The notes beneath the pieces are model-generated. The model did no database searches. It was not told the DNA's origin and worked only from the letters and a program-made list of their open reading frames with translations. 64,000 nt of DNA from Dimorphilus gyrociliatus (taxonomy: Eukaryota; Animalia; Annelida): NCBI GenBank assembly GCA_904063045.1, contig CAJFCJ010000004.1, positions 308,195 to 372,194 of the forward strand, read 5' to 3'. The position numbers and the translations under genes were made by a program. This document shows positions 1 through 64,000 of this stretch, piece by piece. The first letter of the stretch is position 1. Each line of letters begins with the position of its first letter.

Positions 1-974
1 ATTGTCCCTGGAGTTACAGCAGATTCAACACCTGTGCCAGCTGCCTTGGCAATGATAATTTGAGCTTCAGTTACCCTCTTCAAGGACTCTTCATATTCTT
101 TGTTCTGCTCCATATTGTCATCTTTAATTGAAATTGTCGATTGCCGAACGCTTTAACAAACGAAAAAGTTGAGTGTAAATAATAGATTTTTTTTAGACAA
201 ATTAAAAGAATATTTACATAATCGTTTCTTTCTCAAAAAATGCTGAATTCAAGCTTAGTGCAACGGAAACGGAATTCAGAGCAGCGTATTCAATAAAAGC
301 CCCTCGAACTTCTATTCCATTTTCATCTATTCCAGTAGCAGCTCTCAAAAACTTGACATCTCCCGCTTGGGAGAAAAAGTTCATAACTTGATCAATACTT
401 ACATCAGGCAAATTAGAAGCTACAACTGTTCTTGCTATCTGATCCTCTCTCTTTTTTTGATTAGGCTATAACAAAGTACATGTAACTTAGAAAATTCTCT
501 CAAAATAGAAATATTACTTACATTGATAATGGTCTTCATTACTTCATCCTCTCTCATAGGTAAATGAGACATTGTAGCCTGATGGCTCATCATAAGAGCA
601 TTTGCAGCCTGTAAAGCTGTTGTTTCATCGGGAATTTTACCTGTTAAGATGGTCAAGTTTGATAGTGCATTATTTTTGTCTATTATCTAGTATTATTAGA
701 AAGCAGCGATCTTCTTACCTGGTTCATAAGCCCTCACATCTATCATTCGATCAAGAAATACAGTATTGTTTAAATGTAATGCAACTGAAACTGTTTCAGA
801 ACTATCGAACTTTATAAACAAAATTTTTGTTGCAACCGGTATAACAGGATTATCCCGCTCCGGAAATAGCTTCATGTCAGATATTCGACCAATTGGATAA
901 AACAAATTGCGCATATGCTCTCTTGTCACGGAGGGAGACAGATTTGCGACTTGAATAACTCTTGTGTACCCCAT
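1..974 (-). CDS. SREK1: SR-related splicing regulator with two RRMs (SREK1/SRSF11 family); 3' end runs off the window
   Basis: ATG at 974 (MGYTRVIQVANLSPSVTREHMRNLF...ALHLNNTVFLDR) matches SRSF11/SREK1 RRM1. Second RRM reads RTVVASNLPDVSIDQVMNFFSQAGDVKF. GT-AG introns near 641-718, 468-521 and 151-216 keep the frame open to position 1. Confidence 0.85.
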
Positions 975-1277
975 TGTATTACAATAGCTGAAACACATAT
1001 ATCAAGTTAGCATAAAGAACGCACCGCAAACGAATAGGTAACGAATTGATCAATTGGACTCCGTTTACTTAGAATCTTGATCTTATATCTATAAAAATAA
1101 CTTTATTTAGTTTACCTAGGTTTACTTCAATAGGTATAAACTGGGATTATTCATAAACTATTTATTAGTATCAAAAATAACAAAAAACTCACGGTACAAC
1201 TAAACGATAATATGAAGCTTTAAAACAGGAAGTTTCGATAAAAATTAAGTTACCAGTTTTCGTAATTTATTTTCAAG

Positions 1278-2356
1278 ATGGCGGAAACCGAAGAAAGAAT
1301 CTACAGAAGAAATCTTCCTGGCACTAAATTTAAAGTAATATGAAAAAATACCCTAAAAGTTTTCTCAAATAGTTAACCATTAAAACCGATCTTTACAGGA
1401 CTGGTGTCAATGGCCGGAGCAATCGTTTCAAGACATGGACAGCACTTTGGCAGTCCAACAAGTAAGCATAACAAATTTTATTAATTGCAACAATAAATAG
1501 CTAACTTCTGATCACAATTAGTATATTCAACAAATGATTCGGCGGGATTATTCCGATTGTGAGGCAATTTTAGCTCAACCTGAAAATCAAGATGAAGGAG
1601 TTTGGAAATACGAACATCTTAGACAATTTTGCATGGAGCTAAATGGTTTAGCCGTCTACTTACAAGTAATTCTTAAGCCAGTTTTTTTTTTTAAATTAAA
1701 AGCAGAGAAGTTGCATTGACATCTTTCAGAGAATGTAAAAAAGATTATATGCCTTTGCAAATAGGAAGCCTTGTTTAATATAATTTACTGGTCAATTAAG
1801 TTGTTCTAATATTTACAAAAATCTATATCAGGAAGAATGTCATCCGGAAAAGTGCAGTCAAATGACAGCAACAGAACAATGGATTTTTCTATGTGCAGCT
1901 CATAAAACGCCAAAAGAATGTCCAGCTATTGATTATACAAGACACACATTAGATGGTGCAGCTTGTCTGTTAAACAGTAATAAATACTTTCCTAGCAGGT
2001 AGTTTTCTTTTTAACTGTTTTAATTTTCCTCAATATCACAAACTTCTTATTTTAGAGTAACCATATCAGATACCTCTGTCGGAAAACTTGGTTCGGTTTG
2101 TAGAAGAGTTTACAGAATTTTTTCTCATGCATACTTTCATCATAGGGCCATTTTTGATGACTATGAGGTGATATATGTATAATTAAATCCCCTCAATTTA
2201 CTTATAATATTATATATATTTCAGGAAAAGACGGCGTTATGCAAGAGATTCACAATGTTTGTCACTAAGTACCAGCTATTATCAAAGGATATTCTTATTG
2301 TACCAATTATGGACTTAAATGATGAAAAAATACCAGAAGAAGAAAGCGAAGCCTAA
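1278..2356 (+). CDS. MOB4: MOB4/phocein (STRIPAK subunit)
   Basis: Spliced translation [17 protein letters not shown]...[13 protein letters not shown]...[22 protein letters not shown]...[40 protein letters not shown]...EESEA* is near-identical to the MOB4 sequence I recall. Five canonical introns; TAA at 2354-2356. Confidence 0.97.
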
Positions 2357-2736
2357 AAGCTTTTTCTCAAAACTTCTGTTGACTTATCTGTGGAAGATTT
2401 TTAGTATAAATGTTCTTATAAAAAGTTTTGTTATGCAGTGATAAATTAAAGTTTTATTGTTCATTAACTTAAAATTGTTTCATCGTTGCTATGTTTCAAC
2501 TTAAATTGAGAATTAGCGAAAAAAATATCAAAGTTAGTGAGCTTCTAGGGAGTTCGAAAAATGATAAAATATTACTTTTAAAAATAATGCATCTTATATG
2601 CTAAATTTTTTAGCATCCGTTATACTTTTTAATAGAATAACGTCAGAAACTTAATACAATCTGCTGTATTATAAAAATAATGTAATTTATAATTTTTTTG
2701 TGAGTCATACCATCTGCGAAACTCTCATAGTCCTGT

Positions 2737-5442
<2,706 letters not shown>

Positions 5443-5618
5443 TATTTAAATTGGAGAAATTCAAACGTCTACAAATCGTCTATTAGTTCTGGAAGATAGG
5501 CGAAATTCTCTTTCTGAAAACCAGGTTATTCTCAGATTTCTGTCGAATTCACTTCATTTCCTGAATCCGAATGATGTCTCTGCCTGCGGCGCGCAAATAA
5601 ATTACCACCGCAAGAACA

Positions 5619-7811
5619 ATGAGTTCATCTTCGGGAGCTTGTCATTGCGAAAAACCTACTAAAATGCTTATAAATTCAAACTCTCAACAAAAGGAGGATG
5701 AATTTAAATGCAAATCATGCCATAGATTTATTCACGCCTGTAAGTACGCCTTTATCGCTCACATGTGCCTGGAAATAACATTTATTTTCAGGTTGTCTGA
5801 AAACTCAGAGACCAAATCAGCTATTTGGAGACACGTTTTTTGATTTCACTTGCTCAAAGTGCTCAGCTGATGGGACAGAAATATTTAAGAGGGTCCCTCT
5901 GCCATGGTTTTATTATTTAAATTTTTTGCCCGTATTATTAACTAATAAAATCGTTCTTCAAAATAGGTTACAAGTGACGTTCATTGCCTTATACAATATG
6001 ACAATACAATGGCCTTATCGTGAGTGGTTTTCCTGGAAGGATGACATTTGCCCTTTCATTGAACAGCATTGGTGTTTATTCTTCGACGGAGAAAAGTCAG
6101 ATATCAAATATTATATAGATATTACAATTTTCTATTTTATTGTGAAATCTAAATGATTTCAGGAGAAGTAAGAGTAAAAATTGGCAAGGAACTGTATCAG
6201 GAATTCTGTCTAGTCAAGCCCCCACTCACTTTACTTCTGGAAATTCAGGATGGTGGAGGCTAACCAAGCTAGTGGATCCACCTCAAAAAATCCGTGAGAT
6301 ATTGCACTTTTAATAGAATAAAATCTATATTTTGAAAATGTTTTTAGCTACCAAAGGACGTAGACGAGCGCAGTTATTCGATACAAATAATATTTTAGAG
6401 GAAACAGTAAGGTAGTAGAAATACTGCTATTACTTTATTTTTCAACCTCTAATTGATGGATTCATTTAGACGAAGAAGAAATAAAGGAGGCTTGAAAGCT
6501 GCCATGGAAAGGAAAGAAAAGGAAATTGAATCGGTTTTAGGAAAACGCCGTAAAAATAGACCTGCTACCAATCAGAATATCAAGACAGAAATTGATACAC
6601 CAGACCATCAAAGTATTTCATCGTTTGGATCGGACACATATCTCAGCGAAAAAGATATCTTCAATTCGGGTATTTATAGATAGTTTACAATTGCTTATTT
6701 TAAGAAAATAATATCGCTTTTTATAGAACTTCCTGATAAATTATTTAAAGACGATAGTGATAACGATGAACAAGAGATTTGCGATGTTATGGAGCCTTCC
6801 AATTCACTTTCAGTCACTGGAGCTGTTTTGGGGAGCGAAAGAATTGAACAAAAATCTGCAAAAATTTCAGTTCCAGACGAAGTTAAGAGTTCAGAGGTAA
6901 TTTCGAAAAAAACTGAACGCTGCGTTGCCATGACACCTTATGATGAAAAACAATTATTAAATTCTTTGGAAGAGAATAATGGAAGCGTTGAAAGTTTACC
7001 CGTAGCACGTCGTCTTCGTGCTAAACTTAGGCTTAGGCAGCTTAAAAGGGAACGTGGTTTGCCAATTTTTGATATAGATTCTATGATAGAGAATGAGGCT
7101 AGGAAGAGCAATAAGCCTACCCCTGAGAAAAGAGTACTTGATCGATATCAAACTATGGCAGGAAGAAAAGAAGGACACGAAGAAACATCATTTATATCGA
7201 AGTTAATTGGGGAAGATAGGCCTAAGCGTGTTCGGAGCTCAAGGGGTCATCTACTTAAACCATATATATTCAGAGATGAACATAGCCGTCCTCCACGTTT
7301 GGCCTTGTTAGAAGACATTATTGCTTATGGCCATCGTAATGATCCTCACTGGAAGCCATCAGTTAAATCCTCGATAGATTATCAATATTTTTCCGAAGAT
7401 TGCTTAAAGGAAGTAAACAATCTCTTAAGAGAATTTTTCTGGCCGGGAATAGATGTTAGTGAAGCGTTAGATTATCCGGAATACTCTGTTGTCGCACTAT
7501 ACAAGAAGGTCGTAATAGGATGCGCCTTTATCGTTCCAAGTGTCAACGTAAATGAATCATACATATCTTTTATTGTAACAAGGCCTGGATGGCAAAAGTC
7601 ATCAATAGGAACTTTTATGCTTTACCATTTAATTCAAAGTGTTTCCGGACAAGAAGTGACTCTGCATGTTTCAGCAACAAATACGGCAATGATACTTTAT
7701 CAAAAGTTCGGCTTTAAAGTGGATAAACTAATTCTTGATTTTTACGATAGGTATCTGCCTATAGACAGCCCTCAATGCAGAAACGCTTTCCTCCTTCGCT
7801 TAACAAGGTAG
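5619..7811 (+). CDS. KAT14: CSRP2-binding protein / ATAC complex GNAT acetyltransferase
   Basis: N-terminal Cys-rich region, WKDDICPFIEQHW and GWWRL motifs; C-terminal GNAT domain EFFWPGIDVSEALDYPEYSVVALYKK...VTLHVSATNTAMILYQKFGF. Confidence 0.92.
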
Positions 7812-8238
7812 CATTATTAGACTTGAACCGATTAGATATTTAATATATGTAAACTGTACATAGCTTTCTTTATGAATTATTAATAAAAGAATAAAATGGC
7901 AAAAGTAACATTTTTCACAACTTTCTCTCTCTTACTGATCCACTTACTCACTCACTTTCCCTCTATCCATTGCATACATTAGAAATAGAATAGGAGAATT
8001 TTTTAAAGTACAAATTAAAGAAATAATAAATTAATCATTACAATCTTTTCCAAATGACTTTAATCAACAAAACAGATGATAATTATCCTGATATGTATTT
8101 TTATAAGTATAGTTATAAAAGTCTGATTTATTTTTTTTTCATTTTTCTTTGACTAGTAGAATATGGGAAAGAATTCACTCTTTTTAAAGTTGTTTGTTTG
8201 TTTATTTATTTTTTTTTTAATATTTTTTTAAGCTTTGT

Positions 8239-12946
<4,708 letters not shown>

Positions 12947-13175
12947 TACTTAAGAGTTGCCCTGCATCCTCTTCCAAACGTCTATCTTCCCTGAAGGATT
13001 TTTAAACAGATCTAACGTAAGATAAGATAACAGGACAGTTACCGAGCCTAGTTGAAGTATTAGATGGACAGTATTTACGTTCCAAACGGCTATGTCAAAT
13101 AGACAGAGACCTACTAAAAATCATAGGAAAGTAAATCAATTGCTTAACGTTTCTGTAACAGATTGCCAACAGTTC

Positions 13176-13237
13176 AAGATGGCGCTTAAAAATGATCATG
13201 TGACTTTGTTTTATAAGTGAATCGATTGCGCCATCTT
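13176..13237. promoter_or_regulatory. Inverted AAGATGGCGC pair (YY1/CTCF-like) enclosing an M-box-type E-box, upstream of CCDC186
   Basis: AAGATGGCGC at 13176-13185, GCGCCATCTT at 13228-13237 and TCATGTGAC at 13196-13204. Function is inferred. Confidence 0.45.
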
Positions 13238-13401
13238 CAGGTGGTAGTACAAAAACAACAAATAATATATTTTTGTAGTAAAGTTTTTCGGGAAAAAACA
13301 TATATTAATCTTTTGAAAAAAAATCAAAAATAAACAAATATAAAAAAATCTCTCTGTATCCTTTTTTTTAAATGTAGTCTGTTTGTTTAAATAAAGTTAA
13401 C

Positions 13402-16400
13402 CTAAGTGTTGAATTTCGTAAAGTGGTATTTTTTATAACGATGAAAAGGAGCTGTCCATTGTGGATCAATAGTTTCTATATTCATTTGAAATTCTATCCA
13501 ATTTTTATAAGACATTAACTGATTTTCTGAAATGTTCTTTCTTCGGAAGGTTTCTAATAGTTTTGAGAATTTTTCACATCTTGTCACAGAGGAAAAAATC
13601 ATTTTATTTCGTAATTCTTTTACTTTGGCGGATTTTGGTGTAATAGACTGGCAACAAAGGATATTTTCTTCCCTTCTTTTTAGATAGCACTTTTTAAGAT
13701 TTCTAATAAGGAAAATTCTTTCTTCCTTTGGTTTATCTTCCCGTTCTTTACGATTTTCCAAAAATTTAGGATTATACAACTCCAAACTTGTAAAGTTGAC
13801 TCGCTTAGGTACGTCTAATAGGTCAATTTTAATACTCGAATAACTTTTACCTTGTGTACTAAAGAAAAACTTGTAGCAATTGCCATTTTCAGTCATATTA
13901 CAGGCGTTTCTTGCATATCTTGATTGAAGACTTAGCTTTTCATTTCGTTCAGCATATCTACCATTTACAATGTTAATACCTTCCTGATTGTTCCAAAATT
14001 TTAACGTCATCACCGAACTTTCGTCACGAATTACTTGTAACAAATATTTTACTGATGTTCTAACCATATCGGCCACTGTTAAGGCTATATGAGATGAAGT
14101 ATTAAACATGCTACGAATATGATTTTCGAACGTTGTATCATCAACATTACCGCTTAATAAAGAGTATTGTAACTCCAAGAAATGAATATAAAAAGCATCA
14201 GATGGAATTGTATTTCTTGATTTTTGTTTTGACGTTGATTTAGAACTTTCGCTTTTGTTCTGTTCTTCTCTCCTCTCCTTTTCTGCTTCGTCGGAAAGTT
14301 TTTTGATTTCGAATAATCTATCACTTAACGCATGTAGTAATCTCGTTAATATATACCATATTTCAGTTCCAACGAATAAGGAGAAATATCTTTCACACGA
14401 TTCTTCTCTATTTAATGAAGGAAAGCGTAAAGGTGGATCTGCAAATAAAGTTTCTTCATTGTCGCTACTGTCACTGTCATATTCATTCTCTTCTTCTAGG
14501 TTCTTTTCTGGTATACTAAACTCTTGAAACCCTTCTTTTTCGTGCATAAAACGAGCAAGAAACTTCATAAGAACTTCCCTACAAAACGACTTATCAGTCG
14601 TAGTAATTTGATATTGACGTTTAACTTCATGCCATATAAGATAGACAGCGTCAGATATCGATTGTAATGAATTAAATGAGAGCAAAATATGTGAATTATT
14701 GCTTCCTTCAGCAATAGCAATGTCTCGTTTTCTAAAAATTTCATTGATAAACACTCTTGCCCTTAATCTCTTGCTTTCACTTTGCTTAAAAATTGTAGTA
14801 GTTTGCTCCATTGTTTTAATTCTAGCTCTTTCAATTCGTTCAGATAGTTGTTTTTCCAAGTTTTTCTTCAATTCTTTCAAGTCTTCATTCCTATGTTTTA
14901 ATTTATTTAATATGGATGATATAGATGATAAAGGATTTTTTTTAAATCCGTTTAGGATCTTGTTAGACTCATCTTTTCCATATATCTTTTCATAAGCTTT
15001 TCTAATTAGAATAGAAGAACCGCCAAAATTTTCGTCCAATCGTACTTTAGCTTTTTCCTCGCGAGACATTTGTTTAAATTCTACTTCAAGCTTTTGAAAT
15101 AATTCCATGGCACTTTTATTTTGTTCTCGAAGAATATCCAATTCAAATCTGGTATGGAAAAACGCAAAAGATTAAAATTCCTTCTATAAATCTACTTAAA
15201 AGATTAAATTTACAAAAAAAAGAAATACCTTTCGTCTTCGCATTGAAACATAGTTTCTTCTAATGTAGATTTTTTATAATTTTCGGAATAGGAGTCTTCG
15301 CTTAATGATGATACAGATATATAATAATCATTCAAGACTTTCCGGTCCAGCTTTGTTCGTCCTGAGCATTTAGGCAGTGGAGTATTAGATGGTAGAGTCC
15401 TATATTATGTGATTAAATAATTTAAACTGAATAAAAAAGATAAATATACTGAAAACGAACTTATAACTTGCTCCACATTGATTTGAGGATGAAACTCTAT
15501 TCCTTGACAGACCTAAATAAAAGACAAAGGTTAACAATAACTAATGATAAAATAAGTCGAGTGGTCACCGTTTGCTTTAGGTAGTGGGAGGGAATTATTG
15601 CCGAGCCTAACGGTACCATCTGTACGAACTTCCATTGCAGCTAGAAATTCCTCATAGAGTTCTTTGTGACCATTACATAGCATAGTTCTAATTAGTTCAA
15701 TTACTTCTTCTCTTGATATTTCTCCATTAATAAAAAGGTACATGCATTTATGGAATTCTGTTGACATTTTATCATTCTTCAGGCTGTTTTTTATTCTGTG
15801 AACGACGTTTAGAAGTCTTGTCCTTCCGTTTTCCTTGCGAGATAATTTTACACGTTTCGACGGATATTCATTCGTTGATTCATTTAGTTCCCTTTTTCGC
15901 TTACCAAGCAAGCGTTGAATATCAATATCTCTATCCCTTTTGAGATTTTCCATATGATTTCGCGAATTTGGCAAAATTTCAGCAAATTCTAGCAGCAAAT
16001 CTATTTCCGCACCCAGATGACGTTTCATGTCGCTAAAGAGTTCTTCCGGTGTATATTCGTTACTGGATGCGTACCGTTCAATACATTCCTTAATCTCTTG
16101 AAGGGAGTCTATTTGTCCAGCAAATCTACGCTGCACTTTATTCAATAAATTGCTAATTCGATTCTCACTTAGATTATCGTATACATTTTCCTGTTTTTGT
16201 TCGTCTATAAGACAATAAACAGGAGTATCGTCCACTGTAATTTTTATTAAAAACTCTTCTTTATAAATTCGATATCCTTTTGGCAGATAATCGTTAAGTT
16301 TCGTGAGCAGAGAAGGTGATTTTTGAAGCAGAAAGCAAAGTCTTTTCAAAGATTCGAGTAATGGCTTTTTCTTCGTCTTTAAATCTGTCATTTCTGTTAT

Positions 16401-16517
16401 GAATTTTTCAAAATTTTCAGGTTTTTCTTTAAAGTATTTATAAATCTGGTGTGTATATTCATCCCCAAAGCCAGTTTTTGTGAAATTACTCGACCTTGGA
16501 GTTTTAGATGTTTCCAT
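13402..16517 (-). CDS. SIN3: SIN3-family corepressor scaffold, highly divergent (PAH1-3, HID, PAH4/Sin3_C)
   Basis: Three PAH-like repeats ending ...YLPKGYRI, ...EFAEILP and ...ELYEEF. HID reads CGASYKTLP...PKCSGRT...VLND...CEDER|FELD. C-terminal FLELQYSLLSGNVD...FENHIRSMF. Three short introns lie between 15150 and 15570. Confidence 0.88.
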
Positions 16518-17895
16518 TGATTCTTCGCGTTTTATCGTTCACCACTTACAATTATTTTGTACCTTTCCTTTAAAAAAAAGAGATGTTAAGTTACTGTATC
16601 AAGAGCAGTTTTAATCATAAACCTATACAGCAGGTAAAAATTAAATATTCATAAAAAAAATAAAGATGCATACTTTTCAAGTTGTCTCTATCTTCTTGAC
16701 AACGATGGGTGACAGATGGCGCTCGTAATATTGGAAAATAAATAAATTGTAAATTTTGTAAAAATGCCCAATAAGTTTATTTAAAGTCTAAAGTTAATAA
16801 TGAAAAGGTTTTAAATATTTTGGTTAATGTTTATAAAATACTTTCTAAAATATTCCATTAAACGGCAAAATAAACTGGTATTCATAGGCAGCCTAATGAT
16901 GAGGAAGTTCTTTGTTTAATTATGCATTTTGTGGATTAGCTTAGTCAGAGAAATGTCAAAAAATATAATTTGAAAAGATTATTAAAAATAAAGTTGTTAG
17001 CAAGTGGAGAAGCTTTAAAAAAAAATAACGTATTATTGATGATTTGTAGCAGACGACACTCCTACGAATCTGATGGGATAACTTTCTATAGATAATCAAA
17101 TGAAAATGTCAAATCGATGCCTTTGCAAAGCTTCCAAAACAATAATAGTATCAGAACTTTCAACTTCAATGTAGAAAAAATATCTAAAGCATACTTAATA
17201 TAATATTAATTAAGAGAATACAATTCAAATCAACATAATAAACCAATCTCTCTATCTTATATAATAAGGTAATTATACAAAAAGAGAATATTCAACATCC
17301 TATTGAAAAAAGGTTTAAAACAATATTTTGCATCTGAAAAAGTTTAAAAGAAACCACATTTCGTAAATAGCTCTTTTCTGTGCATTGTCTCTGATAAATC
17401 TAGTGTTTATGCTACTATGAAAACAATGATTCAATTGTGTCAATAGATAAAACGACAACTTTAAAACCCTTTCAAATTTTTAAACTAAAGTATCTAGTTA
17501 TCGAATTTTACTTTCATCACTTTCGTTGATAAATAACATATTTCTTTTACAGTGTATTATATCCTTATTAAGAATATATTTAAAAAAGTTTATGGATATA
17601 GATTTACAATCTTTTTAAATGGATATAAAACAGAAAATAATATATAAGATATTCACAGGATAAATAGTTTTTCACTCTTTCCATTTTATCTCATCCTCTT
17701 CACTTTCAAAATAAACAAATATCTACTTTAACAAATGAGTGTTTATCTTAATATTGACAAATCTCTCTTCTCTTTCCTTTTTAAATAATATTTTTTTATT
17801 ATGCCTCTGTCCCCTTGCATGTTATTCGTTTTCTCTATATAAAACAAAACTTATATAGTAAAGTTGTTTGTCCAATATATAAGAATGTAATAATT

Positions 17896-19327
17896 TTACT
17901 TGGTCGAGCATCTAGTTGTATATAGATACTTGATAGAAAGTATTAGTCCGAAAATGATAAATATTACAACAACTGCTGTTTCAATGATAAATGTTAAGTA
18001 CAGTTCTGTGAAAAAAAAGGAAACACATTAATAAATTTACAATCAAAGTATTTAGGTCAATAAAATCCTTCTTTCTAAATAAAATGTTAAGAGAAGAAAA
18101 GGTGGGAAATTGTTCATATTTTTCCTTCATATTTTATATATTATTGTATGCTTACTTTCTATCTTTTTATCAAGTCTAATAAGATCTTCATCTTCGCCAA
18201 CTAAAGAGAAATATATTTAAAATATATCAATTTAATCAACACTTAGAACTAACGTAAACAAGTAAAACCACTATAGAATCCGCTACGGGCGTATTTTATT
18301 GTTCCATCGAAAAATTCTATCTTAATTCTGCATCTTATCAAAAAATGTGTTTCTCTATTGCATGATTTCAACTCGTATTCATCTCTTTCCACAACAATTA
18401 TATCGCTATCGTAGATTTTAAGAAATGCTACTTTTGCGTTTTCACCATTATGATCAGAAGTACATAATAGCTTATTCCCACGTCTAAAAATCTCTGCAGT
18501 CGTATTTGCAACTATTTTTAAATGATTGATTAAAATAGACCAAAAAAGATTATTATATTTAATAGCATAGACTTACTCACAACTGGTGCTGAACATATCA
18601 TTTCATTCAATAATATTGGTTTTTTTTGGCTCAAATGATAATGTCTTCCCACTAAGTTTCTAATAGCTGAAGTTTCTTCAGGGCTACTCCATCCTTCATC
18701 AGTATAGTTCACTTTACACATAATAGACTTAACGCCGCTTGCGATATCCTTCTTTAGAAATTGTATAAATATTTTTCCTTTTAAAATCCTTTTTACATAT
18801 TTAGATGAATCTTCATGTCGATTGAAAGATCTCAAAGAACAGACAACACGAGGAGCGAAACTTTCATAATAAACAATTATCCTATTATCAAGTTCATCGC
18901 TCAGAGAAGAAAAATATTTAGGGCATTGAATAAATCCTATAAGATAGAATTGATTGATATTTCTACGTTATTCAGTTGGTATACAAAAAAAAAACTTACT
19001 TAGAACCGCGACAATTATTCGAGTATTTGTGAGACTTCGAAATTCGAAATGTTGAGGAGGAAATTTCATAGATACATGATAAAAAGGTCTTCTCTTAATC
19101 AATGTTACAAGAGATGAATTCAACACGATTTCGTGATATCTATCATTGAGCATATAGAAGAAAGTTAGATGGAAATGATTAAATTTACGGTAGAGAGTAA
19201 CACTAAAATTGAAAGTAACGGGTGTTTTATCATCATAGTAAGCTAAATGCCTCGGCATTTCGTCAAAAAGACATAATGTTCCATTTACCGATAAGAGTAA
19301 AATAAAGAATTTCTTTAAACAACACAT
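17896..19327 (-). CDS. Uncharacterised type-I membrane protein, about 365 aa, probably with Ig-like ectodomain modules
   Basis: Signal peptide MCCLKKFFILLLSVNG. Exons 19000-19327, 18577-18936, 18254-18511, 18156-18200 and 17896-18005 join in one open frame through GT-AG introns of 63, 65, 53 and 150 nt. The last exon encodes a TM helix (FIIETAVVVIFIIFGLILSI). The short tail could splice once more, ending near 17790-17825. Confidence 0.7.
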
Positions 19328-20070
19328 AATATGTTCTACACTTTTAAACTTGTAATACGAAATCTAAAGTATCATAGTTTCGCATCCTTCTTATATATAT
19401 TTTGTCTTAAGTTATTTCTAAGGGCACCAGGAACCATATTAGCTTATTACTTATAATACTTTACAACCAATAACAATTTTCAAATTAACTTTATAAATGA
19501 AACGTGGAAAAGAAGTTGTGTTGTCTAATAAAGTATCGTGTTACTATGTGATATACAAACTTTTCAAGAAAGTAAACAATTCTTTATCCTATAATTTAAT
19601 TATAAAAATTATAAAAGTATTTTTAGTGGTCTAATTATTATCAAATTTCTTTTGTATCTTCCTGTTACACTATATATTTTCATTTTCCAAGAAAACTGGT
19701 AGAGTTAAATAAGAAGTTCTGCTATAGACCTACCAACGGTTGTATTTTACAGTTGAGATGGTTAAACTTTCTTAAGAAATAGTAAATTTAAAGAATTCTT
19801 TTTAATTAAAATTATGACTTATTCATTCGTAAATAAGTATTTTATATTCGAAATTATGTCTAGTTGTTTATTGTACAGTAGTTTTGTATTTTTTTGTCTT
19901 AAATGTTTATTATACTACAGGCCTTGTATACCATTTAGATCGTTATGCAGGTTGACCATTAAACAGTCAAAAGTTGAAAGTTGGTGCAAAATCTACGTCT
20001 TATTAATTTGGTGACCAATAGAATTTAAAGGTGATTCGTACTTTTGAAGTTGCCCTACAACTTCCGGTGA

Positions 20071-20100
20071 GTCACGTGCTGGTGATAAACAATCACATGA
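20071..20100. promoter_or_regulatory. CLEAR/M-box-like E-boxes immediately upstream of FLCN
   Basis: GTCACGTG at 20071-20078 and TCACATGA at 20093-20100, 13-42 nt before the ATG. An ETS-like CTTCCGG lies at 20061-20067. Confidence 0.55.
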
Positions 20101-20112
20101 TCAGAACAGACG

Positions 20113-22341
20113 ATGAACGCGGTGATATCATTGTGCCATTTTTGTGATAATCACGGCCCCCAAGTAATTTTTACGACCCAAGCCTTTCATGCTCAGGAGC
20201 TATATGTTACGGAAGGTGATGAGGCGCAATATAGGAGTGATTTCCTTAACCATTTCTTCGAGAAAAGAGGAAATAAGCACGAGAATCGATGTTTTGTAGA
20301 ATCTTCAACCAATGAAATAAAATGTGAAAACAATACTCCATCAAAGACAGTACAAACTTGCGAAGTATTACAATTATATCTTTTTCTAGATCATTTTTCA
20401 ATTAACTTTCAAATGAAAATGTAGAAATTACTAAAATTATTTAATGACTCATTCTGAAATGACCACTAAACTCGATTGGAGATTTGGTTATTCCAGATTA
20501 ATAATAAAACGTTTATCTTTCAAAGGGGTGTTCATCTCTAGATCCATTGTTACCAGGATACGTCAGCAAAGATAACGAAGCAAATGTATCGTATATAAGC
20601 AGTCAACATCCACCTAAAACTCAAGTGTACGAAATGCTAAAGCAGTCGTGTATGCGGAGTTTAACTGGCGATGATTCTTTAGGACCAACATCAATAAATT
20701 TTTATGGAGATAGTCAAAGCGGACATACACTAAGCTATACGTTTCACTTAAAAGACAGTGGGGCAAGAGGCAGCAAAAGGTAATTATTTATATATGAAAA
20801 TCGTTATATCGCATATGTCTATTATATTTTTTAGGCAATATAGCATAATTGTATTGATGATGGATAAAATTTACTTGTTGAATTCATGGTCATTTTTAGT
20901 AAAAAATATCAAACATTTCATTGAAGAAGTTATAATGAAAGGCGAAAAAGTATAGTTAAATGTTTTAACAAAAAAATCAAAATATATTGATTTTTATATC
21001 GACAGTCATTCCAAGAAATTCAAAAATCTGGTGATACGTCCAAAAAAAGAGTTAGAGCTTTTGTTGAGATCACGAATGATCCGAATATCTTTAGGAAAAC
21101 TCATCAAGCGTTCTTGTGGATATTGCAGACGGGTGGCAATCGCTTAACGGAAACCATATTAGAGGGTCCACCAACGGAAGACTCTATTTTAGATTTGGAA
21201 AAGCAAGAAGGTATGTTGTATAATTTTATTTTGTTTTTATATATATATAAATTATTACCAATTCTTCTGTCAGTTACGGAGGAAGGATTCATAAAACTTT
21301 TCAGTGAAAAAAAGTTAACTGGCGAACAAATTGAAGAAGGTTCAGCTCAGAACTCTTCAGAGGAGGAGGAAGATAATGGACCAGTAGAAGTTTTTAAAAG
21401 TTTAAGACATTTTTTAAAATTTATTGGACTGCCAAATTTTCATTCACTTGCCCATCACATACTAATTGGGAAACAAGTTGTTATAAGAGCTCAGGATCGT
21501 AGATTAGTTAAATCTGCAATAGACTGCTTAAAAATATTACTACCACAAGGTTGTTGTAGAATCATATATTTTAGTAATAAATACGAGGAGAGATCCAAAT
21601 GTAATCTACTTGGTATGCCCATATCTGCTCAATTACGTCAAACTTCGAAAACTCCTTTCCTTTTGTTAAACATATCCGTAAGTATACTGTTATTTCTTTA
21701 TAATCTAATTTAAAATACTAATTAATTTATCATTGTCAGGAGTCTACAAAAAACATGCATATTCCGAAAAGTATACAATTAAAGGACAAAGAAGTTAATA
21801 TAAAATCTTCTATAAATCTATCAGATACACGTAAATATTTTACTTTCTTTTTTTTGTTAGCGAACTTAAGCCTAAAATCACGAAACTTAATTTGTTCTAG
21901 TTTACGTCACAATTTTACTTGAACTTTTCTTTTGTGTAGTTTAGGCCTATTATAAAAAAATTGTAATCTTTTATTTTCTTCGACACAGCACCGCGAATTT
22001 TAACCCAAATAGAAAGGATTTTATTGAACACAAGTTTAAACGAGTTGGCCATAGAGCAATCTGTAATTATGCTTAGAGAAGAATGGCTTTCAAAGGTCAA
22101 AGTATTGTTTAAATATAAAATTTCGGGAGGAGTAGGAACAGATGAAGTCCATAAAAAGTAAGTGTATTTAAATAAGAAACTGTTCATGTATGATACTTAT
22201 TTTGGTTAAAATTTTTCCAGACTATTAACCGTTGTTAAAGCAACAACACACGACATGGAAGTGTTAAACTTTTGGAAAACCGGTCTCAGTGTTCAGTACA
22301 AGAAAAGAATGGCTAACTGCACGAAACCTGTCCAATTCTAA
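20113..22341 (+). CDS. FLCN: Folliculin
   Basis: MNAVISLCHFCDNHGP; CMRSL...F.LKDSGARG; WILQTGGNRLTETILEGPPTED; LREEWLSKVKVLFKY; LNFWKTGLS. Stop TAA at 22339-22341. Confidence 0.95.
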
Positions 22342-22359
22342 AAGAATTTTTTTTTAAAT

Positions 22360-25300
22360 CTACACCTGAATACCAATTTCTTTTAATACGTTGACTTCAA
22401 GTTGAGTGTGATGTTCAGCAAATACAGGATAACACGAGTTAGCTGATAAAGTTTGTAAATATCTATGTAACAAAAACGAGAAGTTAGATATAAGCCTAAT
22501 AAGTCAAAATTAAATATGGGATAACCTTGTCAAATATTCCTGGAGATCCACCGAATATAAGGGATCATTTTTAGCATCAGGATCATCCTCATCAGCATCA
22601 GCAAGATCTCTATTATATTCTATTACAACGATATTAAAAGAAATAAATAGAAAAACTGTTCAACATTAGACTGCTACTTACTCTCAGCGTAAGCCAGAAT
22701 ATCATCCTCAAAATCTTTGGAAGCCTTTGATGAATCTAAATCCTCCTCATCTTCATCATCCCAGTCCTGATGTATCAAAAGAATTAAATTTATTAAAAAA
22801 AGATTATCTATGGAAAAGTGAAACATACATCATCATTATTTGCGTCTTTGGTTTCTAAAATATTGGATAGCTCGTTTATTAGTAATTTATAAATTTTGAC
22901 TAGAACTGGAATCTGTGTCCATTGCTCTATTTGAAAAGAGAAATATCAAAATAAATTCTTAAGTATTTGTGTTTTTAGTACCGTTAGAACTTCTTGATCT
23001 AGTTCTTATTCCTTCGCCTGAATCAATTCTATCTCCTTTAACACTAAGTCGTTGCAGTCGTTTATCATCGGTTGTGATTGCATGCTCTAGTAGGCTGCAC
23101 AAGGCAAGAATGCTTACTTTTCTTTCGTAAGCACCTACAAAATAATGTTGTTTTGCGCACCATTCGTTTAAAACAAACTCTAAAGCTGATTCACCCATTG
23201 GCCCAGGTACAGAAGACAGAAACTCCAAAATAGCATTTAAATGCTTATGCATTAGCACAGCAAATACTAAAACTAAACTCTGTACTACTGTAAGCGTTTC
23301 TGCTTGTTGTAATTTTAACAGAACAGCTCTGAGCATCATATCCAAGTGTTCACCGAGTTCTCCTCCACTCTTTGTTATTAATAATGATAAAAGTTTTCCA
23401 ACGAAACTTGCACTCGATTCACCGTTTTTGGGATCCAATAACTTTGTAATTACTTGAACAATGTAATATATTCCATTTCTTCCTTCTCCATCTTGCCAAC
23501 AAATGACTTGATCATACGCCTCGGATAAGTAGGCCCTTAAACACTCGCCAACGTTCTGCAGAGTAGCATTGTCATCAGTTGACATTGCACATTTAATACA
23601 TCCTGGAAAGGCTCGGTTCATAGCCATTTCACTTAAGGGCTTAGTAATATTCCTAACAAGATCATTTAAAATATCTATTGCAACAGCCTGAAGCCCAGTT
23701 GAAATTGAGGAATTTCCATCATCAGATGCATTCGCTTCCATGATAGATGTAAGAGTAGGCAACAGGCGAGCTTCAACTTTTGCGGAACATTTTTCATTTG
23801 CTAAAAGAACTCTTAAAGTATCTTGGCAAAGTGAGACAATCATGAAATCTTTAGCATATTTCAAAAGAACAGCCAAAACAAAAGGCGTAACCTTTTCCTC
23901 TGTGGTAGCGGTAAGGTCTTTATCTAAGTCCAAAACAACCCCAAAGACATCTAACACAAGTGCAAGTGTTTCGTTTGAAGAAATCGTTAAGGCTACACTT
24001 CGCAGACCTTCAATTAAAGGTAGTAAATATGGTTTCATTACTTCTAAACGTTTTTCTTTCCATCTCTCATCGAGGGCAAAGTAGTACACTGCTCTTGCTG
24101 CCATTACACGAACAATACTAACTTGCTCCTGAGCAAGAGCTGTTACAGTTGCTTCAAGGAGTTTAGACAGTAAATGGTCTGGTATGAATTTTGAGTAGCG
24201 GGAGGAAACCCACAGGCATCTTCCAAGTAGATAAGGTGATACATTCAAGCCTAAGTCATTTAAGACAACCTCATTCATAAAACGTTCTAGATACAAATGC
24301 TCAACTTTAACACATTCATGAACTAATCCAACAGTAAGCATGACAGCCTCGTGTTTCTTCCACCATATTTCATCTCCATTCTCTCTCAGGGCTGTAGATT
24401 CTCCAATATGTTTTAAAACAGATTCGTTTACTGAATTTGTACACTCGTTAGGAAATTCTTCGCAAAGTTTTAACAATAAAGCCTTAGCTGAAATTCTAAC
24501 TGAAAATGAAAAGGTATCGTCATCCTCATCCTCAAGAAATTGATCTGGGCTTTTGTTCCATTTGTCAACTTCATCGACAGTTATCATCATATAAGTTTCT
24601 AAATAATACATCAAATCAGTTAGGGTATTTCTTATGTTATTCTTTAGTTTTGAGTGATCAATAACCAATTCGATAAACTCGAATATCGACTTTAACAGGC
24701 TTCCGACACCAACATCTTGGCCATCAGAGTCTGTCGTTTGCTCTTCGCATCCATCATTTACTATATTCTGAACATAATAAGTGCTGGTTTCTGTCAGGGT
24801 TTTCCATAATCTTACCAGAATTTCGTTTAAACTGGGAAGGATTTTTCGAGTGAATTGATTTACAAAAGAAATAAAAGTTTCTACCACTTGAGTTTTCAAA
24901 CCGTAATCGCTAATAACTCCATCAGTTGGTAACTCAAGAGAATGAATGAAAGCTTCAAGGAATTTAGGTAAGAAGGGATAAAGAAGATTTTTTGCTGCAT
25001 CTTTATCTACTTGAGCCATAGCTCCAATTAAATCACTGCAGGTACGAAAAATGGCCACAGCTCTTGAACGTGTTCCAACACTGTATAGTTCAACGCTAGT
25101 AAATATTCTGTAGAGTTCTGGGAAGAGTTTAGGTGCGACTGTTGGCATTTGAATGTCTGTAATTTCAGCACAAAACTCTGCCATGACTTTCATAGCACCA
25201 TGAACTGCATTGATATCGTTACTCCTCACGGCTTGCATAAGTATATCGAATAATTCGGGCCAATCCTCAGGCCAATCCGTCCTCGCGATGCTACTAATAG

Positions 25301-25847
25301 CATAAGCAATACTACTACGAACTTTACTTACAGGCTCACTCAGACCACGTGGAAGATTATCTCGGATCATTTTCTTAGTCTGTAGTTTGAAGATATATTA
25401 TTCAATTAGAAGAAAACTTATATAAAATCTTTTTAGTTTACAGTTTAATGTATATTAATGATAAAGAAGTACAATGGATGGTTAAGACTCTTACTTGGGC
25501 CGGTGTTTCTGGTTTCTTAAATTTTTCATTATTGGCTGACCAATGAGCCTCAACATACCGTTTTAAAAGCACAGAGGCAAGTTGGCGAATTTGAAGCGGA
25601 AAGCTTTGGTCCATGGCAAATTCGGTTAAGTAGATGCCAAATTCTACGTATAATTGAAAATATATCAATGAGCGAAAATATAAGAAGTTGGACAAAAAAG
25701 CTTATATTTACCATCAGTAACTTCAATAGCTTCAATACGCTGTTCGGCTGCTTTTCTAATTGATTCATCAGGGGATAAAACTGCATTTAAACTCTCAATA
25801 AGAGCCTCTTTTAGGTTAAGGGATACTTCCACTGCCTCTCCCGCCAT
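22360..25847 (-). CDS. IPO9: Importin-9
   Basis: [18 protein letters not shown]; [23 protein letters not shown]; WWKKHEA; [13 protein letters not shown]; [12 protein letters not shown]. Final exon ...[10 protein letters not shown] with TAG at 22360-22362. Confidence 0.95.
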
Positions 25848-26959
25848 GTTTTCATAAGCCTATGACAGGTACTACTAAAATGGTCTACACTTTCTTCCAA
25901 TTGATAAAGTTATAAAAAGTTTGGACGATATTTTGGAAAGAGAGTGAGAAAAAAATCGAAACTTTCATACTTTCATACTTTCACTTTTTTATGACAGAAT
26001 ATTAAAAATATTATAATTAATCAAATATATTACTTAAAAAAGCATTACAAATTGAAAATAATTTTTAACTAGTTAAACACTAAATCACCATTTCGATATT
26101 TTTTTTTAATAAAATACTTTTTCAAGAGAAAATTCCGACTGAAAATAGGATATAGGATGTAAGATTAAAATAATAGTTACTCTTAGGGAATATAGGCCTT
26201 TATAAATATATGTATCTATACTGATATTTCAAATATATTGGAGGTACACGTGCTACCAGATATGGTAAATAATTAGGCCATATTAAGATTATTTTTTTTA
26301 TTAACAAGGATAAAATAGCAAAGTAAAAATGAAAAGATTGAATGTACGAATAGAATCTATTACAAAGGTTAATAGATATATGTATATTAGTATATATATC
26401 TGTAAATTTCATTATATAACACTTCTGATCGTCTATATCAGAGTTTATCTCAAATTTATTTATATTTCGGTTTTCCTTAAATTCCTAACAGCTTTTTACT
26501 TTCTTTTTACACCTTCAATACTAATGCAATGATAATAATTTCATCTCTTTATCACCTCGCTTTATCACTATTTTGCTTTTGTTTTCCCCATTTTTAAGTT
26601 ACAATTTGGTAAGTACTTCTCAATGTTTGTACAATATAAACTAAGGTTGTTAGCGTAAGAAAAAAAAATAATATATGTAAGGTTTCTTCCTCTTTTTAAT
26701 TATCTTCTTATCCTATCTGATGTTCTGTTCAAACTGAAGACTTCACAGAATGAAACTTTTCAGATATTTCGAAGCTTTCTTAAAAGATAGATAGGCTCTC
26801 AAAGTTATCAATGATAAGATTGAAGCCTACCAATATATTTCAAAAAAATTTACTAATGGTATTTGACTTTTCGCTTTCTAAATAAGTGAGGATTAATTTG
26901 TTTACCTCAATACTTGTAAAACTCGTCTTCAATTCTTATCTAAATGCAAGTTTCTAAAG

Positions 26960-27366
26960 CTATTTATGTCGTTGGCTAAAATGCTCAGCTGCTTTTGTAA
27001 AAACTATATCTGGTAACCATATTTCTTTACAAGGAATATAAATATACGGTAGACGTTACTAAATCATTTCCGGAACTAAAAAATTTATATGAAAAAGAAT
27101 AATAGTCTGATATATCGTATAAGAGATGAATGGGTCATTCCACAATAGCTATCCTCCCACGATGCTAAAAGTCTTGTGGCAAAAGCTATAATTTGCTTTC
27201 TTTCTTCAAATTCTTTTTTCTAAGAATACGCAAAATCAACTTCAACGGTTGAAGGTAAGAAATGAATCATTAGGAGAACTTATAAGCATCTATTGATTTT
27301 ATTATAAATCCGTGACCATCGTATTAATAACTCAAGCAAGCGAGAATATTTTATATTGTTTACCAT
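26960..27366 (-). pseudogene. Degenerate Cys-loop (nAChR/AChBP-like) ligand-binding-domain fragment
   Basis: Ordered motifs SRLLELL..YNKINR, TVEVDFAYS*KKEFEERKQII, LLASWED and IPCKEIWLPDIVF. Interrupted by in-frame TAA/TAG stops and at least one frameshift. Confidence 0.55.
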
Positions 27367-27749
27367 CAAATATGAAAGTAACTAACCAAGAGTAATATTT
27401 CTCTCCGTTAATACTTAATAAGGGAACGCTTAATAGCTTCTATGAATTGATTATTCACTAAAATAATTTTTTATAAATGACTGATCGATAAACTTCAACT
27501 ATTGTTTTTCGATGAGGGTGAGAGTGTTACCTTGTACCCTTCAATAAAGATTGCTTTTAAAATGAGTCAGTGATGGAAATTAAAAAACTTTTGTGTTTAT
27601 TGTCAACATTTATATATATTAATATTTAACTTATATTCATTTTCAAAGTATTTTGAAATAATATTAAAAATAATACACTTTTTTACCATATGTTTTATAA
27701 CATAAGAGATATTTCAGATACTGTACAGATGTGTAGTTTAATCGTCTCT

Positions 27750-30700
27750 TCATTTGCGTTTAATTAATCCCTCCGTACTGGTTGAAACTCTTTGTCCCAG
27801 TTTCTGCATGTAGTTTCTTCTAGCCTTTTCTAGCATAACCATTTTATTACGTCTTAAAATTTCTTGTCTTTCACTAGCAGATTTGGAAAATCGATGACCG
27901 CAAGTTGGTGTCTCCACTCTATAACTTTAAGAAGTAAAAGTATTTATTAGAGTAACCAAGTAGGACGAGAGAAATTTTACTTACTTTGGTTCGCTATATA
28001 GACTTGTACTGGGTACCTGTTGGTCAACTGGTTCGCTGACTTCGACAGTATCGTTTACCTGTAAATTTCATTGCAATTAGATATTTGTAAATTTATTAAA
28101 ATACATCTTTACAACATACAGTATCGGATGGTTTGTCTTCAGATTCTTCAGTAAGCATTGTCTGTTCAAGATGTTCTTCTTCGGGGCTTGATGAGTTCTA
28201 CATTTTTAAAAGCATACATTAACTTTATAAATTAGGAAAAATATAAATTTACCATTCTTAATCGACCTTCCACAATATTACCGACAGTTGTCTCCATCGA
28301 ATGAGTTTCGCTCAAATCTTCCAGAACTGCATTAATATCAGAATCTGGAAATATAGTCATGACTTGTCTTGCCATATTTTGTAAATGCGAGCTGTATCTA
28401 GGTCTATTCACATTTCCTCTTCGCAAAACTGGTCCTCTCATATGAGTGTGAGTAACTTCTACCGACAAACTTGGAAGCCAGCTAATATATCTTGACCCAT
28501 CAAATCGAAATGCGTGGTTGGCTCCAGAATTCATAAAGTCGAAAGAGAAAAGTCTACTACCAGCAACTTCTGGAGCTGCATTAGTATTGTTTCTTGCCGA
28601 TTCGTCAATGATTGACAGTCTACATGTTGGACAAGAGGTATCCTGCTCTAGCCATAATCCCAAACATGTTCTATGGAAAAGATGCTTACAAGGTAGTTTA
28701 CGAGCAGATTCCATTTTGTCCCAACATATAGCGCATTGACAATCTGATTCATCAATATCAGTAACGATTGGGAATTTAGAGTCTATACTTCTGACAACTC
28801 TCATGTAATTGCTATGCCGATTCCATCTTCTAAGAATCTCACTAAATAGATATCGGATTTGCATAAATATTACGAGAGAGGCCATAGATAAAAAGACGTT
28901 TCCCCAGAACTATAAATTATTTAAATTGGAATAATCATTAATAAGAATTAGAAAAAAGCTATTTCGGGAATTCTATAAATTGTACTTACAAGCATATGAA
29001 AGTGGTGAAGGAAATCTATGAGTGAGTATGCCATTTCTAAGATAAAGTCGGCGTAATAATTAGCTGAATGACGTCTTTCCCAAACACTGGCTCCAAATGT
29101 GTCATACAGGTGAATACCATATTTTACTAAACCTAACGTACACTTGCAAAATAATAATAAAGCTTCTGCCGCTAAAAATGCTAAAGTATTCCAGTCCGTT
29201 GCTGAGCCTAGATAATAGGCAGCATAAATCATAGAGAGAGATAGAAGAAATATACATGACAACAATAATAACACTTTTAGATGTAGCCTTAGCCGGGTTG
29301 TTGGCGATGATGCTAACTGTTTAAAAAAGAAAGGGTTTAATAGTATAGATAAATGCATTAATCACTTTATTCTAACTAGCATTTATTAATAATAAAAAAA
29401 TCAATCTACTAATATTAAACTAATAAATAAAAATCATGATAATTTTAATAAATATAAATAAAGTTATTGCCAATAATTAAATGATATGATGGGCAATAGA
29501 ATATTCTTTACAGACTAGTTTTTCTAAGATGCTTCACCTATGAGATGTGCTTTCTCACACGTAGTTGATATGTTTTAGAACATGACTCATCAGTTACGGC
29601 TTGAAACTACGTTCCAAAATATTTACAGTTTAAAAAAAAATCGATACCATTTTATTAAAATTCTATCGTTTAAAAAAATTATTTTATCTATAAATTTATT
29701 TTTATTAGTTCAGAGTCGAAGGTAAATCTGTAAAAAGATCTTAATAGAAATCAGACGATTCAACATATCTGGCGATACTTTGTTCTACATCGAATGACTT
29801 TAAGGAACTAATCAGATAACAAATTGTAATGATTCAACTTTTGGCATAATTTTTCCTAATATTTATTACAAGGAATATTTGTTTTTGCTCGCTATAAATA
29901 AAATTGTTTAAACTTACATAGTCAAAACGCTCCCGGCAAAGGAGGCAGAATACTGTTAAGAAGAGAAGAACAGAAAACCATACTATCCACAAGACGACGT
30001 CTTCAGCTCTTTGTACGTTAAGTACCCCAAAGACAAAAATGAATTTGTAGAAAATGAAATTCATAACCTTCTCCTTTATCTGTTGCCTTTCACTCACACG
30101 CAGTTTACCAAAAAAAACCACTTGTAAACACTTTCCAAGCAATAGTAACATACAATAACACATGTTAATGACAATTATAGTGCACCATCCTTCCTGGAGT
30201 AGTACAAGAGCCATGTCTACGGATAGACTTTCTCCTTTTAAAACAATACCTGTATTGTTTAAATCTTTTCCGTCATCTTCAAGAGACTTCTCTGAAAAGG
30301 TTAGTGGGAGAAGTATTTACCAATTCGTAGTAGGTATATAAAGTATTCTAAGAATTTCGAGGAGATAAATCAATGACAAAACTCTGAATTTTTCGTTTGT
30401 ATATATTAATATGTTAATATTAAAAACAGATATCCCAGGATAACTAATAATGATTGACTAAATACAGATATTTCTAGTTTTTTTAGTGAGAAACTGCTTA
30501 ATCTTAAATTCAGAGGTTAATCATTTACCGGTTTCGTAATACAGGAGTAGTCACGTAATAATTGGAATACTAATACTTTAAAATATCGTACTATTTTCTA
30601 TATCTTGTTAAATTATAATCTCCAAATTCATTGAAAGAAACAAAAATATTGAAGAATGATAAATACCTTCACCGGATAAATCACTGGTATTTTTGGATTT

Positions 30701-30901
30701 ATCAATGGGCCATCTCTGATTGACAAACGGTAAGTCCGAGGGACTTATACTTTTGTTAGCCTTTTTCTCTATAGAGTCTCTGAACTCAATAGCTGTATCA
30801 TACGAATAATACATTGCCAAAGCTATTAAACTGATTGATATCACTGTGTAAGTTCTCAAACTAGGTACGGGTATTGTTTGTCCAAGAAAAGCGAACGGCA
30901 T
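27750..30901 (-). CDS. AMFR: E3 ubiquitin ligase AMFR/gp78 (ERAD)
   Basis: N-terminus MPFAFL..PVPSLRTY, multi-TM region, RING-H2 CAICWD...LPCKHLFHRTCLGLWLEQDTSCPTCR, CUE domain and G2BR SASERQEILRRNK...ARRNY. TGA at 27750-27752. Confidence 0.95.
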
Positions 30902-31652
30902 CTTGTATATTATAAGTTGAGTGTTGATAAAAAGCGTTGATTGTATCCGATTATTTGAGCTACGACATCTGTTGCAGTTTCCTAACAAAAATATTATTTT
31001 ATAACAAAATCAACATGGCCACCGGAAACAACAGCCTCGCAGATATTATCTAATTATAAAAAGGCGGACAAGAGCAGTTTGAATCGAATTTATCAATTTA
31101 CAAACAACTTAGTCAGTAAATTATTAAACTGTTAAAACTCCTTAAAAAAGAATTAAAATTATTTAATCTGAGGTAGAAATATAATATGCAAATACTTGTT
31201 AGGAGAATGTATCAAATCGAAAATCTTCAAATAAAAGTGAATTCTCCTTATTTTCGAAACTTAACTTAAAAGATAGAAAAGTTAATACTTTTTATAATTT
31301 TTGTTAAACTTTAATATAATTTCCCCTTACTTTCTAGATTATTCTAAAATTCGATCATGGACATTGTAGTTTATTTGAACCATCTCTCTGAGCTTTCGAG
31401 ATAATAATTCGTAAATCGTAAATGGTAAAGAGTTGTTTTATTAAAGCGCCACCACCGATTCTTTCTTGAACTTCACGTGTAATTGGCGTGTTTTTAGCCG
31501 GACATAGCGGTAAGAAATATCTTCCGAAATCAAGTAAATCGTGAGTAATTTAACAAGTTTTCTCATAAAATACAACAAAAGTGATACTTGTTATTAATAT
31601 CCTTCTTAAATTTTAATTAATCATTTTGTCTTTATATCGTATTTGCCAGAAC

Positions 31653-32890
<1,238 letters not shown>

Positions 32891-33033
32891 TGAATGCTAA
32901 TCCGCCGAAAATAAATTTATGTCCTTTGATTTCGGTCTAATATATTTGGTTTTTGTTCAAACAATTTTTGTAATAATTTTTTTTAATTATTATCAAATAT
33001 ATGTATTATGTACATATTAAAACATGAATTAAT

Positions 33034-33413
33034 TTAAGTTTGCATAGGTTCGATCTTATATCCCTTGCTTTCCAAAGTTTCCCTATTAAATAAAAAACAT
33101 TAGTCATACGTGTGATTGTTTTATAACAAACATGCCTTAATTGCTGAGTAAAATCATCGTCCACATTATCATCATCCCAGTTATCTTCCCAGGCGTTTAA
33201 ATCATCTTTATCTTCCTGATCGCTGGCCCAAGCTGAAATGATAATTCATATCATTGTATTTTCGCTCAAACAGTATAAAGTTAAATATCGCCGCTTACTT
33301 TCAGCTGGGAATTCTTCGAACTCATCATCTTCTTCAAGCAAACTGAATTGGTGTTCTGGTTTGTCCTTCTCTTCCTTCGGTTTCTCTGCTTTAGCTGAGT
33401 TTTTGTTCGACAT
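33034..33413 (-). CDS. SEM1: SEM1/DSS1 proteasome lid subunit (not in the ORF track)
   Basis: Three exons give MSNK...LLEEDDEFEEFPAE|TWASDQED...WEDNWDDDNVDDDFTQQLR|ETLESKGYKIEPMQT*. The second intron (33083-33135) is GC-AG. Confidence 0.95.
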
Positions 33414-33632
33414 ATCCAGACACAAGTAGATGCTGTAATATCGTGAGCTGCCGAGTTCCGAGTAGTCGTGATTTTCGTATTTAACAATACTCGAAGGAAA
33501 TTCCTAATTATTAGTCTTATTATAAATAAATGATTAAAAATATTTATGCAAATGGTTCACAATAAGGGAAAGAATATTTTCCAAATATTCCATGAACCAC
33601 TCTAGTAAACTATTTCCGCTCACTTCGAATAG

Positions 33633-33641
33633 CATAGCAAC
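33633..33641 (+). promoter_or_regulatory. RFX X-box half-site upstream of CFAP298
   Basis: CATAGCAAC ends 17 nt before the CFAP298 ATG and matches the strong half of the X-box consensus (..ATRGCAAC). Confidence 0.5.
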
Positions 33642-33658
33642 AACAGAACCACGAGAAT

Positions 33659-34537
33659 ATGGTGAAATTACATATAAAAAAAGGAGATGAGGACCAATTC
33701 CTCATCGAAACAACTGTTCAAATTAGTGTTGAAGATCTTATGAAACTTTTGATACCAATCTATAATGGTCGCTTAAAAGTTAATCGAATCTGTTCGGAGA
33801 TCGAAATGCTTGCTGAAAGCGGTGCATCTCTGCCTCCAAACATGCAAGGTTTGACCGAAGAGCAAGTAGAAGAATTGAGACTAGTCGATGAATGGACCGA
33901 AAAGTGTTCACCGAGCGGTGGTTATGATTTTAAGAGGGATGTGATGGGAAGGAGAAATGGAAGATCTCCAAGTCAAAAAATGAAAGATGTTTTATTAAAA
34001 ACAGTTAAAGAAGCTAAAGAAATGATTAGCAAGAAGAAAATCGGTGAAGGTGTGTTCGTAACTCAGAATACTGTAGATGAGGCTCTGTCAATTTTAAGGG
34101 GAGCGGTCACTATTGTTTATCCAATGAATCTACCTCCTCATGATCCCATACGTATGGAATTTGAGAACGTTGAGGATTTGGCCGGAACACAAGCTTCCCT
34201 GGAAATTTTAAATATCGAAGATTCCGCAATCTGGTGGGCGGGCAAAGAATTTCAACGAGGCAAAAATCTTCAAGACTACGTGGGAAAGAACGAAAAGACA
34301 AAAATATTATGCAAACTACAAAAACGTGGAGGAGGACCACCAGCTAGAGAACCAGTTGTTAATGAAGATGAAAGAAAAGCTATGATGTCCTACTATTACA
34401 AAAAACAGGAAGAGTTCAAAAAACTGGAGAAGGAGAGTGATGACGAATATCTAAACTCAGACTGGTGCGATAACAACGCCTTAAAAAGGCAGTTCCAGGG
34501 CATGACGGATATCAAATGGAAATCGGGCTTCCGATAG
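33659..34537 (+). CDS. CFAP298: Cilia- and flagella-associated protein 298 (C21orf59/kurly); intronless CDS
   Basis: MVKLHIKKGDEDQFL; GAVTIVYPMNLPPHDPIR; WWAGKE...GKNEKTKI..KLQKRG.GPPAREP; LKRQFQG..DIKW. Confidence 0.95.
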   Translation: MVKLHIKKGDEDQFLIETTVQISVEDLMKLLIPIYNGRLKVNRICSEIEMLAESGASLPPNMQGLTEEQVEELRLVDEWTEKCSPSGGYDFKRDVMGRRNGRSPSQKMKDVLLKTVKEAKEMISKKKIGEGVFVTQNTVDEALSILRGAVTIVYPMNLPPHDPIRMEFENVEDLAGTQASLEILNIEDSAIWWAGKEFQRGKNLQDYVGKNEKTKILCKLQKRGGGPPAREPVVNEDERKAMMSYYYKKQEEFKKLEKESDDEYLNSDWCDNNALKRQFQGMTDIKWKSGFR

Positions 34538-34978
34538 AATAATAAAAACATTTAACCAATAGTTTTACAGATGATTTTTTTTCCAACTGTTTTTCATTTA
34601 TCTATTTTTGTTTATTATTCAAAAATCTGAAAAAAAGAACAAAAAGCTGCGAAGTATGACAATAAAACTGAATTTTTTTAAAAGAAAAAACAATTCTTTC
34701 ATTTATACTTTTCTTTATTAGCATATCAATTATCATTATCAAGTTTAAGTATATAGATATATTTGCAAACTTTTTGGCACGGATGACAAAATAAACGTTG
34801 TTTGAAAAGTGGTAAATTGTTTAAGTTTGACACTAATATCCGTATGAAAGCAATTGCCAATCCTGACTGCAAACTATAGGATATATGCTATTAATTTACA
34901 AGTCTTTGGCAAAATGAACTAGGCCTATTGTATCTAAGCAATACCAACGAGTTTTTTTTTGATCAATAGTCATTCAGT

Positions 34979-36176
34979 ATGGAAAAGGGATTATATACGA
35001 ATATTAACATTTCCGAATTTTCTGAACATGAAGATGAAGTTACTTGTGTTGCCTTTTCAACAGATTTCCATATCTTTCTAACAGGATCGGACGATACTAA
35101 CGTTAGGATCTTCAACGCAGCAACAAAAAAGCTAGTCACTCTGTTAAGTGGTCATACTTCTTGGATAAAAAGTGTCGCCGTTTCACCAGATTCTAAATAC
35201 ATAGCTAGTTGTTCACAGGACTCAACCGCCATTATATGGAGGACTAGAGATGCTAGCTTATTATATACTCTAGAAGGCCATCGAAAAAGCGTCGAAAGTG
35301 TTACGTTTTCATCAAATTCAGCCTTATTAGCCACAACATCTTTTGATAGATCTGCAATGATATGGAAGGTAGCGATTCCTATCTTTCTTCTTTCATATAG
35401 CATGTAATCAGTCAATAATTAAGTAATTTCTAAAAATTTCTTGTATATTTATTCTAAAAGGCTTGGAGAAATAATTCAATTGAAAATTGTAGGCCTGAGG
35501 TATATAATACTCCTCCTTAGGTGGTAGAGTAAATAAAGTAAGAAGCTTCGTAGCTATCAAGAGCTCCACTTGATTGGAAAATCACTTTTATACTAGAATA
35601 AGTGTATATAAACAAATTTATAGTATATATTAAATATGTCATGAATTTTATAATAAATTATAAAAGGTTCAAGATGGAGGTTTAATGAAAATTCTCGAAG
35701 GTCATGAAGGAGCTGTTAAGACATCGTCATTTAGTTATGAAGATACCTGGTTAGCGACTGCCTGCACAGATGGTGTTGTTAGATTGTGGACGCTAAAGAA
35801 GAATCGAAAGGAAGAAGATGGCTCGTTAAAGCTTTTAAAAGGTCATACTAAAACCGTATCAGCTCTTGCGTTCTCAAGAGAAGGTATGCTAGCATCAGGT
35901 TCATGGGATAATACAGTGAAATTATGGAATCCGAGAACTGGTTCATTAATAAGAAGTATTGAAGGCCATCAAACCTGGGTAGAAACCGTAGGTTTTTCAC
36001 TCGATAGTTTAAAACTTATTTCCGCGTCAAAAGATTCAGTAGTGAAAGTATGGGATATTCTCGAAGATAAATGCGACGAGACGTTAGAAAATGATGGTGT
36101 AGAAATACAATTTTGTGGATTTACTCCAAAAAATACTGTTGTTGTTGCTGGTTCAAAAGTTCAGAAAGCAAACTAA
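34979..36176 (+). CDS. WDR38: Seven-blade WD40 protein, WDR38-like
   Basis: Two exons (intron about 35369-35666) encode seven GH...WD-type repeats. GMLASGSWDNTVKLWNP and GHQTWV match the WDR38 pattern as I recall it. Confidence 0.72.
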
Positions 36177-36476
36177 GTTCAATTGGTTGGCTTTTTTAGA
36201 AAATTTACTTACTGATTTTAATAAAATAAAGTGGCCAAGTACAAAGTGATAAATTAGGAAGAAATTAGAAAAATGCTCATAGCACCGATAGATGAAGTAA
36301 ATCTATTATCTAAGCATTATTTATAGTTTTTATTCTACTAAATAAATATAAATTTATTATTGCAATCTTGATAATAAAAAAAATATTCCTGTCATATTTA
36401 ATCCTTTGAAATGACTCAATAAAAGTTACATACAAGGATAATATAAGAAGGGATTGAGAACAAACTAATTTGCTTA

Positions 36477-39400
36477 TCATACAAGATAAGCATCGGAAAT
36501 TTCTTCCTGAGACATTCTTGAATCCAACCTACCCCAGTCTGAATAGCCGTAAGACGAGTACAAACTTAGATGGTTCCTTGTTTCTTCAGATAGACTTTGA
36601 TTTTCTAAATCTTTGAGATTCTTTTCAAGTTTTGTTTTCAAATAGGAAAATTTTGGCCTATCTACTGGTAATTCATTCCAACATGCCAGTATAACATTCC
36701 ATATTTGTTCTGGACAATATTGTGGTCTGCTTAATCTCCTTTTATTCTGAAGGAAGCCTATTATATCCCAGTTTTGTACTGTTTCATATGGTACAGCTCC
36801 TCTTGTAAATAATTCCCACACAACTACACCAAATGACCACACATCGCTTTCAAGTGTAAATCGTCCTTTTTGTAAAGCTTCTGGAGCCATCCATCGAACA
36901 GGAAGTGCTTTCTTTTGCTGACTATAGTAGGCAGTGTAGGCGCAGACTTCTCGACTTAATCCAAAGTCGCTAACTTTTATTGTCAAGTCAAGATCTAACA
37001 TACAATTTCTGGCGGCAAGGTCGCGGTGAACAAAGTTGATAGAACTTAAATAAGTCATTCCATCGGCAATACCGATAGCAAAATCTAGAATATTCTTAAC
37101 GCATAGATCATTTATTGGATCCCTTAAAAAAGTTAATAAATCCCCTTTAGCCATGAAAGGAAGTACCAAATTCGGTTGTAAACTTAATGAAACTCCAATC
37201 AATGATAAAACGTTCTTATGATGAAAGTTTTTCATTCTTAGAGCTTCCTCCAGAAATTCTGTTGTTCTCTTTATGCGCAAGTTATCCGGTAGAACTTCTT
37301 CCTCCATCTCTGTTAAAGTTTTAACCGCCACTGGAATTTCTTCACCGTCTTTTACAAGTATCCCTTTGCGAACAGTTCCGAAATGTCCTTGACCAAGAAC
37401 GTCTAAAAGTATGAGATTTTTTTCGGGTAATAGCATATTAGAATTCTTAAAAACTTCGTATTGAGAAAGTGGCTTTCGAAGAAAACTTTTTCCATCTTGG
37501 TTAAGAGTTTGAACTGAGCCAATCATCTCTATTAATTAAAAGAGAACAAGTTACAATGGCGGGCAAAAGAATCATTAATCTTACCTATATATTCATCTGA
37601 TGGAACTTTAGTAAAATCGCAATCATCTTTCGATTTTAATTTTCTCCTCTTATTATCCTTCTTCTTCTTAACTATAAAAACAATTGTACCAGCACAGATA
37701 GCAAAACCAAGAATTCCAACGATAATATATAATAGAATTTTCCATCTTTCCTTATAAAATATAAGTTGTGTTTCCTTCGATGAAAATAATTGGCTCTCAT
37801 CGCCAATTTGTAAAAGTATTGGAACGTCTGAAGTAACATTTGGATAGGTGCAAATCATTTCAGTTAGGGCGATATAAACATTTTGGCATATTCTTCCGTC
37901 AATAGAGATTCTTATACTATCTTTATAGGACATAGGTAATTCTGAATTGTCGAATGAGAAGACAATTTTGTTATCTTTAAATTGTGGCTTCTTAAATTTT
38001 GGAAATGTTTGATAAGTAATCTTTAAGCTATCTTTAATAATCAAATTAATGGGAATCTCTTTTACGTAGATAACAGCGTCAGTTTCATCAGTTACATCTA
38101 ATTTAGAGTTAAAACATTCAATTGAGGTACCATCCAAAGATGCTTTTTCACATATCGATATTAACTTTTGATCATTCACAGATGTAATTAAACTTATATT
38201 ATCACCTAAATAGTTAAGATTATTCCCCAAAAGTTGAAAAGGAAAGACAATATTTGACGCTGTTATATTCGGTTTTACTCCAAAAATAACTGGCTCTTTT
38301 ACGTACGAAAATCCATCTTTTCTATTGACTAAACCATCATCAACAATTAATTTAACATTACACTTGGTTATCGCCTTAATTGGAGGAATTTTACATGTTA
38401 ACATCTCATTGTTAATCATTTGTATTTTACATTCCTCATCGCATATTTGTATCCGTCTATCGCTTCCCTGAATATTGGTCTCTATTTGAATATTCTTATC
38501 ATTTGAATGAGCAATTGAAGAAGCATTTGGCTTGATAGAGATAATGTCCAATCTCTAATTGGGAATAAAAGAACGGAACATTGAGCACACAATATTTTTT
38601 TAGCTAAACTTATCTAAATTTACCTTGTATTGGAACTTTTCATGATATTTTGCAGAACCGGAAACGAGAGAGGATGGATTATCGTCTCCTTCGTTTAGAC
38701 TTAAAAGAATTTGACCGGCAAATGGAGAAGGCGTTTTAGGAGTTTTACAATTAATCGTTCTTCTATTTACACTAACGACCTTACAAGGCACATCTCCAAT
38801 AAAAATTTTAATATCATGAGTATCATGCTTCGAAGTGAAGGAACCTTTCAATGTTAAAATTGTACCTCCACTTATAGGACCATCCAAAGGTGAAACCTAC
38901 ATAATAAAGAATTAATAATACACATTTTCGTTAAATAGCTAGAAACTGACCTCATTTATTACTGGTTGGCAAGTTTGACTACTCCACTGCCCATTTGTAC
39001 ATGATTTTTCCGTACTGCATCTTGTTCCACACCAACCGCATATAGGGTCGCTAAGACAGTTTTGACAACTGTTTCTATTTGTTTCGGTATTACAAGAGGT
39101 AGTCTTAAAACGCATAAGTCTTCCAAAGCCAGATGATGAATCGCTCTCGGCGACAAATGCAAATTTCTGACTACTATCGATGATAATACCGGAAAAATAA
39201 GGTTGCAATGTAGATGTTTCAGCCATGCTACTCATCATTAAGGCTGTACCGTAAGCTTTTTTCCTAAAATCACAAAGAATCCTATAAATTTCTCCCTCAA
39301 TTGTTACAACTATAGCTAAAGTCTTCAATTCATAATTATAAGAAGCAACTATTGGAGGAAATCTTGAAGTGATTTGAGTTTGAGATTTTCCTATCTTCAT

Positions 39401-40572
39401 GGGTAAGATTTCAGTATCAAGTTTCTTCGGCCCAACTCCACCATTCGCCTTATGTCCGCAAAAGCTAGATCTCTGCTCATAAATATCACTAAGGATTTTT
39501 TGTTGATCCATAGTACTTTGACAAGTTTCATAATCAACACCGACTAACCAATAAGGCCTAGTGGATAATACTCCATTCCTATAGCAATTTGATTGAACAT
39601 TTGTCATCTTTTCTCGAATTTCCTCCATCCGAAAAGCGCATATCGAATATGATTTCAATACTACTGGATTACTAAATCGTTTAAATTCAGTCATTGTTAG
39701 GAAGATAGCTTTCTCGTCTTCACTAGCAACTTTACCAAAAAACGCCGAAACTGCTTTATTATAGACAACGTTACTAGTTGTTGTTGGCGTTGAGATTTTT
39801 CCGCTACAGGTGACAATAATTTCCGTATATCCTGCAATTCCCATATTTTGACACCAGCGGACAACTTTAGTGAAAACTTCACCGTTATTGTCAGTAACTA
39901 CTATTACGAAAAACATTTGTCCTTTATATTCATAACTGGTAATCACATCAATTTCAGGGAAAGATTTAGAGAGATTAGTATCAGTTTTCAATTGAATTGA
40001 TGATATTTGAGAAAAATGTCCATCTTTTAATTCAAGATAACTTAAATAAGGAAGAGAAAGACTTTTGGTACTCTCTAATGATTTCATCACAACTATTTTG
40101 TTATCTATTCATAAATATATAAGATTATTATTAAAATAATTGATATTCAAAACATCTTACCTTCTTCACTCTCTGTAATGATTTGAGTTGATTTCTTGCC
40201 AGATAATATTTGCCAGCGATCTCTCTTCTTATCCGACAAGTGTTGTAAGAGATTTAGAGAAAAATCATAGAATGAACACAATCCGCATCTCTGGGTTGTA
40301 CAGACTAGTAATCGGTTATTAAAGAGTTCTAATACTTGAACTTTCTTCTCATTAGAACATTCAGACTCTTCAGTTAATCGAACAGATTCTTCTATTGTCA
40401 AGTTGAAATATAACTTGTACAATTTGCTTCCAGCTCCAACGAATATCCTATTATCGTACTCAACGAAATTTTGAATAGGTTCAGGTAACTGAGAATGAAT
40501 AACATCCGTAGTTAAAGCAATCGGTAAGATGACGATAAGTAGAACAATTGAAGAATTTATCTTCCCCATCAT
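36477..40572 (-). CDS. MET: MET/RON-family receptor tyrosine kinase (signal peptide, Sema, PSI, IPT repeats, TM, kinase)
   Basis: PSI CQNCLSDPICGWC; IPT GPISGGTILTLKG; TM ILLYIIVGILGFAICAGTIVFIV; kinase GQGHFGTV, VAVK, HRDLAARN, DFG and LPVRWMAPE...WELFTRGAVPY. Family-level call, not one-to-one orthology. Confidence 0.85.
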
Positions 40573-41547
40573 CTTTCTTATATTTTAGATACTTCTAATA
40601 AATCTTAGTTAGGGGAGATAAGACGTATATTTCTATATTTTTCTCCTCTCTTTAGCTATACTTTAGCAGTCTACAGATAAGAACGAACCGAACAAAGCTT
40701 ATCTTAAACGGTTAAACATTTATAGTACTAGCTGATCACCAACGAGATGAATAACCAACGTGAAATCGTCAATAATTATAATAATTCATAATTTTCGTTC
40801 TAAATTGTTACCAGACAAAAATTATCAAGTTTCGATCATCGTTCCGGCCTGTCCTTTCTGAATAACACTTGTTTATGAATAGGGTATATTCCGACTCTTG
40901 GGCCTAGCATGCGGAAGCTTATAGGCCTAGAGGCATATTATAGAGAGTGAATAACTGTTTAATATCAAGTGAAATGATATGAAAAAATATATAAAAGTAG
41001 TAAAAAATTTTTTTAAAAATTCATAAAAATAGGAATTTCAAGTTGTTTTCGTTAATTGTAGGCCTACTGTTTTTAGAACAAAGAAATAAAAGGCAAAGTT
41101 CAATTTTTACAGGGTTATATTTCCTATTATGTTTAAGATTGAGGAATATGAACAAATCTCTTTCCCTTGTTTCCCTTTTTCCTTCATAAAAATAACTAAA
41201 AAATTATTTTATAGGCCGATAAAATGGAAAAAGTTTTTTCTAAGCCTCTTTTTCAACCCTACCGATTCACAATAGTATTTCTATTCAATGAACTATCTAT
41301 AGGAGAGGGTCTAAAAAGGGTCATACTTTTATTACAATTGCTATAGTTGAACTTTTCAACTAGGGGATACTTTCGATCTAGTTATGAACTCTAAAACTTC
41401 TGATTATGAATATAATAATCCATATTTTCATCATCGTTACGACCACATGGTAATGATCTATCTTATAGAAAATGAAGAAAGTTTATTATTATCTTTACCA
41501 TTAGTTTTTTTCATTGTCTTCGCTATATTTACTTTTTCAACTAGATC

Positions 41548-43830
41548 ATGAGAAACTCTTTGGATCTTCAATCGTGGCCGACTACTGAAAAACTACAAGA
41601 GAACGGAGATGGTCAAGCATCTTTAGAAGAAAAGCAGGATAAGTCGAATGAATTACCAGAACAAAAATCGTAAAATCTATCATGATGTTAGTCCTGCATC
41701 TGATTTTTATTACTTTTTCTCTTCCTCTCTAAGGCATGAAAAAGATATTCGTTTAGGTGACATTTTTGCTTCATTTGCGAATCATACCTCCATGCATGCT
41801 ATTCCATATATATTACGAGCTAAAACATTAGTTGCTAGAGTGCTTTGGGTAAGAATTTTTTACGTTTTCTAACCCATCCTTTTTGTACGTTATTAATCTT
41901 TCTCTTTTCCATAGACTGTTGTATTTCTAGCAGGATCAGGAGTTATGATTTGGCATTTAGTAACTCTAACACAGAAATATCTAGACTATAATATAAATTC
42001 CAGGCTTACCATTAAATATGAAAATCTTATCATTCCTAGCGTCACGGTTTGCAATAACAATCCTTTTAGAAATTCTTTGCTAACCGAGGATAACGTTCCA
42101 AGAGATTTTTTAATGTTCGTTGAAAGTAGAAAATATGATACCAGTTATCAAACAGACAAAGGCAATAATAAGAGCAAGAGGAGAAAGAAGAGAGAAATTC
42201 CCATTCAGCGTAATCTTCATGAAAGAAAGCCTCCTAGAACATCGCAGACATACCAAGATAGAATATATCAAGATTCTATTATTGCGACCCGCAATATTCC
42301 AAAAACTTCCCCCTCTGTATCCCTTTTGGATGAGATTGGTGACAATGGAGGAAAAGCTAATGAAACAACCAAACTTCCATCATTTACAACAAAATCATCA
42401 ACTATCTCAGATGATACTCATTCTTCACAAATAAATTCATCAAATGATACAACAAATAATCATTATAATTCCAACTTTTCTACGGAAACTGTTACTTTTG
42501 AAGTAACAACTAATAAGGTTATATATGACCTATTAAGAAATAAATTTTTCTTATTTATTTTATATCAATTGTAGGCAACGACCGCTGAAAACTATACAGA
42601 CGTTTACAATCCTTCTATTATTTCTCTGGAACAATTCACTGAAAATGATAAAAGTTTCTTTGGAAGTGGAAATATCTCCGAAGCGTATAGAAGAGAGGAA
42701 GAATATGCTTCAAACCTAAGAAATCTAACAGTTAAACAAAGAATAACTATTGGTCATGATATTAAGTCTTTGGTGGTTGATTGTTCAGTAAATGGTATTG
42801 AATGTTCAGAGAAGTATGACTTTATTTAAATAAATATCATTTAAATATATTAATTAGATTTTGTTTCTTTGAAAATAGAAATTTTTCCAGTCATCTTTCA
42901 AAATCGTTTGGAAATTGTTTTACATTTAATGATTTCAAATCAGGACAACCTCCACTACAAATTCGTGGAAGTGGTACGACTTATGGTCTTAATCTTCTCA
43001 TTTATATTGAGAGAAATGAATATGTTGAAGGATTGCATAAAGGCGAAGGAGCTACCTTTGATATTCATCCATTTGGAACCAAATCGAATGTCCTTGACCA
43101 TGGACAATCTCTAAATCCTGGGATGGAAGCTTACGTTTCAATACAGATGAAAGAGTTAACAAGGTATAAAGGCCATAGTCATTCATGTTTTAAAAAGGAC
43201 AATTACAAGGATCTTGGTTATAAATATACACAGACAACCTGTAATTCAATTTGTTTAGATCAATTGATAGCTGAAAAATGTAACTGTTATAGACCCGAGA
43301 ATATTGAAAATTACAACTATGAACAGACGACCAAACCTAGCTGTGCTTTTGATTATAATCTTGAAAATTGTCAAAAACAATTAAAGAAGAAGGTTCTAAA
43401 CGGAGCTTTGAACTGTTCTTGCGAAGCGGCGTGCCATTCTATAGATTATGATTTGGAATTATCTTCCAGTAATTTTCCACCAGTTGGTCTATGGTATGAA
43501 CTTGTAAATAAAGTTTGTCAAAGAAATCCTATAGGGTGTGAGTATTTAAAAAAAGAGGGTAAGGATATCAGTAAAAGAGAGAAGATATTAAGGGAGAATT
43601 TCATTCGACTTCGATTATATTTTAAGGATCTTAATAATCAATTTATAGAAGAGAATCTGGAATACGACACCTCTCAATTTCTATCAGATTTTGGTGGACT
43701 TATAGGATTGTGGATTGGAATGAGCGTCATTACTATAATAGAAATTGGTGATTTGCTAATGGCATTAATAACTTTCACTGTAGCTTCTTTAAAGAGAGAT
43801 AACTATTTATGGAGAAGATCCTCCAATTAA
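41548..43830 (+). CDS. DEG/ENaC-family cation channel (FaNaC/ASIC-related)
   Basis: Pre-M1 FANHTSMHAIP, post-M1 PSVTVCNNNPFR, GNCFTFN, Cys-rich thumb and TM2 FLSDFGGLIGLWIGMSVITIIE. Start inferred at 41548; four short introns. Confidence 0.92.
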
Positions 43831-43976
43831 TGACTAATGTGCACCTAATTAATATTCATACTTTTTAACTGATCAGTAAATATTAGTTTGATTAATAATT
43901 TGTTAAATTTAGAGAATTCACTAAACAATTATTTTTCAAGAAACAAATACTGATTGATAACAATATTCGTAAAACT

Positions 43977-45664
43977 TCAAAAAAATGATTGTAATCCTGT
44001 TATCGCTCGACCAAGGATGAGGGCGTGAATATCATGTGTTCCCTCGTATGTGTTGACAGATTCAAGATTCATAACATGACGAATTACGTGATATTCATCA
44101 GCAATTCCATTGCCTCCTAACATATCCCTAGCCTGTCTTGCTATGTCAAGTGACTTTCCACAAGAATTCCTCTTTATTAAGCTAATCATGTCTGGTGCAG
44201 CTCTGGAAAAGAAGTAATATAAGAGGAGATATTCATTTGCGTCTACTCTATATGAACACCTACTTTCCCTGATCCTTAAGTCTTCCAACTCTCAAGCATC
44301 CTTGCAATCCCAAAGAAATTTCAGTAAGCATATCAGCCAATTTCTTTTGTATTAACTGATTGGCTGCCAAAGGCCGGTCAAATTGTATTCTATTTAAGAG
44401 TAGTGTATGATCAGCATAAACTATCGAATAAATAAATAAATAAAACAATCACCTATCAAGCGTGTATTGTCTTGCAGTTTCATAGCAAAATTCAGCGGCA
44501 CCAAGTGCTCCCCAAGCAATTCCGTATCTAGCATTGTTTAAACATCCAAATGGTCCCTAAATGAAGTTAAAGTCAATGAAACTCATCTCTACACATTTAA
44601 GTGTTAAACTTTTTTTACTTACAGCTAAACCTCTAACTTTTGGCAGAAGATTTGCCTCAGGAATTCTAACATCTTCCATAATTATTTGTCCTGTTTCACT
44701 TGCTCTTAAAGAGAATTTACCCTCAAGTTTTGGGGTAGTTAATCCTTTCATTGATCTGTCAAGAATGAAACCTTTAATATCTCCTCCATGCTCTTCTGAT
44801 TTAGCCCAAATAATGAATACATCAGCAACGGGAGAATTAGTAATCCTTAGTGAAGAATAGCAAGAAAACGAAATAAGAGATATAGCTTTTTAAAATTTGA
44901 CTAAATACCATGTTTTAGATCCATTTAATATAAATTCTTTAGTTTTAGAATCGTATTTAGCTCTTGTTTCCATTCCACCAGGATTACTTCCATGATTGGG
45001 TTCAGTTAATCCAAAAGCACCAATTAATTCACCTCTTGCTGTAAATATTATACAGTACATTACAGTTAAAAAACCTTCTTCCTTATTTACCTAATTTAGC
45101 AAGATATTTTTCTTTTTGTTCTTCTGTGCCATAAGCATTTATAGGATGCATAACAAGTGATGATTGAACACTCATTGCTGAACGATATCCACTATCAACT
45201 CTATTTTATCAGAGAAAGTGTTAATTCTCCATTGAAATGCTAAGTGAAAAGATGTACCTTTCAACTTCTCTAGCTAATAATCCGTAGGCAACATATGATA
45301 CTCCTGCGCATCCGTATCCCTTAATTGTACATCCCAGAGTACCCATTTCACCCATTTCTTTCATAATTCCTTTATCAAATTCTAAAAGAAAGAGAAAATA
45401 AGACTTGAAAGTATTGACATATCTAACGGTGAACTCACTCTCATGTCTGTTTGCTTCGAGTATCCTTGGCATGAGCTGTTCTTGACAGTAACCTTTGAAT
45501 TGATCTCTAATTAATATTTCATCTTCTTCTAATTGTCCATCAATATTTAAAGCATCTTTATAATTCAAAGTTAATTTTTCAGATCGAGCAGAAGTTACAG
45601 AAAAGGAACGATTTAAAATTGGGAGAAAAGAAGAGTTTATTCTTAAAGATTTTGCTAAATTCAT
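43977..45664 (-). CDS. GCDH: Glutaryl-CoA dehydrogenase, mitochondrial
   Basis: Presequence followed by [23 protein letters not shown]; [14 protein letters not shown]; WITNSPVAD; [10 protein letters not shown]; [40 protein letters not shown]. Confidence 0.97.
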
Positions 45665-45911
45665 TGTTAAGAGAGTGATTTACGTTCAAAGTGCGCAAAG
45701 ACAAACTGTAAAAAAATATTTAAATTGTTAACATTGAAATATCAAATCATATTTTATTACTAAAATACCAGAAAAAAATTTCAATTCAATTCTTCGAAGC
45801 AAATCGGTAATCTACTAATGGCGTAATATATCAGTCAAGTGTCCTCGCTGAATGTGAAGGACTATTTCGCTCACATAGTAAAGTAAAACTGGTAAACTGA
45901 ACGCAGGATAA

Positions 45912-45945
45912 TAGCGGGCAAAATTCGAAAATTATTTGCCCGCTA
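45912..45945. repeat. Perfect 11-bp GC-rich inverted repeat with a 12-nt spacer
   Basis: TAGCGGGCAAA (45912-45922) and TTTGCCCGCTA (45935-45945). Confidence 0.85.
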
Positions 45946-46118
45946 AAATAGCTGGTACAATAACTCAGATTATTTTATTTGTTCAAAACGAAAAAAAACT
46001 TTATAAATTTATAAATATATAATATATACATACAGTTAATTAAATGAGTTCGTATCGAAAGTATAGTTTACTCAGCTGAGAATAGATACTATAAAGTTAG
46101 ACAACGTACTACAACGTA

Positions 46119-46784
46119 CTATTTGTTGAATTCGTCTATTACCAAATCTTCGTCATTATTACTACTTGCTGTTGCTTCATCGTCGTCATCGTCCTGGCTA
46201 AAAATATCATCTGGAATATATTCTAAAAGAGTTAGTTTATCGTCATTGCTTTTGCTATTTAATTTTTCTTCCACGTGCCGCTTCACAGCTTCGCTAACAC
46301 CTTTTGTTGGAGATTTCGGTAGAGAGTTTCGTTTTACAGTAGGAACTGAATTACTAATGGTAGACGCAAGTAAACTTGTTGACGGATTTAATAAACTATT
46401 CGAACTGGAAATAGAACTCATCGAAGGTAAGGTAAATGTACTCTTTTTTGATGATTTCTCTTCATCCCTTTCATCTTCCGAGCTGTCCGTTTCGTTAGAA
46501 GAATCATCCGATACTTTTATAAAGTTTGATAATTGATCTAATATGAAAGCATTATCCCGTTCTATTTCTAATAATTCTGTTTCTGCATTTGTAAGAGATT
46601 GCTCAAAAAACACTTGTTCTTCTACCACATGCTTTAGTGTTTTTCTTAATTTCTTATATCGTCCTTTATATTCGTTTAACGATTTATTGGCATCTGACAA
46701 CTGAGAAGAATTTTTAGAAGTTTTTGGACGACCACGCTTTGCCGGTGCAGGTGTTATAGTGGATTGCGAAGCTCGCTTATTCAT
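46119..46784 (-). CDS. INO80E: INO80 complex subunit E-like (CCDC95), intronless CDS
   Basis: YKGRYKKLRKTLK.....FEQSL...LLEIERDNAFILDQL coiled coil followed by an acidic/Ser tract; C-terminal DEDLVID motif as in INO80E. Confidence 0.75.
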   Translation of the reverse strand: MNKRASQSTITPAPAKRGRPKTSKNSSQLSDANKSLNEYKGRYKKLRKTLKHVVEEQVFFEQSLTNAETELLEIERDNAFILDQLSNFIKVSDDSSNETDSSEDERDEEKSSKKSTFTLPSMSSISSSNSLLNPSTSLLASTISNSVPTVKRNSLPKSPTKGVSEAVKRHVEEKLNSKSNDDKLTLLEYIPDDIFSQDDDDDEATASSNNDEDLVIDEFNK

Positions 46785-47175
46785 ACTGCTTTATTTCGAC
46801 AAGGACCTGCATTAATTTATTGAGTGATAATAAGAGAATAGTTCGAAATGTATATAAAAATAGACGCTGAATACATGAAAGATGAAAAATGTATTTGATT
46901 TTGTTTGCAATAAAGAATTTATATACAAACCGAATAAACTCAGTAAAGCAGTTTAGATTATAAATAAATTCACGAGAACAGTATTATTTTGATCCGGATC
47001 CAAAACTCACAAACTACATCCGGCCGGACTATTTCGTCAACATTGGAAAATAAAGCGCGTTGAAGAGAGCAAGAAAAACTACTAATCTTCTTTATTTATT
47101 GGAATTACGAGTTAAGAAGTCCATTTAAGATATGAAAATTATCACAAAACAACAAAACTATATTGTTCAACATAA

Positions 47176-48849
47176 TTAACAGGCTGCAGGACTATTCATT
47201 AAAACTTTATACCGACATCTTTCACTTTCACTAACTTTTAGAACAGAATCTTTTAAGCCACACTCCCATTTTATCTAAAAAGTAGGCAAGTTGATATAAA
47301 AGAGCTAATTTTTAATTTGTAATTAACGTTATACCACTGTTGATCTTTCCAAATCAGGACAATTTTTCCCTTCCCCACCGGTCATAATAATACTAAAATC
47401 ATAAGGAGTTCTTGAAAGCCATTTGAATTGTGAACCTGCTGATACGCTATGAGAATTACTATTCGTTTGCTTAATTTCTCTGTATAAACGTAGAAAAGAA
47501 GAAATGTGCATTAAGTATAATTTCCTGTAATAAAATTATATTGCATAACACTCACTTGAACGGACAAATTGAATATTCATATTCATTTGACTTGAATGTA
47601 AAGCATTTTTTACTTAGTGGATAGAAAACATTTTGTGGCCCGTAGTCCTATGTTTTGTAAATGTATACATTAATAAAACATACATTCAGTTGTCAACAGA
47701 TAATTTACGAACCTCTCCTGAAGGCGCATCTTTTCCCTGTTTGACATATTTCATCCTAGTAGATGCAGCAAGAATTCGTATCTCTTCTTCTTGTTGCTTT
47801 TGATTTCGTAACTCTGTGCAAAGATCTACACAGGGCGTATGATAGACTTGTAATTTATTATAAACATCTGCAATGGAAATAGCCTATTTATATATAAGTA
47901 AAACCTTTTTATAAAAAAATAGACCATTCTTAGGATTTTTGATATCATTAAATCTCTGCCATTCATCAGACCCATCACAACAATCACAAATAGAATCGCC
48001 AACGGAGCCAGAGGGTACCCATTTCGCGGAACGTTTAGACATACTTAATTGAAAAGTGCAGTAGAACCTAAAATACCAGAACTATGTTAGATATGCCAAC
48101 TATCGGATAAGGTCATGAGAAGATACTGAGAAATCTTATTTCTCTAAATAAAATACTTATTTTCTATTCGAATTGAAATATTAGATTTTTATTGCCCTGA
48201 TTTTTACCTTGAATTAGGACAAGCAGATGTTCCAGGCTCGTCACTTTGGTCTGGACAGTCGCAATAATCATCATTAACGTTTTTAAAAGGAATTTTAACC
48301 TGTAAATTATGAAGTTCATAAATTAGTATATATATATATATACTGTATATGTAAAAAAAAGGAAAGTACATTAGATGAAATACATTTGAACATGTTATTC
48401 TCATCAGGCCTATATTGGTGGATATCATCTTTATGGACACCAACAACTTTAAACATTTCTCTATTTGCTTTTTCATTACGCTCTGCAGGTATATTATTAG
48501 ATTGTGGTTTATTAGTAATTGCAAAGTCATTTTTTAACATATTCTGTAATTTTTCTTGCTCTTTTCTGATAGTATCCATTTTTGACTTTAATCTCTCCTT
48601 CCAACGATTAAGGTCACTTTGATCTTCAATATTGATTTTTGGTTCTGAACAATTATTAGAGGAGCACGGTTGTTTTTCTAACAAATCTTTCCTTTTATAT
48701 AAGATATTATTTGCAGGTGAAGTTTGCATCAATTCCATCGACAACAATTGAAACGTAAGATAAACTGAGCCGGCAATAAGAGTGAATACGATAAGATTCT
48801 TCAAGCGCCTTCCCCTAAAAACTCTTGCACGTAGATGTAAAGATAGCAT
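47176..48849 (-). CDS. Type-II membrane protein with glucosidase II beta (PRKCSH)-like LDLa region and C-terminal MRH domain
   Basis: N-terminal basic tail plus TM (NLIVFTLIAGSVYLTFQLL); NDDYCDCPDQSDEPGTSAC; GDSICDCCDGSDE; MRH YGPQ..FYPL..KCF...YEYSICPF...CPDLERST...CRY....SPAAC*. TAA at 47176-47178; no HDEL/KDEL. Confidence 0.82.
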
Positions 48850-49154
48850 ATTTTATTAAAAGCTCATATAAAATGAAAATCAAGTAAAATGCTTCATTAT
48901 CGTTCAGCGCAATAATTTTTCAACATAGTAGATGGCGCTTTCGTGAAACCTAACCCCAACTTTATTTTGAATAAGAAAGTCAACTATTTTTCAATATCAA
49001 CTTTATATTTGCATGTACTATAATAATAACCATATATATACTTAAGCGTTAAGCAAGGTCAAAAATCCATTTTACGCATACTAAGCTGCTACCTAGTGTA
49101 TCAAGTTGAAAAAAAAGAAAGACATAAGCAGGAAATATTACAATGAAGGTACAA

Positions 49155-51188
49155 TCAATTCTTTCCGATAGCCACCATTATAATTATACCAATACTTATA
49201 CAAGCAGGATGCAAAGCAGCATATAAAGTTTGTCTCGTTTTTCTTCTCTGTAAATTAATACGTAATATTTGTATTTTATTTCGAAATTCTAATTTATTCA
49301 CTTACATTATCCGATTTTGATTTGGGAGTATCTTCATTATCGGAGTTTGAATCTTGATCATCGTCTTTTCCAGAATATTTCTCTTTCTCTTCTCCTTTGA
49401 GTTGTTTTTCCTCATCTTTTTCGCTGCCTAACTTTTTCATTCCAGTTTCTTCATCTGAATTACAAGCGTAATATTTTAGGTAACAGATGTAAATATGTAA
49501 GCAATTATCAAACCATCTTTGCCATCGTCATCCTCCTCTTCACAACCCAAGAGTTCCAAAATGATTCCAAATAAAATAAGTAGGATAAGGAGGGAGAGGA
49601 TCCACCACAGCATAGTTCTCCTTACATTAGCTGCCGGCATCCGAGTACCAATCATGACATTCACAACTATAAATAGGAATATGGAAGGAAATATATCAGA
49701 ACATCGTTAATATCTTTGTGAAATAGAAAAGTATGAATATTTACATCCAAGAATTCCCGCAGACATGCCCCCAAGTCGGTGAAGCCAATTGAATATCGGT
49801 CTTAGTGAACTACTTTCGTCTGGTTTAATTATTCCCATAATCGGCTGTTTAGAAGAATAAAGAAGTGATAATGGAAATAAGTGTCAATAATAATAGTTAC
49901 ATTCAAAACAGCTAGGGCGATGGTTACTACTCCAAGAATTGGATGCAATTTCATCGGCATAGTATCATACTAAAATTATTAAAATTATTAAACATGTTAC
50001 ATCATATTGTGCTAGATAAATTACTGTAATAAATCCTCCAGCATGAACAAAAATGAGAACAGCGCCAATAATTGTTAAAATAGCTGCAGATCCCATACAA
50101 AACCAATGAATCTGGAAAAAAAAATGTTTTTTTATAGACAAGGTGGCAAGTTTAAGGCATTACACTTACGAAAAACCAAGTTTCACCGGGTGTCTTTTCA
50201 CTTCGAAAGAAAGTTCTATAATATCTAGCTGTAATTGCTCCAATTGGAACTAAGATCATCCATGCCATAACCATAAGGATACCGTGAGCTTTTACCATTC
50301 CACTAGCTCTCACCTTTGAACCAATAACATTGACTAGTTTCGTAAATGGAATTTGGGATTTTAGTATTCCAACTTTTCTATGTTTTTCAATTGTATCCTT
50401 TTTAACACTTCCTTGGGCAACCAATAAGTAATATTTTTTCTTTTTAGTTAAATCATAAATTTTAGAATTATTATAAACTTGGTTGCGGCTAAAGGTGCAA
50501 GATAATTCATCGGATTCGGCTTTTCCAGTTATGTTTGTGATTCCGGAGAGTTCTAATTTTTCAATTTTTCCAACGTCAATATTACGGTACAATTGAACTT
50601 CGACAAGGCCATTTTCAGACTTTTGACAAGCAATTACCGAATCCTGTCCCTGTAAAGTAACAAATTATAAGCAGATGTAATTGAGATTTTCGAATAGGCC
50701 AGCTGGTCATTAAGTAGTTTTCCTAATCAATTTAAAAAACAAGAGGGCGTATGCATTAAAAATTATGTACGGAAAACATCATATATACATATATATATGT
50801 ACATTCTAATATGGTGTCGTTTTCTTCTTTGTCTTTAAGTAAGGATTTTATACATCGATTAAATAAACTAAGCGCTAAAGCAATGCGGCAAACCGTACCA
50901 TTTTCTTATCTGTCGAAAATCCAATGGCTACATAGTCATCCTTTTTCGTATACATTTCAAACTGAATCTGATCGCCGCTTGTTTTCCAAGATATGGCGAC
51001 TTCACAATTATCTTTGCAATCGGATGGATCTCGATAACATGATATTTTTCTTCCGCAGTCATCATAGTTGATACTTGAAGCCTATGTAAAGATTTATTTA
51101 TTCAAATATATAGAGCGATCTTAAAGGTCAATAGTTTTCTTACCGATCCGATGAAGATTGTCAAAAAGAGGCAAGATATGAGCATCAT
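49155..51188 (-). CDS. DOMON + cytochrome b561 ferric-chelate reductase (FRRS1-like, no reeler domain)
   Basis: Signal peptide exon (ATG 51188); DOMON YVAIGFSTDKKM|GQDSVIAC; four heme His motifs AHG, IHW, LHP and LHR; last TM exon ends TGA at 49155-49157. Confidence 0.85.
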
Positions 51189-51637
51189 AATTCTTTTTAA
51201 AGTATCAAAAAGGTATAATTATGCTCAGCGTATATTTTTCTCTTCTTATAAGATGGATAAATTTACAATTGAATTTTGCTCTTTGTGCATAAAATAACCG
51301 TTTTACCAGAAGAGCTACTACAGGGGCATTATTCAGCGGTCTGCTACATAAAAATAACGCATAGATTGCGATTATAGTGACATCTGGAGCCCGAATTACC
51401 AATGTTTCTCAACCCATAATTCATTTGGTTTTTGCGTTTGTTTCTTTAATTAAAAGGCAATTTACTACAAGTTCGGTTGTGTTTTTTTTGTATATTAAAT
51501 ACGAACATAATGCAGCTGATAGCTTTATTAATAGTTTGTAAATTATTAAGAGCTCAACAGCACACTGTACATTTAGAATTTCAGCTATTTCCTTCGTCAA
51601 AGACAAAAAATTATCAGTGTTCTAGTGTTGACTCTAT

Positions 51638-52227
51638 TTATTTTGCGGCCCATTCTCTTTTTTCTTGAAATTCCCTTTCAACTTCTTCAACGAACGGAGT
51701 TAGATACTTGACGTCTGTTTCAAAGGTGGTCCATTCTGCCTTAGGAAGAGTTTCTTTTTTCAGGGACAAATGAAGCGCTCTAGTTATCCTAAACATTCTC
51801 TCATCATACAAATTGTCGGGAAGTCGGCGAATTGCTTCCGTAACAACTTCAGTTTCCCTCAAGGTATCATCGGTCAACAAACCTATGAGTGTTTTTAGTT
51901 ATGAAATTAATTTATAGTTCTCCATAAAAATGGCTAATTTCTTACCAAGCTGAGGGTAGTAGGCTCGGTTGAAGAGAAATTTACTTAATGTTTGCCGAAG
52001 TCCAGAAGCTGTAGGAAGTAATTATGAACGCTTTTTGGCAATGTCACATTTAAAAAAACTTAGCCTATACTGTTTTTGTAATTTTCTGACAACGTTGGCA
52101 GAAAAAATTAAAGAAAAGACAAGATATCGCTAGTTTTATATGATCCAAATAATTTTTATATATAATCTACTTAGTGATCGTAGTAATAACATCTAAACTT
52201 ACAGGCAACTTGTCTTGCTGCAGCCAT
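51638..52227 (-). CDS. UQCRB: Cytochrome b-c1 complex subunit 7 (QCR7)
   Basis: MAAARQVAS|SGLRQ...YYPQLG|LLTDDTL...EAIRRLP..LYDERMFRITRALHLSLK...LPKAEWT...YLTPF. Confidence 0.95.
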
Positions 52228-52369
52228 CTTAACGATATATAACCTTGACAGTGGGTTATTTTTGTCAGGTAAGCTTTCCAATTCTAAAACGGTAGCCATA
52301 CTTTCGGCGCGGATACATTAACCATATTATGTTGTAAGTCAGCGCTAAAGTTCAATAATTCGGCTAAAT
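52228..52369. promoter_or_regulatory. 142-bp divergent (bidirectional) promoter region between UQCRB and the AtuA-like gene
   Basis: Head-to-head ATGs at 52227(-) and 52370(+). Confidence 0.6.
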
Positions 52370-55300
52370 ATGTTAACCTTAGCTCATCAAGTTTTAAGAA
52401 CAAAAAGTCAGAAATGCATTCCTATTATTTGTGGTTATAAGCACTATTCGTCAAATGGACGATTCAATAAAGAATTGGGAGGTGACACAGTTCGAATCGG
52501 CTGTGCCAGCGGATTCTGGGGTGATACAGCCACATCAGGTTCAAAACTGGATAAACATAACTATGTCATGACTGAACTAATTAGCTACTTTTTTATTAGC
52601 TCGGCAATTGGTACAAAAGGGACAAATCAATTATTTAGTTTTTGATTATCTATCGGAAATTACAATGTCACTTTTAACAGCGGCAAAAAAAAAGGACAGT
52701 GTGAGTTAATTTGAACAATAGAGAAACCTTTTTTATTAGTAGTATGTAAAAAAGGAAATGTTTTTGAGTAGTTATGATCTTATATTCTTGGCACACTTCA
52801 ATCAAAATCAGCTTCCGTGCAGAAACAATTAGAACACAAGCCCGGTGCGAGAAAGTTATAAGTCTTGTAAAACATCTTCTAAAGGATCATCCAGAGTAGG
52901 TGTTGATACTGATGGAGGTCCAGAATCTGGTTTGGCGGGATGTCTTTTTATAAACATATCCCAACTTATCACTGTTTCAGGATGTCTCTTTAAGAAACAT
53001 ATAGCGTCTTGTACAAACTGTGCAGGATCTTCTGGTGTATAATGTAAAATTCCTGAAGTTATCGCTTCTAACAAAGGAATTATTTCTTTTTCTGACATAT
53101 AGTTTTTACATTGTTCCTTTATAGCCTCCATGGTGTAATTTTTCGATCGTCTGCTTTTATTTCCCCGTTGCTAAGTTACTCTGGCGGGAATTACAGTCAT
53201 TCAAAATACGCTATGGCTATTATCGAACTTCATAGCCCTAATGATATGACTGATTTTTAATTATATTATTATATTTCAGAAATTTGGCTATGCCCCCGAT
53301 TTTGTACATTTTGCAGTTGGCCCATTACTTAAAGATATTAAGAATTCTGGTAAGATATTAATTATCAAAACATTTTTAAAAAAAAAAAAAAAATAACAAA
53401 AGCTAGTAAATACTAATGAAATGATCTTTTTTTCTTATATAAAAGGTATAAAAGTCATAAGCAATGCCGGTGGGGTAAATCCTCATTCATGTGCGAATGC
53501 TTTGGAAGAGATAGCAAAGAAAAATGGAATAAATTTAAATGTTGCTGTAATAACTGGTGATGATTTAATGTCCAAGGTAGAAAATCATTATTTAAATTAG
53601 TCTATTTTGTCTTGCCCTAGATATTTAACATTGTTCCTTATTAATATAGACAGATGAATTATCAAAAGAAAATATTACAGATATGAATGATAGTTTAGCA
53701 TTACCGAAAAGTCTAACCAGCATGAACGCATATTTTGGGTAAAGATTCAATATATTTACACAGTGATTAGCCTTTAATGAAATCGAATTTAAATACTTTC
53801 TTTAGAGCATTTCCGATTGCCAGAGCTCTTGACAAAGGTGCTGATGTAGTTATCACTGGAAGATGCGTCGATAGCGCTCTTGCATTGGGTCCTCTAGTTC
53901 ACGAGGTAGTTTTTCTTTTGAAAATTATACATAACTTGTAAATAAAATGTATATTTTCTTTATTTTATCAGTATAAATGGAATCCAGCCGATTTAGATAA
54001 ATTGGCAATGGGTAGTTTGGCTGGACATCTTATCGAATGCGGTGCTCAATCCACAGGAGGAATATTTACCGATTGGCAACAAGTTGAAGATTGGTGATAT
54101 ATCTTAAAATCTTCTTTACGATAACAACTAATTCCAGTTATTAACATTAGGCATAACATTGGATTTCCAATTGTCGAATGTTCACAAGATGGACCTTTTG
54201 TTCTCTTAAAACCAGATAAAACTGGAGGATTAGTTAGTCGTGGTACAGCATCTGAACAATTGGTATATGAAATTGGAGATCCCCAGAACTATATACTTCC
54301 TGATGTAGTATGTGATTTTAGTCAAGTTAAAATTCAAGAAATTAAAGGATCGGAGAATGAAGCCGTACTCGTCCAAGGAGCTATCGGTAAACGGGCACCT
54401 GATTCTTATAAAGTAAGTTAGGACGTAAAATTTATTTAGTTGGCGATTAAATCTAATCTAATCTTGTAGGTTTGTGCTACCTATATGGATGGTTATAAGG
54501 CTACCGCTGTTTGTTGTCTAGGTGGAAAAAATTCAGCTGAAAAAGGTAGAAAAACGGCAAATGCAATTTTAAACAGGTCAATTATTTATCAATATTCTTG
54601 TAATCGTGTTTTATGTTTTGAAATCTAAACAAATGTTTACTTTATATAGAGTTCGTAATATATTTAAGAGCTTAAAATTGGAAGACTTTAGGAGAACACA
54701 TGTTCAAATTCTAGGAAATGAAGATACTTACGGCGAACACGCTAATTCGTCTTTGGTATAATTTAGATTAATAAAATAGGTTATTGGTTTAAACTTGAAA
54801 AAGATAAAATACTTTTAGAACTTACGAGAAGGAGTTGTCTGGATGAGTGTTCACCACAATCAAAAGATGGCGCTGGAGATATTCTCTCGAGAGATAGCTG
54901 CAGCTGGAACTGGAATGGGTAATTATTTTTGACACAAGGACTACTCTATTACCGAATTGTACTAATTCCTATACAAAACTTTTAGCTCCTGGGCTAACAG
55001 CAATCGTAGGAGGAAGGCCTAAAGTGTAAAATAGTCTATTCAGTATTGTTTAATTTTTTCCAACACTGATGATTTGCAGATCACCACTTCTCAGATTATT
55101 TTCCTTTCTCTATCCCAAGGACAAATTTAATGTAAACCTATGATAATCTTTTTTATGAACTATGCGCTAAAGTTTAACTGATTAGGTATCAGTCGGCTGT
55201 AATTCATCTACTGAGGCGTTCGAAAATCCTCAACCTGTTGGTGAAACTTTTAAACAAGAACGACCATCTACAGAAATTAAAAATGAAAAGGTCTCTTTGA

Positions 55301-56023
55301 CAACCGGCAATTCTTCTTACAGTCTTGATGAATTAGCTTTCGCCAGAAGCGGGGACAAGGGAAACCATTGTAACATAGGTTTATATAAACTGATTTCTTT
55401 GAAATCACTTGTGAGACTATCATAAGAATGTTGATCTGTCTTGCAGGTATTGTGGCAAGAAAAGACGAATATTACGAGTATTTGAAGGACCAACTAACTG
55501 AAGAGGCCATTGGTAAATACTTCAGTCATGTCTTTGAAGACAGAAATTGGGAGGGTAAAGTCGTAAGGTACGAAGTAAAAACAACGCACAAAATGCTTCA
55601 TTTCAATGCAAAATTGAAGAGTTGCAGAGGAAATTTTATTATACCCTAAACCATAACACTAGTTCTACACTACAAGGGGCGTAGCAGTTGATTTGCAGCC
55701 TATGTATAATCTAACAATCAACTGATATACACCTACCTAACTTTTTTTGAAAATACCAATTACAACTCTTTAAATGTCTTTTTTTAGGTATGAACTACCT
55801 GGAATAAAAGCATTGAATTTTCTTTTGAAGAATAGCTTAGGTGGCGGTGGTATAGCCTCTTTAAGAAGCGATCCTCAGGTAGGCCAATATAATAATTTAC
55901 AGTTCTTTACAACCAGGTTCATTGAAGATTATATTTAATATCTTTCCTTACGGATAAAAGGGTAAAGCCTTCGCTCAAATGCTACTGGATTATCGATTGA
56001 CCAATATGCCAAATATTAAATGA
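52370..56023 (+). CDS. Acyclic terpene utilisation AtuA / DUF1446-family protein, probably mitochondrial
   Basis: [62 protein letters not shown] and C-terminal ARSGDKG...[23 protein letters not shown]. Many short introns; TGA at 56021-56023. Confidence 0.9.
52856..53131 (-). CDS. 91-aa RIIa/Dpy-30-type dimerisation-docking (D/D) domain protein nested in an AtuA-like intron
   Basis: [36 protein letters not shown]...ISWDMFI resembles the N-terminal D/D domain of AK5-type proteins. Strong Kozak context (accATGG) and a minus-strand AATAAA at 52732-52737. Confidence 0.75.
   Translation of the reverse strand: MEAIKEQCKNYMSEKEIIPLLEAITSGILHYTPEDPAQFVQDAICFLKRHPETVISWDMFIKRHPAKPDSGPPSVSTPTLDDPLEDVLQDL
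53167..53190. promoter_or_regulatory. X-box (RFX) plus E2F site upstream of the nested D/D gene
   Basis: GTTGCTAAGTTAC at 53167-53179 (minus strand GTAACTTAGCAAC) and GGCGGGAA at 53183-53190, 36-59 nt upstream of ATG 53131. Confidence 0.55.
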
Positions 56024-56889
56024 AATACTCTGTCTAGAAACAAATAAAAAGAGAGGTGGACAGAGAATGAGACGGATGATAAAAGTAATGAAATATTGAA
56101 TTTAGAAGAAGAATCATTAAGATTTTATAAATAATAATAAAAAAAATTATCAAAATAAGCAAATTTTTTTCTTGATTAGTCTCTTTAATTTAGTTAATTT
56201 AATAATAAAACTTGATTTTTTTTCCCTCAAAATGGCAAAATAATAATACAAATTCCCTTTCTATACAATTGAATTTCATTGTCTGAAAATTAATCCTTGT
56301 TTTCTAGCGATCTTTTAAGTTTTTTTTTCCCGATCATACCATGTATTATCTATTTCAAGTAAAATCGTACGATTTCTAGTAATAGAATACCTAAAGTTAT
56401 TTAGAAAAGGTTTTGAAGAGCATTTAATTTTGGAAGAATATTGGTTCAAAGTGTTTTCTTTTATCTTTTGAAACTTTATCTTTTTTTCTCTTAATCTACC
56501 TTGATACGATCAATGTAAACGTTATGAATTTCACTATTCAATAAACACAATATAAAGATTGCATATTACACTTTTCTATGTAGTAATTATAAACGAATGG
56601 TACGTCTTCTTAAGAATTATATTCCTTAAATCGCTTACAATAGATGTTTTACATGCGATAAGAATTCTTATATTAATAGTCTGATAAAAGTTTTAATTAA
56701 TATTGACTACGCATTTCAGAATTATGCAGTTTTTGTATCACAATGAAAACAATTATAAGACAATTTAGTTTAAAGAATTAATATAGAGCTATAGACATCA
56801 AATTCTTTTTTTATAAAAAAAAAAAAAGAGGCAAGCGCCACCTATACCTAATCATTTTAGTTTCCGCATTTAGTATTTGATAAGGAGAC

Positions 56890-59061
56890 ATGAAAGTCGC
56901 AAAATTACCGACGATATTAGTTATCGTTCAAGTTTTGTTCATCGTCTTTTTCGCAATATTTGCAGATTATGCACCGAGTGCTAATGCCAAATATCCAGAA
57001 AATTCAAAAGATGCTGATAAAGGAGGAGCTGATCCTAGCAAGAATAAATTGCATAGCCTTTACGATAGTAAGTATTGTAAATGGAAATATATAGTATAAT
57101 CTAATTGAATTTCTTTACGAAAAATAGTGTTCCAGCACGTTCACGTAATGATTTTTATCGGTTTCGGTTTTTTAATGACTTTCTTAAGAAGATATGGTTT
57201 TAGTTCGGTTGGTTTTAATATGCTAATTGCAGCATTTGTAATACAATGGCACATGATAACTCACGGTAAATTCTTAAAGTTAATCAAATAGTTTAGCGTA
57301 ATTGAATATGAAAAGAATAGATAAATAGTATAAGAATAGTTTACGATGAAGTATACAGTCTACAATCACTTTAATACTATCAACAGGTTTATTACATATG
57401 GCTACTGAACATTCGTCAAGTTTTAAAATAGACATTGAATCGTTAGTTTAAAAATTATATTTATTCAAAGCTTTTAAAAAAATAATGATTTTTTTGTTGC
57501 ATAGATTATTAACAGCTGATTTTGCTGCTGCTGCCGTACTTATTTCTTTTGGTGCTGTTTTGGGCAAAACTAGTCCTTTGCAGTTGATCGTTATGGCTTT
57601 TATTGAAATTATAGTATTCGTTTGTAATGAATATATAGGTTTATACTTTTTCAAGGTCGTACTATATATATATATATACAGTATATATATATTCGTCAGA
57701 GTATTAAGTCATTTTTGAAAATTTTTTAAAAAACCTATAGGCCTCTGATGTTGGAGGTTCAATGTTTGTTCATATATTTGGAGCATATTTTGGTATTGCT
57801 GCAGCTAGAATCTTGTATAATTCTAAAGTAGAAGACAGTAAGAAGGAGGGTTCCAATTACCATTCTGATTTATTTGCAATGATTGGTAAAAATTATACAT
57901 TCGACTATATTTTCTTTCTATTGAATTAACAATGCCAACGACCTTTCTATCTAGGTACAATTTTCCTTTGGTTATATTGGCCAAGCTTTAATAGTGCCCT
58001 AGCTCCTGGAGATGACCAACATCGTGCAGTTATAAATACGTACCTCGCACTTGGTTTGTAAAAGTTTAATCGTTTAAGCAAAGTTACCGCTTTTCCAAGA
58101 CACACACACATATATATATACAGTATATTGTATATATATACATACTACTTTTTTTCCTCTATTTATAAACAAAAGCATTCAAATCAGGATACAAAATAAC
58201 ACAATACAACGTATTGAGAGATCTTTAAGATAGATCTTTAAACAAGCAACCAAAGGAAGATATTTTAGCCTCTTTTCTTTTCTATACAGCTTCTTGCGTT
58301 ATTGTTGCGTTTGCGATTAGTTCAAATTCAAAGGAAGCTAAATTCGATATGGTTCATGTTCAAAATGCTACTCTAGCCGGTGGTGTTGCTGTTGGAACTA
58401 GTGCTAATTTTATGATAGGACCTTGGGGAGCTCTCCTTATAGGATCTGTCGCCGGTGCTATTTCCGTTGTTGGCTATAAATATATAACGGTTAGTTGAAA
58501 GTTACAATTGAAAACAAATAAAAGCGTGTTTGTGATTTGCTCTGTTTTTTTTTTCCATAGCCTTATTTGGCACGTAGGTGGAAAGCACATGACACATGTG
58601 GCGTTAACAATCTTCATGGAATGCCTGGAATATTAGCTGGTTTATTTGGAGCCATTTTTGCCTCATTTGCTTCAGTTGACAGATACGGCAATGGCCTGTA
58701 CGAAATTTTCCCTGCAAGAGCTCCAATGGAAAATTCAACAAAGCTTTTAGAAATTCAGGCTAATTTCACTATTTCTGCCGGTGATGATAGAAGCGCTGTT
58801 CAACAAGGAGGATATCAATTTTTAGCAATGGCAGTTACATTAATTGTAGCTTTAGTTGCCGGTGCAATAACAGGTTTTATTATGAAGATGTCGCCACTTG
58901 ATCCAGTTAAAGAACGACACCTTTTCGATGACGGTCACTATTGGGAAACTCCTTCTGATTTTGATGAAGCAGTACAATTCTGCAATGGAACTGACAACTG
59001 TGAAACAGTGAATTTAAAATCATTTGATGATGAAAAGAATGCGGAGGACCCTGATAATTAG
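56890..59061 (+). CDS. Rhesus-family (Rh50) ammonia/CO2 channel
   Basis: [20 protein letters not shown]; [21 protein letters not shown]; [17 protein letters not shown]; [12 protein letters not shown]; [13 protein letters not shown]; NNLHGMPG. The twin-His and Phe gate residues are present. Confidence 0.96.
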
Positions 59062-59269
59062 AGCGTTGTATTCAGGAAGGAAGAAGATAGGCCTATCTTT
59101 ATTAGAAAAGTCTTGCATGTAGTTTATAATATTATCTTTAACGTTCTGTTTTTTTATAAGTAGAATTTTTACAGAATCTTGAAACAATAAAGAGAACATT
59201 TATTTAGTTAGTTTTAAATCAATTTTTAGTTTATGCTTTGATATAGAAAATTATTTTTGCTATTCAATT

Positions 59270-60442
59270 TTAACACATTTCAACGCAAAGTGCTATTCCC
59301 ATTCCACCACCTATGCATAATGCACAGACACCTTTACGGAGGCCCCTAGATTTAAGAGCGTATAATAAAGTTACCAAAACTCTAGATCCAGATGCTCCAA
59401 TAGGATGTCCAAGAGCAATAGCACCCCCATTAACATTAACTTTGTTGATATCAATACCTAATTCACGAATAACACAAATTGATTGGGCAGCGAAAGCTTC
59501 GTTTAGTTCGTATAAGTCAACTTCATCTTTCGTCCAATTTGCTTTTGCTAGAGCTTGGGTTACAGCTGAGATAGGTCCAATACCCATTATGGCAGGATCA
59601 ACACCAGTCTGACCCCAAGAAACAATTTTTGCTAAACCCTTGATATTCCTCTTTCCTGCCTCTTCAGCGTTCATTAGAAGAACAGCGGCTGAACCATCAT
59701 TTATTCCAGAAGAATTTCCAGCAGTTACAGTTCCAGTTGGTTTAAAAGCTGGGCGTAGTTTTTCGAATCCTTCTATCGTGCAACCGGATCTTGGGAATTC
59801 ATCTTTGTCAACAACGATTGTTTCTTTACGAGTTTTAATATGCACGGGAACTATCTCTGCGTCAAATGCTCCAGATTTTTGAGCTGTTTCGCACTTTAAT
59901 TGAGATTGAAGAGCAAATTCGTCTTGTTCTTTTCTAGAGATGGACCACCTTTCCGCGATATTTTCTGCTGTTATGCCCATAGGCATTTTGCCGAATGCAT
60001 CAACTAGACCGTCATTTAGAGCAGAGTCCACCATCTTCGTATCTCCCATTTTATGAGGGCTTCTTAAGTGGATAAGGTGAGGTGCTTGGCTCATACTTTC
60101 TTGACCACCTGCTACAACAATTGCAGAATTGCCACACATGATACTTTGAGCACCGAGTGCTACAGCTTTCAATCCTCCACCACAGACCATGTTCACGCTC
60201 CATGCCGGAACAGAGTGTGGTACACCAGCGTTAACAGATGCCTGGCGGGCTGGATTTTGACCTTCACCAGCAGTTAGTACATGAGCCATAATAACTTCAT
60301 GAACATCAGCTGGCACTAATCCGCTCCTTTTAATGCATTCTAGAATTGATATTGTTCCAAGTTGACTGCCAGTAAAGGAACTTAGAGATCCGTTGAACGA
60401 CCCTATAGGTGTCCTTGCAGCAGAAACGATCAGGACAGACAT
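59270..60442 (-). CDS. ACAT2: Cytosolic acetyl-CoA acetyltransferase (biosynthetic thiolase), intronless CDS
   Basis: Single 390-aa ORF with no presequence; NMVCGGGLKAV, NEAF, GHPIGASG and ALCIGGGMG motifs. Confidence 0.9.
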   Translation of the reverse strand: MSVLIVSAARTPIGSFNGSLSSFTGSQLGTISILECIKRSGLVPADVHEVIMAHVLTAGEGQNPARQASVNAGVPHSVPAWSVNMVCGGGLKAVALGAQSIMCGNSAIVVAGGQESMSQAPHLIHLRSPHKMGDTKMVDSALNDGLVDAFGKMPMGITAENIAERWSISRKEQDEFALQSQLKCETAQKSGAFDAEIVPVHIKTRKETIVVDKDEFPRSGCTIEGFEKLRPAFKPTGTVTAGNSSGINDGSAAVLLMNAEEAGKRNIKGLAKIVSWGQTGVDPAIMGIGPISAVTQALAKANWTKDEVDLYELNEAFAAQSICVIRELGIDINKVNVNGGAIALGHPIGASGSRVLVTLLYALKSRGLRKGVCALCIGGGMGIALCVEMC

Positions 60443-60892
60443 AGTGTTCCAGTGAGACTGCGAAAATGTGTTGAAAGTTAATTGATTGATAGACAGATCA
60501 GATTTTATTGGTATTCATATTCAAGGGTTTCTCATATATAAAGTAAGCTTTCACCGGCTTATTGAATTATTAGATAAAGAATTGTCTAGGTAATTTTTTA
60601 TTTTTATATCTAGAGATAAAGTTTGTATTCATCATTTTAATCTAAACCTTATCAGTTCAGAAAAACCCAAGAAGATTCACTCTTGCCGCATATCATCTGG
60701 CGCGATTAGTGGAACAAAGCATTCACCGGCCATGTTCAATAGAAATATTACACAATATTTCCAGTTATTTTGTAACATTTTACTTATTTCAATTCTAAGA
60801 CCAAATAGTAAAGCGTTATTACCTTAATTAAAACTTCTCGGGTATTAAAATTGTCTAATACTTTATTTTCGATTTTGGTTGCCGACTTGAAT

Positions 60893-60918
60893 GCGCATGC
60901 GTACGATCACGCCATCTT
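60893..60918. promoter_or_regulatory. NRF1-like GCGCATGCG plus overlapping YY1/SRE-like element upstream of ACAT2
   Basis: GCGCATGCGT near 60893-60902, then ATCACGCCATCTT at 60906-60918. A plausible 5'UTR intron (about 60460-60822) would put the TSS here. Confidence 0.4.
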
Positions 60919-62032
60919 CCGTTTTAAATAACCTGTTACACATTAGGCCTAACACTCTATTCTATTATAGAAAAAAAGATGGGATAAGAGGAGATATAAA
61001 AAGATGAAATCAAGAGATTCAATAATTTAACAAAAACTGACTTAAATGTTAAAATATTTTTAATTTAAAAAAAAAAAAGAATGACTTTTTTTGACTCATG
61101 TTAAATGTTAGTTAAAAACTTCTATTGAATAATTCAAATTAACCGTCGAATATACTTGAATTGTAGCATTGAAATCAGAAAATGATACTATTTTTTGCAT
61201 TATTTCTTAACAAAATACAAAAGAATAGAATTTTAAAAGTATACTATTCAAGTCGGAATTTATAGGAATAATTTTCTGATTAAAATCACTTTTCTTATGT
61301 ATCTTTAGCCTTATTTAAAAAATTAAAGATTATATTTATTTTTATATTTATAACCTATTTTTAGCCTTTTCTATTCAAGTTTAACATCTGATAAAGAAAT
61401 CAAAAACTAGACTAATATATTAGTTTTTTTATTACGCTTTTTCAAAAGAATAAATCATAAGGAGGGCTATGTAAATGTGACCGAAAAGGACGGTGGTTTT
61501 TTGCTCTTTTCTTCATCTATTCTTTATATATATATATATTAATATATACTGTATATATTTGTTTATTTATTTCTTCTATCTCTCTCTCGCTCTTTCTTTC
61601 TCTATCTTCTGCTCCTCCTCCTCCTCTCTTTTGAATTAAATTCTAGAAATGTCAAAAGACGATGCATTGAAAGTATTAAAATTATTATGAAAAGAGATAA
61701 AATAGCAAGTGTCAAATGGGTATTTGATTCATTTAAATTCACTATTCACATCAAGTCTTGCTCTCCATATTAGTTTTCGAAGAAAACCAACTTGCCTTTT
61801 TTTCGTGTCAATTTAGTTCGTCAAAATTCCCTATATATTCTATTTCAGACCAAATCATTCATAAGTCGTTTGAAAAAGAAAAAAAGAACCTTACATAAAT
61901 ATATTTAGATAGAAAAAAAATACTTAAATACTTTCTAGTTTACTTACATATCTAGTAGGCCTACTGCAATTTTAAAAAGAATGGTTTGTTTTATTAAGAT
62001 AATAATTAGGAGTAATAAATATAATTATGTAA

Positions 62033-62043
62033 ATATATATACA

Positions 62044-62082
<39 letters not shown>
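62033..62082. repeat. (TA)n microsatellite interrupted by CAG
   Basis: Read directly from the sequence. Confidence 0.92.
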
Positions 62083-62085
<3 letters not shown>

Positions 62086-64000
62086 AATATATGTCGTAAA
62101 AAGTGAATGTAGAATATACTGTACGACAAAAAATCTCTTATATAAAGGTGTATTATTGAACACTAAGAAAATCTCATATCCTGTAGTTATGTAAAAAAAA
62201 TATTAACATATTGATTTATTCCTATTTTTTATTTTTTTTAAGTATTTCACAAAATAATAAAACAATTTATTAAATGTAAAAATTGGATAGAAAATATAAA
62301 AGAAGGGCGATGAGTTGACGAATCTTACACATAATTAAAGACCTTCCGCTTTTCAATCCACGTGTATAGCACCAGTTGAAACGTCAAAAAGCTTGTAAAG
62401 TACACGGATTTCCTTAAATACTAGTACAATCGAAATACATAAATAAGCAATTTTTACGTTTGAGTACTCTGACTAGTGATATTTAAGTTTCGGTAGAGAA
62501 CTCTAAGAGGACAGATACGCAAAGACAGTGGATAGGAAAAGAAAGAAAAAGAGACAAAGAGACGGGAGCGACAAAGAAATAGAGTAAAAAAAAAAGAGTA
62601 AAATATAATCGCCGTATCGCAGAATTTTCATTCATTGAAGTAAGGCCTTCAAAAGCATTACTTTGAACAATTCCATTGTGATTAAAAAAGTGCAAAAACT
62701 TTAACGAAACAATGTTTTATTCCTGCTGTTTCTTAATTGGATTATTTTATTTTTCTCAAGTAAGCATATTCTTCTATCTAGTTTTCTTAAACTTGAAGTT
62801 ATTCTATTGTATTATTTATTTAAGTATTATATAATAATTAAGCATTAGAAATTGTTCGAAGCTAGAGAAGTTCAGATTAACACCCTGATCGATTTGACCC
62901 TTTTTCAACTATTGAGCGTTTTGTGTTCAAGAAAATGAATTAAAATGTCTAGACAGTATATAATTTCATATTTTAACAATTAACCTATTATACTATCTTT
63001 ATTTAAGAGAAAAAATTTGTTAACTATACGCTAGAAGATCATTCACAAAAATATGATAGGCCTAAAATTGAGTATTATTTTATCTGTCCTTTCTCTTTCA
63101 AGGATAAATTAAGAATATACATTATATTAATACATATATATTGAATTTAGAGAGAGACAGAGAGAGAATCAATATTCAATAATAAGAAAACAAAGGAAAT
63201 ACAAAAGGATTGATAATAGTTTTCTTTTTTTTTTTCTATCGAAAGATTCGTGATCGACGTTATTAGGCTTATTGAATATTTTTTTTAGCTACCTATTCCC
63301 TTTTTTTGTTTCGTGTATTTAGTGCGTTTAAGTAGGGTTGTTTGAATTAAATCTTCAAGTCAAAAGAATATAAACTGCTTGAGTTTTATTAAAAGAAAAG
63401 AAGACTCTTTTCTTAAAAGTAAAATAACTAGAAAAGACTAAAGTTAAATTGAAAAAGAAAAAAAAAGAAACATTTTTTTTTTATACTTTTGGATATTGCC
63501 TTATGATTTAAAGTATTGTATTTCTTTGACATAAATATGCCTTCTTCCTTCTTTACATAGTGAATTAACAAACATTTTTCTATAAAGGCTTGTTAAAATT
63601 ATTAATATGTGTTACTAAATTAAGAGATCGAATAGATTAACATCTGATATATAATTCCTTTTTATTACGCTATTTACTTATTAGTATATATAGAAATCTA
63701 GTTGTTATATGATAGATATTAGCTGTGTAAATTATAGTAGTAAACCCCCAGGGCATGTACTAGTATACCATTCGACTATTAGTGTCATTCATTCAGTAAA
63801 AATTAACAAAACTATTGCATACAATATCCCACCCCCGCCCTATCCAATACATTTTAACTAAACTTATGAGACATGACGTGAATAATAGCCATGGACTGAA
63901 ATTTTCATAGGTTTCACATCGATAAAAGGCAAATTACGAGATAAAAAACGGTTATGACATAAAATATAAAAGACTTAGGTCTTGTCACGAACAAGTAAAG

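What the first reader, a model, noticed from the sequence alone, without database searches (positions are those of the whole stretch)
52701..53279. Complete nested antisense gene (X-box, E2F site, 91-aa D/D protein, polyA signal) inside one 579-nt intron
Seen: this AtuA-like intron (GTGAGT at 52701 to CAG at 53279) is about ten times the usual size. On the opposite strand it holds, in order, an E2F site (53183-53190), an X-box (53167-53179), accATGG (53131), a 276-nt ORF, TAA (52856) and AATAAA (52732-52737). The protein is essentially a stand-alone RIIa/Dpy-30-type D/D domain resembling the AK5 N-terminus, with a short Pro/acidic tail and no catalytic domain. Known: D/D domains dock on AKAP-type amphipathic helices and are common in axonemal radial-spoke and central-pair proteins; RFX and E2F4/5-multicilin drive motile-cilia genes. 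Inference: an unannotated ciliary or sperm micro-adaptor, or a competitor of PKA/AK anchoring. Its induction could also interfere with host-gene transcription in ciliated cells.
Basis: partly seen in the sequence, partly recalled or inferred. Interest (0 to 1): 0.8.

Follow-up and report, generated by a model that had tools for sequence, protein, structure and literature searches.

The report
Small docking-domain gene nested in intron
A real, expressed and so far unannotated 91-residue gene sits backwards inside an unusually long intron of the worm Dimorphilus gyrociliatus; it encodes a lone PKA-type docking/dimerisation domain of an uncharacterised animal family related to the front end of AK5-type adenylate kinases, and a conserved RFX-type X-box hints at a role in ciliated cells.

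Summary
The core observation holds. The 579-nt GT..AG intron (52701-53279) is confirmed by a spliced RNA contig. It is intron 2 of an AtuA-family gene whose other introns are 54-96 nt. On the minus strand lies a 91-codon ORF (52856-53131). A separate, unspliced 490-nt RNA contig covers it (52772-53255).

A sister species has the same nesting. dN/dS is 0.04 at dS 0.87, so this is a protein-coding gene. The genome is Dimorphilus gyrociliatus, and this protein is absent from its deposited protein set.

The protein has an R1D2-type docking/dimerisation fold:
- profile E 1e-6 to the EFCAB10 D/D domain;
- AF2 pLDDT above 90 for residues 1-62;
- Z 6.7 to the PKA RI-alpha D/D domain.

It belongs to an unnamed family of 75-140-aa proteins in cnidarians, annelids, nematodes and rotifers. 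In nematodes and rotifers these genes lie just upstream of multi-domain adenylate kinases.

The X-box is conserved in the sister species. X-box-like sites lie upstream of 5 of 7 lineages' homologues (P about 3e-4). The E2F site is not conserved, and the AATAAA lies beyond the end of the RNA contig. A ciliary role is inferred, not shown.

It is a new member of a known kind. The scan had not noted it before.

The parts
52701..53279 (+). Intron 2 of the AtuA-family host gene, 579 nt, GT..AG
   Evidence: Spliced contig of run X1 joins 52700 to 53280. The other host introns are 54-96 nt.
52598..52700 (+). Host exon 2 (AtuA family)
   Evidence: Contig piece 52598-52700. Neighbouring exons hit Pfam AtuA PF07287 at E 7e-13 and 3e-10.
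53280..53348 (+). Host exon 3
   Evidence: Joints 52700->53280 and 53348->53445.
52856..53131 (-). Coding sequence of the nested gene: 91 codons plus TAA. One exon.
   Evidence: ORF list. dN/dS 0.04 and dS 0.87 against the sister-species copy. Family of homologues.
52772..53255 (-). Minimum extent of the nested transcript: unspliced RNA contig, 484 of its 490 letters laid, with no differences
   Evidence: Record 2 of run X1, depth 172 against 969 for the host contig. It stops short of both intron ends. The strand is inferred from the coding frame, not from the reads.
53167..53179 (-). X-box-like site GTAACTTAGCAAC, 48 nt before the ATG. One mismatch to GTNRCC-N-RGYAAC.
   Evidence: Only such site in the window by the relaxed pattern. 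Conserved in the sister species. Similar sites lie upstream of homologues in 4 other lineages.
53132..53205 (-). Conserved block upstream of the ATG (5'UTR and/or core promoter)
   Evidence: 76% identity to the sister species, against 43% for the rest of the intron on that side.
52772..52855 (-). Conserved 3'UTR, 84 nt
   Evidence: 78% identity against 61% beyond it. No unusual RNA fold, z +0.57. No Rfam match.
52781..52786 (-). AATATA, candidate poly(A) signal for the end seen at about 52772
   Evidence: Sequence. It lies 9-14 nt before the point where the RNA contig leaves the genome. Inference only.
52732..52737 (-). Probably not the signal used.
   Evidence: Lies beyond the RNA contig's end. 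Not conserved in the sister species.
53183..53190 (-). TTCCCGCC, E2F-like octamer. Probably a chance match.
   Evidence: The sister species has TTTGTGCC here. One in the window against 0.32 expected.

Best explanation
Shown: intron 2 of the Dimorphilus gyrociliatus AtuA-family gene holds, on the opposite strand, an intronless gene that is transcribed on its own. The gene is under strong purifying selection.

Shown by profile and model: its 91-residue product is an N-terminal helix plus a helix-loop-helix docking/dimerisation (D/D) domain of the PKA-RI-like 'R1D2' type (residues 1-62). It has a family-specific W-D-x-F cap, followed by a disordered but conserved Pro/acidic tail. It has no catalytic domain. 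It belongs to an uncharacterised metazoan family of small proteins. These proteins are the free-standing counterpart of the N-terminal D/D module of AK5-type adenylate kinases.

Inferred mechanism: the domain forms a four-helix bundle in one of two ways. Either it homodimerises and clamps an amphipathic helix of an anchoring protein, or it pairs with the D/D domain of an adenylate kinase, as EFCAB10 does with AK8 on the radial spoke. In this way it would tether or tune nucleotide-handling enzymes at a fixed site.

Inferred regulation: a conserved X-box near the start suggests control by RFX factors, and hence expression in ciliated cells (ciliary bands, protonephridia, sensory neurons or sperm).

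Inferred origin: the gene reached the intron in the dinophilid lineage, by retroposition or by relocation plus intron loss. Homologues in a cnidarian and two other annelids keep one conserved intron and are not nested.

Confidence by layer: real stand-alone coding gene about 0.93; D/D fold about 0.9; RFX/ciliated-cell expression about 0.55; the particular binding partner below 0.3.
For: Gene is real:
- dN/dS 0.04 at dS 0.87.
- The CDS is 86% identical to the sister species, more than the flanking host exons at 71-80%.
- The stop is kept within one codon in both species.
- A separate unspliced RNA contig spans 52772-53255, while the host contig splices the intron out.

Stand-alone:
- No joint leaves the contig.
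- No adenylate-kinase P-loop occurs in any frame of the 64-kb window.
- Annotated homologues of 75-100 aa exist in Nematostella, Ridgeia, Paralvinella, Rotaria and nematodes.

Fold:
- The family profile hits EFCAB10 (9fqr) at E 1.1e-6, the radial-spoke protein FAP385 at 3e-4, AK8 at 7.5e-3 and the PKA RI-alpha D/D at 0.015.
- The AF2 model built on the family alignment has pLDDT above 90 for residues 1-62.
- The best structural matches are RI-alpha D/D 3im4_B (Z 6.7, rmsd 1.8, 49 of 49 residues) and 5hvz_B, then FAP385, RI-beta and RII-alpha D/D.
- P33 and P36 flank the loop, which is the R1D2 hallmark given in PMC8339350. They are invariant and near-invariant in the family.
- Language-model neighbours are small RIIa proteins.

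Link to AK5-type kinases.

Precedent for D/D-to-D/D anchoring of an adenylate kinase: PMC12541429.

X-box:
- Conserved in the sister species.
- A site with at most one mismatch lies within 300 nt of the ATG in 5 of 7 lineages. The background is 1.4-10.6% of 300-nt windows. P is 9e-6, or 2.6e-4 for the 600 nt that I scanned a priori.

Origin:
- One intron after '..LFE' is shared by Nematostella, Ridgeia and Paralvinella.
- None of these three lists an AtuA neighbour.
Against: - The single sequence does not reach Pfam's RIIa cut-off (12.5 bits against 22.4). Foldseek E-values are not significant and Z 6.7 is middling for a helical domain.
- Contigs cannot show strand, ends or level. Part of the RNA contig could come from unspliced host pre-mRNA.
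- The X-box has a T at half-site position 6 and an unusual 1-nt spacer.
- The X-box lies 76 nt inside the RNA contig. It is absent upstream of the Rotaria and Ostertagia homologues.
- The 300-nt window for the X-box test was chosen after seeing the hits.
- The family is well represented in nematodes, which lack motile cilia and flagellate sperm. To my knowledge vertebrate AK5 is a brain enzyme. A motile-cilia role is therefore not implied.
- No vertebrate AK5 sequence was compared here.
- D. gyrociliatus loses introns generally (PMC7854359), so retroposition is not required.
Confidence: 0.72

Rival explanations
1. The gene and fold are the same, but the role is not ciliary. The protein would be a cytosolic or neuronal modulator. 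It would bind the D/D domain of an AK5-type kinase or of PKA-RI, or occupy AKAP helices, and so compete with their anchoring. The X-box-like sites would be unrelated to cilia or non-functional.
For: - The family is abundant in nematodes, which have no motile cilia.
- Vertebrate AK5 is, to my knowledge, a brain enzyme.
- The X-box is imperfect and lies inside the RNA contig.
- No X-box was found upstream in Rotaria or Ostertagia.
Against: - X-box-like sites lie upstream in 5 of 7 lineages, well above background.
- The closest solved relatives are axonemal proteins: EFCAB10, FAP385 and AK8.
- RFX also drives genes of non-motile sensory cilia, which nematodes do have.
Confidence: 0.22
2. The ORF is the first coding exon of a larger gene, for example an AK5-like kinase, and splices onward to a catalytic domain.
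For: In Aphelenchoides and Rotaria the small D/D gene model lies 143-430 nt upstream of a multi-ADK kinase on the same strand. P0023 joins the D/D domain to the start of a P-loop kinase.
Against: - The RNA contig runs unspliced 84 nt past the stop and shows no joint.
- The stop is conserved to within one codon, with a 2-nt indel just after it.
- No kinase P-loop occurs in any frame of the window.
- The next minus-strand gene is UQCRB.
Confidence: 0.03
3. No gene is present. The ORF is a chance reading frame in a conserved intronic regulatory element, and the RNA contig is retained host intron.
For: - Long introns of D. gyrociliatus often hold open-chromatin regulatory regions (PMC7854359).
- Contigs do not show strand.
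Against: - Substitutions are about 4:1 synonymous in the minus-strand frame.
- 27 homologues at E below 1e-3 come from four phyla.
- The model is confident.
- The contig stops 71 and 24 nt short of the intron ends instead of reaching the exon junctions.
Confidence: 0.02

Closest known systems
N-terminal D/D module of AK5-type adenylate kinases (R1D2 clade of the RIIa/Dpy-30 superfamily, PMC8339350)
   Same: - The motif pattern is the same: helix, G in helix I, P-x-x-P loop, F in helix II.
- RefSeq names the 94-aa Nematostella homologue 'adenylate kinase isoenzyme 5'.
- Homologues sit next to, or are fused to the start of, P-loop/ADK kinases.
   Different: - There is no kinase domain in the gene or anywhere in the window.
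- The protein ends after a 30-residue disordered tail.
- No vertebrate AK5 sequence was aligned here, so the relation to the vertebrate enzyme rests on naming and synteny.
EFCAB10 (radial-spoke protein that anchors AK8 through its D/D domain; PDB 9fqr; PMC12541429)
   Same: - It is the best solved-structure relative by sequence (E 1.1e-6 with the family profile).
- It is a small protein whose N-terminal D/D domain binds the D/D domain of an adenylate kinase.
   Different: - EFCAB10 carries an EF-hand region after the D/D domain. This protein has none.
- The W-D-x-F cap is not aligned in EFCAB10.
- Nothing here shows a radial-spoke location.
FAP385 of Chlamydomonas radial spoke 1 (PDB 7jtk_u), a 70-aa stand-alone D/D protein
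   Same: - It is a stand-alone micro-protein that is little more than a D/D domain.
- Profile E 3e-4. Z 5.4 over 50 of 50 residues.
   Different: Sequence similarity is distant, and it has no conserved C-terminal tail. Orthology is not implied.
PKA RI-alpha D/D domain (3im4, 5hvz)
   Same: It is the best structural match, including the extra N-terminal helix typical of RI (Z 6.7 and 6.4, rmsd 1.8 and 1.4, full coverage of the crystal chain).
   Different: - There are no cAMP-binding domains.
- Identity is about 20%.
- The cysteines that form the RI disulphides were not examined.
Nested (intronic, antisense) genes of animals
   Same: The gene lies wholly inside one intron of a host gene, on the other strand, with its own transcript.
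   Different: Nothing unusual, except that the host genome is very compact and the nested gene accounts for the intron being about nine times the median length.

Membership tests
RIIa/Dpy-30 docking-dimerisation (D/D) superfamily | Helix-loop-helix protomer that superposes on solved D/D domains | tested here: met
   The AF2 model built on the family alignment has pLDDT above 90 for residues 1-62. RI-alpha D/D matches: 3im4_B at Z 6.7, rmsd 1.8, 49/49 residues; 5hvz_B at Z 6.4. RII-alpha, DPY-30 and FAP385 follow. Z is middling, as expected for about 50 residues.
RIIa/Dpy-30 docking-dimerisation (D/D) superfamily | Significant sequence match to bona fide D/D domains | tested here: met
   Family profile against the PDB: EFCAB10 1.1e-6, FAP385 3e-4, AK8 7.5e-3, RI-alpha 0.015, DPY30 0.02.
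RIIa/Dpy-30 docking-dimerisation (D/D) superfamily | Reaches the curated Pfam threshold for RIIa (PF02197) or Dpy-30 (PF05186) | tested here: not met
   The window protein scores 12.5 bits on RIIa against a cut-off of 22.4. Family members give only sub-threshold hits to Tex55, Dpy-30, DUF5586 and RIIa. This is a limit of the models' reach for a divergent subfamily. It does not contradict the profile and fold results.
RIIa/Dpy-30 docking-dimerisation (D/D) superfamily | Forms a dimer that binds an amphipathic helix | not testable with these tools
R1D2 (RI-like) clade of D/D domains | [quoted passage not shown] | tested here: met
   P33 is invariant and P36 is kept in at least 90% of the family alignment. 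The model has helix 2-14 ahead of helices 17-31 and 36-49.
Adenylate kinase 5 | Adenylate kinase catalytic domain(s) with a P-loop | tested here: not met
   The ORF stops at codon 92. No G-x-P-G-x-G-K-[GST] occurs in any frame of the window. The transcript contig is unspliced. It is therefore not an AK5, only a relative of its N-terminal module.
RFX (X-box) regulated ciliary genes | X-box close to the start of the gene, conserved in relatives | tested here: met
   One-mismatch site at -48, kept in the sister species. Sites lie within 300 nt of the ATG in 5 of 7 lineages, P 9e-6 to 2.6e-4. Caveats: 1-nt spacer, T at position 6, and the site lies inside the RNA contig.
RFX (X-box) regulated ciliary genes | RFX binding or dependence, and expression in ciliated cells | not testable with these tools
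   The only run that held the stretch is served as contigs of unrecorded library type.
E2F4/5 target genes | Conserved E2F site in the promoter | tested here: not met
   TTCCCGCC is replaced by TTTGTGCC in the sister species. The count in the window is near expectation.
Nested antisense gene | Whole transcription unit inside one host intron, on the opposite strand, with its own transcript | tested here: met
   Intron limits come from spliced RNA. A separate contig at 52772-53255 lies inside them. The coding frame is on the minus strand. The strand of the RNA itself is not shown by contigs.

The most novel reading that the evidence does not exclude
The small proteins form an ancient, RFX-controlled family, cnidarian to annelid, of free-standing partners for AK5-type adenylate kinases. 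Each would pair its D/D domain with the kinase's own D/D domain to place the kinase in cilia of sensory neurons or motile cells. This would be an AK5 counterpart of the EFCAB10-AK8 pair. The D. gyrociliatus copy would be a retrocopy that carried its X-box along in the 5'UTR when it landed in the AtuA intron.
Probability: 0.15. Interest if true: 0.55.

Novelty: new member of a known kind. Interest (0 to 1): 0.35.

Why it matters
- It adds a missing gene to the annotation of a reference compact annelid genome.
- It explains why this one intron is about nine times the usual length.
- It defines an unnamed, widely distributed family of D/D micro-proteins. All annotated members are 'hypothetical', apart from one mislabelled as AK5.
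- It gives that family a testable lead. The X-box suggests RFX control, and the link to AK5-type kinases suggests a partner.
- If the partner idea holds, it extends the recently shown principle that small D/D proteins position adenylate kinases in cilia. Otherwise it is an ordinary nested gene.

Tried and rejected
- Rfam scan of 52000-54000 at E up to 1 gave no match. The conserved UTRs are not a known RNA family.
- The conserved 3'UTR folds no better than shuffles (z +0.57).
- The single-sequence AF2 model was poor (pLDDT 60). It was replaced by the alignment-based model.
- Foldseek against the PDB gave no significant E-value. Only the ranking and the second-look Z scores are used.
I did not repeat it, because at dS 0.87 such marks would be gone.
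- The E2F site was rejected as non-conserved.
- AATAAA was rejected as the signal in use.
- The 'exon of a larger kinase gene' reading was rejected.
- The long 'hits' P0002, P0008, P0018 and P0027 are repeat or low-complexity translations, not domain fusions.
- The look-up of sequencing runs listed a single run of unrecorded library type. Strand, ends and tissue could not be addressed.
- The search of earlier findings by words found nothing.
Full report
**Observation.**
- GTGAGT at 52701 and CAG ending at 53279 on the plus strand;
- on the minus strand, TTCCCGCC (53190-53183), GTAACTTAGCAAC (53179-53167) and ATG at 53131 with A at -3 and G at +4;
- a 91-codon ORF, TAA at 52858-52856 and AATAAA at 52737-52732.

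**Host gene and organism.** The plus-strand exons around the intron hit Pfam AtuA (PF07287) at E 7e-13 and 3e-10. Downstream on the minus strand lies UQCRB (UCR_14kD, E 5e-25). Its product is 99% identical to DgyrCDS2737 of Dimorphilus gyrociliatus. The window therefore comes from this miniature annelid, whose median intron is 66 bp (PMC7854359).

**RNA evidence.** Only one public run (X1, library type not on record) held the stretch. Laid on 51300-56300, its contigs behave as RNA.
- A 3050-nt contig joins the UQCRB and AtuA exons across many GT..AG and CT..AC joints. One joint is exactly 52700->53280, which confirms the 579-nt intron.
- The other host introns seen are 54-96 nt.
- Exon 1 is 52370-52536 and exon 2 is 52598-52700, so this is intron 2.
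- A second, separate contig of 490 nt lies unspliced on 52772-53255 with no differences. Its depth is 172 against 969 for the host contig.
- This contig covers the ORF, 124 nt before it and 84 nt after it. It stops 24 and 71 nt short of the intron ends.
- Retained intron would be expected to run to the exon junctions.
- Six letters of the contig go on unlike the genome beyond 52772, at the 3' end in the sense of the ORF. That would fit the start of a poly(A) tail, but I could not see the letters.
- Contigs cannot prove strand, ends or abundance.

**Is it a gene?** The word-index search found one close relative, P0001 (94% identity), on Logan contigs of five runs. Those contigs show the same arrangement: AtuA exons on one strand, the ORF on the other inside the intron, and UQCRB next door.
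- The full ORF there has 90 codons, with the same start.
- Between the two copies there are 28.8 synonymous and 7.2 non-synonymous changes, giving dS 0.87, dN 0.034 and dN/dS 0.04.
- The CDS is 86% identical at the DNA level, more than the flanking host exons (71-80%).
- A 74-nt block before the ATG (76%) and the 84-nt 3'UTR (78%) are also conserved. The rest of the intron is 43-61% identical.
- The disordered tail has only one amino-acid change in its last 30 residues.

This is a protein-coding gene under strong constraint.

**Annotation status.** Neither the 91-aa sequence nor the version from the second ATG is in the 15-billion-protein collection. The neighbouring D. gyrociliatus UQCRB model is there. 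The gene is therefore missing from the deposited annotation. A longer chimeric model cannot be strictly excluded.

**What the protein is.**
- Alone, the sequence gives only weak hits: Pfam RIIa at E 0.12 and 12.5 bits, and EFCAB10 (9fqr) at E 0.04.
- Its language-model neighbours are small RIIa-domain proteins (0.86, 182 shared features).
- The exhaustive search found 27 proteins at E below 1e-3, mostly 75-140 aa.
- Named members are all 'hypothetical' or 'unnamed' in Ridgeia, Paralvinella, Capitella, Rotaria and many nematodes. The exception is a 94-aa Nematostella protein that RefSeq calls adenylate kinase isoenzyme 5.
- The alignment (A2) has invariant G27, P33 and W57, and near-invariant P36, F39 and F60.
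- A profile of the alignment hits the D/D domain of EFCAB10 at 1.1e-6, the radial-spoke micro-protein FAP385 at 3e-4, AK8 at 7.5e-3, the PKA RI-alpha D/D at 0.015 and DPY30 at 0.02.
- With the alignment, AF2 gives pLDDT above 90 for residues 1-62 (helices 2-14, 17-31 and 36-49, then the W-D-x-F turn). Residues 69-91 form a disordered tail.
- Foldseek's E-values are not significant for so small a domain, but its list is dominated by D/D domains.
- The second-look aligner gives RI-alpha D/D 3im4_B at Z 6.7, rmsd 1.8 over 49 of 49 residues, and 5hvz_B at Z 6.4. FAP385 scores Z 5.4 and RII-alpha Z 5.0.
- The two prolines flanking the loop and the extra N-terminal helix are the hallmarks of the RI-like 'R1D2' clade. 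PMC8339350 places EFCAB10, AK5, AK8, VEST1, FBXL13 and TEX55 in that clade.

**Relation to adenylate kinases.**
- In Aphelenchoides the 100-aa gene model ends 143 nt before a 933-aa protein with two ADK domains, on the same strand.
- In Rotaria the 75-aa gene lies about 280-430 nt before a 959-989-aa multi-ADK protein. That protein has a faint D/D-type hit of its own.
- P0023 of Gnathostoma carries the D/D domain followed by the start of a P-loop kinase.
- The family is therefore the AK5-type N-terminal module, found either attached, adjacent or free.
- In Nematostella, Ridgeia and Paralvinella no kinase is listed within 8 kb.
- In this window no adenylate-kinase P-loop exists in any frame. 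The transcript contig ends 84 nt after a conserved stop.
The gene is stand-alone here.

**Promoter and ends.**
- The X-box-like site is the only match in 64 kb to GTNRCY-N(0-3)-RGYAAC, against 0.62 expected in the whole window.
- It is kept in the sister species with an R-to-R change.
- I scanned 600 nt upstream of the start codons of homologues, allowing one mismatch to GTNRCC-N(0-3)-RGYAAC. The hits were:

| Lineage | Position relative to ATG |
|---|---|
| D. gyrociliatus / sister species | -48 |
| Ridgeia | -92 |
| Paralvinella | -296 |
| Nematostella | -119 |
| Aphelenchoides | -78 |
| Ostertagia | none |
| Rotaria | none |

- Background in the same loci is 1.4-10.6% of 300-nt windows and 2.8-21.9% of 600-nt windows.
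- Five of seven therefore has P of about 9e-6 (300 nt, chosen after the fact) or 2.6e-4 (600 nt, as scanned).
- This is real, if indirect, support for RFX control of the family.
- Against it, the site here has a 1-nt spacer and a T in the left half-site. It also lies 76 nt inside the RNA contig, so it may be in the 5'UTR.
- The E2F octamer is not conserved and is near chance.
- The AATAAA is not conserved and lies beyond the contig's end. AATATA at 52786-52781 fits better.
- No Rfam family and no unusual fold explain the conserved UTRs.

**Origin of the nesting.** The homologues in Nematostella, Ridgeia and Paralvinella share one intron just after the '..LFE' of helix I and are not nested in AtuA. 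The D. gyrociliatus and sister-species genes have no intron and sit in AtuA intron 2. Either a retrocopy landed there, or the gene moved and lost its intron. D. gyrociliatus loses introns in general (PMC7854359), so I cannot decide between these.

**Mechanism.**
- Shown: a stand-alone, constrained, transcribed D/D micro-protein.
- Inferred from the biochemistry of the superfamily (PMC8339350): two protomers form a four-helix bundle whose groove binds an amphipathic helix.
- Inferred by analogy with EFCAB10-AK8, where the two N-terminal D/D regions are necessary and sufficient for direct binding and EFCAB10 holds AK8 on the radial spoke (PMC12541429): this protein may pair with the D/D module of an AK5-type kinase.
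- Inferred from the X-box: expression in ciliated cells.
- The family is frequent in nematodes. This argues against a role limited to motile axonemes and keeps a sensory-cilium or plain neuronal role open.
- Interference with host transcription is untested. Both RNAs are present in the one run available.

**Verdict.** It is a new member of a known kind: a D/D micro-protein in an ordinary nested-gene arrangement. It belongs to an uncharacterised family, with a useful regulatory lead.

Noticed in passing
window 51474-52536: UQCRB (minus strand) and the AtuA-family gene (plus strand) are head to head. One RNA contig runs through both, with the piece 52203-52536 shared. Their 5' ends therefore abut or overlap, suggesting a bidirectional promoter. 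The merge may also be an effect of unstranded assembly.
   Followed up: no
L006:8750-11700 (Ridgeia piscesae JAODUO010000924.1): The single intron of the Ridgeia homologue is filled with some 60 tandem 51-nt units. Each translates to a copy of the start of exon 2 (FYQS[IV]ANGLMYNVP). The long repeat 'proteins' P0002 and P0008 in the search may be translations of arrays of this kind.
   Followed up: partly
L009:4001-8372; L011:4001-8372; L012:4001-8372: In Aphelenchoides besseyi and Rotaria the small D/D gene model lies 143-430 nt upstream, on the same strand, of a 930-990-aa protein with two or more ADK domains. This may be a split gene model, alternative first exons, an operon (nematode) or a true tandem pair. 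In L011 the kinase model has its own faint D/D-type hit, DUF5586; none is listed for L012.
   Followed up: partly
window 52859-52948 (residues 62-91): The predicted disordered Pro/acidic tail has only one amino-acid change against the sister species at dS 0.87. Yet it is not shared with other family members. It may be a lineage-specific short linear motif, or a helix that docks into the D/D groove.
   Followed up: no
window 20549-20561 and 25707-25721: These are the only two other one-mismatch X-box-like sites in the 64-kb window: GTATCCTGGTAAC (minus strand) and TTTACCATCAGTAAC (plus strand). Their neighbouring genes were not examined.
   Followed up: no
P0015 (Capitella teleta ELU14987.1): This 292-aa model joins a Mab-21 C-terminal domain to the D/D module at residues 212-272. 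It is probably a chimeric gene model of two neighbouring genes.
   Followed up: no
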